DNA from: an uncultured Planctomycetota bacterium
Lineage (GTDB): Bacteria; Planctomycetota; Planctomycetia; Isosphaerales; Isosphaeraceae
Direction: 5' to 3'
DNA: 64,000 nt
NCBI GenBank assembly: GCA_963845755.1
Contig: CAWJTV010000036.1
Coordinates: 128,001-192,000, forward strand
Below the pieces are notes generated by a model that saw only the letters and a list, made by a program, of their open reading frames with translations, was not told the origin of the DNA and ran no database searches. The translations under genes were made by a program, and so were the position numbers. How positions within the stretch are numbered: the first letter of the stretch is position 1; every line of letters begins with the position of its first letter. Positions 1 to 64,000 of this stretch are shown in pieces.

Positions 1-70
1 GGTCCTTGATTTCCTCCGGCGGCAGGTACCCGTGAAGTTCCTGGATCGATCGCAATTGGGGAATAAACAT
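1..70 (-). CDS. N-terminus of a NuoE/HoxE-like NAD(P)H-dependent oxidoreductase subunit (runs off the window)
   Basis: Reverse complement reads MFIPQLRSIQELHGYLPPEEIKD, matching the LxxIQxxxGYLP motif of NuoE-type N-termini. AGGA lies 6 nt upstream of the ATG. Too short for the ORF track. Confidence 0.6.
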   Translation of the reverse strand, partial: MFIPQLRSIQELHGYLPPEEIKD

Positions 71-473
71 CAGATTTCCTGCATGCGATTTGCCAGTGAT
101 GAAGGACCGTCTCCGCCGGGCCCGACCGTCGCGATGCCTCGATTCCTCGACCGGCGCGTGGACCTCGGGAGTTCCAAGCGTACGCCTCCGCGCCCTTCGG
201 GTCAACCGGCGGACGAGGTATGAGTCCATCCGCGCCCTGGGTCGAGAAAACCTGGCGATGCGCTCTCGGACCGCAGCTATCCTGATGTTTTTCGGGTATC
301 ATGAGAGGTGGGAGGTTTCCGAAACGTGGCCCACCCTGCGCCGCCGCTATCCTCATGTCTCGGCGTGAGATGGAGACTCCCTCGCCCTGGTGTCGGCGTA
401 ACCTTTTACCTCGGATTAACTGGAAGAAGCGGTCCTGGAGCGGGCGTCGGGGAACGCCAAGAGGGAGGCGGGC

Positions 474-1946
474 GTGAACAGTGCGAGGTTGGAAGGGCTG
501 ATTCGAATGATGCGACCCTGCCGGGCCGCGGTGATCGGCGACGTGATGCTCGACCGTTACGTCCAGGGGAACGCCGATCGGATCAGCCCCGAGGCGCCGA
601 TTCCGATCCTCGATGTCATGGGCGAGTACCAGATGCTCGGCGGCGCGGCGAATGTGACGATGAAAGTCGCGGAGTTGGGATCGAGCGCCGTATGGTCGGC
701 CTGGTTGGGGTTGATCCGCCCGCCGCCGAACTGCGGGCACTCCTGGCCGGGCAACCCGAGATCACCGATAGCCTGGTCTCCGATTCCGGCCGGCTCACCA
801 CGGTCAAGACGCGATTCATGGCCCACAACCAGCAGCTCCTGCGGGCGGATCGCGAGATCCGACGCCCGCCGGCAGGCGAGACCCTCCACCAGATCGCGCA
901 GACCGCAAGGGCCGCGGCGGCCGCGGCCGATGCCGTGATTCTGGTCGACTACGGCAAAGGAGTGCTGTGCTCCGAGGTCATATCCGCCGCGCTCGAGGGT
1001 GCCGGATCGAGCGGCGCCCTGGTAGTCGTGGATCCCCATGGACTCGACTACACCCGCTATGCCGGGGCGACCGTGCTGACGCCCAATTTGAAGGAGGTGG
1101 AACTCGCCAGCCAGCGGCCGATCAACGACCTGACCAGCCTGGAAGACGCTGCGCAATGGCTCGTCGATCAGAGCAACGCGGCCATCGCCGTGACGCGAGG
1201 ACCTGACGGAATCTCGCTGTTCCGCCGCGGAGGTCCCGGCGAACCGGTCACCCATACGCCCTTACCGACCTGGCCGATCGCGGTACACGACGTCACGGGG
1301 GCCGGCGATGCGGTGACGGCGGTCATCGCCATCGCCTTGGCGTCCGGGATCGACATGGCCGATGCCTGTAGCCTGGCGAACCTCGCGGGCGGGAGTGTGG
1401 TCGGTCAGTTGGGCGTTGGCACCCTCTCGATCGCCCACCTTCTGGCCGAGTCGCGACGGGAGTCGCTCGATCCGGGACTCAAGGTCGTGGACATCGCCCG
1501 GGCTTGCCAGAGCGACACGCAGGATCCGCGAGACCGGCGGCCGAGTTGTGTTTACCAACGGGTGCTTCGATATCCTCCACCAGGGCCACATGAATCTCCT
1601 CCGGTTCGCGCGAGGACAGGGCGACATCCTCATCCTGGGGCTCAACAGCGATGCATCGGTGAAGCGGCACAAGGGCCCGAGCCGACCCTACGTGCCGGAG
1701 GCGCAGCGATCTTACATGCTGTCACTCTATCCGTTCGTCAACCTGATCGTCCCCTTCGAAGACGACACTCCGATGAGCATTATCGAAGCGATTCGACCGG
1801 ACGTGCTGGTCAAAGGGGGCGACTACACCCCGGAGACGGTCGTGGGCCGCACCCTCGTCGAGTCGTACGGCGGCGAGGTGGTCATCTGCCCGCGATTGGA
1901 AGGGCTCAGTACAACTGCCCTCCTGCGAAGAATGACGGCCCCTTAG
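474..1946 (+). CDS. hldE: Bifunctional heptose-7-phosphate kinase / heptose-1-phosphate adenylyltransferase (two apparent frameshifts, ~685 and ~1510)
   Basis: Stitched from three frames: VIGDVMLDRY...RISPEAPIP...LGGAANV; VDYGKG, LTPNLKE, DVTGAGD (PfkB-type kinase); VVFTNGCFDILHQGH, LGLNSDASV, LVKGGDY, GLSTT (cytidylyltransferase-like). Confidence 0.93.
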
Positions 1947-2066
1947 CGATCCAGGGATTGCCTTCGCCGCCCGGCCGACCGCGATCCAGCCTTCAATCGC
2001 CCTCGATGAGTCCGCGCGGGGAACGCGATCGATCGATCGCCCAACGGAACCGCCGGCGCCCGGAAG

Positions 2067-2294
2067 CTATCGGTCGGGCTTCTGATCCGAGCTCATGGCA
2101 TCAACAAGGCTTTTCGGTCGCATATCGGTCCAGTTGGACTCGATCCAGTCGAGACATTCCTGGCGCGAGCACACGGGAAGGACAACCGTCCAACCCGAGG
2201 GTGCCGGCCGGAAGGACGGCCACAAGGAGTACTGGTTCTCTTCGTTGACCAGGACAACGTACTGGCCACCGTCATCTTCGAATGGATTTGTCAT
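2067..2294 (-). CDS. mbtH: MbtH-like NRPS accessory protein
   Basis: MTNPFED...[13 protein letters not shown]...PSGW...[17 protein letters not shown] is the canonical MbtH signature. Confidence 0.97.
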
Positions 2295-2303
2295 GGTGTC
2301 CTT

Positions 2304-3034
2304 TCAGTCGGTAGGGATGGGGCCGATCGGATTGGCGCGCATTCGAATCGCTACCCCGCACGGGATAGACGAAATGCCCTTCGAACAATTGATCAACCTT
2401 GATCTTGACGCCAGGGACCGTGTATCGGATCGCGAGGCCGAGCCGCCGCTTGGTCGACGAATTCCGCGGTGAATGATGCAGGATATTCTCGTGGAACAGG
2501 ATGAACTGTCCTGCGCAGCTCGATCTGTCGGGCCCTGGCTTTATCCATCGTCGAGATCTCTGCGTGTGCATTGAACTCGTCGGATCGTGAACGCGGGACG
2601 TGCGAAACATAATGGAGGTGGCTCTCTGGCACGACTTGCAGGCCACCGTTGCTGGCATCGGCATCGTCGATCGCCAGCCAGACGGCGACGTTGACCACCG
2701 GCTCCATCATCACGAAGCTTCGATCCTGATGCCAGGGAATCTCGCTCCCGCCGGGCTCCTTGTTGAAGAAGACCGAATTCCACAGGACGACGTCCGGCCC
2801 GACGAGTGAGGAGACTCGGTCCACGATCGCCGGGCTCGCGCAGATGTCATAGATAATCCGGCAATCCTGGTGGCGCGATCCCCACCGGTCGCCCCCGTGC
2901 GGTCCGGCCTTGCGGTCCAGCGTGTCACCGATGGCCTGACGCAACGCCCCCATCTCCTCGGAAGAGCAAAACTCCAGGGGAGCGAGATAACCCTCTCGTT
3001 CGTAGCGCTCTCGTTCCTCATCGGTCAGATGCAT
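2304..3034 (-). CDS. PhyH-family Fe(II)/2-oxoglutarate dioxygenase (frameshift ~2510, 3' end uncertain)
   Basis: GGAGG then MHLTDEERERYEREGYL; FFNKEPG, IPWHQD, VAVWLAIDDA...NGGLQVVPESH; continues in another frame as AGQFILFHENILHHSPRNSSTKRRLGLAIRY. Confidence 0.88.
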
Positions 3035-3146
3035 GCGTGGCCTCCACGGGCGCTGATGGGCGGATGCCCGCTCCGGAAAGTTGACCCACTCGTCCCGTCC
3101 TGTCTCGCTTCGGCTCGAGGCGTTACGTCTCGATCGGCGCAGCGGA

Positions 3147-4295
3147 TCAGGATCCCATCTTGAAGAGGTCGAGGGCGGTCTTGCCGACGATCTTCTGAGC
3201 ATTCTCGACGCTAGTTGCCTCGAATACCGCCGCGATGGCGCTCCGGGTATAGCCCAGCGTGCTCTCGAGATGCGGATAGTCCGACGACCACATCACCCGG
3301 TCCGCGCCGATGCGATGCAGCAGCTCCAACCCCGTCGGGTCGGTCATGAAGGTCGCGTAGCAATGATTGAACCAGTACCAACTGGGCGGATGGGCCAGCT
3401 TCGGTTGGAGTTGGCTCTGAAACGAATGATAGATCATGTCGGCGTCATGGACGGCGCTGGCGACCCAACTGATGCCACCTTCGAGGAAGACAACCCGCAG
3501 TCCGGGATGACGGTCGAAGACGCCGCCGAACGCCAGGGCTCCCCATGACGGCCGAAAACCCTGCATCTGGCTCAGGACCGACGCACCGATGGCACCCGGG
3601 AGCTGGGTCGGCGTGCTTTCACCGATGTGGAAACTCAAGGGTAGCCCCGACTCCTCGACGGCCGCCCAGAACGGTTCCATCTTGGGGCTCGCCCAGTAGA
3701 TCTGCTCGCCGTCGATGTCCTTGCGCGGATGGATCGGCACCATCACTGTCCGAGCGCCGAGGGCCAGGATCTCCTGGAGCGACTCGCGCGTTGCGGCCGG
3801 ATTCCAATAATTCGGGATGGCCACGAAGAACAGGCGGTCCGGCGCCTGGGAACAAACCTCGGACATGTACTGATTGTACGCGCCGAAGATCCATTCCCGC
3901 AGATCCAGGTCGCCGGCGATGTACAGCCCGAAGAGCCGCTGGGGAAACAAGAGCTCCTTCTCGATGCCTTCCAGGTCCATATCCCTGACCCGATCGGGGA
4001 CGTTACTCATCCCATCGAGGCATTCGAAGGCACTACAGAGCACCTTGGCCTCCTCGGTGGATGGCGGCTTCTCGCCGTTGACGACGATCTGCCAGCCGCC
4101 CCCTTCGAAGAGCATGCGCGGCGCACGGTCCTTGAGGTGTTCGGGAAACCGGTCGATCCAGAGATCGCCTTCGAGCCAATGACTGTCGGCGGATACGATG
4201 GTGGTCCCCGGCGGCCAGGTTGCGCCGGCGGTCTGGGGCCGCCTCTGCGTCGGGACGGCAATCTCATTCATCTCGGGGATTTCCAGTACAGACAC
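3147..4295 (-). CDS. Amidohydrolase-2 family metal-dependent hydrolase
   Basis: IVSADSHWLE, LPLSFHIGE, GVFDRHPGLRVVFLEGGISW, RVMWSSDYPH motifs; intact 382 aa. Confidence 0.9.
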   Translation of the reverse strand: MSVLEIPEMNEIAVPTQRRPQTAGATWPPGTTIVSADSHWLEGDLWIDRFPEHLKDRAPRMLFEGGGWQIVVNGEKPPSTEEAKVLCSAFECLDGMSNVPDRVRDMDLEGIEKELLFPQRLFGLYIAGDLDLREWIFGAYNQYMSEVCSQAPDRLFFVAIPNYWNPAATRESLQEILALGARTVMVPIHPRKDIDGEQIYWASPKMEPFWAAVEESGLPLSFHIGESTPTQLPGAIGASVLSQMQGFRPSWGALAFGGVFDRHPGLRVVFLEGGISWVASAVHDADMIYHSFQSQLQPKLAHPPSWYWFNHCYATFMTDPTGLELLHRIGADRVMWSSDYPHLESTLGYTRSAIAAVFEATSVENAQKIVGKTALDLFKMGS

Positions 4296-4554
4296 GGGGA
4301 ACCCTCCTGTTCAAAAGATGGTTTTTTGGAAATCAGTTTACTCATCCGGCATTTGACCCCGCAAGGCGAGGCTCGCTCGAAACCCCCCTGCCGGATGGGC
4401 CCCAGGCCGCGTCCGTCGCGTGTAGCCGCGACGAGCAAAGGCATGATACAATCAACCCCGAAAGCACCTGACCTCTCGAATTGGACGTCCACGATGTCGG
4501 TTACGGTGGCGTTCCCGAGGCTCCTGGCGCACACAGGATTGAGGGTTAAGCAGA

Positions 4555-4797
4555 ATGTACACATATATTCCTGTGTCCTTGGTTCAGGAACGGATGGCGA
4601 TCTGCAAGTCCAGGCTCGACGAGATCGGCCGGGCGCTCGGCTCCGAGCTGGAGAAGCCCATGCACCGGAGGAATCCCCTGGTGCTGACGTTCCTGGAGTC
4701 CCAGAGGCAGAAGTTCGACTTTTCCATGGCGACATTGTCCGAACTCCTCGACGCCGCCGGCGAGGCAGGCCCATCGATCGGGACCCGCCCCGAGTAA
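4555..4797 (+). CDS. Small hypothetical helical protein (80 aa)
   Basis: Natural-looking composition, GAGGG upstream, co-oriented with and 59 nt before the GT9 gene. No recognised motif. Confidence 0.45.
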   Translation: MYTYIPVSLVQERMAICKSRLDEIGRALGSELEKPMHRRNPLVLTFLESQRQKFDFSMATLSELLDAAGEAGPSIGTRPE

Positions 4798-4856
4798 GAT
4801 TCGCCCACAGGCGGTCCGGCTCCCCGGCTCCCCGCCGCAACCCTCCAGGTTCCAAG

Positions 4857-5729
4857 ATGCCCGATGTCGTTCGAATCCTGGCATTCGGTGGGATCGGAGA
4901 TGCGATCCTGCTGACGCCCTCCCTGCGAGCGTTGGCCACCTCCGATCCGGGGCGAAGGATCGTCGTCTGGACGGAAAACCCCGGCCATAAGGCGGTATTC
5001 AAGGATAATCCGTTCATTTCAACGTTCCGATATATAGGGAGAATTGCCAAGCGACTCTATCACGCAGCCGGCGGGCCGCGGTGGTTGCCCTACGTGTACA
5101 CGGACTACAGTCGCACCATCCCCAGCCTGCTCTACTCGAAACCGGCGTCCCACATCATCGCCGAGATCCTGAACACGTCCGTGCAGGGCCAGGCGCCGGA
5201 GCTCTTCCTCTCCGCCGCCGAGAACTCAGCGGCCTCCGGGCGGGTCGAGGGATTCAAGCGACCGCTCATCGCGATTCACGTGCAGGCCGCCTCGTCTCCG
5301 AACAAGCATTGGGACCTCGCAAACTGGGAAAACCTCGTCTCTCGAAATCCGAATCTGACTTTTGTACAACTGGGTAGCCGGAGCGAACCCACCATTCGTG
5401 GAGCTCGTGGGCTCAAGGGAATCGGGCTGCGTGAGACCTTTGCAACGATCGAGCATTGTGACGCGTTCGTCGGCGTGGATTCCGGCCTGGGACATGCCGC
5501 CACCGCCCTGAACACGCCGGCGGTGATCCTCTTCGGCGCAACCACCCCGATCATCTGGGGCCACGAGAGGAACGCGAATCTGTATCGGAGTCGATACTGT
5601 TCGCCCTGCATCGATCTCATCCAGTCGTCGCCTTGTCCTTTCTCTGTCGCCTGCATGAGCGCCATATCCGTGCAAGACGTCGAGGAAGCCTTGTGGAACC
5701 AGCTACGCCCACGCGGAACTGTATTGTGA
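4857..5729 (+). CDS. Glycosyltransferase family 9 (ADP-heptose heptosyltransferase-like)
   Basis: FGGIGDAILLTPSLRAL, PNKHW, FVGVDSGLGHAATALNTPAVILFGATTP, C-terminal CSPC...C...CM. True start is the ATG at 4857 inside ORF 3729..5729. Confidence 0.9.
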   Translation: MPDVVRILAFGGIGDAILLTPSLRALATSDPGRRIVVWTENPGHKAVFKDNPFISTFRYIGRIAKRLYHAAGGPRWLPYVYTDYSRTIPSLLYSKPASHIIAEILNTSVQGQAPELFLSAAENSAASGRVEGFKRPLIAIHVQAASSPNKHWDLANWENLVSRNPNLTFVQLGSRSEPTIRGARGLKGIGLRETFATIEHCDAFVGVDSGLGHAATALNTPAVILFGATTPIIWGHERNANLYRSRYCSPCIDLIQSSPCPFSVACMSAISVQDVEEALWNQLRPRGTVL

Positions 5730-5786
5730 AAACACAATGATATCTATAAAAATATCATAAAAATTATTTTTAAATCAAATTAACTT

Positions 5787-7898
5787 TCAGTTTTGTCCGC
5801 TCATTTCTCCACCGGCGGGATTCCCGGACGCTCGTAGCGTATGGATTTCACCATGGATGGGGACCAGGCCGCCGATCCGGGCGGCCTCCAGGTCATCCGC
5901 GAGCTGTTCCTTCCAGGTCGCTAGGTCCCATTCGGGCGTCGGCCAGTCGATCTCGACGGAGTTGATGCCGGCACGGAGTACCTCCGCGGGCGCCACCAGC
6001 CCGGCCGTCGTCCAGGAGTTCGAGGTGGGTAGGCTCCCGATTGGAAGCTCATTCACCCGGACGACGATCGGCTGACCGCCGGAATGGCGGGTCCGATAGG
6101 TGAGAGTCAACCGGACCGGGAGGGGGCGATTGCAAACGAGGCGAAATTCCGACCTGCGATGATCGGCGCGATAGTAGGCATACTCGGATTCGTCCGGCGA
6201 GACATGGTATGACCTGGCCGAATACGACTTGCTCAGCAGGTCAACGTCTCGCTCATCGACGCCGTGTTCCCTCGCGAGGTGCGACTCGGTCCTCGACCGG
6301 AGGTGAGGATGCTGTCGGTCGATCGCACCCAGGACTTGCTCGACGAGGGGCGGGTTCAGGAACTTGTCCGGAGTTGGACGAGTGGGATCGAACAGTAGGC
6401 TGATCACGGAGGGGTTTTGAAGCTGGCACATCTCATCAAACGATTTGCAAAGTGCCGTCGGGATGCGCCTCATGTGAAAATCCAGGAACAAGGTCATCAT
6501 GCGATCCACGGCCGGCGAGAGTTCCACGGCCTTCTGGCAATGGTAGCGAACGATCTCGGGCCCCTGTCCCCAGTTGCCATTGTGGATGGCCGCGAGAAAG
6601 TGGGCCTCGCCCTCGATCCTCCGGTCAACCGGGAGTTTGACCCGGTTGATCTCGCGGATCGGGCGATGGATCCTGAACAATGACGCGAGGACGACCTGGG
6701 CGACGGCGGCCATCGCCACATGCGTACCTTCGACGGTGAAATGACAATAATCCATGAACATGCGGCGGTCGGGCAGGCCGTTTTGCCAATGGTCCTGGAA
6801 GATGCGCGGGAGGTTGACGAGGGCGAACCGGTTCTTGGCGGATTCGTCGCGGATCGTCTCCTGGATGACCGAGTAACAACGAGGGGACTCCGGACCTCGC
6901 GGCCAGCAGATGCCCGAGTCGCGGGCCACTTCCAGGTGCTTCCTGGCCTCCGCCGTGGCGCCCGCTCGCAGTTTGCTGTCGGCGATGATGTTGGAGCCGG
7001 CGGCGGTCGTCCCCCGATCGAGCGCGAGCAACTCAAGGCCCAGCGCCTCCGCATCTTTCAGGGCTCCAGCTGCCAGTGCCGTCTCCGCGGCCAGGCGCTG
7101 GGAATGCCATCGGGCCATCGCCGGAGGCGTCAGGAGCGGAGGATCGATCGCGTCCGTGCGCCAGTCCACGAGATTGAACTCGGGGAGCACGAAAACCATC
7201 GGGAAGCGATGGGCCTGTGCGATCCGGGCGAGCCCGGCAATCACCGAGAGTACGCGCGATCGTAGCAGCTCCTCGAGATATCGCTTCACGTCCGCCCAAC
7301 CACCCTCTCGCAGTCTGGCGGCCATGTCGTGAAACTCGTGAGGCGTCAATTCGTTCATGGGCTGCCAGTTGTTCCCGGCCAGGACCACGACCACGTCGGG
7401 GTTCAGTTGGACTGCCGCGGCGGCCAACTGCTGCAGGGGCCCGAGAAGCAGATCCGTCCGGGCGAGATCGACGACTTCAAGTTCGCGATCGCCGCTCATC
7501 TCCCGAAGGGCGTTCTGGAGGACTTTCGCGGGGTTGAACTGGGGATCGAAGAAGAAGCCACGGGCCACCGACTCGCCCAGGAGCAGGATGCGCTTCCGCC
7601 GGCCCTTGGGTTCGATGACGCGGAGGTTGGCCCAGAGGGTTGGCGGCTCCGTCGGCTCCGGGGCTCGGACGAAACGATACTCCGCGCCCTGGAGTCTGGG
7701 CTCCCAGATCCCGATCCGGCGCGGCTGATCGACCCGGGCGACCCGGTCGTCCGGTGCGCCCGTCGGATCGAGATCGTCGGCCGAGACGCGGAGGAGTTGC
7801 TTGAACAGCCCGAAGAGCCGAACGCCCTCCCCGGAAGCCATGGAGGATTCGGCCAACGAGCCGGCTGCATCCTTGAGTCGCTGTGATAGATATTTCAT
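5787..7898 (-). CDS. SGNH/GDSL-like hydrolase or acyltransferase with helical (TPR-like) insert, 703 aa
   Basis: RILLLGESVARG (GDS-like block I), VVVLAGNN (block III), FMDYCHF (DxxH block V). Starts 7 nt after the carbamoyltransferase stop. Confidence 0.65.
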   Translation of the reverse strand: MKYLSQRLKDAAGSLAESSMASGEGVRLFGLFKQLLRVSADDLDPTGAPDDRVARVDQPRRIGIWEPRLQGAEYRFVRAPEPTEPPTLWANLRVIEPKGRRKRILLLGESVARGFFFDPQFNPAKVLQNALREMSGDRELEVVDLARTDLLLGPLQQLAAAAVQLNPDVVVVLAGNNWQPMNELTPHEFHDMAARLREGGWADVKRYLEELLRSRVLSVIAGLARIAQAHRFPMVFVLPEFNLVDWRTDAIDPPLLTPPAMARWHSQRLAAETALAAGALKDAEALGLELLALDRGTTAAGSNIIADSKLRAGATAEARKHLEVARDSGICWPRGPESPRCYSVIQETIRDESAKNRFALVNLPRIFQDHWQNGLPDRRMFMDYCHFTVEGTHVAMAAVAQVVLASLFRIHRPIREINRVKLPVDRRIEGEAHFLAAIHNGNWGQGPEIVRYHCQKAVELSPAVDRMMTLFLDFHMRRIPTALCKSFDEMCQLQNPSVISLLFDPTRPTPDKFLNPPLVEQVLGAIDRQHPHLRSRTESHLAREHGVDERDVDLLSKSYSARSYHVSPDESEYAYYRADHRRSEFRLVCNRPLPVRLTLTYRTRHSGGQPIVVRVNELPIGSLPTSNSWTTAGLVAPAEVLRAGINSVEIDWPTPEWDLATWKEQLADDLEAARIGGLVPIHGEIHTLRASGNPAGGEMSGQN

Positions 7899-7905
7899 CG
7901 TGTCC

Positions 7906-9666
7906 TCACAGGAGGGTGTATGTGCGATGACCCACCGCGGACCGGGCGGGCGCGGCCATGCTTCCGAGCAGGAGTTGGCAGGCCGGGCCGAGGGCCGATC
8001 GATGGACCGCGAAATCCTCCAGGATCAGGAGATCGATTTCCGATCGAATAAATGATATGATTGCATCGATTGGACTACAAACGATGGGCTCGCCCTTCAT
8101 GTTGAATGACGTATTGAGGAGTATCGGGCATCCGGTACGCTTGGCGAAGGCCCGAAGCAACCCGGCGAACCGGGGGTTATTCGCGTCATTAACCGTCTGG
8201 ACTCGAGCAGAACCATCGACGTGTGTGATGGCCGGTAAGGAAATCGTCGAACGGACCGGGCAGGTCTCGGTCATGAACCGGGAGGGATGGTCCATGTCGA
8301 AGTGTCCGGCGGCCTGGTCTTCCAGCACCGCCGGGGCGAAAGGACGAAACGCCTCGCGTTTCTTCACCAGGGCATTTATCCGATCGCGCATGGTCGGATT
8401 TCGCGGGTCCGCCAGGATGGAGCGGGAACCCAGGGCCCTCGGGCCGAATTCCATTCTTCCTTGAAACCACCCTGCGACCTGGCCTTCGGACAACCGCTCG
8501 GCGACCCATGCCAGCAGGTCCGGTTCGCGGCCTCGAAAGTCCAGATGATCCAGGCCGGCGGACTCGAGCAGGTTGGCGATTTCGGCGGTGCTATAGCCAG
8601 GCCCGAGATAAACATGTTCCATGCTTTGGCGACGCACGCCGGGACGTCCCAGGTTTCCGGCGGCAAGGGCTGCGGCACCGAGACAGCCCCCGGCGTCGCC
8701 GGCAGCCGGCTGGACAAACAAGCGACGAAAGGGGCCTTCGCTGAGAATCCGGCGATTGGCGACGCAATTCAGGGCAACCCCGCCGGCCATGCACAGATTC
8801 AAGGAGCCCGTCTCCGTATGCAGGTACGTGGCCTTCTCGAGGAGGATCTCCTCCAGCACGACTTGCAAGCTCCTGGCGATATCCTTGTGATGATCTCGAA
8901 TTTCGTCATCGGGTTTTCGCTGCGGGTGCCCGAACAGGGCGATCATCTCCTCCGTGTGCATCTGGTCGGGTGAGTTGAAGTCGAAGTATTGGAGATTCAA
9001 GCGGTACTGTCCCCTCGAAAGGTTCGTGATCAGTGCCGAGACCTGGTCCCGGTAGAGGGGCTTACCGTACGGCGCCAGGCCCATGACCTTGTATTCGCCT
9101 TCATTAACCTCGAAGCCGAGATAGCCGGTGATGGCGCTATAGAGCAATCCTAGCGAATTGGGAAAGTCCACCGATTCGAATAGCTCCAGATCATCGCGAT
9201 AACCACGACCGTACGTGGTGGTTTCCCATTCCCCAACGCCGTCCGCGGTCAAGATCGCGGCGTCGTCAAATCCGGAAAAAAAGTATGCACTTGCGGCGTG
9301 GGATTGGTGGTGCCCGAAGTATTGGATGGGCCCTTCGTAGCCCAGCCGCTCGCGAATCTCCGCTTCTGGGCGCAGGGCATTGAGACGTGAAAGTGTCTCG
9401 AAATCGTGCGGCAAGCCCGACATCATCATGCAGATCTGTCGCGCGAGCTTCCGGGCCGGTTGTTCGTAGAAGGCCAACACATCGATGTCCTGAATTCGGA
9501 CTCCACCCGCCTGAAGACAATAATTGAAGGCCGATCGCGGAATCGCCGGATCGTGCTTTCTTCGAGAGAACCGTTCCTCCTCGGCGGCGGCCACGAGGAC
9601 GCCGTCCTGTAGCAGGCAGCAGGCGGAATCGTGGTAATGAGCGGATATTCCAATGACGTTGGTCAT
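7906..9666 (-). CDS. O-carbamoyltransferase (NodU/CmcH/TobZ family)
   Basis: [104 protein letters not shown]. In frame with the upstream NRPS TE in this assembly. Confidence 0.95.
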
Positions 9667-32469
<22,803 letters not shown>

Positions 32470-32947
32470 ACTCCGTCCCACGTTCGACGATCTCGGATTA
32501 TCCGACCGCGACCGATCCGGTAGCGGTCAAGGTCTGTATCGTGGGCTTACGCCACATCAGAAGTTGACAAGGAGTTTTCATGAGTTTAAAGCGTGTTCCG
32601 CCGTGGTCACTGGATTGCTTCCTCCCCTCGCGACCGATTTCGTCGGGCCGGTATCCTTGCCCCTACAGAAGACGAAGAAAATGACGATACCGTGCGCACG
32701 GGCTCCGTCTTCGAGTTGATCGCGGATCGCTTACCCGATGATCTCAGGCTGTCCAATCAACCCACTCCCTCGCAGTCCGAGCACGCCGCCTCGATCTCGA
32801 CGTTGCGCCTGAAGGCTGTCCTGGTCGACCTCGTCTTACCGTCGTTCGATGCGCCGCCGGTGCACAACACGTTCGATATCGCCGCCTTCGGCGATTCCGC
32901 GCACGGTTCTCGGCGCGCCAGATGGGGGCCTCATGTTGCTGCGGCGA

Positions 32948-34105
32948 TCAAGCCCAATATGACACTCTCCGGCCCCATCGTCGCAGCGTGTCGCGCAGTC
33001 GTTCCTGGGCCGTCCATAACGATCGGCGCATCGCCGATCCGTTGGGTGGCCGGCTGTAAAAGCCGGACAGTCCGCCGTCGAGGAAGTCTTCCGCTTCGAC
33101 GATGCCACGTGGGTAGGTGCCGGCATCGGGTGGCCGGGTCATCATATGGCATTCTGCGGCCAGGCTCCGCATGGCACGGTACTTGGCCTGGGTGCTGTTG
33201 TACTTCTGCTGGGACGCGGAGAGCAGGTGCTTGGCAGCGGCCCGGCAGGCGTCCGCGCGAACCGGGTCGCGTGTACCGGCCAGGATATTCTGAACATGTT
33301 GGTCGAGATGCACGGTGCGTAGCATCGCTTTTGCATCCGGGTCCGTGATACCACCGAACCGGAAAATCACGGAGAGCGAGGGATCCAGATAGTCGAAGTG
33401 ATGCCAGATGAAGGCGGGCATGAAGACGGCCTCGCCGGGAAGGAGCGTGTGCTCCACACCGCCGGCGAAGGTCACGAAGGTGTCCCGCTCTGCCTCGCTC
33501 ATCCCGGCAAATCGCACGGTGGAGAAATTGGCGATCGGGTGGAGGTACGGCGCCGCCTCGGGGGGAAACAGGATGACCCGCTTGCGCCCGAATCCCTGGA
33601 AGAGGAGCACATCCCGGCCGTCCCCATCTGCATGCATGTCGGACGAGTTACCGCGGTTCGCGGCGAAGATCAGAGAATACGAAGTCGTTGGGGGGACCTC
33701 CGCGAATGGCGCGGGGTTGCCGGCGATCAAGGTGTCGATGCCGAGCACGTTGAGGTCGAGATCCTTGAGCAGGCCCTCCGGCGTCGGCTCCTCGCTGACC
33801 ACGCAGCGGGTATCGGGATCGCGAGCGACCAGATCGAGATACTCGGCAAAGGTGCCGCTGGTCTTGCCGAGCTTCGGCGGCATCCGAACGCCTCGGAGAT
33901 ATCGGCGGATCCTCTCCAGATGGCCGTCGATGTAGTTGAGGCTAATCGTGATTTTCATTTCACCCAGCAGCGCGCACGCGCCCTGCTGATCGGTGATTCG
34001 CTCGATAGACCGACCGCGGAAGAGATCGGTTATGATCGCCGGTCGTGCCTGCCGGATCATTTCTGGGAGGTGGGCGGCAGGAATTCGCTCGAGTGTCTTC
34101 TTCAT
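32948..34105 (-). CDS. JmjC/cupin-8-like Fe(II)/2OG oxygenase
   Basis: SDMHAD (HxD), QGFGRKRVILFPP, TLLPGEAVFMPAFIWHHFDY. Co-oriented upstream of the NRPS. Confidence 0.85.
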   Translation of the reverse strand: MKKTLERIPAAHLPEMIRQARPAIITDLFRGRSIERITDQQGACALLGEMKITISLNYIDGHLERIRRYLRGVRMPPKLGKTSGTFAEYLDLVARDPDTRCVVSEEPTPEGLLKDLDLNVLGIDTLIAGNPAPFAEVPPTTSYSLIFAANRGNSSDMHADGDGRDVLLFQGFGRKRVILFPPEAAPYLHPIANFSTVRFAGMSEAERDTFVTFAGGVEHTLLPGEAVFMPAFIWHHFDYLDPSLSVIFRFGGITDPDAKAMLRTVHLDQHVQNILAGTRDPVRADACRAAAKHLLSASQQKYNSTQAKYRAMRSLAAECHMMTRPPDAGTYPRGIVEAEDFLDGGLSGFYSRPPNGSAMRRSLWTAQERLRDTLRRWGRRVSYWA

Positions 34106-34390
34106 CGGTTGCTCGGCGGTTTAGGTGTCTCGGTGTCACACTCGGGTTCTTGTCCAGATCGACGTGTGTCCGTGCCCTGACGGATGACTCCGGGGCGCCG
34201 AACAGGCAAGTTCGTGCGCTCGCTCATCCTTATTACGATCGACCTCTACACGACGAGGTAGGTATGCATCCAGAAGCGCGATCGGACTACATCGAGGCCC
34301 AGACCTTCACGCCGTGTATCTCAAGCCGTTAAACCCAGTACCGTTGAAATAGCGTTATACCGCACGCGGTCAGAAATGAGACATTCCATA

Positions 34391-34448
34391 CCAACCCGAA
34401 GTGTAAACGAGGCAACGGTTTGACGCCATCGCTCACGCTTCGGGTTAG
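34391..34448. repeat. REP-like palindrome
   Basis: AACCCGAAGTGTAAACGA ... TCGCTCACGCTTCGGGTT imperfect inverted repeat. Confidence 0.7.
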
Positions 34449-35523
34449 TGTCCCCAGAGGCCACGTGCGGTATAACCAGGAGAAAGGACTAGCCTTGTGA
34501 ACGACTTGTTCGCACGCTCCGCTCCCGCGTGGGAACGAGAATCAAGTCCTTTTCCGCCTTCAACTTATCGCCAATTCCACGGTCTTGCGTTTAGACCGCT
34601 TAGGGAAAATTACAAATCGAATACCGTACGCCTTTGTGTCCAGTCATGGTCACCGGGGCGATTCCCCTGAGAACTCCGTCATCGAGCATGACAAGGAAAT
34701 GGCGGGATTGGCTTCATTCTTGCGGATTTCCCACAAAACGCCGCGTTCCCGCCACTCCGTGCGCGTGTCTGGGTAAGCTACAACCGCTGCGCCAGGCAAA
34801 ACGGGCCGCGTAGCCCCTTCTTGACGCACCAACCGGCGAGCGAGTCCGATCGGCTCGAGGCGGTACCACGTGTCGCCGGCGCGGCGAAGGTCTAGTCGCA
34901 GGTGGTGCGGCATCGTCGCTCCTTGCGGCTGTGAATCCAGACATAACCGAAGCCGCGTCGTCCGTGTTCGGGACGGTCGGCGTTACGGCGGAATCGAACT
35001 CGCGGGTGCGTCGGCGATCCTCCGGGGGATACGCTTTTGCGATCATGCCAGGAGTGATGCTTGATGGCCTCCTCTTTATCAGCGGATGCCACCCCTCCCT
35101 CTACGGCCTGTGAGGTGGTATCCAGGTCTCCATTCCGATGATATCTTGTCGTATCCGCCTCCCATGGAACCTGTCAAGAGCCATGCCCCTGCCACCCGGC
35201 GACGGTCGGGTGGCGGCCTGTCTCTGATCGGTAATATCGAGCCGTCACGACTAGCGGCCGCGTATTCATCATGGTGAGAAAGCCTCGACCGACAACCGGC
35301 GACGACTGCGGTTTCCGGCCTCCAGCGCAATACGATCTGGAGCGGCAAGAATCGCAATTATGGTCAGATCCGCCGGTCGATCGCTACGGCGCACTCATGG
35401 TATCAATCTTCAGTGCGTGTTCTGTATTCCGTGTCAGGCCGTCCTTCTCCTGTTAAGAATTTGAGAGCTGTCAGGGCGAACACTCTCTCCATCGGGGATC
35501 ATTGCGGGGACCCTCGTCGTCTA

Positions 35524-35535
35524 TTGTATATACAA
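35524..35535. promoter_or_regulatory. Perfect 12-bp palindrome TTGTATATACAA, GntR/HutC-type operator candidate
   Basis: Lies in an AT-rich island ~75 nt upstream of a sigma70 promoter. A second palindrome GTATTAATAC is at 35563..35572. Confidence 0.5.
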
Positions 35536-35609
35536 ATTTGTCATTATATTTTTTGAATATCTGTATTAATACCAATATTTACGATGCTTTGCGAGGACAT
35601 GGGGGCCGA

Positions 35610-35638
35610 TTGACGGATCCGCGCGATGCCGATAGAAT
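35610..35638 (+). promoter_or_regulatory. Sigma70-type promoter for the DUF1549/DUF1501 operon
   Basis: TTGACG-N17-TAGAAT. Confidence 0.65.
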
Positions 35639-35744
35639 ATTTGCAAGCCCCTCCGCCGTTTCCATGTTCGTGAAGCATGCCGAAGATGGGGGCCGATCGG
35701 CGGATCCGCGCGACGCCGCCAGCCTAACGATGATGGTGTTCATC

Positions 35745-38243
35745 ATGACCGAGCGAACTCGGAGCAGCACGGCGGTCCTTGGGCTGTCGGCGGCGGTGCT
35801 CGCGCTGGCCGCAACCTACTCCTCGATCGCGGCAGGCGCGCCCGCCTCGGCCCGTGACCACTGGGCGTATCGGCGTCCGGTTGCTCCGTCCGTGCCGGCG
35901 GTGAAGGGCGCCTCGTGGGTCAAGAATCCGCTCGACGCGTTCGTCCTGGCCGGGCTCGAAGGAGCGGGGCTCGCGCCGCGCCGCCGGCGGATCGGCGGAC
36001 GCTGATCCGCCGGGCTTATTTCGATCTGATCGGCCTGCCACCGCCGCCGCGCGAGGTGGACGCGTTCCTCCATGACCCATCGCCCGACGTTTTTTCTCGG
36101 CTGGTGGATCGGCTGCTCGATGATCCCCGCTACGGCGAACGCTGGGCACGCTATTGGCTCGACCTGGCGCGGTATGCGGACACCAAGGGATATGTCGGCC
36201 GGGAAGAACCCAAATATCCATATGCCTACACATATCGTGATTACGTGATTCGCGCGTTCAATGAAGACAAGCCCTACGATCGGTTCCTGATCGAGCAGAT
36301 CGCGGCCGATAGGCTGCCTTCGGGGGGCGACAGGTCGGCACTGGCGGCGTTGGGCTTCCTGACGGTTGGGCGGCGGTTCGTGAATGTTATGCCGGAGATC
36401 ATCGATGATCGAATCGACGTCGTCTGCCGCGGGATGATGGGCGTGACGGTCGGCTGCGCCCGCTGCCACGACCACAAGTTCGATCCGATCCCGATCGAAG
36501 ATTACTACTCGCTCTATTCGATCTTCAACAACAGTCGTGAAGCGGCCGATCCCCCGGTGATCGGCGAACCGTCCGACAAGACGGCTTACCTGGCGTTCCA
36601 GAAAGAGCTTGCGGCGCGGCAGCTTGACCTCGATGCGTTCCTTCGGAAGCAGTATGTCGAGCTGGTTGCGCCGCTCCGGTCGGCGAAGAAGATCGCCGAG
36701 TATCTCATGGCGACGCGGGCGGCACACATCGACCCGCAGGCTTACGCGGCGTCGGGCCTCGGGCCAAGTCCGTTCATCGTCGATCGCTGGAAGAGCTACC
36801 TCGATCGCGCGGCCAAGGGAGATGATTCCATCTTCCGAGCCTGGCGGGTCTATTCCGAGATCTCTGGCCCGGACTTTCCCCAGAAGGCCAGATCGGCAAC
36901 CGCAATGCTCGCCCGCCCCCGTGCCGAGCGTCCGCTGCATCCGCTCGTATCGGCGGCGTTCCGTGGGCCCCCGCCGACCTCGCTGCGGGAGGTTGCCGAG
37001 CGATATGGCGCGCTGCTGGCGCGGTTCGATCGTCCCGATAAACTCCGCGATGAATCCGACGAGCAGTTGCGGCGGGTCTTGTACGGCGACGGGTCGCCCA
37101 CCGCCGTGCGGAGCGATCAGCTCGAGAACCTGTTCCTGCAGGACGGCCGCGAGCGATTCATCCTATTGAACGGCGCGATCGACGCCGTGAAGGCCAATAG
37201 CCCCGGCGCCCCGCCGCGGGCGATGGTCTTGCAGGACGCGGAGTCGCCCCAGCCCCAGCATGTCTTCGTTCGCGGCAATCCCGGTCGTGTAGGGAAGGAG
37301 GTGAAACCGCACTTCCTGAGCTGCATCGCCGGCGAGAATCCTCCGACTTTCACGAACGGGAGCGGGCGGCTCGAGCTGGCACAGGCGATTGCCTCCGAAG
37401 AAAACCCGCTCACCTCCCGCGTGATGGTCAACCGCATCTGGCTGCATCATTTCGGCTTCGGCATCGTCCGAACTCCGAGCGATTTCGGCACGCGCGGCGA
37501 TCCGCCGACCCATCCACAGCTCCTCGATTATCTCGCCACGCAATTCATGCGGCCCTCCGTCGGCAAGCCGGATCGCCCCTGGTCGATCAAGAATCTGCAA
37601 CGGATGATCATGCTATCCTCGACCTATCAGATGTCGAGCGAGGCCAGCCCGGATGCCCTCGCCCGCGACCCGCAGAACCTGCTGCTCTCGCACTTCAACC
37701 GACGGCGACTGGATTTCGAAGCGACTGCGCGATGCGCTGATCTTCGTCGGCGGGAAGCTCGATCCGACGCTGTATGGCCGCTCGATCGATATCGAAGCCG
37801 AACCATTTTCCAACCGGCGGACGATCTATGCCTTCGTCGACCGTCAGTACCTGCCCGGCGTCTTCCGCAGCTTCGACTTCGCCAGCCCCGAGTCGAGCTG
37901 CCCGTGCCGATTTACCACGACGGTCCCGCAGCAGGCCCTGTTCATGATGAATAGCCCCTTCGTGATGCAGCAGGGCATGGCGATGCTCGATCGGCCGGAG
38001 ATCGCCCGGGCGGCCGAGCCTCGGCAGAGAATCGAGTCCCTCTATCACCTGCTCTTCGGCCGCGCACCCAGCGAGGAGGAGGCGTCGATCGGGCTGGCGT
38101 TCCTGGAATCCGAGGGCCGGATCGAGCACGACGCGGACTCCCCGGGCGTCGGTGGACGCGAGAAGACCACGAGGCGTCTGTCGGCGTGGGAGAAATACGC
38201 GCAAGTCCTCCTGGAATCGAACGAGTTCGTGTTTGTCGACTGA
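35745..38243 (+). CDS. DUF1549/DUF1553 (PSD1) planctomycete cytochrome c-type protein (frameshifts ~35975 and ~37725)
   Basis: Signal peptide, [33 protein letters not shown] heme motif, [50 protein letters not shown]. Confidence 0.92.
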
Positions 38244-38270
38244 AACCGGACGACGGGGGCGCAGGCGGTC

Positions 38271-39713
38271 ATGCTACATCACCGGACGGATCCCGACGAA
38301 GTCTCCACGACCCGTCGCCAGATGCTCGGCACGTGCGGCATGGGCATGGGGGCGCTGATGCTGGGCTCGTTACTCAACGACGCCGCGACCGCCTCGGGAC
38401 CGGCGTCTTCGGCCAATCCGCTCCTTCCCAAGGAACCGGACTTTGCGCCACGGGCCAAGCGGGTGATCCACCTCTTCATGAACGGCGGGCCCTCGCAGGT
38501 TGACACGTTCGATCCCAAGCCGCTGCTGGAGAAGTATGCCGGCAAGCCGGTGCCAACGCATCTCCTCACCGAGCGCAAGACCGGCGCCGCGTTTCCGTCG
38601 ATGTTCAAGTTTCGCAAATATGGGCAATCGGGCATCGAGGTCAGTTCGCTGTTCCCGCACGTCGGCCGTTGCGTGGACGACATCTGTTTCATCCGGTCGA
38701 TGAAGGCCGATCTGCCCAATCATGAGCCGGCGTTGTTGCTCATGAACTGCGGCGAGGCGCGGCAGATCCGCCCGTCGATGGGGTCGTGGATCACCTACGG
38801 CCTGGGGACCGAGAATCAGAATCTGCCCGCCTTCGTCGTCTTGTGCCCCGGCGGCTATCCGAAGCAGGAATCGCAGAACTGGCACGCGGGCTTCCTGCCG
38901 GGCATCTTCCAGGGCACATACATCGATACCAAACACGCGGATATCGAGAAGATCATTCAATACATCCGCAACGACCGTTCCACGCGGCAGGAGCAGCGCC
39001 GTCAGCTCGATCTGCTCAGGGAGCTCAACCGCCGGCATCTGGAACGGCGCCAGGACGAGGCGCAGCTCGAGGCGCGCATCCAGTCGTTCGAGATGGCCTA
39101 CCGCATGCAGACCGATGCATCGGACGCCTTCGACGTCTCGCGGGAACCCCGGCACATCCTCGATCTCTACGGTCCCGGCGCGCAGGGCCGCCAGATCCTC
39201 ATCGCCCGGCGACTGCTCGAGCGCGGCGTACGTTTCGTGCAAGTCTGGACCGGCGACGGCATCCCGTGGGACAGCCACGACGACATCGAACGACAGCATA
39301 GCCTGCTGGCGAAGAACTGCGATCAGGCGATCGCCGCCCTGCTGATCGACCTGAAGCAGCGCGGGATGCTCGATGATACCCTGGTGATCTGGGGCGGCGA
39401 ATTCGGCCGCACGCCGACGGTCGAGTTGCCCGCTCCCGGTGCGAACAACGGTCATAATAACGGCCGCGACCACAATAACTACGGCTTCACCATGTGGCTC
39501 GCCGGCGGCGGCGTGAAGGGCGGCTACGTCCACGGCGCAACGGACGATTTCGGCTTCGCCGCCGTCGACAAGCCCGTCCACGTCCACGATCTACACGCCA
39601 CGATCCTGGCATTGCTGGGACTCGATCATCTGAACTTCACCTATCGATACGCCGGGCGAGATTTCCGGCTGACGGATGTTTACGGGGAAGTGGTGCAGGA
39701 AATCATGGCATGA
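38271..39713 (+). CDS. DUF1501 family (sulfatase-like) protein
   Basis: Tat-like RRQML; AKRVIHLFMNGGPSQVDTFDPKP, WDSH, WGGEFGRTP, GRDH, HVHDLHATIL, RLTDV. Confidence 0.95.
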   Translation: MLHHRTDPDEVSTTRRQMLGTCGMGMGALMLGSLLNDAATASGPASSANPLLPKEPDFAPRAKRVIHLFMNGGPSQVDTFDPKPLLEKYAGKPVPTHLLTERKTGAAFPSMFKFRKYGQSGIEVSSLFPHVGRCVDDICFIRSMKADLPNHEPALLLMNCGEARQIRPSMGSWITYGLGTENQNLPAFVVLCPGGYPKQESQNWHAGFLPGIFQGTYIDTKHADIEKIIQYIRNDRSTRQEQRRQLDLLRELNRRHLERRQDEAQLEARIQSFEMAYRMQTDASDAFDVSREPRHILDLYGPGAQGRQILIARRLLERGVRFVQVWTGDGIPWDSHDDIERQHSLLAKNCDQAIAALLIDLKQRGMLDDTLVIWGGEFGRTPTVELPAPGANNGHNNGRDHNNYGFTMWLAGGGVKGGYVHGATDDFGFAAVDKPVHVHDLHATILALLGLDHLNFTYRYAGRDFRLTDVYGEVVQEIMA

Positions 39714-39965
39714 GGGCGAGGCTCCTGGGATGGGATGTTCCGATCGATCGGATTGCATCGACCGGGTCGCCCGCGCCGGCGGATAGATCGCTGCCGATCT
39801 TGACCGCTTGCAAGCCCGAAGAGAGTCGAGGGGGCCATCGCTGGTAATCACTCGTCCGGTGCGGCGCGAGGCGGCGAGGAGGCGTCTCGTCCGGAGGCCG
39901 ACCTCGCTGATCGGCACCGTCAGAAACGTTCACGACGCAGCAGCAAAACGATCGAGGGCGGAAGC

Positions 39966-41509
39966 ATGCGAAAGGTCATCTACTTGCCGCATTACGGGGA
40001 GTTCGGTTTCCTCATCATGAATCACCTTCGCGCCGTGCACGAGGATGAAGCCGACGCGAAGATCGTCTGCTGCGAACGGGGTTACGAATGCTTGTTCCCT
40101 TCTGCAACGGGCTTCTTCCACGATTATCCGACCCTGAAAGACGAGCACCGCGGCGGCGATAGTTCCGACTGGAAATGGCAGGAGTGCGAGGATTCCGACA
40201 GGCGGCTGCGCGACCTGCTGCCGCAGAAGTATCCAGGCTATGAAGTTGTCAAGTTAAATTATGATTCACCTTGGAGGTTGAGCGGCTCGAGCAAGTCCAC
40301 TCCGAGAGCGGCGGCGGAGCTGCCGAAGGTCGATGTTGCCCTCGGGGTGCGGAAGCCGCCTTCTGCCCCGAGAAGAACTGGCGGCATTGGGATGATCTTG
40401 CCGGATCGCTCCAATCGATCGGGCTCACCGTTGGGCTCGTGGGTAGCCGGGGAAGCAGCGACGACGTCCGGGCTGACGCACGGGCCTGGGATCACTCGCA
40501 GGGCTCCACTGCGGGCAGCGTCGACCTCTTGAGTCACTGCCGCCTCTACGTTGGGACCGATACGGGGACTTCCCACCTGGCTGCGCTGATGGATGTTCCG
40601 CAACTGACGTTCAGGTTTGTGGGAAACGTGCAGGGGAACGACGATTTCTTGCCCTTGATGGAGCGCGTCAATCGTCGTTACTTCCGGCGGCTCCCTGACG
40701 CCGCATGGGATCGCCCCGATGAAGTCCTCGGGGCCGTCATTCGTAATCTGCGGGAGCTTCGAATCTGCAAGATCTTTCGGCCGGACCCATACAATGTAGG
40801 CGACATGGTTGCTCGCCCTTCGCTCTACTTTCCGCTCGAGGGATCGGATTACGACGTGCGTCTGGATGACCTGACGGCGATTCGTTCGCAGGTCTCGATC
40901 GTTGGTGGCGGCGGACTGCTGTCAACCTACGAGAAAGAATTATCGATCCTGAAGAATCAGATCATCGTCTGGGGGGCCGGATCGAATTACCACGGGGAAA
41001 CCGAGGTGCGTTACCCGGATTGGCTGGATCGCTGCGTACTGGTCGGTGTGAGGGATCATGGCACTCGTTTCCGATGGGTGCCTTGCCCGTCGTGCATGTC
41101 GCCATTGTTCGATGTGCAACGGTCGCGAAGAGCGGTCCGGGAAGCGGTTGTTTATCGCCATAGTTTGAAATGGCTTGACGGGATCCCCGAGGGGCTGGAC
41201 TTGCCGACGCTGACCAATGGGGAAGAATCACTGGAAATTGTCCTGGCTTTCCTCGCATCGGCGGAAGTCGTCATAACCAGTTCTTATCACGGTGCCTTCT
41301 GGGCGACGTTATTGGGTCGCAAGGCGATCGCCGTGCCATTTTCGTCGAAGTTCTACGGGTATCGGCATCCGCCGATCCTGGCTACGGGCAGGCAGTTGGA
41401 CGACTGGAGGAGCATCGCCAAGGATTGCACGACGTATCCCGATGCCCTGGAGGAATGCAGGACCGCTAACAATGCCTTTTACGAAGATGTTAGAAGATTT
41501 GTCCGGTGA
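39966..41509 (+). CDS. GT9-like glycosyltransferase fused to a polysaccharide pyruvyl-transferase-like domain (frameshifted ~40290-40360)
   Basis: N-part: EKNW, YVGTDTGTSHLAALMDVP (GT9). C-part: NVGD, IVGGGGLL, IVWGAG, VGVRD, VITSSYHGA (pyruvyl-transferase-like). Lower GC than flanks. Confidence 0.65.
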
Positions 41510-41808
41510 CGCACCTCTTCAACCTTTCTTCCGAGTACCGCGGTGGCGCCATGGGTGCCCGAAGAATCAATCCAGGCGCCTCTTGGCGTCGTGCTCTGGT
41601 TGTGAAGCGAGCCAGAAGGGGGCCATGCGGTCGGAAGGGCCGCGGGATGGAGCCAACGACCCTCGCCCGAACGGCTTTCGACCCCGATCCCATCGGAAAG
41701 CCCAACCTCACGACTGGCGCGTCGGGTGTGTATGAGTGATGTCCAGATGGACCTGTGCGCAAACCACGCGTGAGGCGCTCGAATGTCCAAGAACCTCTGA
41801 CCAAGAGG

Positions 41809-41836
41809 TTGACACGCCGTCCACCGGCGTTAGGAT
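41809..41836 (+). promoter_or_regulatory. Sigma70-type promoter candidate upstream of the tat cluster
   Basis: TTGACA-N16-TAGGAT, overlapped by inverted repeats AACCTCT/AGAGGTT and ACGCCG/CGGCGT. Confidence 0.45.
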
Positions 41837-42212
41837 AGAGCTAGTTCAGCTAGCAATCCTACCCCGCGTCGTCCCTGTCGAGACGCTCAGGCCGCGGTTG
41901 GCGCCGATCTGTCGGCCCTCCCATCCACTCGGCGAACCCCCGTGCTACTGCGTGTTGATTCTTCGTCTTCGGGACGATCTGATTCCGGCTTCAACCCCTT
42001 CGCGCGTCCGCGCACCGCATCTCGGGCTCGGTACTCTCTATGGGGATGCGCGATGGACCGCGTACAATCACGAGTGGAAGGTTGGGCCTCGCGGCCGGGG
42101 ATGGGGGAGTTGTCGCACCCGGGAGCGGATCGGGGTTGGCCACAGGCCGGACCGGTCGCCCGGTGGCGACGGGGCGAGGGTCGAGCGGTTGCGGTCGAGG
42201 AGAGGCGAGTCC

Positions 42213-42560
42213 ATGATCGGGTTGAAGGAGCTGGCCGTACTGGCCGCGGTCGTCCTGGCGCTCTATGGCCGATCGGGCGTGCTCAAGAGCCGGCGATTTC
42301 AGGCCATCTGGCCGTGGATCGCGCCGGTGCGACGCCCATCGGGGGGGACCAGGATTCCGCGAGGCTCGGCCACGGACCCGCGGCAGGTGGAGCCCGACGT
42401 CAAATTCCCTCCGCTCGGCGCGATCCGGCGCAGGCTCTTCCATCTCGAGGGCAACCGCGTCTTCTGGTTCACCACGATCCTGGCCGCGACGGCCGTGGCC
42501 GCCTGGGTCGTCACCCGAGTGCTGATCGTGAGCAATGCGGGGCCGGCTCCAACTCATTGA
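42213..42560 (+). CDS. Small membrane protein with a TatA-like N-terminus and a second TM helix
   Basis: GAGGAG-type RBS; MIGLKELAVLAAVVLALYG...; C-terminal VFWFTTILAATAVAAWVVTRVLI. Confidence 0.65.
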   Translation: MIGLKELAVLAAVVLALYGRSGVLKSRRFQAIWPWIAPVRRPSGGTRIPRGSATDPRQVEPDVKFPPLGAIRRRLFHLEGNRVFWFTTILAATAVAAWVVTRVLIVSNAGPAPTH

Positions 42561-42673
42561 GATCGAGACGAAACCGGGGCGTGCAGGGACTGCGGACTCC
42601 TCGGGAATCGCCGTGACGTCTTCCGTATTTCCGCGAACCTCCTTTGAGACAACGAGACTCCGCGAGGACGATC

Positions 42674-42736
42674 GTAGGGCGGGTGCAACCCACCGAGCCT
42701 GCCGGGCGTCCTGATCCGTGGGTTGCACGACCCGAC
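42674..42736. repeat. GTAG-type REP-like palindrome
   Basis: GTAGGGCGGGTGCAACCCAC ... GTGGGTTGCACGACCCGAC. Confidence 0.7.
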
Positions 42737-42759
42737 AACGAAAGGAAAGGAACCCGCTC

Positions 42760-42981
42760 ATGCTGCCGTATGCGTTCTTCCTGCCCAATTTCGGCCCCTG
42801 GGAGATGATCATCCTGGGTGGCATTTGTCTGCTGTTCTTCGGCAACCGCCTGCCCAGCGTGATGCGGTCCCTGGGCAAGAGCGTGGTCGAGTTCAAGAAA
42901 GGCGTCTCGGGGATCGAGGAGGAGATCGATCAGGCCGTCACCGCCGACAAGAAGTCACCGCCGGCCACACCCAATCCTTGA
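42760..42981 (+). CDS. tatA: Twin-arginine translocase TatA/TatE subunit
   Basis: GPWEMIILGGICLLFFGNRLPSVMRSLGKSVVEFKKG. Confidence 0.92.
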   Translation: MLPYAFFLPNFGPWEMIILGGICLLFFGNRLPSVMRSLGKSVVEFKKGVSGIEEEIDQAVTADKKSPPATPNP

Positions 42982-43134
42982 GCTCACTTCGTTCGGAAGT
43001 CTAAAGGCTGAAGGCTGAGTCGGATTTGTCGGGATTCCGCCTTCGCCCCCGAGCCTTTCTGCCTGGATTCAGGCGGTCTTTTTTCCTCGGAACTGTCTAC
43101 CTCCTACCCTTGAAGCGAGAGCGGAGTCGAAGTC

Positions 43135-43494
43135 ATGCTACCCAATCTTGGCCCGATGGAGTTGATGCTCCTGCTGGGGCTTGGAGTCCTGCTGTTCGGC
43201 AAGCGGCTGCCCGAGGTGGGCCGGTCGCTGGGCCGGGGGATCGTCGAGTTCAAGAAGGGACTCAACGGCGTCGGCGATGAGCTCGATACCTCTTCGAGCA
43301 ATCGATACACGTCGAGCTACGGTTCCTCGCACCGGACTGAGGAGTCGTCGTCCGGCGCCGCGGCCTACTCGGACGCCTCGGTGCCGAAATTCGAGCTGCC
43401 CGGCACGGTATCGAGCTCAGTCCCCTCGGGTCCGGCCTCGACGTTGACCGCAGCCCCGCAAATGGAGTATCCCCCGCCGACGTCCGGAGATTGA
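43135..43494 (+). CDS. tatA: Twin-arginine translocase TatA/TatB-type subunit with long tail
   Basis: GPMELMLLLGLGVLLFGKRLPEVGRSLGRGIVEFKKG. Confidence 0.9.
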   Translation: MLPNLGPMELMLLLGLGVLLFGKRLPEVGRSLGRGIVEFKKGLNGVGDELDTSSSNRYTSSYGSSHRTEESSSGAAAYSDASVPKFELPGTVSSSVPSGPASTLTAAPQMEYPPPTSGD

Positions 43495-43543
43495 GCGCAT
43501 TCCGCGGGCATTCCGGGAGGTTCGCGGGCGAGCGCCGGCCCCT

Positions 43544-43614
43544 GTAGGGTGGCCTGTAAGCACCAGCGTTCGTGGTCCGACCGCGCCCGGTTTGGTGCTC
43601 GGGGACCACCCTAC
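43544..43614. repeat. GTAG-type REP-like palindrome
   Basis: GTAGGGTGG..AGCACC ... GGTGCT..ACCACCCTAC, between convergent genes. Confidence 0.7.
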
Positions 43615-44134
43615 GCGCGTGCGGGCCCATTGCCGTCTTCGGACTGCGCATCGGCCCGTGCGCGAGGCGGACAGCCTGGCGGGCCTGGGCCTTCTCGAAG
43701 CGGCTGCGGTCGGCTTCGGTCTCGATCAAGAGCGGCGGGGCGGGCCGCGGTCGCCGGCCGCTGTCATCCAGGGCCACATACAAGCCATAGCCCACGGCGA
43801 CCTTCCGCGGCTCGGGCCGCTCAAACGGCTCGGCGTAGATGTCGATCTGCGTCTCGATCGATGTCCGGCCCACGTAGGTCACCTCGGCGACGAACTCGAC
43901 GCGTTCGCCGACGTAGACCGGCGCCAGGAACGTGAACGAGTCGATCGCGGCGGTCGTGATCCGGCCCTTGCCGACATGTCGCAGGGCGCAAATCGCCCCG
44001 CATTCGTCGGCCATCCGCAGCAGCACGCCGCCGTGGAGCGTCCCGAAGGCGTTGGCCTGGCCCGGCTCGGTGATGATCGCCAGCCTAACCCGCGACGCCG
44101 ACGCCGGCCTGGCAGGGATCTCCTCCTCCAGCAT
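43611..44134 (-). CDS. Acyl-CoA thioesterase (hot-dog fold, YciA-like; frameshift near the 3' end)
   Basis: ANAFGTLHGGVLLRMADE, FLAPVYVGE, VTYVGRTS, YVALD; GGAGG RBS. Confidence 0.88.
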
Positions 44135-44218
44135 GACGGCCCTCCTTCCCGTGTCCCACAGCATAGCTTAACCCGGAACGATCGGGCTACAGGCTGAGTA
44201 CCGCAACACAAGGCCGCC

Positions 44219-44758
44219 ATGATTGATGACGCATTCCTCGAGTTGATCGAACCCGTCCTGAAAGAGGCGGGCTCCGTCCGGGAACCGGGCGAGGAGTTTC
44301 GCGTGCCGCCGCTGGACGTGCTCCAGTATTATCCCCGCATCGCGCGGTTAAACCGGCTGCCCATCCTGGGCCGGGCCTTGGGCGTGGTGATGGTGGTCCG
44401 GCAGCCGGTGGACATCGACGGCTCGCGATCGGGCTACGAACGCCTCCTGACCCGCCTGGCCATGGCCGCGAATGGGCGGTTCCCGCCCTGGAAGGGATGG
44501 GTCATCGGCCTGTCGGCGCTCGTCCTCACCCCCGAGCCGATCGGCCCGGGCGACGACGCCATGCTCCGCCAGGTGCTCGACGTCAGGCTCCGTCGAATGC
44601 GGGTCGTCCCGTTCGGATTATTCCGGATCAACCTCGGCCAGGAGGCAATCTCCCTGGCGATCAACGCCAGCCCCGACGGCCTCTTCCCCGAACCGGGCCG
44701 GTTAGCTGACGCCCTCTGCGAACACTTCCGGCGCTTCGTGCCCTTGATGGAGTTGTAG
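44219..44758 (+). CDS. Hypothetical protein (179 aa)
   Basis: Clean ORF with natural composition filling the gap between genes. Confidence 0.75.
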   Translation: MIDDAFLELIEPVLKEAGSVREPGEEFRVPPLDVLQYYPRIARLNRLPILGRALGVVMVVRQPVDIDGSRSGYERLLTRLAMAANGRFPPWKGWVIGLSALVLTPEPIGPGDDAMLRQVLDVRLRRMRVVPFGLFRINLGQEAISLAINASPDGLFPEPGRLADALCEHFRRFVPLMEL

Positions 44759-44816
44759 GGTGGTTGAAACCCGCCAGGAGTTCCGGTGCAGTCTTGGTGG
44801 GTTTCAGCCACTCTAC
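44755..44816. repeat. GTAG-type REP-like palindrome
   Basis: GTAGGGTGGTTGAAACCCGCC ... GGTGGGTTTCAGCCACTCTAC. Confidence 0.72.
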
Positions 44817-44829
44817 GGAAACTGCGCCA

Positions 44830-45498
44830 TCACGGCTTCGGCGGCCCCTCATAGTCCCAATCGAACGAGACCTCGAAGGGCTCCCACCACGGGGCGACGC
44901 CGGTGGCCGAGTCGGAGTGGCGCCCGAGGCCGCCCTTCCAGGGAGGCTCGATCCGGTAAGTCAGCGTATAGCGGCCGGCCTTGGGCATCGCGATCATCGC
45001 CCCATAGTGCAGGCCGTCGCGAGCGACCATCGGCGGCATCTTGGCGGGCGCCGGGGCGACAGAGTGGCTGGCTCCATCGCGCGGCGTGATCGTGTAATGC
45101 ACCACCAGGTAGGGAACAAACTCATCCTTGGCGAAGCCGTTGCGGTTCCCCGAGGTGGCGCGGATATCGGCCTCGAGGTGGATCACGTCCGATGCCGAGG
45201 GGCCGGCCATACCCTCCATCTGCACAGACGGCAGCCAGACCGCCGCGATTCGCATCTGGTTCCGCTCGACCTCCTCGCCGATCGGATACTCGCGGAAGCC
45301 GGGCGGCGGCCGGGAAGCGTTCGCATTGCCAGGCCCCGAAGGGGTCGAGGATGCACCACCATCGCTGGTCGTGGAATCGGGCGATCGCGGTGTTCGAGGA
45401 TCCCACCCCTTGGTGTTCAAGTTCAACGCCAGGATCACGAGCACGCCGCCGAGGATCAGCAAGACGACGATGGGGCCCCTCCAACGCTGAAGCATCAT
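44830..45498 (-). CDS. P19/FtrA/Tp34-family periplasmic iron-transport protein
   Basis: EYPIGE, IAAVWL, IHLEADI, NGF...FVPYL, PMVARDGLHYG, GRH...TGV; N-terminal hydrophobic anchor. Confidence 0.9.
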   Translation of the reverse strand: MMLQRWRGPIVVLLILGGVLVILALNLNTKGWDPRTPRSPDSTTSDGGASSTPSGPGNANASRPPPGFREYPIGEEVERNQMRIAAVWLPSVQMEGMAGPSASDVIHLEADIRATSGNRNGFAKDEFVPYLVVHYTITPRDGASHSVAPAPAKMPPMVARDGLHYGAMIAMPKAGRYTLTYRIEPPWKGGLGRHSDSATGVAPWWEPFEVSFDWDYEGPPKP

Positions 45499-45523
45499 CG
45501 GTCACCCTCTCGCAACGACGATA

Positions 45524-47835
45524 TCAGACGGGGATCGCCGTGGTCGTTCCGGAGCTGGTCGGCGGTGGTCCGGTCTTGGGTGCGGCGAGCGCGGCTCCTG
45601 GCATCACCGCCCAGCCCAGGAGGGCGCCGGCGACCAGGAACGCTTGGACCGAGGCAACCTGCAGATTGGGATAGAGACCCGCCAGGGGGAACCCGTTGCC
45701 CATCCACGTCAGGTGGGTCGTGATCAGGATGCCGGCATTCTGGAGCTCGAAGACGCCGTTGCCGGCGAAGACGACGGCCAGCACGAAGAGGAACATCCCG
45801 CTGAACTTGAAGAACGTGCGCAACGGCAGCCGCACGCTGGTCGCGCGGACCAGCACGGCGATGGCCGCCAGGATCACCAGGCCCACCGCGAAACCGGCGG
45901 CCAGGCCGAGGAGTCCGGGTCGGGTCTGTCCCTGACTGCCGAGGAGGGCCTGGTACATCAACGAGGTCTCGGCCCCCTCGCGATACACGGCCAGGAACGC
46001 CGTGACGGCCAGCGCGCCCCGGCCGCCCCATTCCAGCCCGCGCCGGGCCTGATGCTGGAGGAAGTCCATCCAGCGCTTGGCCTCGGCCTGCGAGACCAGC
46101 CAGTAGCTGACGTAGAACAACACGCCCGCGGCGACCAGCATCACGACCCCTTCGAGGATCTCGCGTGCCCGGCCCTGCATCGAGGAGACCATCAGGTTCA
46201 AGGCCGCCGCGGTCGCCAGGCTGGCGATGACGGCGAGCGCCACACCGTACCCGATGGCCCGCATCGCCCGCGGCGGTTTGTGGCATGATCCGCCGCCTCG
46301 TCTCTCGACATCGTGCCCGCGGGCGCAGCCTTGGCGACCAGGGTGATGAGCATGGCCAGGACCAGGATGACCTCGACCCCTTCGCGGACGATCGTGATGA
46401 GCGACTCGACGAAAGCCGTTCCGAAGGTCCCCACCGGCTTGGCCTCGAGCCGGGCGACGAGATCTCCGACCTCGACGGTCAGTTGATCGAGCCGGCCTGC
46501 GAGTTTCTCGCCCTTGAGCCCGGCGGTCAGGTCACCACGGAGGGCGTTGAACTGGACCTCCAGCGGCCGGACCGACTGCGGGCTGCGACCGTACAGGTAT
46601 CGCTCCAGTAGCTCGAATTCCCTCATGTACACCGTCGTTAGTTCGGAGGCGGCTTCGTCCGGACCATTCTCCTCGGCCACTTGCTTGATGTGGTCGAACC
46701 CGCGCCGAAGGGCCTGGAGAAGTGGCGTCGGGTCTTTCGGAATATCGGTCCCCGTCGACGCAAAGGGCCTGAGATCCGCGGTTGCCGCACCGACCGCGTC
46801 GATTCGCGACCCGTCGGTCACCCCCTTGGTGTCGAGTTCCCGGGCCGCGCTGACCAGGTCGAGGAGAAGAGTGTGGCTCAAGTCGTCGAGGGTTGACGCG
46901 GGACGGCGATGCTCGGCCACGTCGCGGACCGCCGCGCGATACTGGCGGAATTGCTCTTCGATCGTGCCGGACCTCACGTACCCCAGGTGCCGTCGTACGG
47001 CGGTCTCCATGTCCGAGGCTTCAAATTCGGCGAAGTAGGCGTCGTCGGCCAGCCGCCGCGCCCTGGCCAGCTCGCCGGTGCGGGTTGCGGCCTGCCGGCT
47101 CTCCTGCAGGATCACGCTAATCCGGTCGATCACCTCGGGCCACTTGCGCACGGGCAACGCTTCAGCCGTCGCCCGGACCGGGTTGGATGGCCCGGTCAGC
47201 ACCAGCACCGGAAGCTCGGGCGCCTTGCCGTCCTTGACGACGATCTCCCGCCGCAACGACTCGCCCATCTCATGCCAGGCCGTGAGTACGTATCGACCGT
47301 CCGGGACCCCATCCAGCCGGAACCTGCCCTCCCGCGAGCACACCTGAACCCAAGGGCTCGGGCTGACCACCACGAAGCCCCGCATGTGGCTGTGGATGTC
47401 GCATGCCAGGATCATCACCCCGGTCCGGTCCGGTATGAAGTCCACGGCGTTCCCCGGCCCCATCGATTGGTTGAATGCGAACCCCAGCGTGAGGATGTGG
47501 ACGTTGTGATTCTCACTGTCCTGATTCGTGAACCGCACCCTCTGCCCCAAGACAATCGCCTGCACGCGCGGCGTGAACTGCAACCCGCGCTGATTCACCA
47601 GTGCAATCTCACCTGAGATCGATGAGACTGACTTCTGCTCGCCCGCCTCACCCTCCACACCCACCGGCGACAGGTAGACCACCGCCGGACTGACCGACGG
47701 CGAGCAGATGTCCGGCATCTGCACGATGCCCGAGACCTCCGCGCCGGAGCTCGCCACACCGCTGAATCCACCCAGTAACAGCCCGAAGAGGACCGCTGTT
47801 TCTCCCCGCCGGCTCGACTTTCCTTCGCGTCGCAT
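45524..47835 (-). CDS. FTR1-family iron permease with N-terminal cupredoxin and helical periplasmic domains (frameshift ~46280)
   Basis: HNVH...CDIHSHM (type-1 Cu ligands); REGVE and REGAE (RExxE) motifs; FYVSYWL; hydrophobic C-terminus. Confidence 0.88.
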
Positions 47836-47888
47836 CGCGCCCTCACCTGGTCAAGACGCTTCCTAGCATCGTCTGAGACGGCATTGCA

Positions 47889-47907
47889 ATTGAGATTCAG
47901 TCTCAAT
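47889..47907. promoter_or_regulatory. Fur-like box
   Basis: ATTGAGA-TTCAG-TCTCAAT 19-bp palindrome (extends to TGCA..TGCA) just upstream of the iron uptake operon. Confidence 0.75.
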
Positions 47908-47915
47908 GCAAAATC

Positions 47916-47945
47916 ATTATAAACGCGCGGAGGGGTGTCCGTCAA
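47916..47945 (-). promoter_or_regulatory. Sigma70 promoter of the FTR1/P19 operon
   Basis: Minus strand TTGACG-N18-TATAAT, with the Fur-like box at the expected start site. Confidence 0.7.
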
Positions 47946-48129
47946 CGAGTTGATGAATCCACCACGCGGATTCTGGTCTTGGGGAGTGCGATTTTCGGAG
48001 CAGACGGGTCATGATGTTGACTGAGTGTTGGTGAAGACGGCTTGCCTGGCCGATGAAGCGAACCGGAAGATGGTGATTCGATCCGTTGCGAAACTTGCTT
48101 CAGAACAGGACAGGGACGAGTTTCCGTCG

Positions 48130-48831
48130 ATGCATCCACTGCCAACAGTTGGGACGGCATACCACGGTCCGGTCGTGGTGATGAGGTTCGAATTCGGGGG
48201 CCGTGCGATCCGGTTGGTGCGGCCGACGGACCCGGACCGGCTACTCGACGAATCCACGGTCCACGACTGGAATCGCCGGGATGATTACATGCCGTACTGG
48301 GCCTACCTCTGGCCGGCGGCCTACCTGCTGGCCGAGGCCGTGGCATGCGAGGACTGGGCTGAGAAGGTCGAAGTGCTGGAGATCGGCTGCGGTTTGGGAC
48401 TGGCCGGGCTGGTTGGGCTAGGGCGCGGCTTGCACGTCCAATTCTCCGATTACGATCCGGCGCCGCTGAATTTCGTCACGCGATCCGCGACCGAGAACGG
48501 CTTCGACCCGAGCCGGTTCACGACCCGTCTCCTGGACTGGCGCAACCCGCCAGATGAGATGTTTCCGGTCATCCTGGGTGCTGACGTGATCTACGAGGCC
48601 CGGCTGGTACCGTTAGTGGCCGGCCTGCTTGGCAAGATGCTGAAACCCGGAGGCATCGGACTGATCGCCAGCCCGTATCGCGTGGCCGCGGAGCGGTTCC
48701 CGGACGCTGTCAACTCGTTGGGACTCCTCTGCCGCGCCGCGCCCATGACCACTCAGGCCGAGGACGGCCAACCGATTCGGGGCACGATCTACCGAGTCAG
48801 GCGCCCCGATTCGACTTCAGGGTGCCGATGA
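48130..48831 (+). CDS. Class I SAM-dependent methyltransferase (Methyltransf_16 type)
   Basis: MPYWAYLWPAA, VLEIGCGLGLAG, FSDYD, LDWR, ILGADVIYE. Confidence 0.88.
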   Translation: MHPLPTVGTAYHGPVVVMRFEFGGRAIRLVRPTDPDRLLDESTVHDWNRRDDYMPYWAYLWPAAYLLAEAVACEDWAEKVEVLEIGCGLGLAGLVGLGRGLHVQFSDYDPAPLNFVTRSATENGFDPSRFTTRLLDWRNPPDEMFPVILGADVIYEARLVPLVAGLLGKMLKPGGIGLIASPYRVAAERFPDAVNSLGLLCRAAPMTTQAEDGQPIRGTIYRVRRPDSTSGCR

Positions 48832-49719
48832 CCGCGCGGAGGTCCGAAACCCCATGCGCATCGAGGCGGGCGGTCAGGTCGTCGAGCAACCGTTCGGAGG
48901 CGGCGGGGTCGTAGAACGTCGCGGTGCCGACCTGAATGGCCGAGGCGCCGGCGACGAGGAACTCGAGGGCGTCGTCGGCGGTGGCGATCCCGCCAATGCC
49001 GATGATCGGCAGGCCGGGCAATGCGCGGGCGACGTCCCAGACCATCCGCAGGGCGATCGGCTTGATCGCCGGTCCCGACAGCCCCCCGACGTCGTAAGCC
49101 AGGATCGGCCGGCGTTGCGCCAGTCGACGGCCATGCCGCGGAGGGTATTGATCAGGCTGATGGCATCGGCGCCGGCATCGGCCGCGGCGGCGGCGATCGG
49201 CACGACGTCGGTCACGTTCGGCGTCAGCTTGGCGATGATCGGCAACGGGCAGGCGGCGCGGACTCGCTGCACCAGACGGCCCACGGAGCTGGCGTCAATT
49301 CCGAGGTCCAGCCCATGGCTGACGTTCGGGCAGGAGATGTTCAGCTCGATCGCCGCCAGGCCCGGCTCGGCGCCCAGCATCTCGGCCATCGCGACGAATT
49401 GATCTTCGTCCTCGCCGGCGATGTTCGCGATCACCGCCGTGCCCACCGTGCGGAGGTACGGTAGATGATGCTCGATGAAGTGTGCGATGCCGTCGTTGTC
49501 CAGGCCGATCGCGTTGAGCAGGCCCGATGCGGTCTCGACCGTGCGCGGGGTCGGGTTCCCCGCCCGGGCCCGGAACGTCACCGTTTTGGGGATCACCCCC
49601 CCTAGCCGCTCCAGGCGCACGAACGACGCCACCTCGCGGACATAGCCGAAGGTCCCCGACGCCACGAGCACCGGATTCTCCAGCGCCAGCCGTCCCAGTT
49701 TCACCCGCAGGTCAACCAA
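48797..49719 (-). CDS. pyrD: Dihydroorotate dehydrogenase family 1 (frameshift ~49115)
   Basis: NPVLVASGTFGY, KTVT, GNPTPR, LNAIGL, ELNISCPNV, KLTPNVTD, SLINT, IIGIGGI, GASAIQVGTA; TTG start after GGAG. Confidence 0.93.
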
Positions 49720-49851
49720 ATCCGCGCTCCTGTCCGCTTCCGAACAGAGATGCCACCCGCCACATACTCTTGCCGCATGCGGCCGCGATTGTCTACGCTG
49801 AAAAACCTCGAGGGTCCGCAAGGATTTCCATCCGCATGAAAGTATTTTTCC

Positions 49852-50649
49852 ATGAATGATTTGCTCGACCTGTCCTCCGAGCTGGAATTCGTCAAGGCCT
49901 TGGCCCAGGAGGCGGCCGGTGTGGCCCTGGCACGCTGTCGAGGGGTCACGCCCCACGAGAAGTCGAATCTCACCTACGTGACCGACCTCGACCAGGACCT
50001 GGAGCGTCTGATCCGCGGGCGGCTGGGGGCGCGGTTCCCCGATGATGGCTTGACCGGCGAGGAATACTGCGCCGAGGGGGGCAGCGGTCCGCGTCGATGG
50101 TCGATCGACCCGATCGACGGCACGGGGAACCTGGTCCACGGCCTGCCGCTGTGGGCCATAAGCATCGGCCTGATCGTCGAGGGGGAGCCCGTAATGGGTG
50201 TGATTGCCGTCCCGCCGCTGGGGGAGCTGTTCTGGGCCGTCAAGGGGGGCGGGGCCTGGCTCGATGGCCATCGGCTCATGGCCCGCGACGCCGACAGCTT
50301 TCACAACCAGGATAATGTCTGCGTGGGCACCAATGCCCTGCGGGCCGTCGACCCGCGAACCCTGCCCGGCCGGCTCCGCGACCTGGGCAGCGCCTGTTGC
50401 GAGCAGACGTTCGTCGCCGCCAACCGCCTCCAGGCGTGCACCTTCCTCGGCGAGGCCACCCACGACATCGCCGCCGGAACCGTCATCGCCGTCGAGGCCG
50501 GCTGCCAGTTCGGCACAATCGCCGGCGAACGCCTCAGCCCCGCCGAGATGATCCGGCGGACGCCCATCACCTGCCCCACGTTCGTCGCCGCACCCCGGCG
50601 CCTCGAGGCCCTCATGACCATGGCGCGGCTTCTGACCACGAACCACTAA
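49852..50649 (+). CDS. Inositol monophosphatase family protein
   Basis: VTDLD, GEE, WSIDPIDGTGN, GSA, HDIAAG. Confidence 0.92.
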   Translation: MNDLLDLSSELEFVKALAQEAAGVALARCRGVTPHEKSNLTYVTDLDQDLERLIRGRLGARFPDDGLTGEEYCAEGGSGPRRWSIDPIDGTGNLVHGLPLWAISIGLIVEGEPVMGVIAVPPLGELFWAVKGGGAWLDGHRLMARDADSFHNQDNVCVGTNALRAVDPRTLPGRLRDLGSACCEQTFVAANRLQACTFLGEATHDIAAGTVIAVEAGCQFGTIAGERLSPAEMIRRTPITCPTFVAAPRRLEALMTMARLLTTNH

Positions 50650-50675
50650 CCTTTCACCACGGACCACTACGAACC

Positions 50676-51122
50676 ATGGGCCACTGGGGCGTGAAAAGCT
50701 ACGAGAACGACGAGGCGCACGACGCCTTGGATGCCGGTTTCGACCGGGTCCATGGTGCGCGTTACGAAGAGCTGATGGACGACCGCAACCCGCTGACGTA
50801 CGAACAGGTTCAGCAGCAACTTGCGGACACTCGGACGCTCGAAGCGTCGATCGCGGCCCTGTGGGATTGGCTGGGATCGGAGATCGCGCCGGAGGCCTGG
50901 GACGACTCGGCCCGGTTGGCCCTGGCAGGGATCGTGGTGCGGCACGCCGAGCTGAAAATCCCCATCCCCGACGAGTGGCGGCAGCGCGCGATCGACTGGC
51001 TGGAACGCGAGGAGATCGACTGGCACGAGGCGACGGAGCGTCGGCTACGGCGGCAGAAGGAGGTGGACCTGCTGCGCCGCGCACCTGGAGCCAAGGGGCC
51101 GAGCGCGGGTCCGGAGACGTAA
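50676..51122 (+). CDS. DUF4259-like hypothetical protein
   Basis: MGHWGVKSYENDEAHD resembles the MGxWG...NDxAxD start of DUF4259. Confidence 0.7.
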   Translation: MGHWGVKSYENDEAHDALDAGFDRVHGARYEELMDDRNPLTYEQVQQQLADTRTLEASIAALWDWLGSEIAPEAWDDSARLALAGIVVRHAELKIPIPDEWRQRAIDWLEREEIDWHEATERRLRRQKEVDLLRRAPGAKGPSAGPET

Positions 51123-51195
51123 CTCCAGTTGGCGCGGGAGGGAAGATTACGATAGATTCGCGTTTCACGAGGGACTCACAAGGAGGTTTGCCCCT

Positions 51196-52953
51196 ATGGC
51201 CACGGCACCCACGGGATGGGTCGAGCTGGCGTCGTCGCCGGTCGATAAGCGGCAGTCGCAGTCGGATCGCGCACCGGTTGAACAGCCGGTGCGAAGGCCG
51301 GAACTCCGGAGCGGCATCCTCCTCGTCGTCGCCTTGGTCCCTGCCGTGGCCGCGATCTGGACCGTCTCCTGCTTCTCGACCCAGGACGGTCCGGCCCACG
51401 TCTACAATGCCCAGGTCCTCGCCTGGTCGTTCAGCTCCGGCTCGCCGTTCCGGGAGGTTTACACGATCCGCTGGCAGCCGATCCCGAACTGGATCGGCCA
51501 TCTGGCGCTGGCGAGCCTGGCGGCGATCTTGCCGGCATGGGCCGCGGACCGGATCCTGATCAGCGTGACGCTTGCCGGATTCGCGGTGGCCATCTTCTGG
51601 CTGCGCGGACGTGTTGCCGGCGCACGGTATCGGACCGGTGCGGCCTTGATGGCGGTCCTGCTGGCCATGAACATCACCTGGCTGTTCGGGTTCTATGGCT
51701 TCATGCTCGGCGCCTGCCTGTTCCCGATCACGCTGGGATACTGGTGGCCGCATCGCGACGACCTGCGCATCGGCCGGATCGTTGGTCTGTCGGCGCTGCT
51801 GGTCCTCGGCTACTTCTGCCATCTTGTGGGCCTCGGGCTGACGGTGCTGGGCCTGGTCATCCTCGCCCTGTTCAGTCCACCGTCGCCGCCGGCCCGGAGC
51901 TTCGCGTCGTCGCGATGGCGCCGGCGCTTCGCACCCCTGGCGGTCTGCTTCCTGCCGCTGGTCCCACTCGGGCTGGTCTATCTCGGACTGGCGCACCGAG
52001 GCGGACCCATCCACCCGTTCTGGGGCAACCTCGCCGATCCGTTCTCGCCCTCGGCCTGGAAGGCGCAGTTCACCTGGGCGGATCCGCTGACGTTGTCGCG
52101 GAAAGACGTCCTGCCGTTCACCGATCGCGTCAGCCGGGCGTTCATCCTCTTCGCGCCGGTGGTGTGGCTGGTGGCGGCGCTGTTCATCTGGGGATTCGCC
52201 GCGGTCGCAACTCGACTGCGGTGCCGGGTCGCTACGGCGCCCGACGATCGTCGGGGGTGGCGGATCCTGGCAGTCCTGCTGATCGCCGCCGGCTTGGCGG
52301 GCCCCGATACCCTCGGTGCGGATCACGGCGAGTATCTCTCTCAGCGCGTGGTACTGTGCGGCCTGGTCGCTCTGACCGTCGTTGTCGATCTCGACACCCG
52401 GAGATGGTCCGGCCGCGCCGCGACCGCCGCCCTGATGGCGGCCGTCGCCCTCCAGTCGGCGATCGTCTGGGATTACGCCCTCTACTCCGATCGTACCGCC
52501 GGCCAGATCCTCCGCGCCCGCGACACCGCCGGTCGCGGAAAGCGCATCGCGGTGCTGCCGGCCGCGATCCGTAGTCGGTTCCGCGCCAATCCCCTGCTCC
52601 ACGCCGGCAACTGGCTGGGCGTCAACTCCGGCAATGTCGTCTGGAACAACTACGAGACCCGGCACTATTACTTCCCCGTGCAATTCCGGCCCGGGATCGA
52701 TCGTCCGCACCCCGATGAGCTGGAGTTTGCCATCAGACATGATGATCCGCGTGAGAGGGCCTTCCGCGCACGAGAGTGGGAACGCATCCTCTTCCGCCAC
52801 GCGGATTCGATCGACGAGCTGATCGTCTACAAGAGCGAGCCGCGACTCGACGCCGTCACCGAGCGGTGGTTCCACCTGGTCGCGCGCCGGGGCGATGTCC
52901 GGATCTTCCATCGAAACCCGGATCGTGAATCGGAGTCCTCGCCCTCCCTTTGA
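51196..52953 (+). CDS. Polytopic membrane protein (possibly GT-C-like)
   Basis: AGGAGG RBS, about 10 hydrophobic segments, QDGPAH loop after the first TM, soluble C-terminal domain. Confidence 0.8.
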   Translation: MATAPTGWVELASSPVDKRQSQSDRAPVEQPVRRPELRSGILLVVALVPAVAAIWTVSCFSTQDGPAHVYNAQVLAWSFSSGSPFREVYTIRWQPIPNWIGHLALASLAAILPAWAADRILISVTLAGFAVAIFWLRGRVAGARYRTGAALMAVLLAMNITWLFGFYGFMLGACLFPITLGYWWPHRDDLRIGRIVGLSALLVLGYFCHLVGLGLTVLGLVILALFSPPSPPARSFASSRWRRRFAPLAVCFLPLVPLGLVYLGLAHRGGPIHPFWGNLADPFSPSAWKAQFTWADPLTLSRKDVLPFTDRVSRAFILFAPVVWLVAALFIWGFAAVATRLRCRVATAPDDRRGWRILAVLLIAAGLAGPDTLGADHGEYLSQRVVLCGLVALTVVVDLDTRRWSGRAATAALMAAVALQSAIVWDYALYSDRTAGQILRARDTAGRGKRIAVLPAAIRSRFRANPLLHAGNWLGVNSGNVVWNNYETRHYYFPVQFRPGIDRPHPDELEFAIRHDDPRERAFRAREWERILFRHADSIDELIVYKSEPRLDAVTERWFHLVARRGDVRIFHRNPDRESESSPSL

Positions 52954-53615
52954 GAATGGTGGCGCCCACCGCGGATCGTGACACGGGTTGGCACTTATGG
53001 GCCGTAATTTGACGGGTCGCCCTCGCCGATCTCGCTGGCCCGGAACGAGTTCGGGATGAGTGCGTCCCGGCGAGGTCCGGTCCGGTTTTCGACCCGCGGC
53101 ATTCGGAATGCGGACGTCGGAATGTTGAGGTTTGTCCACGAGATCGATCTCTGCAGGCCCATGGCGGCGCTGGGAGGTGGTGCAGCATGGCGCCCTATTT
53201 AATAGGATGCCTCAGCTTTGGAAAACCGTTAATGCACCTAGTCCCGAAATCGGGGATTTGGACATCCGAACTCTTGATCACAGCAAGGGTTAAGAAAAGC
53301 GAAAAAAATTATTTGATGGGGGATTGCGCACCGCCATCCGCGCACGATGAATCGGGCGTCGAGACAGGGAAGCCCCCACCGACGAACCCACGTCCTCTCC
53401 CATGCCGCCGGCGCGGAAATCGGTGATGTTCGGCGGAGCCTTCATCGGTTCCCGCCTCGCGAACGCGTTGTGATCGGCGATCGCACGATGCGCGTCACGT
53501 CACTGCGACCCGAAGGGCGAGCGGAATCCGTTTCCCGCGAATCACGGCGGGATCGACCTCCGCCAACACGCCGGCGCGGTCGAGCGTGACCAGCGTCCTG
53601 CTCCATGCGATCCGG

Positions 53616-54512
53616 TCAGTCTTGAAGCGCGGCGTCCTCGGGCATTGTTCGACCCATGTACAACTCGACATTAGCCGGTGTGCTGATCAATGGCACGTTC
53701 CAGATCGGTTTCCCATCGAGAAGGGCTGTCTCTTCAACATTGGACAGCCGCGCGAAGGCATAACGCCAGGTGCGGATCTTCGCGTCCTCCGACCATGCCT
53801 CGAGGATCAAGAGAACGTTGGGATTGGTCGCGCCGACGAAAGCGAACAGCATCCCATCCAGCAGGCCCGCCTCGGGATCGCCATACCGGTCCAGCGGTTG
53901 GGTCAGCAGTCGCTGCTGGATCCGGCCTGGCTTCGGAGCCTGGAGGCTGACCGAGAACCGCCGGGCAATGGCCCGGGCCTGGGTGAGGCGCTGGGCCGTC
54001 GAGCCGGCTGGCGTCGGCGCATCGGGGACGGCCCGCGGCTGGAGATCGCCCGGTGGTCGGGATGACCAGCGCCGGCCATCGCCAAACTCGACCTCGATGG
54101 TCTTCGGCGACAACGCGGAGACATTGAAAACCCAAACCCTCTGACCTGATGTCCGCCCCAGCAATCCCAGCTTCAGCACGGCGGCCGGCCGGCCGCGCTC
54201 ACCCCAACGCCACAGGGTCCCATCGACCGCGTGCGTGAGGGGATTGCTGTACCGGAGGAGCGGCTCCGATCGGAGCGGCTGCGGCGGTCCCGGCTTCCTG
54301 TCGGTGATCTCGTAGACCTTGATCTCCTTGGCCAGCCGCCGCATCGTCTCCAGCCGCAACGCCGATTTGTCGCGGTCCGCCGCGTCGTCCTGGGCCGAGG
54401 CGGCGGGTCCGATGAGGGCCGCCAGCAGGGCCAGGAACGATCGCCTCGTGGGCTGGCACAGGTCATCAACACGGAGGCCCGGTGGTTCGTGCCTGATCGC
54501 TGTTACCGTCAT
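53616..54512 (-). CDS. Exported hypothetical protein (Tat signal)
   Basis: TRRSFLALLAAL...ASA signal; PLLRYSNP...DGTLWRW, PLDRY...DGMLFAFV..TNP; protein-like composition. Confidence 0.8.
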   Translation of the reverse strand: MTVTAIRHEPPGLRVDDLCQPTRRSFLALLAALIGPAASAQDDAADRDKSALRLETMRRLAKEIKVYEITDRKPGPPQPLRSEPLLRYSNPLTHAVDGTLWRWGERGRPAAVLKLGLLGRTSGQRVWVFNVSALSPKTIEVEFGDGRRWSSRPPGDLQPRAVPDAPTPAGSTAQRLTQARAIARRFSVSLQAPKPGRIQQRLLTQPLDRYGDPEAGLLDGMLFAFVGATNPNVLLILEAWSEDAKIRTWRYAFARLSNVEETALLDGKPIWNVPLISTPANVELYMGRTMPEDAALQD

Positions 54513-54602
54513 GGGACCCCCCCTGGAGGTGTATTGAAGACGCTCGGCAATGCGCGCGTTCGGAACGCGAGGTCGCTTCCCATCATATCGTTTCGGGCCG
54601 GA

Positions 54603-56117
54603 TCACTGCCGGAACTTCAGCCAGTTGTCGTACGAATGGGCCTGGTCACCGACGTACTGGTAGGACTCGAAGATCGCGCCCTGGCCCTGGATGCGCGGGT
54701 CCTGGTCCTGGCGGAGGCTGGCTTCCATCTCGGATTCGAGCTGTTTCTTGAGCGATTGGAGTCTTGGGTCGTTCGCCAGGTTCTTGATGCAATCGGGATC
54801 GTTCTTGAGATCGTAGAGCTCCTGGTCGGGGCGTTTCCCGAAGCAGAGACGGTAGGATTCGTTGAATGCGGAGGTCATCAGGGTCTTGGTCGGTCCATTG
54901 TCGCAATTGGTGTAGCCCGTCTCGGGATTGCCGGCGGGCCAGCGGTCGGGTTCGTAGTTGCGAATAAACAGATATTCGGATGTACGAATTCCCCGCGCGG
55001 GGTAGCCGGCATCGTTGGGCCGGCCGATGTCGTGGCGTTCCTTGCCCACGACCATGCGGTTGCGGGTCGGGTCGACCTGGCCCGATTTCTGGCTCTTCAG
55101 AACGTCAGCGAAGCTCCGCCCGCTCATCGAGCCGGGGATTTTGAGACCAACGGCGTCGAGGAAGGTGGGAGCGAAGTCGCGCACGTTGATGAAGTCATCG
55201 ACGACGCGGCCCGGTTTCACCTGCCGGCCCCAGCGGATCGCCATCGGGATGTGGAAGCCCGCGTCGTAGAGCTGCCCCTTGACGCGCGGGAAGGGCATGC
55301 CGTGATCGGATGTGTAGAGGATCAACGTGTCGTCGAGCGCGCCCGTCTTCTCCAGGTGGTCGAGGATCTTCGCGACCTGGGCGTCGAACCACTCGACTTC
55401 CAGCCCGTAGTCGAGCAGGTCGCTCCGGACGAGGCTCGTGTCGGGTAGATAGGCCGGGACCTCAACGTCGGCGAGCCGGCGACCCGCGCGGCGGCCGGAG
55501 CCTTCCTCGTAGAGGCGGTGGGGTTCATGGCCACCCACCCAGAAGCAGAAGGGTTGACCCGGCTTGCGACCCTCGAGGAACTCGGCGAAGTTGCGCGCGT
55601 AATCCGTCCGGTTGATCCCTTGCAACGGCGGATCGAGCTGGTACTTCTGATGGGCGGGCCCCGCGGGATTGCGCGGGAATCCACCGGTCTTGAAGTCGCC
55701 CGGTCCCCAACCCTTGCCGGTGTGGCCGACCTGGTAGCCGGCCCGTTCCATCAGGTCGGGGTAGACGGGCCACTTGGCCCGAAAGATGCCATAGTGGCAC
55801 ATGGCCTCCTCGAGCTGCCAGGTGTTCCGGCCGGTCAGGACGCTGGCCCGGCAGGGACTGCACTTGGGGTTGTTGGTGAAGGCGTTGTGGAAAAGCACCC
55901 CTTCTCGCGCGAGCCGGTCAAACGCCGGCGTCTTGATCCACCGGCAGCCATAAGCACCGGCGTGGCCCCACGACCAGTCGTCGGCGATGATCAAAAGGAT
56001 GTTGGGTCGCCTGGTGTCCTGGGCGCCGGCCTTGGCCAATGGGCCACCGGTCAGCAGGGTGAAGCACACGCTCAGGACGAACCAGGCTCGACCGACCCGA
56101 GATTGACTCTTCATCAC
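54603..56117 (-). CDS. Sulfatase (formylglycine-dependent, family S1)
   Basis: RPNILLIIADD, CSPCRASVLTGR (CxPxR), TGKGW, EPHR, TSDHG, ELYDLKNDP. Confidence 0.95.
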   Translation of the reverse strand: MMKSQSRVGRAWFVLSVCFTLLTGGPLAKAGAQDTRRPNILLIIADDWSWGHAGAYGCRWIKTPAFDRLAREGVLFHNAFTNNPKCSPCRASVLTGRNTWQLEEAMCHYGIFRAKWPVYPDLMERAGYQVGHTGKGWGPGDFKTGGFPRNPAGPAHQKYQLDPPLQGINRTDYARNFAEFLEGRKPGQPFCFWVGGHEPHRLYEEGSGRRAGRRLADVEVPAYLPDTSLVRSDLLDYGLEVEWFDAQVAKILDHLEKTGALDDTLILYTSDHGMPFPRVKGQLYDAGFHIPMAIRWGRQVKPGRVVDDFINVRDFAPTFLDAVGLKIPGSMSGRSFADVLKSQKSGQVDPTRNRMVVGKERHDIGRPNDAGYPARGIRTSEYLFIRNYEPDRWPAGNPETGYTNCDNGPTKTLMTSAFNESYRLCFGKRPDQELYDLKNDPDCIKNLANDPRLQSLKKQLESEMEASLRQDQDPRIQGQGAIFESYQYVGDQAHSYDNWLKFRQ

Positions 56118-56241
56118 GGTCTCCTCAAGGATGTGACCTCTCCGCCCGTCGCTCTGGGTCGAGACGCTGGTCCGGCCGGTGGAGACGGTCGGAATCTAAG
56201 CACCCGGCCACGGTTTTCGTGCACTGGTTCCCGGGCGAGCG

Positions 56242-56291
56242 GGGGGCGTCAGCCCCCTGTCCGATCGCCAGGACAGGGGGCTGACGCCCCC
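56242..56291. repeat. GC-rich REP-like hairpin
   Basis: GGGGGCGTCAGCCCCCTGTCC ... GGACAGGGGGCTGACGCCCCC. Confidence 0.75.
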
Positions 56292-56311
56292 ATACAAAAC
56301 GGGTTAAGAAC

Positions 56312-56457
56312 TAGAGTGCACTACGATTGCGTTGCGCAGACTCTTGGGTCGTCGCGAAATCACCCCCCTGTATCCCCCCTTACGAAGTGGGGGGGATACA
56401 GGGGGGTTCCCCGGGAGTAAGCGTCGCGTGTATGCAACACAACCGTGAAGCGCTCTA
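56312..56457. mobile_element. MITE-like element, family B (TA ends, internal C-run/G-run hairpin)
   Basis: TAGAGTGCACTACGATTGCGTTGCG ... TGCAACACAACCGTGAAGCGCTCTA. Internal CCCCCCTGTATCCCCC/GGGGGATACAGGGGGG. Related to 60114..61594. Confidence 0.6.
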
Positions 56458-56620
56458 ACTCCTCTGGTCCAATAGAAGCGACCCGGCCCAATGATCTCCC
56501 CAATGACTGAGGATAGCCAAGTTATCAAATCATCCCGTTTGCTTCGGGCACGCCTGCCGGAAGGAGACGCTGCTTTGATCGCCGCCGGGTGCGGGCTGGC
56601 AACGTCGCGATGCGCAGGAG

Positions 56621-59600
56621 CTATCGCGAGATCGTGATGCGGAGGATCTTTCCGTCATGGCTCGGGTTGACGAACACGGTGACCGTCAATTCCTCGCGGC
56701 AGGCTTTGAGCACCAATTCGCCGACCCGACCCACCCGGCTGTGGAAGGTTCGGGGTTCGCAGCAGGTCTCGAGCACGAATCCGACGAAATCGCCGTGGCA
56801 ATTGAACAGCACTTCGCACACCTTGCCGGTGAATTCCTCGACCTTGCCGCGGTGTTTTTGCGTGAGCGAGGGAGGAACGTACGTCAGCGACGGGGGGATC
56901 TCCGACGCGTTGCCCCCCATCCCGTTGACACGACCGGAGAGATACTCGATGTAGCGCAGGAGCACCGGATACCACCGGTTCGTCGGCCCCATTTGCAGGA
57001 TCCGCCATTTCATGATCGCGAGCGTCGTTTCCTCCGACGGCAGGATCGTGTCGGCAGTCGCCACCGGAATGTGCACCTGGAACGTGCCGATCACATACCG
57101 CCAGCGGATGACGGACGCGACCGCCGCGAGCGGCTGCTGGGCCGTCTCGGCGTGAGTGTGCGTCTCGGGAGCGCTGTGCGTATGGTGCGTGTGGTGCGCC
57201 GCTTTCGTGTCCCGTCGGTGCTTCGGCGCGTGGGAGTGCGCTTCAATCTGCGGTATTGGCGGAGGCGGCGTTGGTGGTGGCGGCAGCGGGGCGGAGCGTG
57301 TCCCGATGCGCTTGACCGTGATGTCGTAAGACTCCCCGCTGCGCACCGAGCTGGGCAGATCCACGGTGAACAACCCCGCGAAGTTCTCGCCGCTGCCTTT
57401 GGGGATCGGGACGTAGCTGAGACCGCCGGTGATCGGAATCTTGATCGTGTGCGCGTCCACCGCGGTGAGGGGCGTCGCGCCATAGAACTGCTGGGCGAGT
57501 GTGATGACGTCGCTGGCGAGCACCTGCGGCCAGTAGAGCGAGGCAACCGATCCACTGGGGATTCGCCCCCAATCGATCATGAGCTCGTCCGGGAAGACGG
57601 TATCGAGGCCGTTCAGCGGCACGTAGAGGTTGCTCGGCCGGCAATCGAAGGTTTGCGGGATGCGGTGGGTCGAGGCCGGGCCGGGGTTGTCCGACGAGGT
57701 GAATTGCAGATTGCGCCTGCGCGAGCTGATCCCAGGAGAGCGGCGAGGAGCCCGTGGGGATCGGTGCATCGTCGAAGGCGATCTCGGCGACCAGGCAATG
57801 ATGCGTTCCCGGCAGATAGGCCTGAATCTGCTGGTTGTTGAACTGATTGTTCTGGTCGTAGAAATTGAGGAAACAGCCGTAGTAGGCCCAGAGGCTGTCC
57901 TGGTTGGTGGGGATCACGAGGGTCTGGTTGTTGACGCCGGGGGACGTGTAGTCGGTCTGGCTGGGGAAATTGTTCGTGGCGAAGAGCGGGAAGGTCGTAT
58001 TGCCGGCGCCGACGTTTGGTGAACCGGGTTTGCCTGCCGCGTCCGGCGAAAAGGCGTAGGTGGTGTTGGGCTGGTAGTCGGTGTCGTTGCTCTGCGTGCC
58101 GAAGATGCGGAAGAACACGCGGACGTTGGTCGCCTCGCCCGCGATGCCCGGCGAGCCGCGCAGCGCACATGCGCGATGGCGAAGCTGTAATTGTTCAAGA
58201 TCTGGAATGGCAGCAGGTTGAACGTCCAGGGAAAGACTGAGGAATCGGCCTGGTCGGAGCCATCCTGGTTCGGCAGGACGGTGGCGAAGGGATCGGGGCC
58301 GGCCGGATTGGTGAAGCCGGCCAGCGGATCGTTGAAGTGCTTGAGCACGTTCTGAATGTAGGTGTAGGCACCCGAAACGCTGTCCGCGAGCGCGGCAACG
58401 TTGGGGATCGGGGTCGCGTTGAGTCCCGGCGTCACCATGAAGACCCGCAGGTCTTCGCTCAGATAAGGGAGATTGCTGTTGCTGGAATTCATGTTGCTGA
58501 AATACGGGTCCGCGCCGGCGACGAGTTCGATCTGGGTCGACGCCTGAGACGCCGTCACGGTGTTTCCGCCGGCGGTGAGTGAGACGGAGAGCCCGAAAGG
58601 GGTCGAGCCGCTGCTGGGAAACTGGTTGAGGAACGGCGCCGAGAGGACGATGTCGAATGGGATCTGGATTCGTTGCGGCGCGTACTGGCTGACGCCGCTC
58701 TGGAACTGCGCCCCGAGAGGATTGGGCTGGATGATCACGCCGGGCAGGCTCGCGAAGGTCCCGGTGAATGCCGCGACCTGAATATTCAGGTTGGCGAACG
58801 CCGCCTTGCTGAGGCCCTGGATCCAGAGCGTGAAGGCGCCGGAAACCAGTCCGCCCTGCGAATTGATGATGTCCTTGGATTCGTCGGCGCCGAACGTGCT
58901 CTTGACGCCGACGAACGACACGCTCGCGATCGGCCAGGGATTGTCCGGGTTCGGTCCCGTGATCCGCGCGGTTCCGGGATAGCCGAGATCGACCAGGTTC
59001 TTGAAGTAGGGGAATGGATCGCTCTGATCGCCCGTGATGTTCGCGTAGACGCCGGACAGTTGCTGGGCTCCGCTGGAGGTCATCAGCGTGATCGGGCAGC
59101 CGAGCTGCGTGAAGAGGTAATAGACGAAAACGGTCGCGCAACCGATCGTGGGGTCGATCTGGTTGTCGGACGGATTCACGTGGTTGACGAAGTCGGCTCT
59201 CGGGCTGTTCATCCACTGGTTTGAGACTGCGTAGCCGGACTCACCGCCCGAGGCGCCGTGTTTCTGGATGAGAAGCTGCGCCGCAAAAAGCGCGACAGGC
59301 CTTCGCCTGCGCTGCCCTCGTTGCCGCCGCTCGACCAGTTGCCGCCGTACCAGTCCGAGCCCGTGGAGGACATGAACATCTCGACGACTTCAGACACGAT
59401 GAGATAGCGGAGGAACCAGGGGTTGACCGTCGCGGTCGAATTATTCGCCGGCACGCCGGGATAGAGCGTTATGGGGCCTGACAGATTCGGCCAGCATGTC
59501 GCCCGTGCCCGATCCGACGGGCGCGTTGACCCCCGAGAGGATGTTGACCTGCATTTGTCCCGACCACGGGCTCGACGCGTTGTTGAAGAATTGCTGCATC

Positions 59601-59776
59601 CAGGAGAAGTCGATGTTAACATTCTCCCTGAACGTCTCGAACGCAGTCTGCGCGGCCGACGACGTGATCGTGTTGTCGTACTGGACCTGATAGGAACTGG
59701 TCTTGCCGTTGTTTTGGAGGTTCGACGTCGTCAACGTGGGCGACGACCCGCTCGCCAACTGACCGCAGCTCGCCAT
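56621..59776 (-). CDS. Large uncharacterised protein (~1050 aa, about 4 frameshifts) with a zincin-like N-terminal region
   Basis: Consecutive protein-like segments in ORFs 59441..59776, 59209..59622, 57914..59212, 57243..59216 and 56621..57769. Motifs LIVSEVVEMFM, GEGLSR, HCLVAEI, AQ-RNL; Pro- and His-rich linker. Confidence 0.75.
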
Positions 59777-60021
59777 GGCTCTACCCCGCTTGGTGTTTCG
59801 GTGTTATCTCTGATCATGGGGTCGCCCCGTTTTCGGACCTCTGGCCGACCTTTCCCGGATGACCGCTGAGATCGAGCGCTTTGGTCACATGCTGGGTCAC
59901 TGGAAACAGAATTCCAGCAGGCCGGAACGGTCCGGTCAAGCGACCACTGGTTCTGAACCTGGAATCGTCCGCCTTTGGCATCGAAGGCCGACGTCTCAGC
60001 CGTCACCGACGGCCTTTTCGC

Positions 60022-60053
60022 CGGCCTGCTCCCCGTTTCTTGGTCCAGTGATA
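60022..60053. mobile_element. Degenerate IS3 right-end remnant, part 1
   Basis: CGGCCTGCTCCCCGTTTCTTGGTCCAGTGATA has 2 mismatches to the reverse complement of the right end of IS 60194..61480. Confidence 0.75.
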
Positions 60054-60115
60054 ACAGGCCCTAACAAGAAGGGGACAGGAACCTCGAAGACTCGGAGCCC
60101 GTCCCCTTCTTGTTA
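60054..60115. mobile_element. Hairpin MITE-like element C (last bases displaced to 61593..61603)
   Basis: AGGCCCTAACAAGAAGGGGAC ... GTCCCCTTCTTGTTA, resuming as TAGGGCCTCTA at 61593. Confidence 0.65.
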
Positions 60116-60265
60116 GGGCGCCTAACGGTTGGGTTGCACACACTCGAAGCCTACTCCCGAAGAACCCCCCGGAACCCCCCCTTCGCAAGGGGGTGGCCTG
60201 CCCCCCAAAACCTGGTCCAGTCTTAATGGGGATCGTACAACTGGCACAGAGCCAGGGAGCGACCC

Positions 60266-60541
60266 ATGCGAAAACGACCGAGTCCGGACCAGATTGCATC
60301 CATCCTTCGAGACTTCCAAGCCGACCTCGACGCCGGCTTGACCCTCCACCAGGCCTGCCGCAAGGCCGGCATCGGACCGACGACCTACTACCGCTGGAAG
60401 GCTCTCCAGGAGGAACCTATATCGCGTGAACAATTTCACATTTCAGAACTCGAAGCCGAAATCGATCGCCTCAAGCTCCTGGTCGCCGAGCTGGCGCTGG
60501 ACCGCCGCATGCTCCAGGAGGCCTTGAAAAAAAGGCCATGA
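60266..60541 (+). CDS. IS3 transposase OrfA (HTH)
   Basis: ACRKAGIGPTTYYRW, LEAEIDRLKLLVAEL; A7G slippery run at 60527..60534. Confidence 0.92.
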   Translation: MRKRPSPDQIASILRDFQADLDAGLTLHQACRKAGIGPTTYYRWKALQEEPISREQFHISELEAEIDRLKLLVAELALDRRMLQEALKKRP

Positions 60542-61441
60542 CTGCCCCCAGACGCCGCATGATCGTCAAAGAATTATGTGAAGAATTCCACGTATCTCAA
60601 CGCCGCGCGTCGCGGGCGCTGGACCTGGCCCGGTCCGGCCTTCGCTACGCGCCGGTCGTTCGCGATGAGCAGGTGGCGCTGGCTCGACGCATCGAGGAAC
60701 TGGCCGGGGCCCGACCGCGGTTCGGCTACCGGCGGATCTGGGCCTTGCTGGATCGCGAGGGCTGGACGGTCAACAAGAAGGCCGTGCGTTGACTCTATCG
60801 CGAGCTGGGGCTGAAAGTGGCCCAACCGCGGGCCAATCCCAAGCCGCGCCGGGCTCATGGGCAGGACGAGAATGCCTGCCACCTCCGGCCCGCGCGCGGG
60901 AAAAACGACGTATGGACATGGGACTTTATCTTCGACCGTACCAGTGACGGTCGAAGTCTCAAATGGCTGAGTATTGTTGATGAATATACTCGAGAATGCT
61001 TGGCCTTGGAGCCGCGCCGGGGTATGACGGCCGAGGACATCCGGGTCATCCTGGCCGAAGTCGCGGCCGGTCGCGGCGGCCCGCCGTGCCGGATGCGAAG
61101 CGACAACGGGCCGGAGTTCGTTGCCGAGGTGGTGCGGTCGTGGCTGGAGGACACCGGCTCCGGGACCTGGCCCGTGGCGCCGGGGAGCCCCTGGCAGAAC
61201 GGTTATGCGGAGTCGTTTCATAGCAAGGTCCGTGACGAGTTCCTGAACCGCGAGGAATTCGAGAGCGAACCGCAGGCCAGGGCGTTGGGCCGCGCTCTGG
61301 ATGGAGGAGTACAATACCGAACGCCCGCACAGTTCCCTGGGATATCAGACACCGGCCGAATTCGCGGCCACTTGTGTGAGGTATGTGCCTATCGATGAAG
61401 ACCCGCCCGATCCCTCGTCTACTGAATCAACGAACAGGTGA
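60538..61441 (+). CDS. IS3 transposase OrfB (DDE core; indels ~60790 and ~61300)
   Basis: RFGYRRI, WTWDF, IVDEYTRE, SDNGPEF, PWQNGYAESF, YNTERPHSSLGYQTP. Confidence 0.9.
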
Positions 61442-61601
61442 TTCCCATTATCACTGGACCAAGAAATGGGGAGCAGGCCAGGGGATGTTGATCGGGAAAC
61501 ACCCATCTCCTGTCCCCCCCTTGCGAAGGGGGGGTTCCGGGGGGTGAATTCGCATCGGCACCGAGCATGCGCAATGCAAAAGCTAAGCGCTCTAGGGCCT
61601 C

Positions 61602-61790
61602 TACTGAGCGTTGCATGGAAAAGTAAACTCATCCGGTCATCGCTGAGTTTCTCAGAGACCCAAGCTTGGAAGCCGAGAGTCGGGGATCGCCCTTGTTTCA
61701 GGCGTTTGGAACGTGTGCCGACGACCGACCTCACGATCCCCGTCGAAGCGACTGCCTCGAGAAGTTTACTTTTCCATGCAACGCTCAGTA
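61602..61790. mobile_element. MITE D (189 bp, perfect 28-bp terminal inverted repeats)
   Basis: TACTGAGCGTTGCATGGAAAAGTAAACT ... AGTTTACTTTTCCATGCAACGCTCAGTA; non-coding interior. Confidence 0.85.
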
Positions 61791-61823
61791 ATGGGAATTG
61801 CCTGTTCGTTGATTCAGCAGACG
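61789..61823. mobile_element. Degenerate IS3 right-end remnant, part 2
   Basis: TAATGGGAATTGCCTGTTCGTTGATTCAGCAGACG continues 60022..60053 when aligned to the reverse complement of 61416..61450. Confidence 0.75.
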
Positions 61824-61834
61824 GAAGCGAATTC

Positions 61835-61876
61835 GGTGTGAGTTCATTTTTCCCCTCGAAAAGATGAACTCACACC
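61835..61876. repeat. Palindromic hairpin repeat
   Basis: GGTGTGAGTTCATTTTT-N7-AAAAGATGAACTCACACC. Confidence 0.7.
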
Positions 61877-62167
61877 AATTATGCCCCTCTTCCAATAGAC
61901 TTTATCAGGAATAAGGGACTTACCCCGAAAAACCCGGGGAAATCGAGACTGTAGCAACGGGACCGGGCTCGACACGGGAAACGGGGACATATCTAGTTTC
62001 CAGGTCGCCAAAACGCGGTTCTCCCGCACTTTCGACGATCCGAGACCGCCAACTCACACAGAAGTCCCCGTTTTGACGGGATTCTCGGTCGTTCCGGCCC
62101 GGAGTGGCACTGTCCACATCGAGAATACGAGAGAACCCAAAACGCGTCCCTGTTTCGTTGGTCGGAA

Positions 62168-62677
62168 TCAAAGGGGTCGGGAGTCGATTCGCCTTCTCCT
62201 GACCTTTTCGAAGCCTCCATCGCCGGTTCGTTGTACGTCGCAGTCAGTCACCGCTCGTCGCTGGCTTGGGCGCACTTCGAAGTACGAGAGGGATCGGTAG
62301 AAGCACACATCGAATTCCATGAAAAAATTGACCTGACCCAACAACACCGGTACGGCGTCGGTCTTGGCCCACGCGAACGCAAGCCGGACCGGCGCGAATG
62401 GCCCGACGACTGCCGACAGGATCAGCGCGCGGGCCTCGCAGGCTGCCAGGTTGCCGCTCAACGTCATCGGAGTCGTTTGCTCCTCCCACACCGCACCCAA
62501 CCGCTCTCCGGCCGTATAGGGCAACACGTTGACCGTGGCGCCGGTCTCCAGCAACCCGGAGATCATGGTGGATTCTCTCCCGATCCGAGTGAGCGGGAGG
62601 AATGGAGCGTGACTGGCGATCCCCAAGCTCTGATCCCGCTCGATGAACGGGTATCGAGCTGCCGTCATGCTGCTCAC
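62168..62677 (-). CDS. Retropepsin-like (aspartyl protease fold) protein with E in place of the catalytic D
   Basis: SGLLETGATVNVLP (compare LLDTGA) and VLLGQVNFF (hydrophobic-LG motif). Confidence 0.7.
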   Translation of the reverse strand: MSSMTAARYPFIERDQSLGIASHAPFLPLTRIGRESTMISGLLETGATVNVLPYTAGERLGAVWEEQTTPMTLSGNLAACEARALILSAVVGPFAPVRLAFAWAKTDAVPVLLGQVNFFMEFDVCFYRSLSYFEVRPSQRRAVTDCDVQRTGDGGFEKVRRRRIDSRPL

Positions 62678-62886
62678 GACCGCGCCCTTTCCTGGTCCAG
62701 TTCCTGGAGTAGCACAGCGGCTGCTTCGTAAGCCCGGTCCGGCGACCAGAGGGGATAAGTCTGGTTCGCTTCGAAGGGGACGGCTTGCTCATCTTGGGCA
62801 AGGTCTTCCGCGAGGACCTGGATCAAACGCAGCTTGTCAACCCGTGACAGCGCACGGATTGTTGGCAATACTTCCGCAATCGACAT
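62674..62886 (-). CDS. Small hypothetical protein (antitoxin-like), overlapping the downstream gene
   Basis: GGGAGG RBS; MSIAEVLPTIRALSRVDKLRLIQVLAEDL...YPLWSP; 4-nt start/stop overlap. Confidence 0.75.
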   Translation of the reverse strand: MSIAEVLPTIRALSRVDKLRLIQVLAEDLAQDEQAVPFEANQTYPLWSPDRAYEAAAVLLQELDQERARS

Positions 62887-63080
62887 GCTTGACCTCCCGT
62901 GCACGACAGAGCTGGAAATCCGGACTCGGCGTTCCGGCCCGCGGAGTCGCCGTCCCGATTCTACCAGAACCGGTGCCGCAAGAGTGTGGGGGGAAGGGGG
63001 CGAAATGGGGTGGGAACATTCCTAAATTTCAGCGCGGACTGGGAGGTCCGGAGAAATTGGAAGACCCGGGGTCAAACTTT

Positions 63081-63665
63081 GTTCCGCAGCCCATAATGCC
63101 GTTGGACTTGCCGGTGAAAGTCCGGTCGTGGGAATTGACCGTTTACCCACGTAGTCCTATTCGACGTTGGCTCGGGGCGACCCGGCCAGCGAACGCTCGA
63201 ACGTAAACGTCCTCGATAGGAGGGCAAGCCAGCTCGCGGGCCGGATCAGGAGCGCGAACTCAGCTCGGAGTGAACTCTGCAGCCTCGAAACGACCAATGT
63301 GGCCGCCGAACCTGGAACAACGGGGTGAAGGCTACTACCGAAGAGGAAGCAACAGTCCTTGGCACTCTTCGGGCCACCGGGGTAAGGGAGGCGGCACGCG
63401 AGCCCAGTCCCACGGAGTCAATTGGGGAACCTCTGGATTCCCACCGGAAGCCGATTTCCTGGGGTGCAGCCGACTCCGCCACGAATCCATAAGTGGCGGG
63501 GAGGGATTCCGAGGCTCGGATGAGGCCGTAGTAAGCGATGACCCGACGGGACAACATAACCCGATGGCGAGACAAGGGCCTCTGGATGGGCGTGTTGGAG
63601 TTGCGGGGAGTCGTGCCACATTGAGCCGAGAGGCTCGAGAACGGGTTATCCCTTCGGGGATCACG
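63081..63665 (+). mobile_element. Group II intron RNA fragment (domains I-III and start of IV; no RT ORF, no DV/DVI)
   Basis: 5' GTTCCGCAGCCCATAATG, CCGGTGAAAGTCCGG, AGCCTCGAAA, GTGAAGGC, CCGGGGTAAGGGAGGCGGCACG; DII stem GGATTCCC/GGGATTCC; DIII TCGGATGAGGCCGTAGTAAGCGATGA...AAGGGCCTC. Confidence 0.72.
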
Positions 63666-64000
63666 TATTCCTGGCAGATCCCCGATTGGCTCGTCGTCGG
63701 ACGGCGGACGCCAGCCGGCAAGGACCCAAGGGGCGCGGACGATCAGAGCATCTGGATCGTCGGCCAGATGCAGCAAGGCCACAGTCGCGACCGGTCGGTG
63801 TCAGGCCGATGACCCGAATACCATCCTCGGACCAACGAAAATGCTCGGACCAACCCTGAGTCCTGGGATTGAACAGCGGCACTTCGGCACCCGTGTCCGG
63901 ATCTTGTGCCGAAGTCCGGTCGGCTTTGAAGCGGTTGCACAGCGGACAGCTTAACCAGAGGTTTGATTCGGAACGATCGCCACCCTTGGCCACGGGGATC
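63661..64000 (-). CDS. HNH endonuclease (5' part outside the window; frameshift ~63790)
   Basis: KGG...NLWLSCPLCNRFK, LFNPRTQ.WSEHFRW, IGLTPTGR, then WVLAGW.PP in the next frame. Confidence 0.85.
   Translation of the reverse strand, partial: IPVAKGGDRSESNLWLSCPLCNRFKADRTSAQDPDTGAEVPLFNPRTQGWSEHFRWSEDGIRVIGLTPTGRDCGLAASGRRSRCSDRPRPLGPCRLASAVRRRANRGSARNT

What the first reader, a model, noticed from the sequence alone, without database searches (positions are those of the whole stretch)
474..34105. Candidate pathway for a heptosylated, carbamoylated non-ribosomal peptide in a probable planctomycete
Seen: a six-module NRPS with MbtH, two Fe/2OG oxygenases, an amidohydrolase, a carbamoyltransferase and an SGNH-like protein. 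A GT9 gene lies between the SGNH gene and the amidohydrolase-PhyH-mbtH genes, and hldE abuts mbtH. No other LPS-core gene (gmhA, gmhB, hldD, waa) is in the window. Known: HldE makes ADP-heptose and GT9 enzymes transfer it. Heptose natural products I know of (septacidin, spicamycin, hygromycin B) are not heptosylated linear NRPS peptides, and planctomycete NRPS products are poorly characterised. Inference: LPS heptose machinery has been recruited to glycosylate a peptide, possibly on an oxygenase-installed hydroxyl, with carbamoylation of the sugar or peptide.
Basis: partly seen in the sequence, partly recalled or inferred. Interest (0 to 1): 0.88.

Follow-up and report, generated by a model that had tools for sequence, protein, structure and literature searches.

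The report
Peptide cluster with heptose-attaching enzymes
An uncultured planctomycete carries an assembly line for a six-residue peptide next to an enzyme that activates a seven-carbon cell-wall sugar and one that attaches such sugars; these two genes appear to travel together in related clusters, so the product probably carries a heptose, a decoration I found no report of for this kind of peptide and that nobody has tested.

Summary
Window 474-34105 in an Isosphaeraceae MAG holds a six-module NRPS (A-T / C-A-T-E x3 / C-A-T / C-A-T-TE), MbtH, a carbamoyltransferase-SGNH pair, GT9 and hldE. There are three oxygenases, because the 'amidohydrolase' has PtmU3-type dinuclear-oxygenase motifs.

This hldE is one of three copies and is not syntenic in relatives. 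The GT9 keeps the WaaC catalytic and heptose-binding residues but is not WaaC/WaaF. It belongs to a clade lying next to NRPS/PKS genes in 7 of 20 fetched loci.

Against: co-location rests on contig lengths, not DNA, and an NRPS on those contigs is not shown. 0 of 20 clade loci carry hldE (1 carries gmhA). Bleomycin has a similar synthase/GT/carbamoyltransferase set yet carries hexoses. The carbamoyl group more likely sits on the peptide than on the sugar.

Best reading: an O-heptosylated, hydroxylated, carbamoylated, probably cyclic hexapeptide (about 0.55). Untested.

The parts
474..1946 (+). hldE, bifunctional heptose-7-P kinase / heptose-1-P adenylyltransferase; two frame breaks (near 700 and 1514), probably assembly errors
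   Evidence: TIGR02198 219 bits (partial piece) and TIGR02199 177 bits (cut-off 181.5); only PDB hit at E<=1e-10 is HldA 4e84; 74-79% to intact P0176 in three pieces; breaks absent in P0172
2067..2294 (-). mbtH, 75 aa
   Evidence: PF03621 91.5 bits
2272..3034 (-). PhyH-family Fe/2OG oxygenase, SyrB2/CytC3-like but with H-Q-D, so a hydroxylase rather than a halogenase (motif rule recalled); one frame break near 2500
   Evidence: break spanned with 2 extra letters by X4 record 28
3147..4295 (-). Amidohydrolase-related dinuclear oxygenase (ARO, PtmU3-like), not a hydrolase
   Evidence: best PDB hit PtmU3, E 3e-39; D-S-H and D-Y-P-H-L-E motifs match the ARO definition (PMC13154177)
4555..4797 (+). 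short ORF matching the N-terminal extension fused to GT9 in P0008/P0009; a separate ORF or a frameshifted N-terminus
   Evidence: tblastn E 4e-7 and 2e-6; alignment A1; translation
4857..5729 (+). GT9 glycosyltransferase (290 aa) of a biosynthetic-cluster-associated clade; D15, K150 and D208-S-G-x-x-H213 correspond to WaaC D13, K192, D261, H266
5787..7898 (-). SGNH/GDSL-TPR-CBM-like protein (G-E-S110, D383-Y-C-H386), regular partner of this carbamoyltransferase type
   Evidence: model pLDDT 63; SGNH hits weak, best E 9e-4
7906..9666 (-). NodU/CmcH-family carbamoyltransferase; in frame with the TE (one ORF, 7906-11115)
   Evidence: Pfam Carbam_trans_N and _C; GdmN, NovN, TobZ hits; junction
9667..32469 (-). 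Six-module NRPS, A-T / C-A-T-E / C-A-T-E / C-A-T-E / C-A-T / C-A-T-TE. Pockets: DILQLGLIWK, DAATIAAVCK, DAWQFGLIQK, DGSTISGVCK, DPENLGIVNK, DAATIAAVCK
   Evidence: substrate calls (Gly, Phe/Tyr, Gln-like, aromatic-type, Orn/Arg-like, Phe/Tyr) rest on recalled specificity codes
32948..34105 (-). JmjC/cupin-8 Fe/2OG hydroxylase (H-A-D...H), FIH/JMJD5-like
   Evidence: not found in 120 family relatives at E<=1e-10

Best explanation
This is one biosynthetic cluster for a glycosylated non-ribosomal hexapeptide. The NRPS (with MbtH) joins Gly, D-Phe/Tyr, D-Glx-like, a D-aromatic-type residue, L-Orn/Arg-like and L-Phe/Tyr, and the TE releases it, probably as a ring (inferred). Three oxygenases (PhyH-type, ARO, JmjC) add hydroxyls. 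The CarbT-SGNH pair adds a carbamoyl, more likely on an amino-acid hydroxyl or amine than on the sugar. [quoted passage not shown] The GT9 moves the heptose onto a peptide hydroxyl (a Tyr phenol or an oxygenase-made beta-OH). Shown: gene identities, motifs, copy numbers, trees. Indirect: co-location in other contigs. Inferred: substrates, donor, acceptor, order of steps.
For: (1) The genome has two other hldE copies (C28, C39), both above the TIGR02199 cut-off. (2) The window HldE forms a 95/95 clade with P0175, P0176 and P0181; grouping with the same-genus G446 copy is rejected (p-AU 5e-67; 22 rows, LG+G4; the test was set after seeing the quick tree). (3) P0176 and GT9 P0001 share contig length 32150; P0181, GT9 P0003 and ARO P0293 share 18219; GT9 P0002 and ARO P0415 share 11797; GT9 P0005 and ARO P0295 share 24358. 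Two GT9-HldE matches above 10 kb arose in 0 of 20000 jittered draws (24 x 119 lengths). (4) The trees agree: P0001+P0003 are sisters (97, quick tree) and so are P0176+P0181 (100/99). (5) mbtH lies inside the hldE-to-GT9 block, at the end of an ARO-PhyH-mbtH run on one strand. (6) GT9-clade loci: 7 of 20 carry NRPS/PKS/TE domains and 8 more carry accessory markers; no LPS-core family appeared among the 108 neighbouring ORFs scanned. L070 has a gmhA-like gene inside its NRPS cluster (181 bits, cut-off 209). (7) The heptosyltransferase signature and K192 equivalent are kept, and the top fold matches are GT9 3tov, WaaF, WaaC and TibC. (8) The clade was not found in 120 family relatives (best other hit E 1e-44 against own 1e-135) nor in 400 class genomes at E<=1e-48.
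Against: (1) Co-location rests on equal contig lengths; no accessions or DNA were available, and an NRPS on those contigs is not shown. The three hldE+GT9 cases are kin, so they count as one recruitment event. (2) 0 of 20 clade loci (193 kb; 7 of them under 5.3 kb) carry hldE, gmhB or hldD. G523 has a clade GT9 but no TIGR02199 match (a MAG, completeness not given). (3) K150 and D208 vary in the wider clade (K in 89 of 141, D in 103 of 141). (4) hldE and GT9 are on separate transcripts from the NRPS. (5) Bleomycin uses a sugar synthase similar to heptose adenylyltransferase, a GT and a carbamoyltransferase to build a mannose-gulose disaccharide. (6) The GmhA/GmhB candidates score below cut-off and lie on other contigs, the clearest in a GDP-heptose-type locus. 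(7) This hldE type is native to the family (about 25 relatives at 54-66%), often behind an hldD-like epimerase, and in G411 beside sister-group GT9s and GT2s, so surface-glycan ancestry is recent. (8) Frameshifts leave intactness of the NRPS unproven.
Confidence: 0.55

Rival explanations
1. The GT9 glycosylates the peptide, but with a hexose or other non-heptose sugar. hldE is either retuned, as BlmC-type enzymes appear to be, or a flanking passenger.
For: 0 of 20 clade loci carry hldE; several carry other sugar genes (aminotransferase, reductase, epimerase, GT4). Bleomycin precedent. Donor-site residues vary across the clade.
Against: The window HldE is 54-66% identical to family HldEs that mostly follow an hldD-like gene and keeps the HldA kinase motifs. 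The window's subclade keeps D/K/D/H in 6 of 6 closest homologues. hldE co-diverges with GT9.
Confidence: 0.2
2. HldE and GT9 add heptose to the cell envelope (LPS or a surface glycan), for example as self-protection against the peptide, and the peptide itself is not glycosylated.
For: Separate transcription units. Sister-group GT9s in relatives lie in surface-glycan loci, once beside this hldE type (L160, L161). GT9s are classically LPS enzymes.
Against: The clade sits in many different NRPS/PKS clusters across phyla, often mid-operon among tailoring genes. It scores far below the WaaC/WaaF/WaaQ cut-offs. The genome has other GT9s.
Confidence: 0.13
3. Two unrelated units sit side by side (an hldE-oxygenase-GT9 block and an NRPS-CarbT-SGNH block), or the cluster is decayed and makes nothing.
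For: CarbT-SGNH moves on its own. At least 10 frame changes in the NRPS. The PhyH break is shared by two assemblies. The first module begins with a C-A linker remnant.
Against: mbtH is in the left block. L074 joins a clade GT9 with NRPS/PKS, CarbT and SGNH. The hldE breaks differ between assemblies and one contig closes the PhyH break. Catalytic motifs are intact in all modules, and a ribosome-binding site precedes the NRPS start.
Confidence: 0.12

Closest known systems
Bleomycin/tallysomycin/zorbamycin clusters (BlmC, BlmD, BlmE, BlmG)
   Same: An NRPS cluster with a sugar synthase similar to heptose-1-P adenylyltransferase (48% similarity reported in the cacaoidin preprint passage), a glycosyltransferase and a carbamoyltransferase (passages of PMC11611020 and PMC7017467). 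That BlmE is RfaF/GT9-like and BlmC full-length HldE-like is recalled, not tested.
   Different: Bleomycin sugars are mannose and gulose with the carbamoyl on the sugar, on an NRPS-PKS hybrid. Here the NRPS is pure with three E domains, the CarbT is of the SGNH-paired type, no epimerase is present and the HldE is close to family housekeeping enzymes.
Septacidin/spicamycin and hygromycin B
   Same: ADP-heptose from sedoheptulose-7-P is recruited into secondary metabolism (PMC9978623 passages).
   Different: The acceptor is adenine N6 (septacidin) or an aminocyclitol (hygromycin B, recalled), not an NRPS peptide; septacidin clusters carry their own heptose-tailoring enzymes.
Mannopeptimycins
   Same: Glycosylated peptide with O-glycosylated Tyr (96 passages); cyclic hexapeptide with beta-hydroxy basic residues (recalled).
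   Different: The sugar is mannose, added by MppH/MppI, and the residue order differs (recalled); no GT9 or HldE.
GT9 heptosyltransferases WaaC/WaaF and TibC/Aah
   Same: GT-B fold and D13/K192/D261/H266 equivalents; TibC shows that a GT9 can heptosylate a polypeptide hydroxyl (titles).
   Different: 14-18% identity, all models far below cut-off, 290 aa, four conserved C-terminal Cys, located in biosynthetic clusters.
Streptomyces epimerase-NodU-GT-SIS-hldE cassette (L164, L165)
   Same: hldE and a carbamoyltransferase in one locus, with GT9s in L164.
   Different: No NRPS in the stretches shown; the one GT9 compared scores 22.7 bits against the window's, and its CarbT is 39% identical against 57% for the SGNH-paired type.
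PtmU3/LynB7 amidohydrolase-related dinuclear oxygenases
   Same: D-x-H and D-x-P-H-x-E motifs.
   Different: Substrate unknown; no Rieske partner seen in the cluster.

Membership tests
Multimodular NRPS | Ordered C-A-T modules with intact core motifs and a TE | tested here: met
Multimodular NRPS | Intact open reading frame | tested here: inconclusive
   at least 10 frame changes; reads were laid only on 1-10400
HldE (bifunctional) | PfkB heptose kinase fused to a cytidylyltransferase-like domain, with motifs | tested here: met
   read in pieces, 74-79% to intact P0176
HldE (bifunctional) | Curated NCBIfam cut-offs | tested here: inconclusive
   219 of 345 bits (truncated piece) and 177 of 181.5 bits
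GT9 (PF01075) | Pfam score above gathering threshold and GT-B fold | tested here: met
   62.9 bits against 22; fold
Heptosyltransferase signature | D13, K192 and D(T/S)(G/A)xxH | tested here: met
   D15, K150, DSGLGH; the E222 equivalent was not assigned
WaaC / WaaF / WaaQ (LPS core) | TIGR02193 / TIGR02195 / TIGR02201 cut-offs and waa gene context | tested here: not met
   43/185, 35/135 and 31/170 bits; separate clade from the genome's other GT9s
TibC/Aah (BAHT) | TIGR04414 cut-off | tested here: not met
   18.8 of 200 bits
Heptosyltransferase (activity) | Uses ADP-heptose as donor | not testable with these tools
   needs an assay
ARO dinuclear oxygenases | N-terminal D-x-H and C-terminal D-x-P-H-x-D/E on a PF04909 fold | tested here: met
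NodU/CmcH carbamoyltransferase | Carbam_trans_N plus Carbam_trans_C | tested here: met
SGNH hydrolase | Block I Ser and block V D-x-x-H on an SGNH fold | tested here: inconclusive
   motifs invariant in 3 of 3 aligned; no Pfam hit; weak fold hits; Atlas leads at 0.84-0.86
Bleomycin-family cluster | Hybrid NRPS-PKS with Cy/Ox domains and a sugar epimerase | tested here: not met
   no KS or epimerase among the window ORFs scanned, and three E domains present
Bleomycin-family cluster | Orthology to BlmC/BlmE/BlmD | not testable with these tools
   sequences and primary papers were not held

The most novel reading that the evidence does not exclude
A previously undescribed clade of GT9 enzymes (136 clusters at 50% identity scoring 200 bits or more) has left envelope synthesis to tailor NRPS/PKS products across phyla. 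Heptose-supply genes were recruited into such clusters at least twice (hldE here, gmhA in L070). The window would then encode an O-heptosylated, carbamoylated cyclic hexapeptide, a new class of heptose-bearing natural product, from a phylum with almost no characterised NRPS products.
Probability: 0.4. Interest if true: 0.82.

Novelty: new variant of a known kind. Interest (0 to 1): 0.64.

Why it matters
Heptose natural products in the paper I could read are nucleoside-type (PMC9978623 passages), and my searches found no heptosylated NRPS peptide. A GT9 clade tied to biosynthetic clusters would be a new genome-mining marker and a source of small-molecule heptosyltransferases. It would also show an LPS-core sugar being turned to secondary metabolism in a Gram-negative lineage. 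The few characterised planctomycete metabolites listed in PMC12673574 (passages) are N-acyl tyrosines, carotenoids, a chlorinated fatty acid and an aryl halide. The central claim is directly testable with two small enzymes.

Tried and rejected
Genome searches for a second copy of the whole cluster found none: SGNH query, 1 strong hit (G294) in 400 phylum genomes; GT9 profile, 0 of 120 family, 0 of 400 class and only the centre genome among 401 Acidobacteriota-centred genomes; JmjC 0 of 120; ARO 0 of 5 (no positive control). DNA synteny with same-genus G446 showed only paralogous DUF1549/DUF1501-region hits. Plasmid search with the GT9 gave two weak hits at 26%. Sequencing runs: 4 holders with small shares and no RNA holder listed; coverage was patchy, so only one break (PhyH) could be read off, and the two gaps in X2 record 9 across hldE were not placed. 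Cluster look-ups of NRPS, MbtH and JmjC gave no members on the four shared contigs; 4 of 10 queries were not in the collection and one of these (4593-4790) was off-frame. Promoter/terminator scan was at chance level. The first HldE tree did not finish its careful search and dropped the C39 copy for length; it was redone on 22 chosen rows without the mixture model. The GT9 tree is a quick tree with long outgroup branches. The M4 GC3 value was off-frame and was ignored. Earlier-findings look-ups by sequence, place and full word set were empty. Rejected readings: halogenase for PhyH (H-Q-D), hydrolase for the PF04909 protein, lipopeptide (no starter C), housekeeping hldE, WaaC/WaaF orthology, descent from the Streptomyces hldE-NodU cassette. 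Literature: ten searches. Those aimed at heptosylated NRPS products listed none; I saw listings and abstract openings, plus passages of 12 papers, and no supplements. The Nat Prod Rep 2021 review on heptose natural products, the PNAS 2018 septacidin paper and the primary bleomycin papers were not readable, so absence from print is not established.
Full report
Setting. The window is G000:C36:128001-192000 of a 14.3 Mb MAG, 87.9% complete. DUF1549/DUF1553/DUF1501 genes and HldE homologues named Isosphaeraceae or Aquisphaera point to Isosphaeraceae; this is an inference. The assembly has many single-base frame breaks.

What is there. Motif mapping gives six A, six T, five C, three E and one TE in the order A-T / C-A-T-E / C-A-T-E / C-A-T-E / C-A-T / C-A-T-TE. 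The three T domains before E carry GGDS, the others GGHS. The pockets read DILQLGLIWK, DAATIAAVCK, DAWQFGLIQK, DGSTISGVCK, DPENLGIVNK and DAATIAAVCK. By recalled codes these are Gly, Phe/Tyr, Gln-like, aromatic-type, Orn/Arg-like and Phe/Tyr. There is no starter C domain. Two long internal repeats (3.85 kb at 97.5%, 4.27 kb at 94.5%) mean the module count depends on this assembly; their 81 and 208 mismatches argue against simple duplication by the assembler.

Frameshifts. A second assembly of a near-identical sequence reads through both hldE breaks and has others of its own (P0172; likewise P0004 for GT9). It shares the PhyH break, but a 151-letter contig of run X4 covers that spot with no mismatch and two extra letters. 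Assembly error is the likeliest cause; the NRPS itself was not checked against reads.

Three oxygenases, not two. The PF04909 protein's best solved relative is PtmU3. It has the D-x-H and D-x-P-H-x-E motifs that PMC13154177 (passages) gives as defining dinuclear oxygenases and absent from characterised hydrolases of the fold; LynB7 is an NRPS-cluster example (PMC10127204 passages). The PhyH protein resembles SyrB2/CytC3 but has H-Q-D. The JmjC protein resembles FIH/JMJD5.

Is hldE part of the cluster? The genome has three hldE genes. The window's type occurs in about 25 of 120 relatives at 54-66%, often behind an hldD-like epimerase. None of 29 relative loci (about 1.5 kb flanks) hit the window's upstream oxidoreductase, mbtH, PhyH or ARO; one had a distant GT9. 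G000 has no hldD orthologue. The window HldE groups (95/95) with P0175, P0176 and P0181, and holding it with the same-genus copy is rejected. P0176 and P0181 have the same longest-contig lengths as GT9 homologues P0001 (32150) and P0003 (18219), and ARO P0293 also has 18219. GT9 P0002 and P0005 match AROs P0415 (11797) and P0295 (24358). In 20000 jittered draws two GT9-HldE matches above 10 kb never arose and two matches of any size arose in 0.5%. The paired proteins are sisters in both trees. So hldE, ARO and GT9 appear to move as a block, with mbtH inside it in the window. Limits: no DNA of those contigs was seen, an NRPS there is not shown, and the cases are related.

What is the GT9? It passes PF01075 but fails all LPS-core and TibC models. 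Its model (pLDDT 85.5) matches 3tov, WaaF, WaaC and TibC at 14-18% identity. It keeps the equivalents of WaaC D13, K192, D261 and H266, the residues named in PMC3559599 and PMC5713226 (passages). It belongs to a clade apart from the genome's other GT9s and from a sister group in relatives' surface-glycan loci. Of 20 loci fetched for the clade, 7 hold NRPS/PKS/TE domains (L068, L069, L070, L071, L074, L081, L082). Eight more hold accessory markers such as a PPTase, carbamoyltransferase, halogenase-like protein or EryCIII-type GT, some of them weak; 5 are uninformative. L069/L081 and L064/L075 are near-duplicates. Four have an adjacent carbamoyltransferase, and L074 has NRPS/PKS, CarbT and SGNH as here. 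For heptose genes the count is hldE 0 of 20, gmhB 0, hldD 0 and gmhA-like 1 (L070, between a thioesterase and an NRPS gene). In G521 the hldE hit is on another contig, and G523 gave none.

Carbamoylation. The CarbT-SGNH pair recurs in L074, in G294 beside a C39 exporter with no NRPS or GT9 in the roughly 69 kb fetched, and on a Streptomyces plasmid in an NRPS cluster with no listed GT (57% identity; that gene table is incomplete). The pair therefore does not need a sugar, which favours a carbamoyl on the peptide. One speculation: the altered Gln-like pocket of module 3 could load a carbamoylated Gln isostere.

Comparison. This is a glycosylated-NRPS cluster, a known kind. Septacidin shows ADP-heptose recruited to a natural product. 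Bleomycin shows a heptose-adenylyltransferase-like synthase, a GT and a carbamoyltransferase serving hexoses (further family assignments recalled). Streptomyces plasmids carry hldE-NodU-GT cassettes without an NRPS, unrelated at the GT9 compared. Searches listed no heptosylated NRPS peptide and no report of this GT9 clade, but the main review could not be read.

Verdict. I put the GT9 acting on the peptide at about 0.75 and heptose as its sugar at about 0.73 of that, giving about 0.55. The rivals are a non-heptose sugar (0.2), envelope modification (0.13), and juxtaposition or decay (0.12). It is a new variant of a known kind; interest 0.64.

Noticed in passing
   Followed up: partly
window 10621-14465 vs 27591-31434; 14902-19155 vs 24103-28355: Near-identical repeats inside the NRPS (97.5% and 94.5%) suggest recent module duplication or conversion, with the pocket halves of A3 and A5 swapped into shared frames.
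   Followed up: partly
window 7906-11115 (-): TE and carbamoyltransferase are in one open frame with no clear ribosome-binding site before the internal ATG: a possible NRPS-CarbT fusion, or a lost stop.
   Followed up: partly
window 5787-9666; L074:17372-20840; L059/L060; L163:18153-22013: A conserved carbamoyltransferase + SGNH-TPR-CBM gene pair recurs in unrelated NRPS and exporter loci; one paper search found no description. It may be an uncharacterised carbamoyl relay.
   Followed up: partly
G000:C20:398971-399549: The best gmhA-like gene of the genome lies inside a hydrogenase-maturation (hyp) operon.
   Followed up: no
G000:C24:91747-94537: A GDP-heptose-type run (HddA-like kinase, nucleotidyltransferase, GmhA-like, GmhB-like; by eye and TIGR hits) in a polysaccharide locus; a second carbamoyltransferase lies about 20 kb away.
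   Followed up: partly
L069 and L081: An Acidobacteriota NRPS cluster with a clade GT9 followed by aminotransferase III, aldo-keto reductase, CmcI-type methyltransferase, GT4 and deacetylase: a candidate amino-sugar tailoring pathway.
   Followed up: partly
L164:4027-18338; L165:6213-13401: Streptomyces plasmids carry an epimerase-carbamoyltransferase-GT-SIS-hldE cassette without an NRPS, in organisms that have no LPS.
   Followed up: partly
L066: A clade GT9 beside a lantibiotic-dehydratase N-terminal domain and a flavin halogenase-like protein, so the clade may also serve RiPP clusters.
   Followed up: no
window 1-298 and G000:C36 upstream: The cluster's left edge abuts a divergent NuoEF/formate-dehydrogenase-like operon and multiheme cytochrome genes (by eye).
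   Followed up: no
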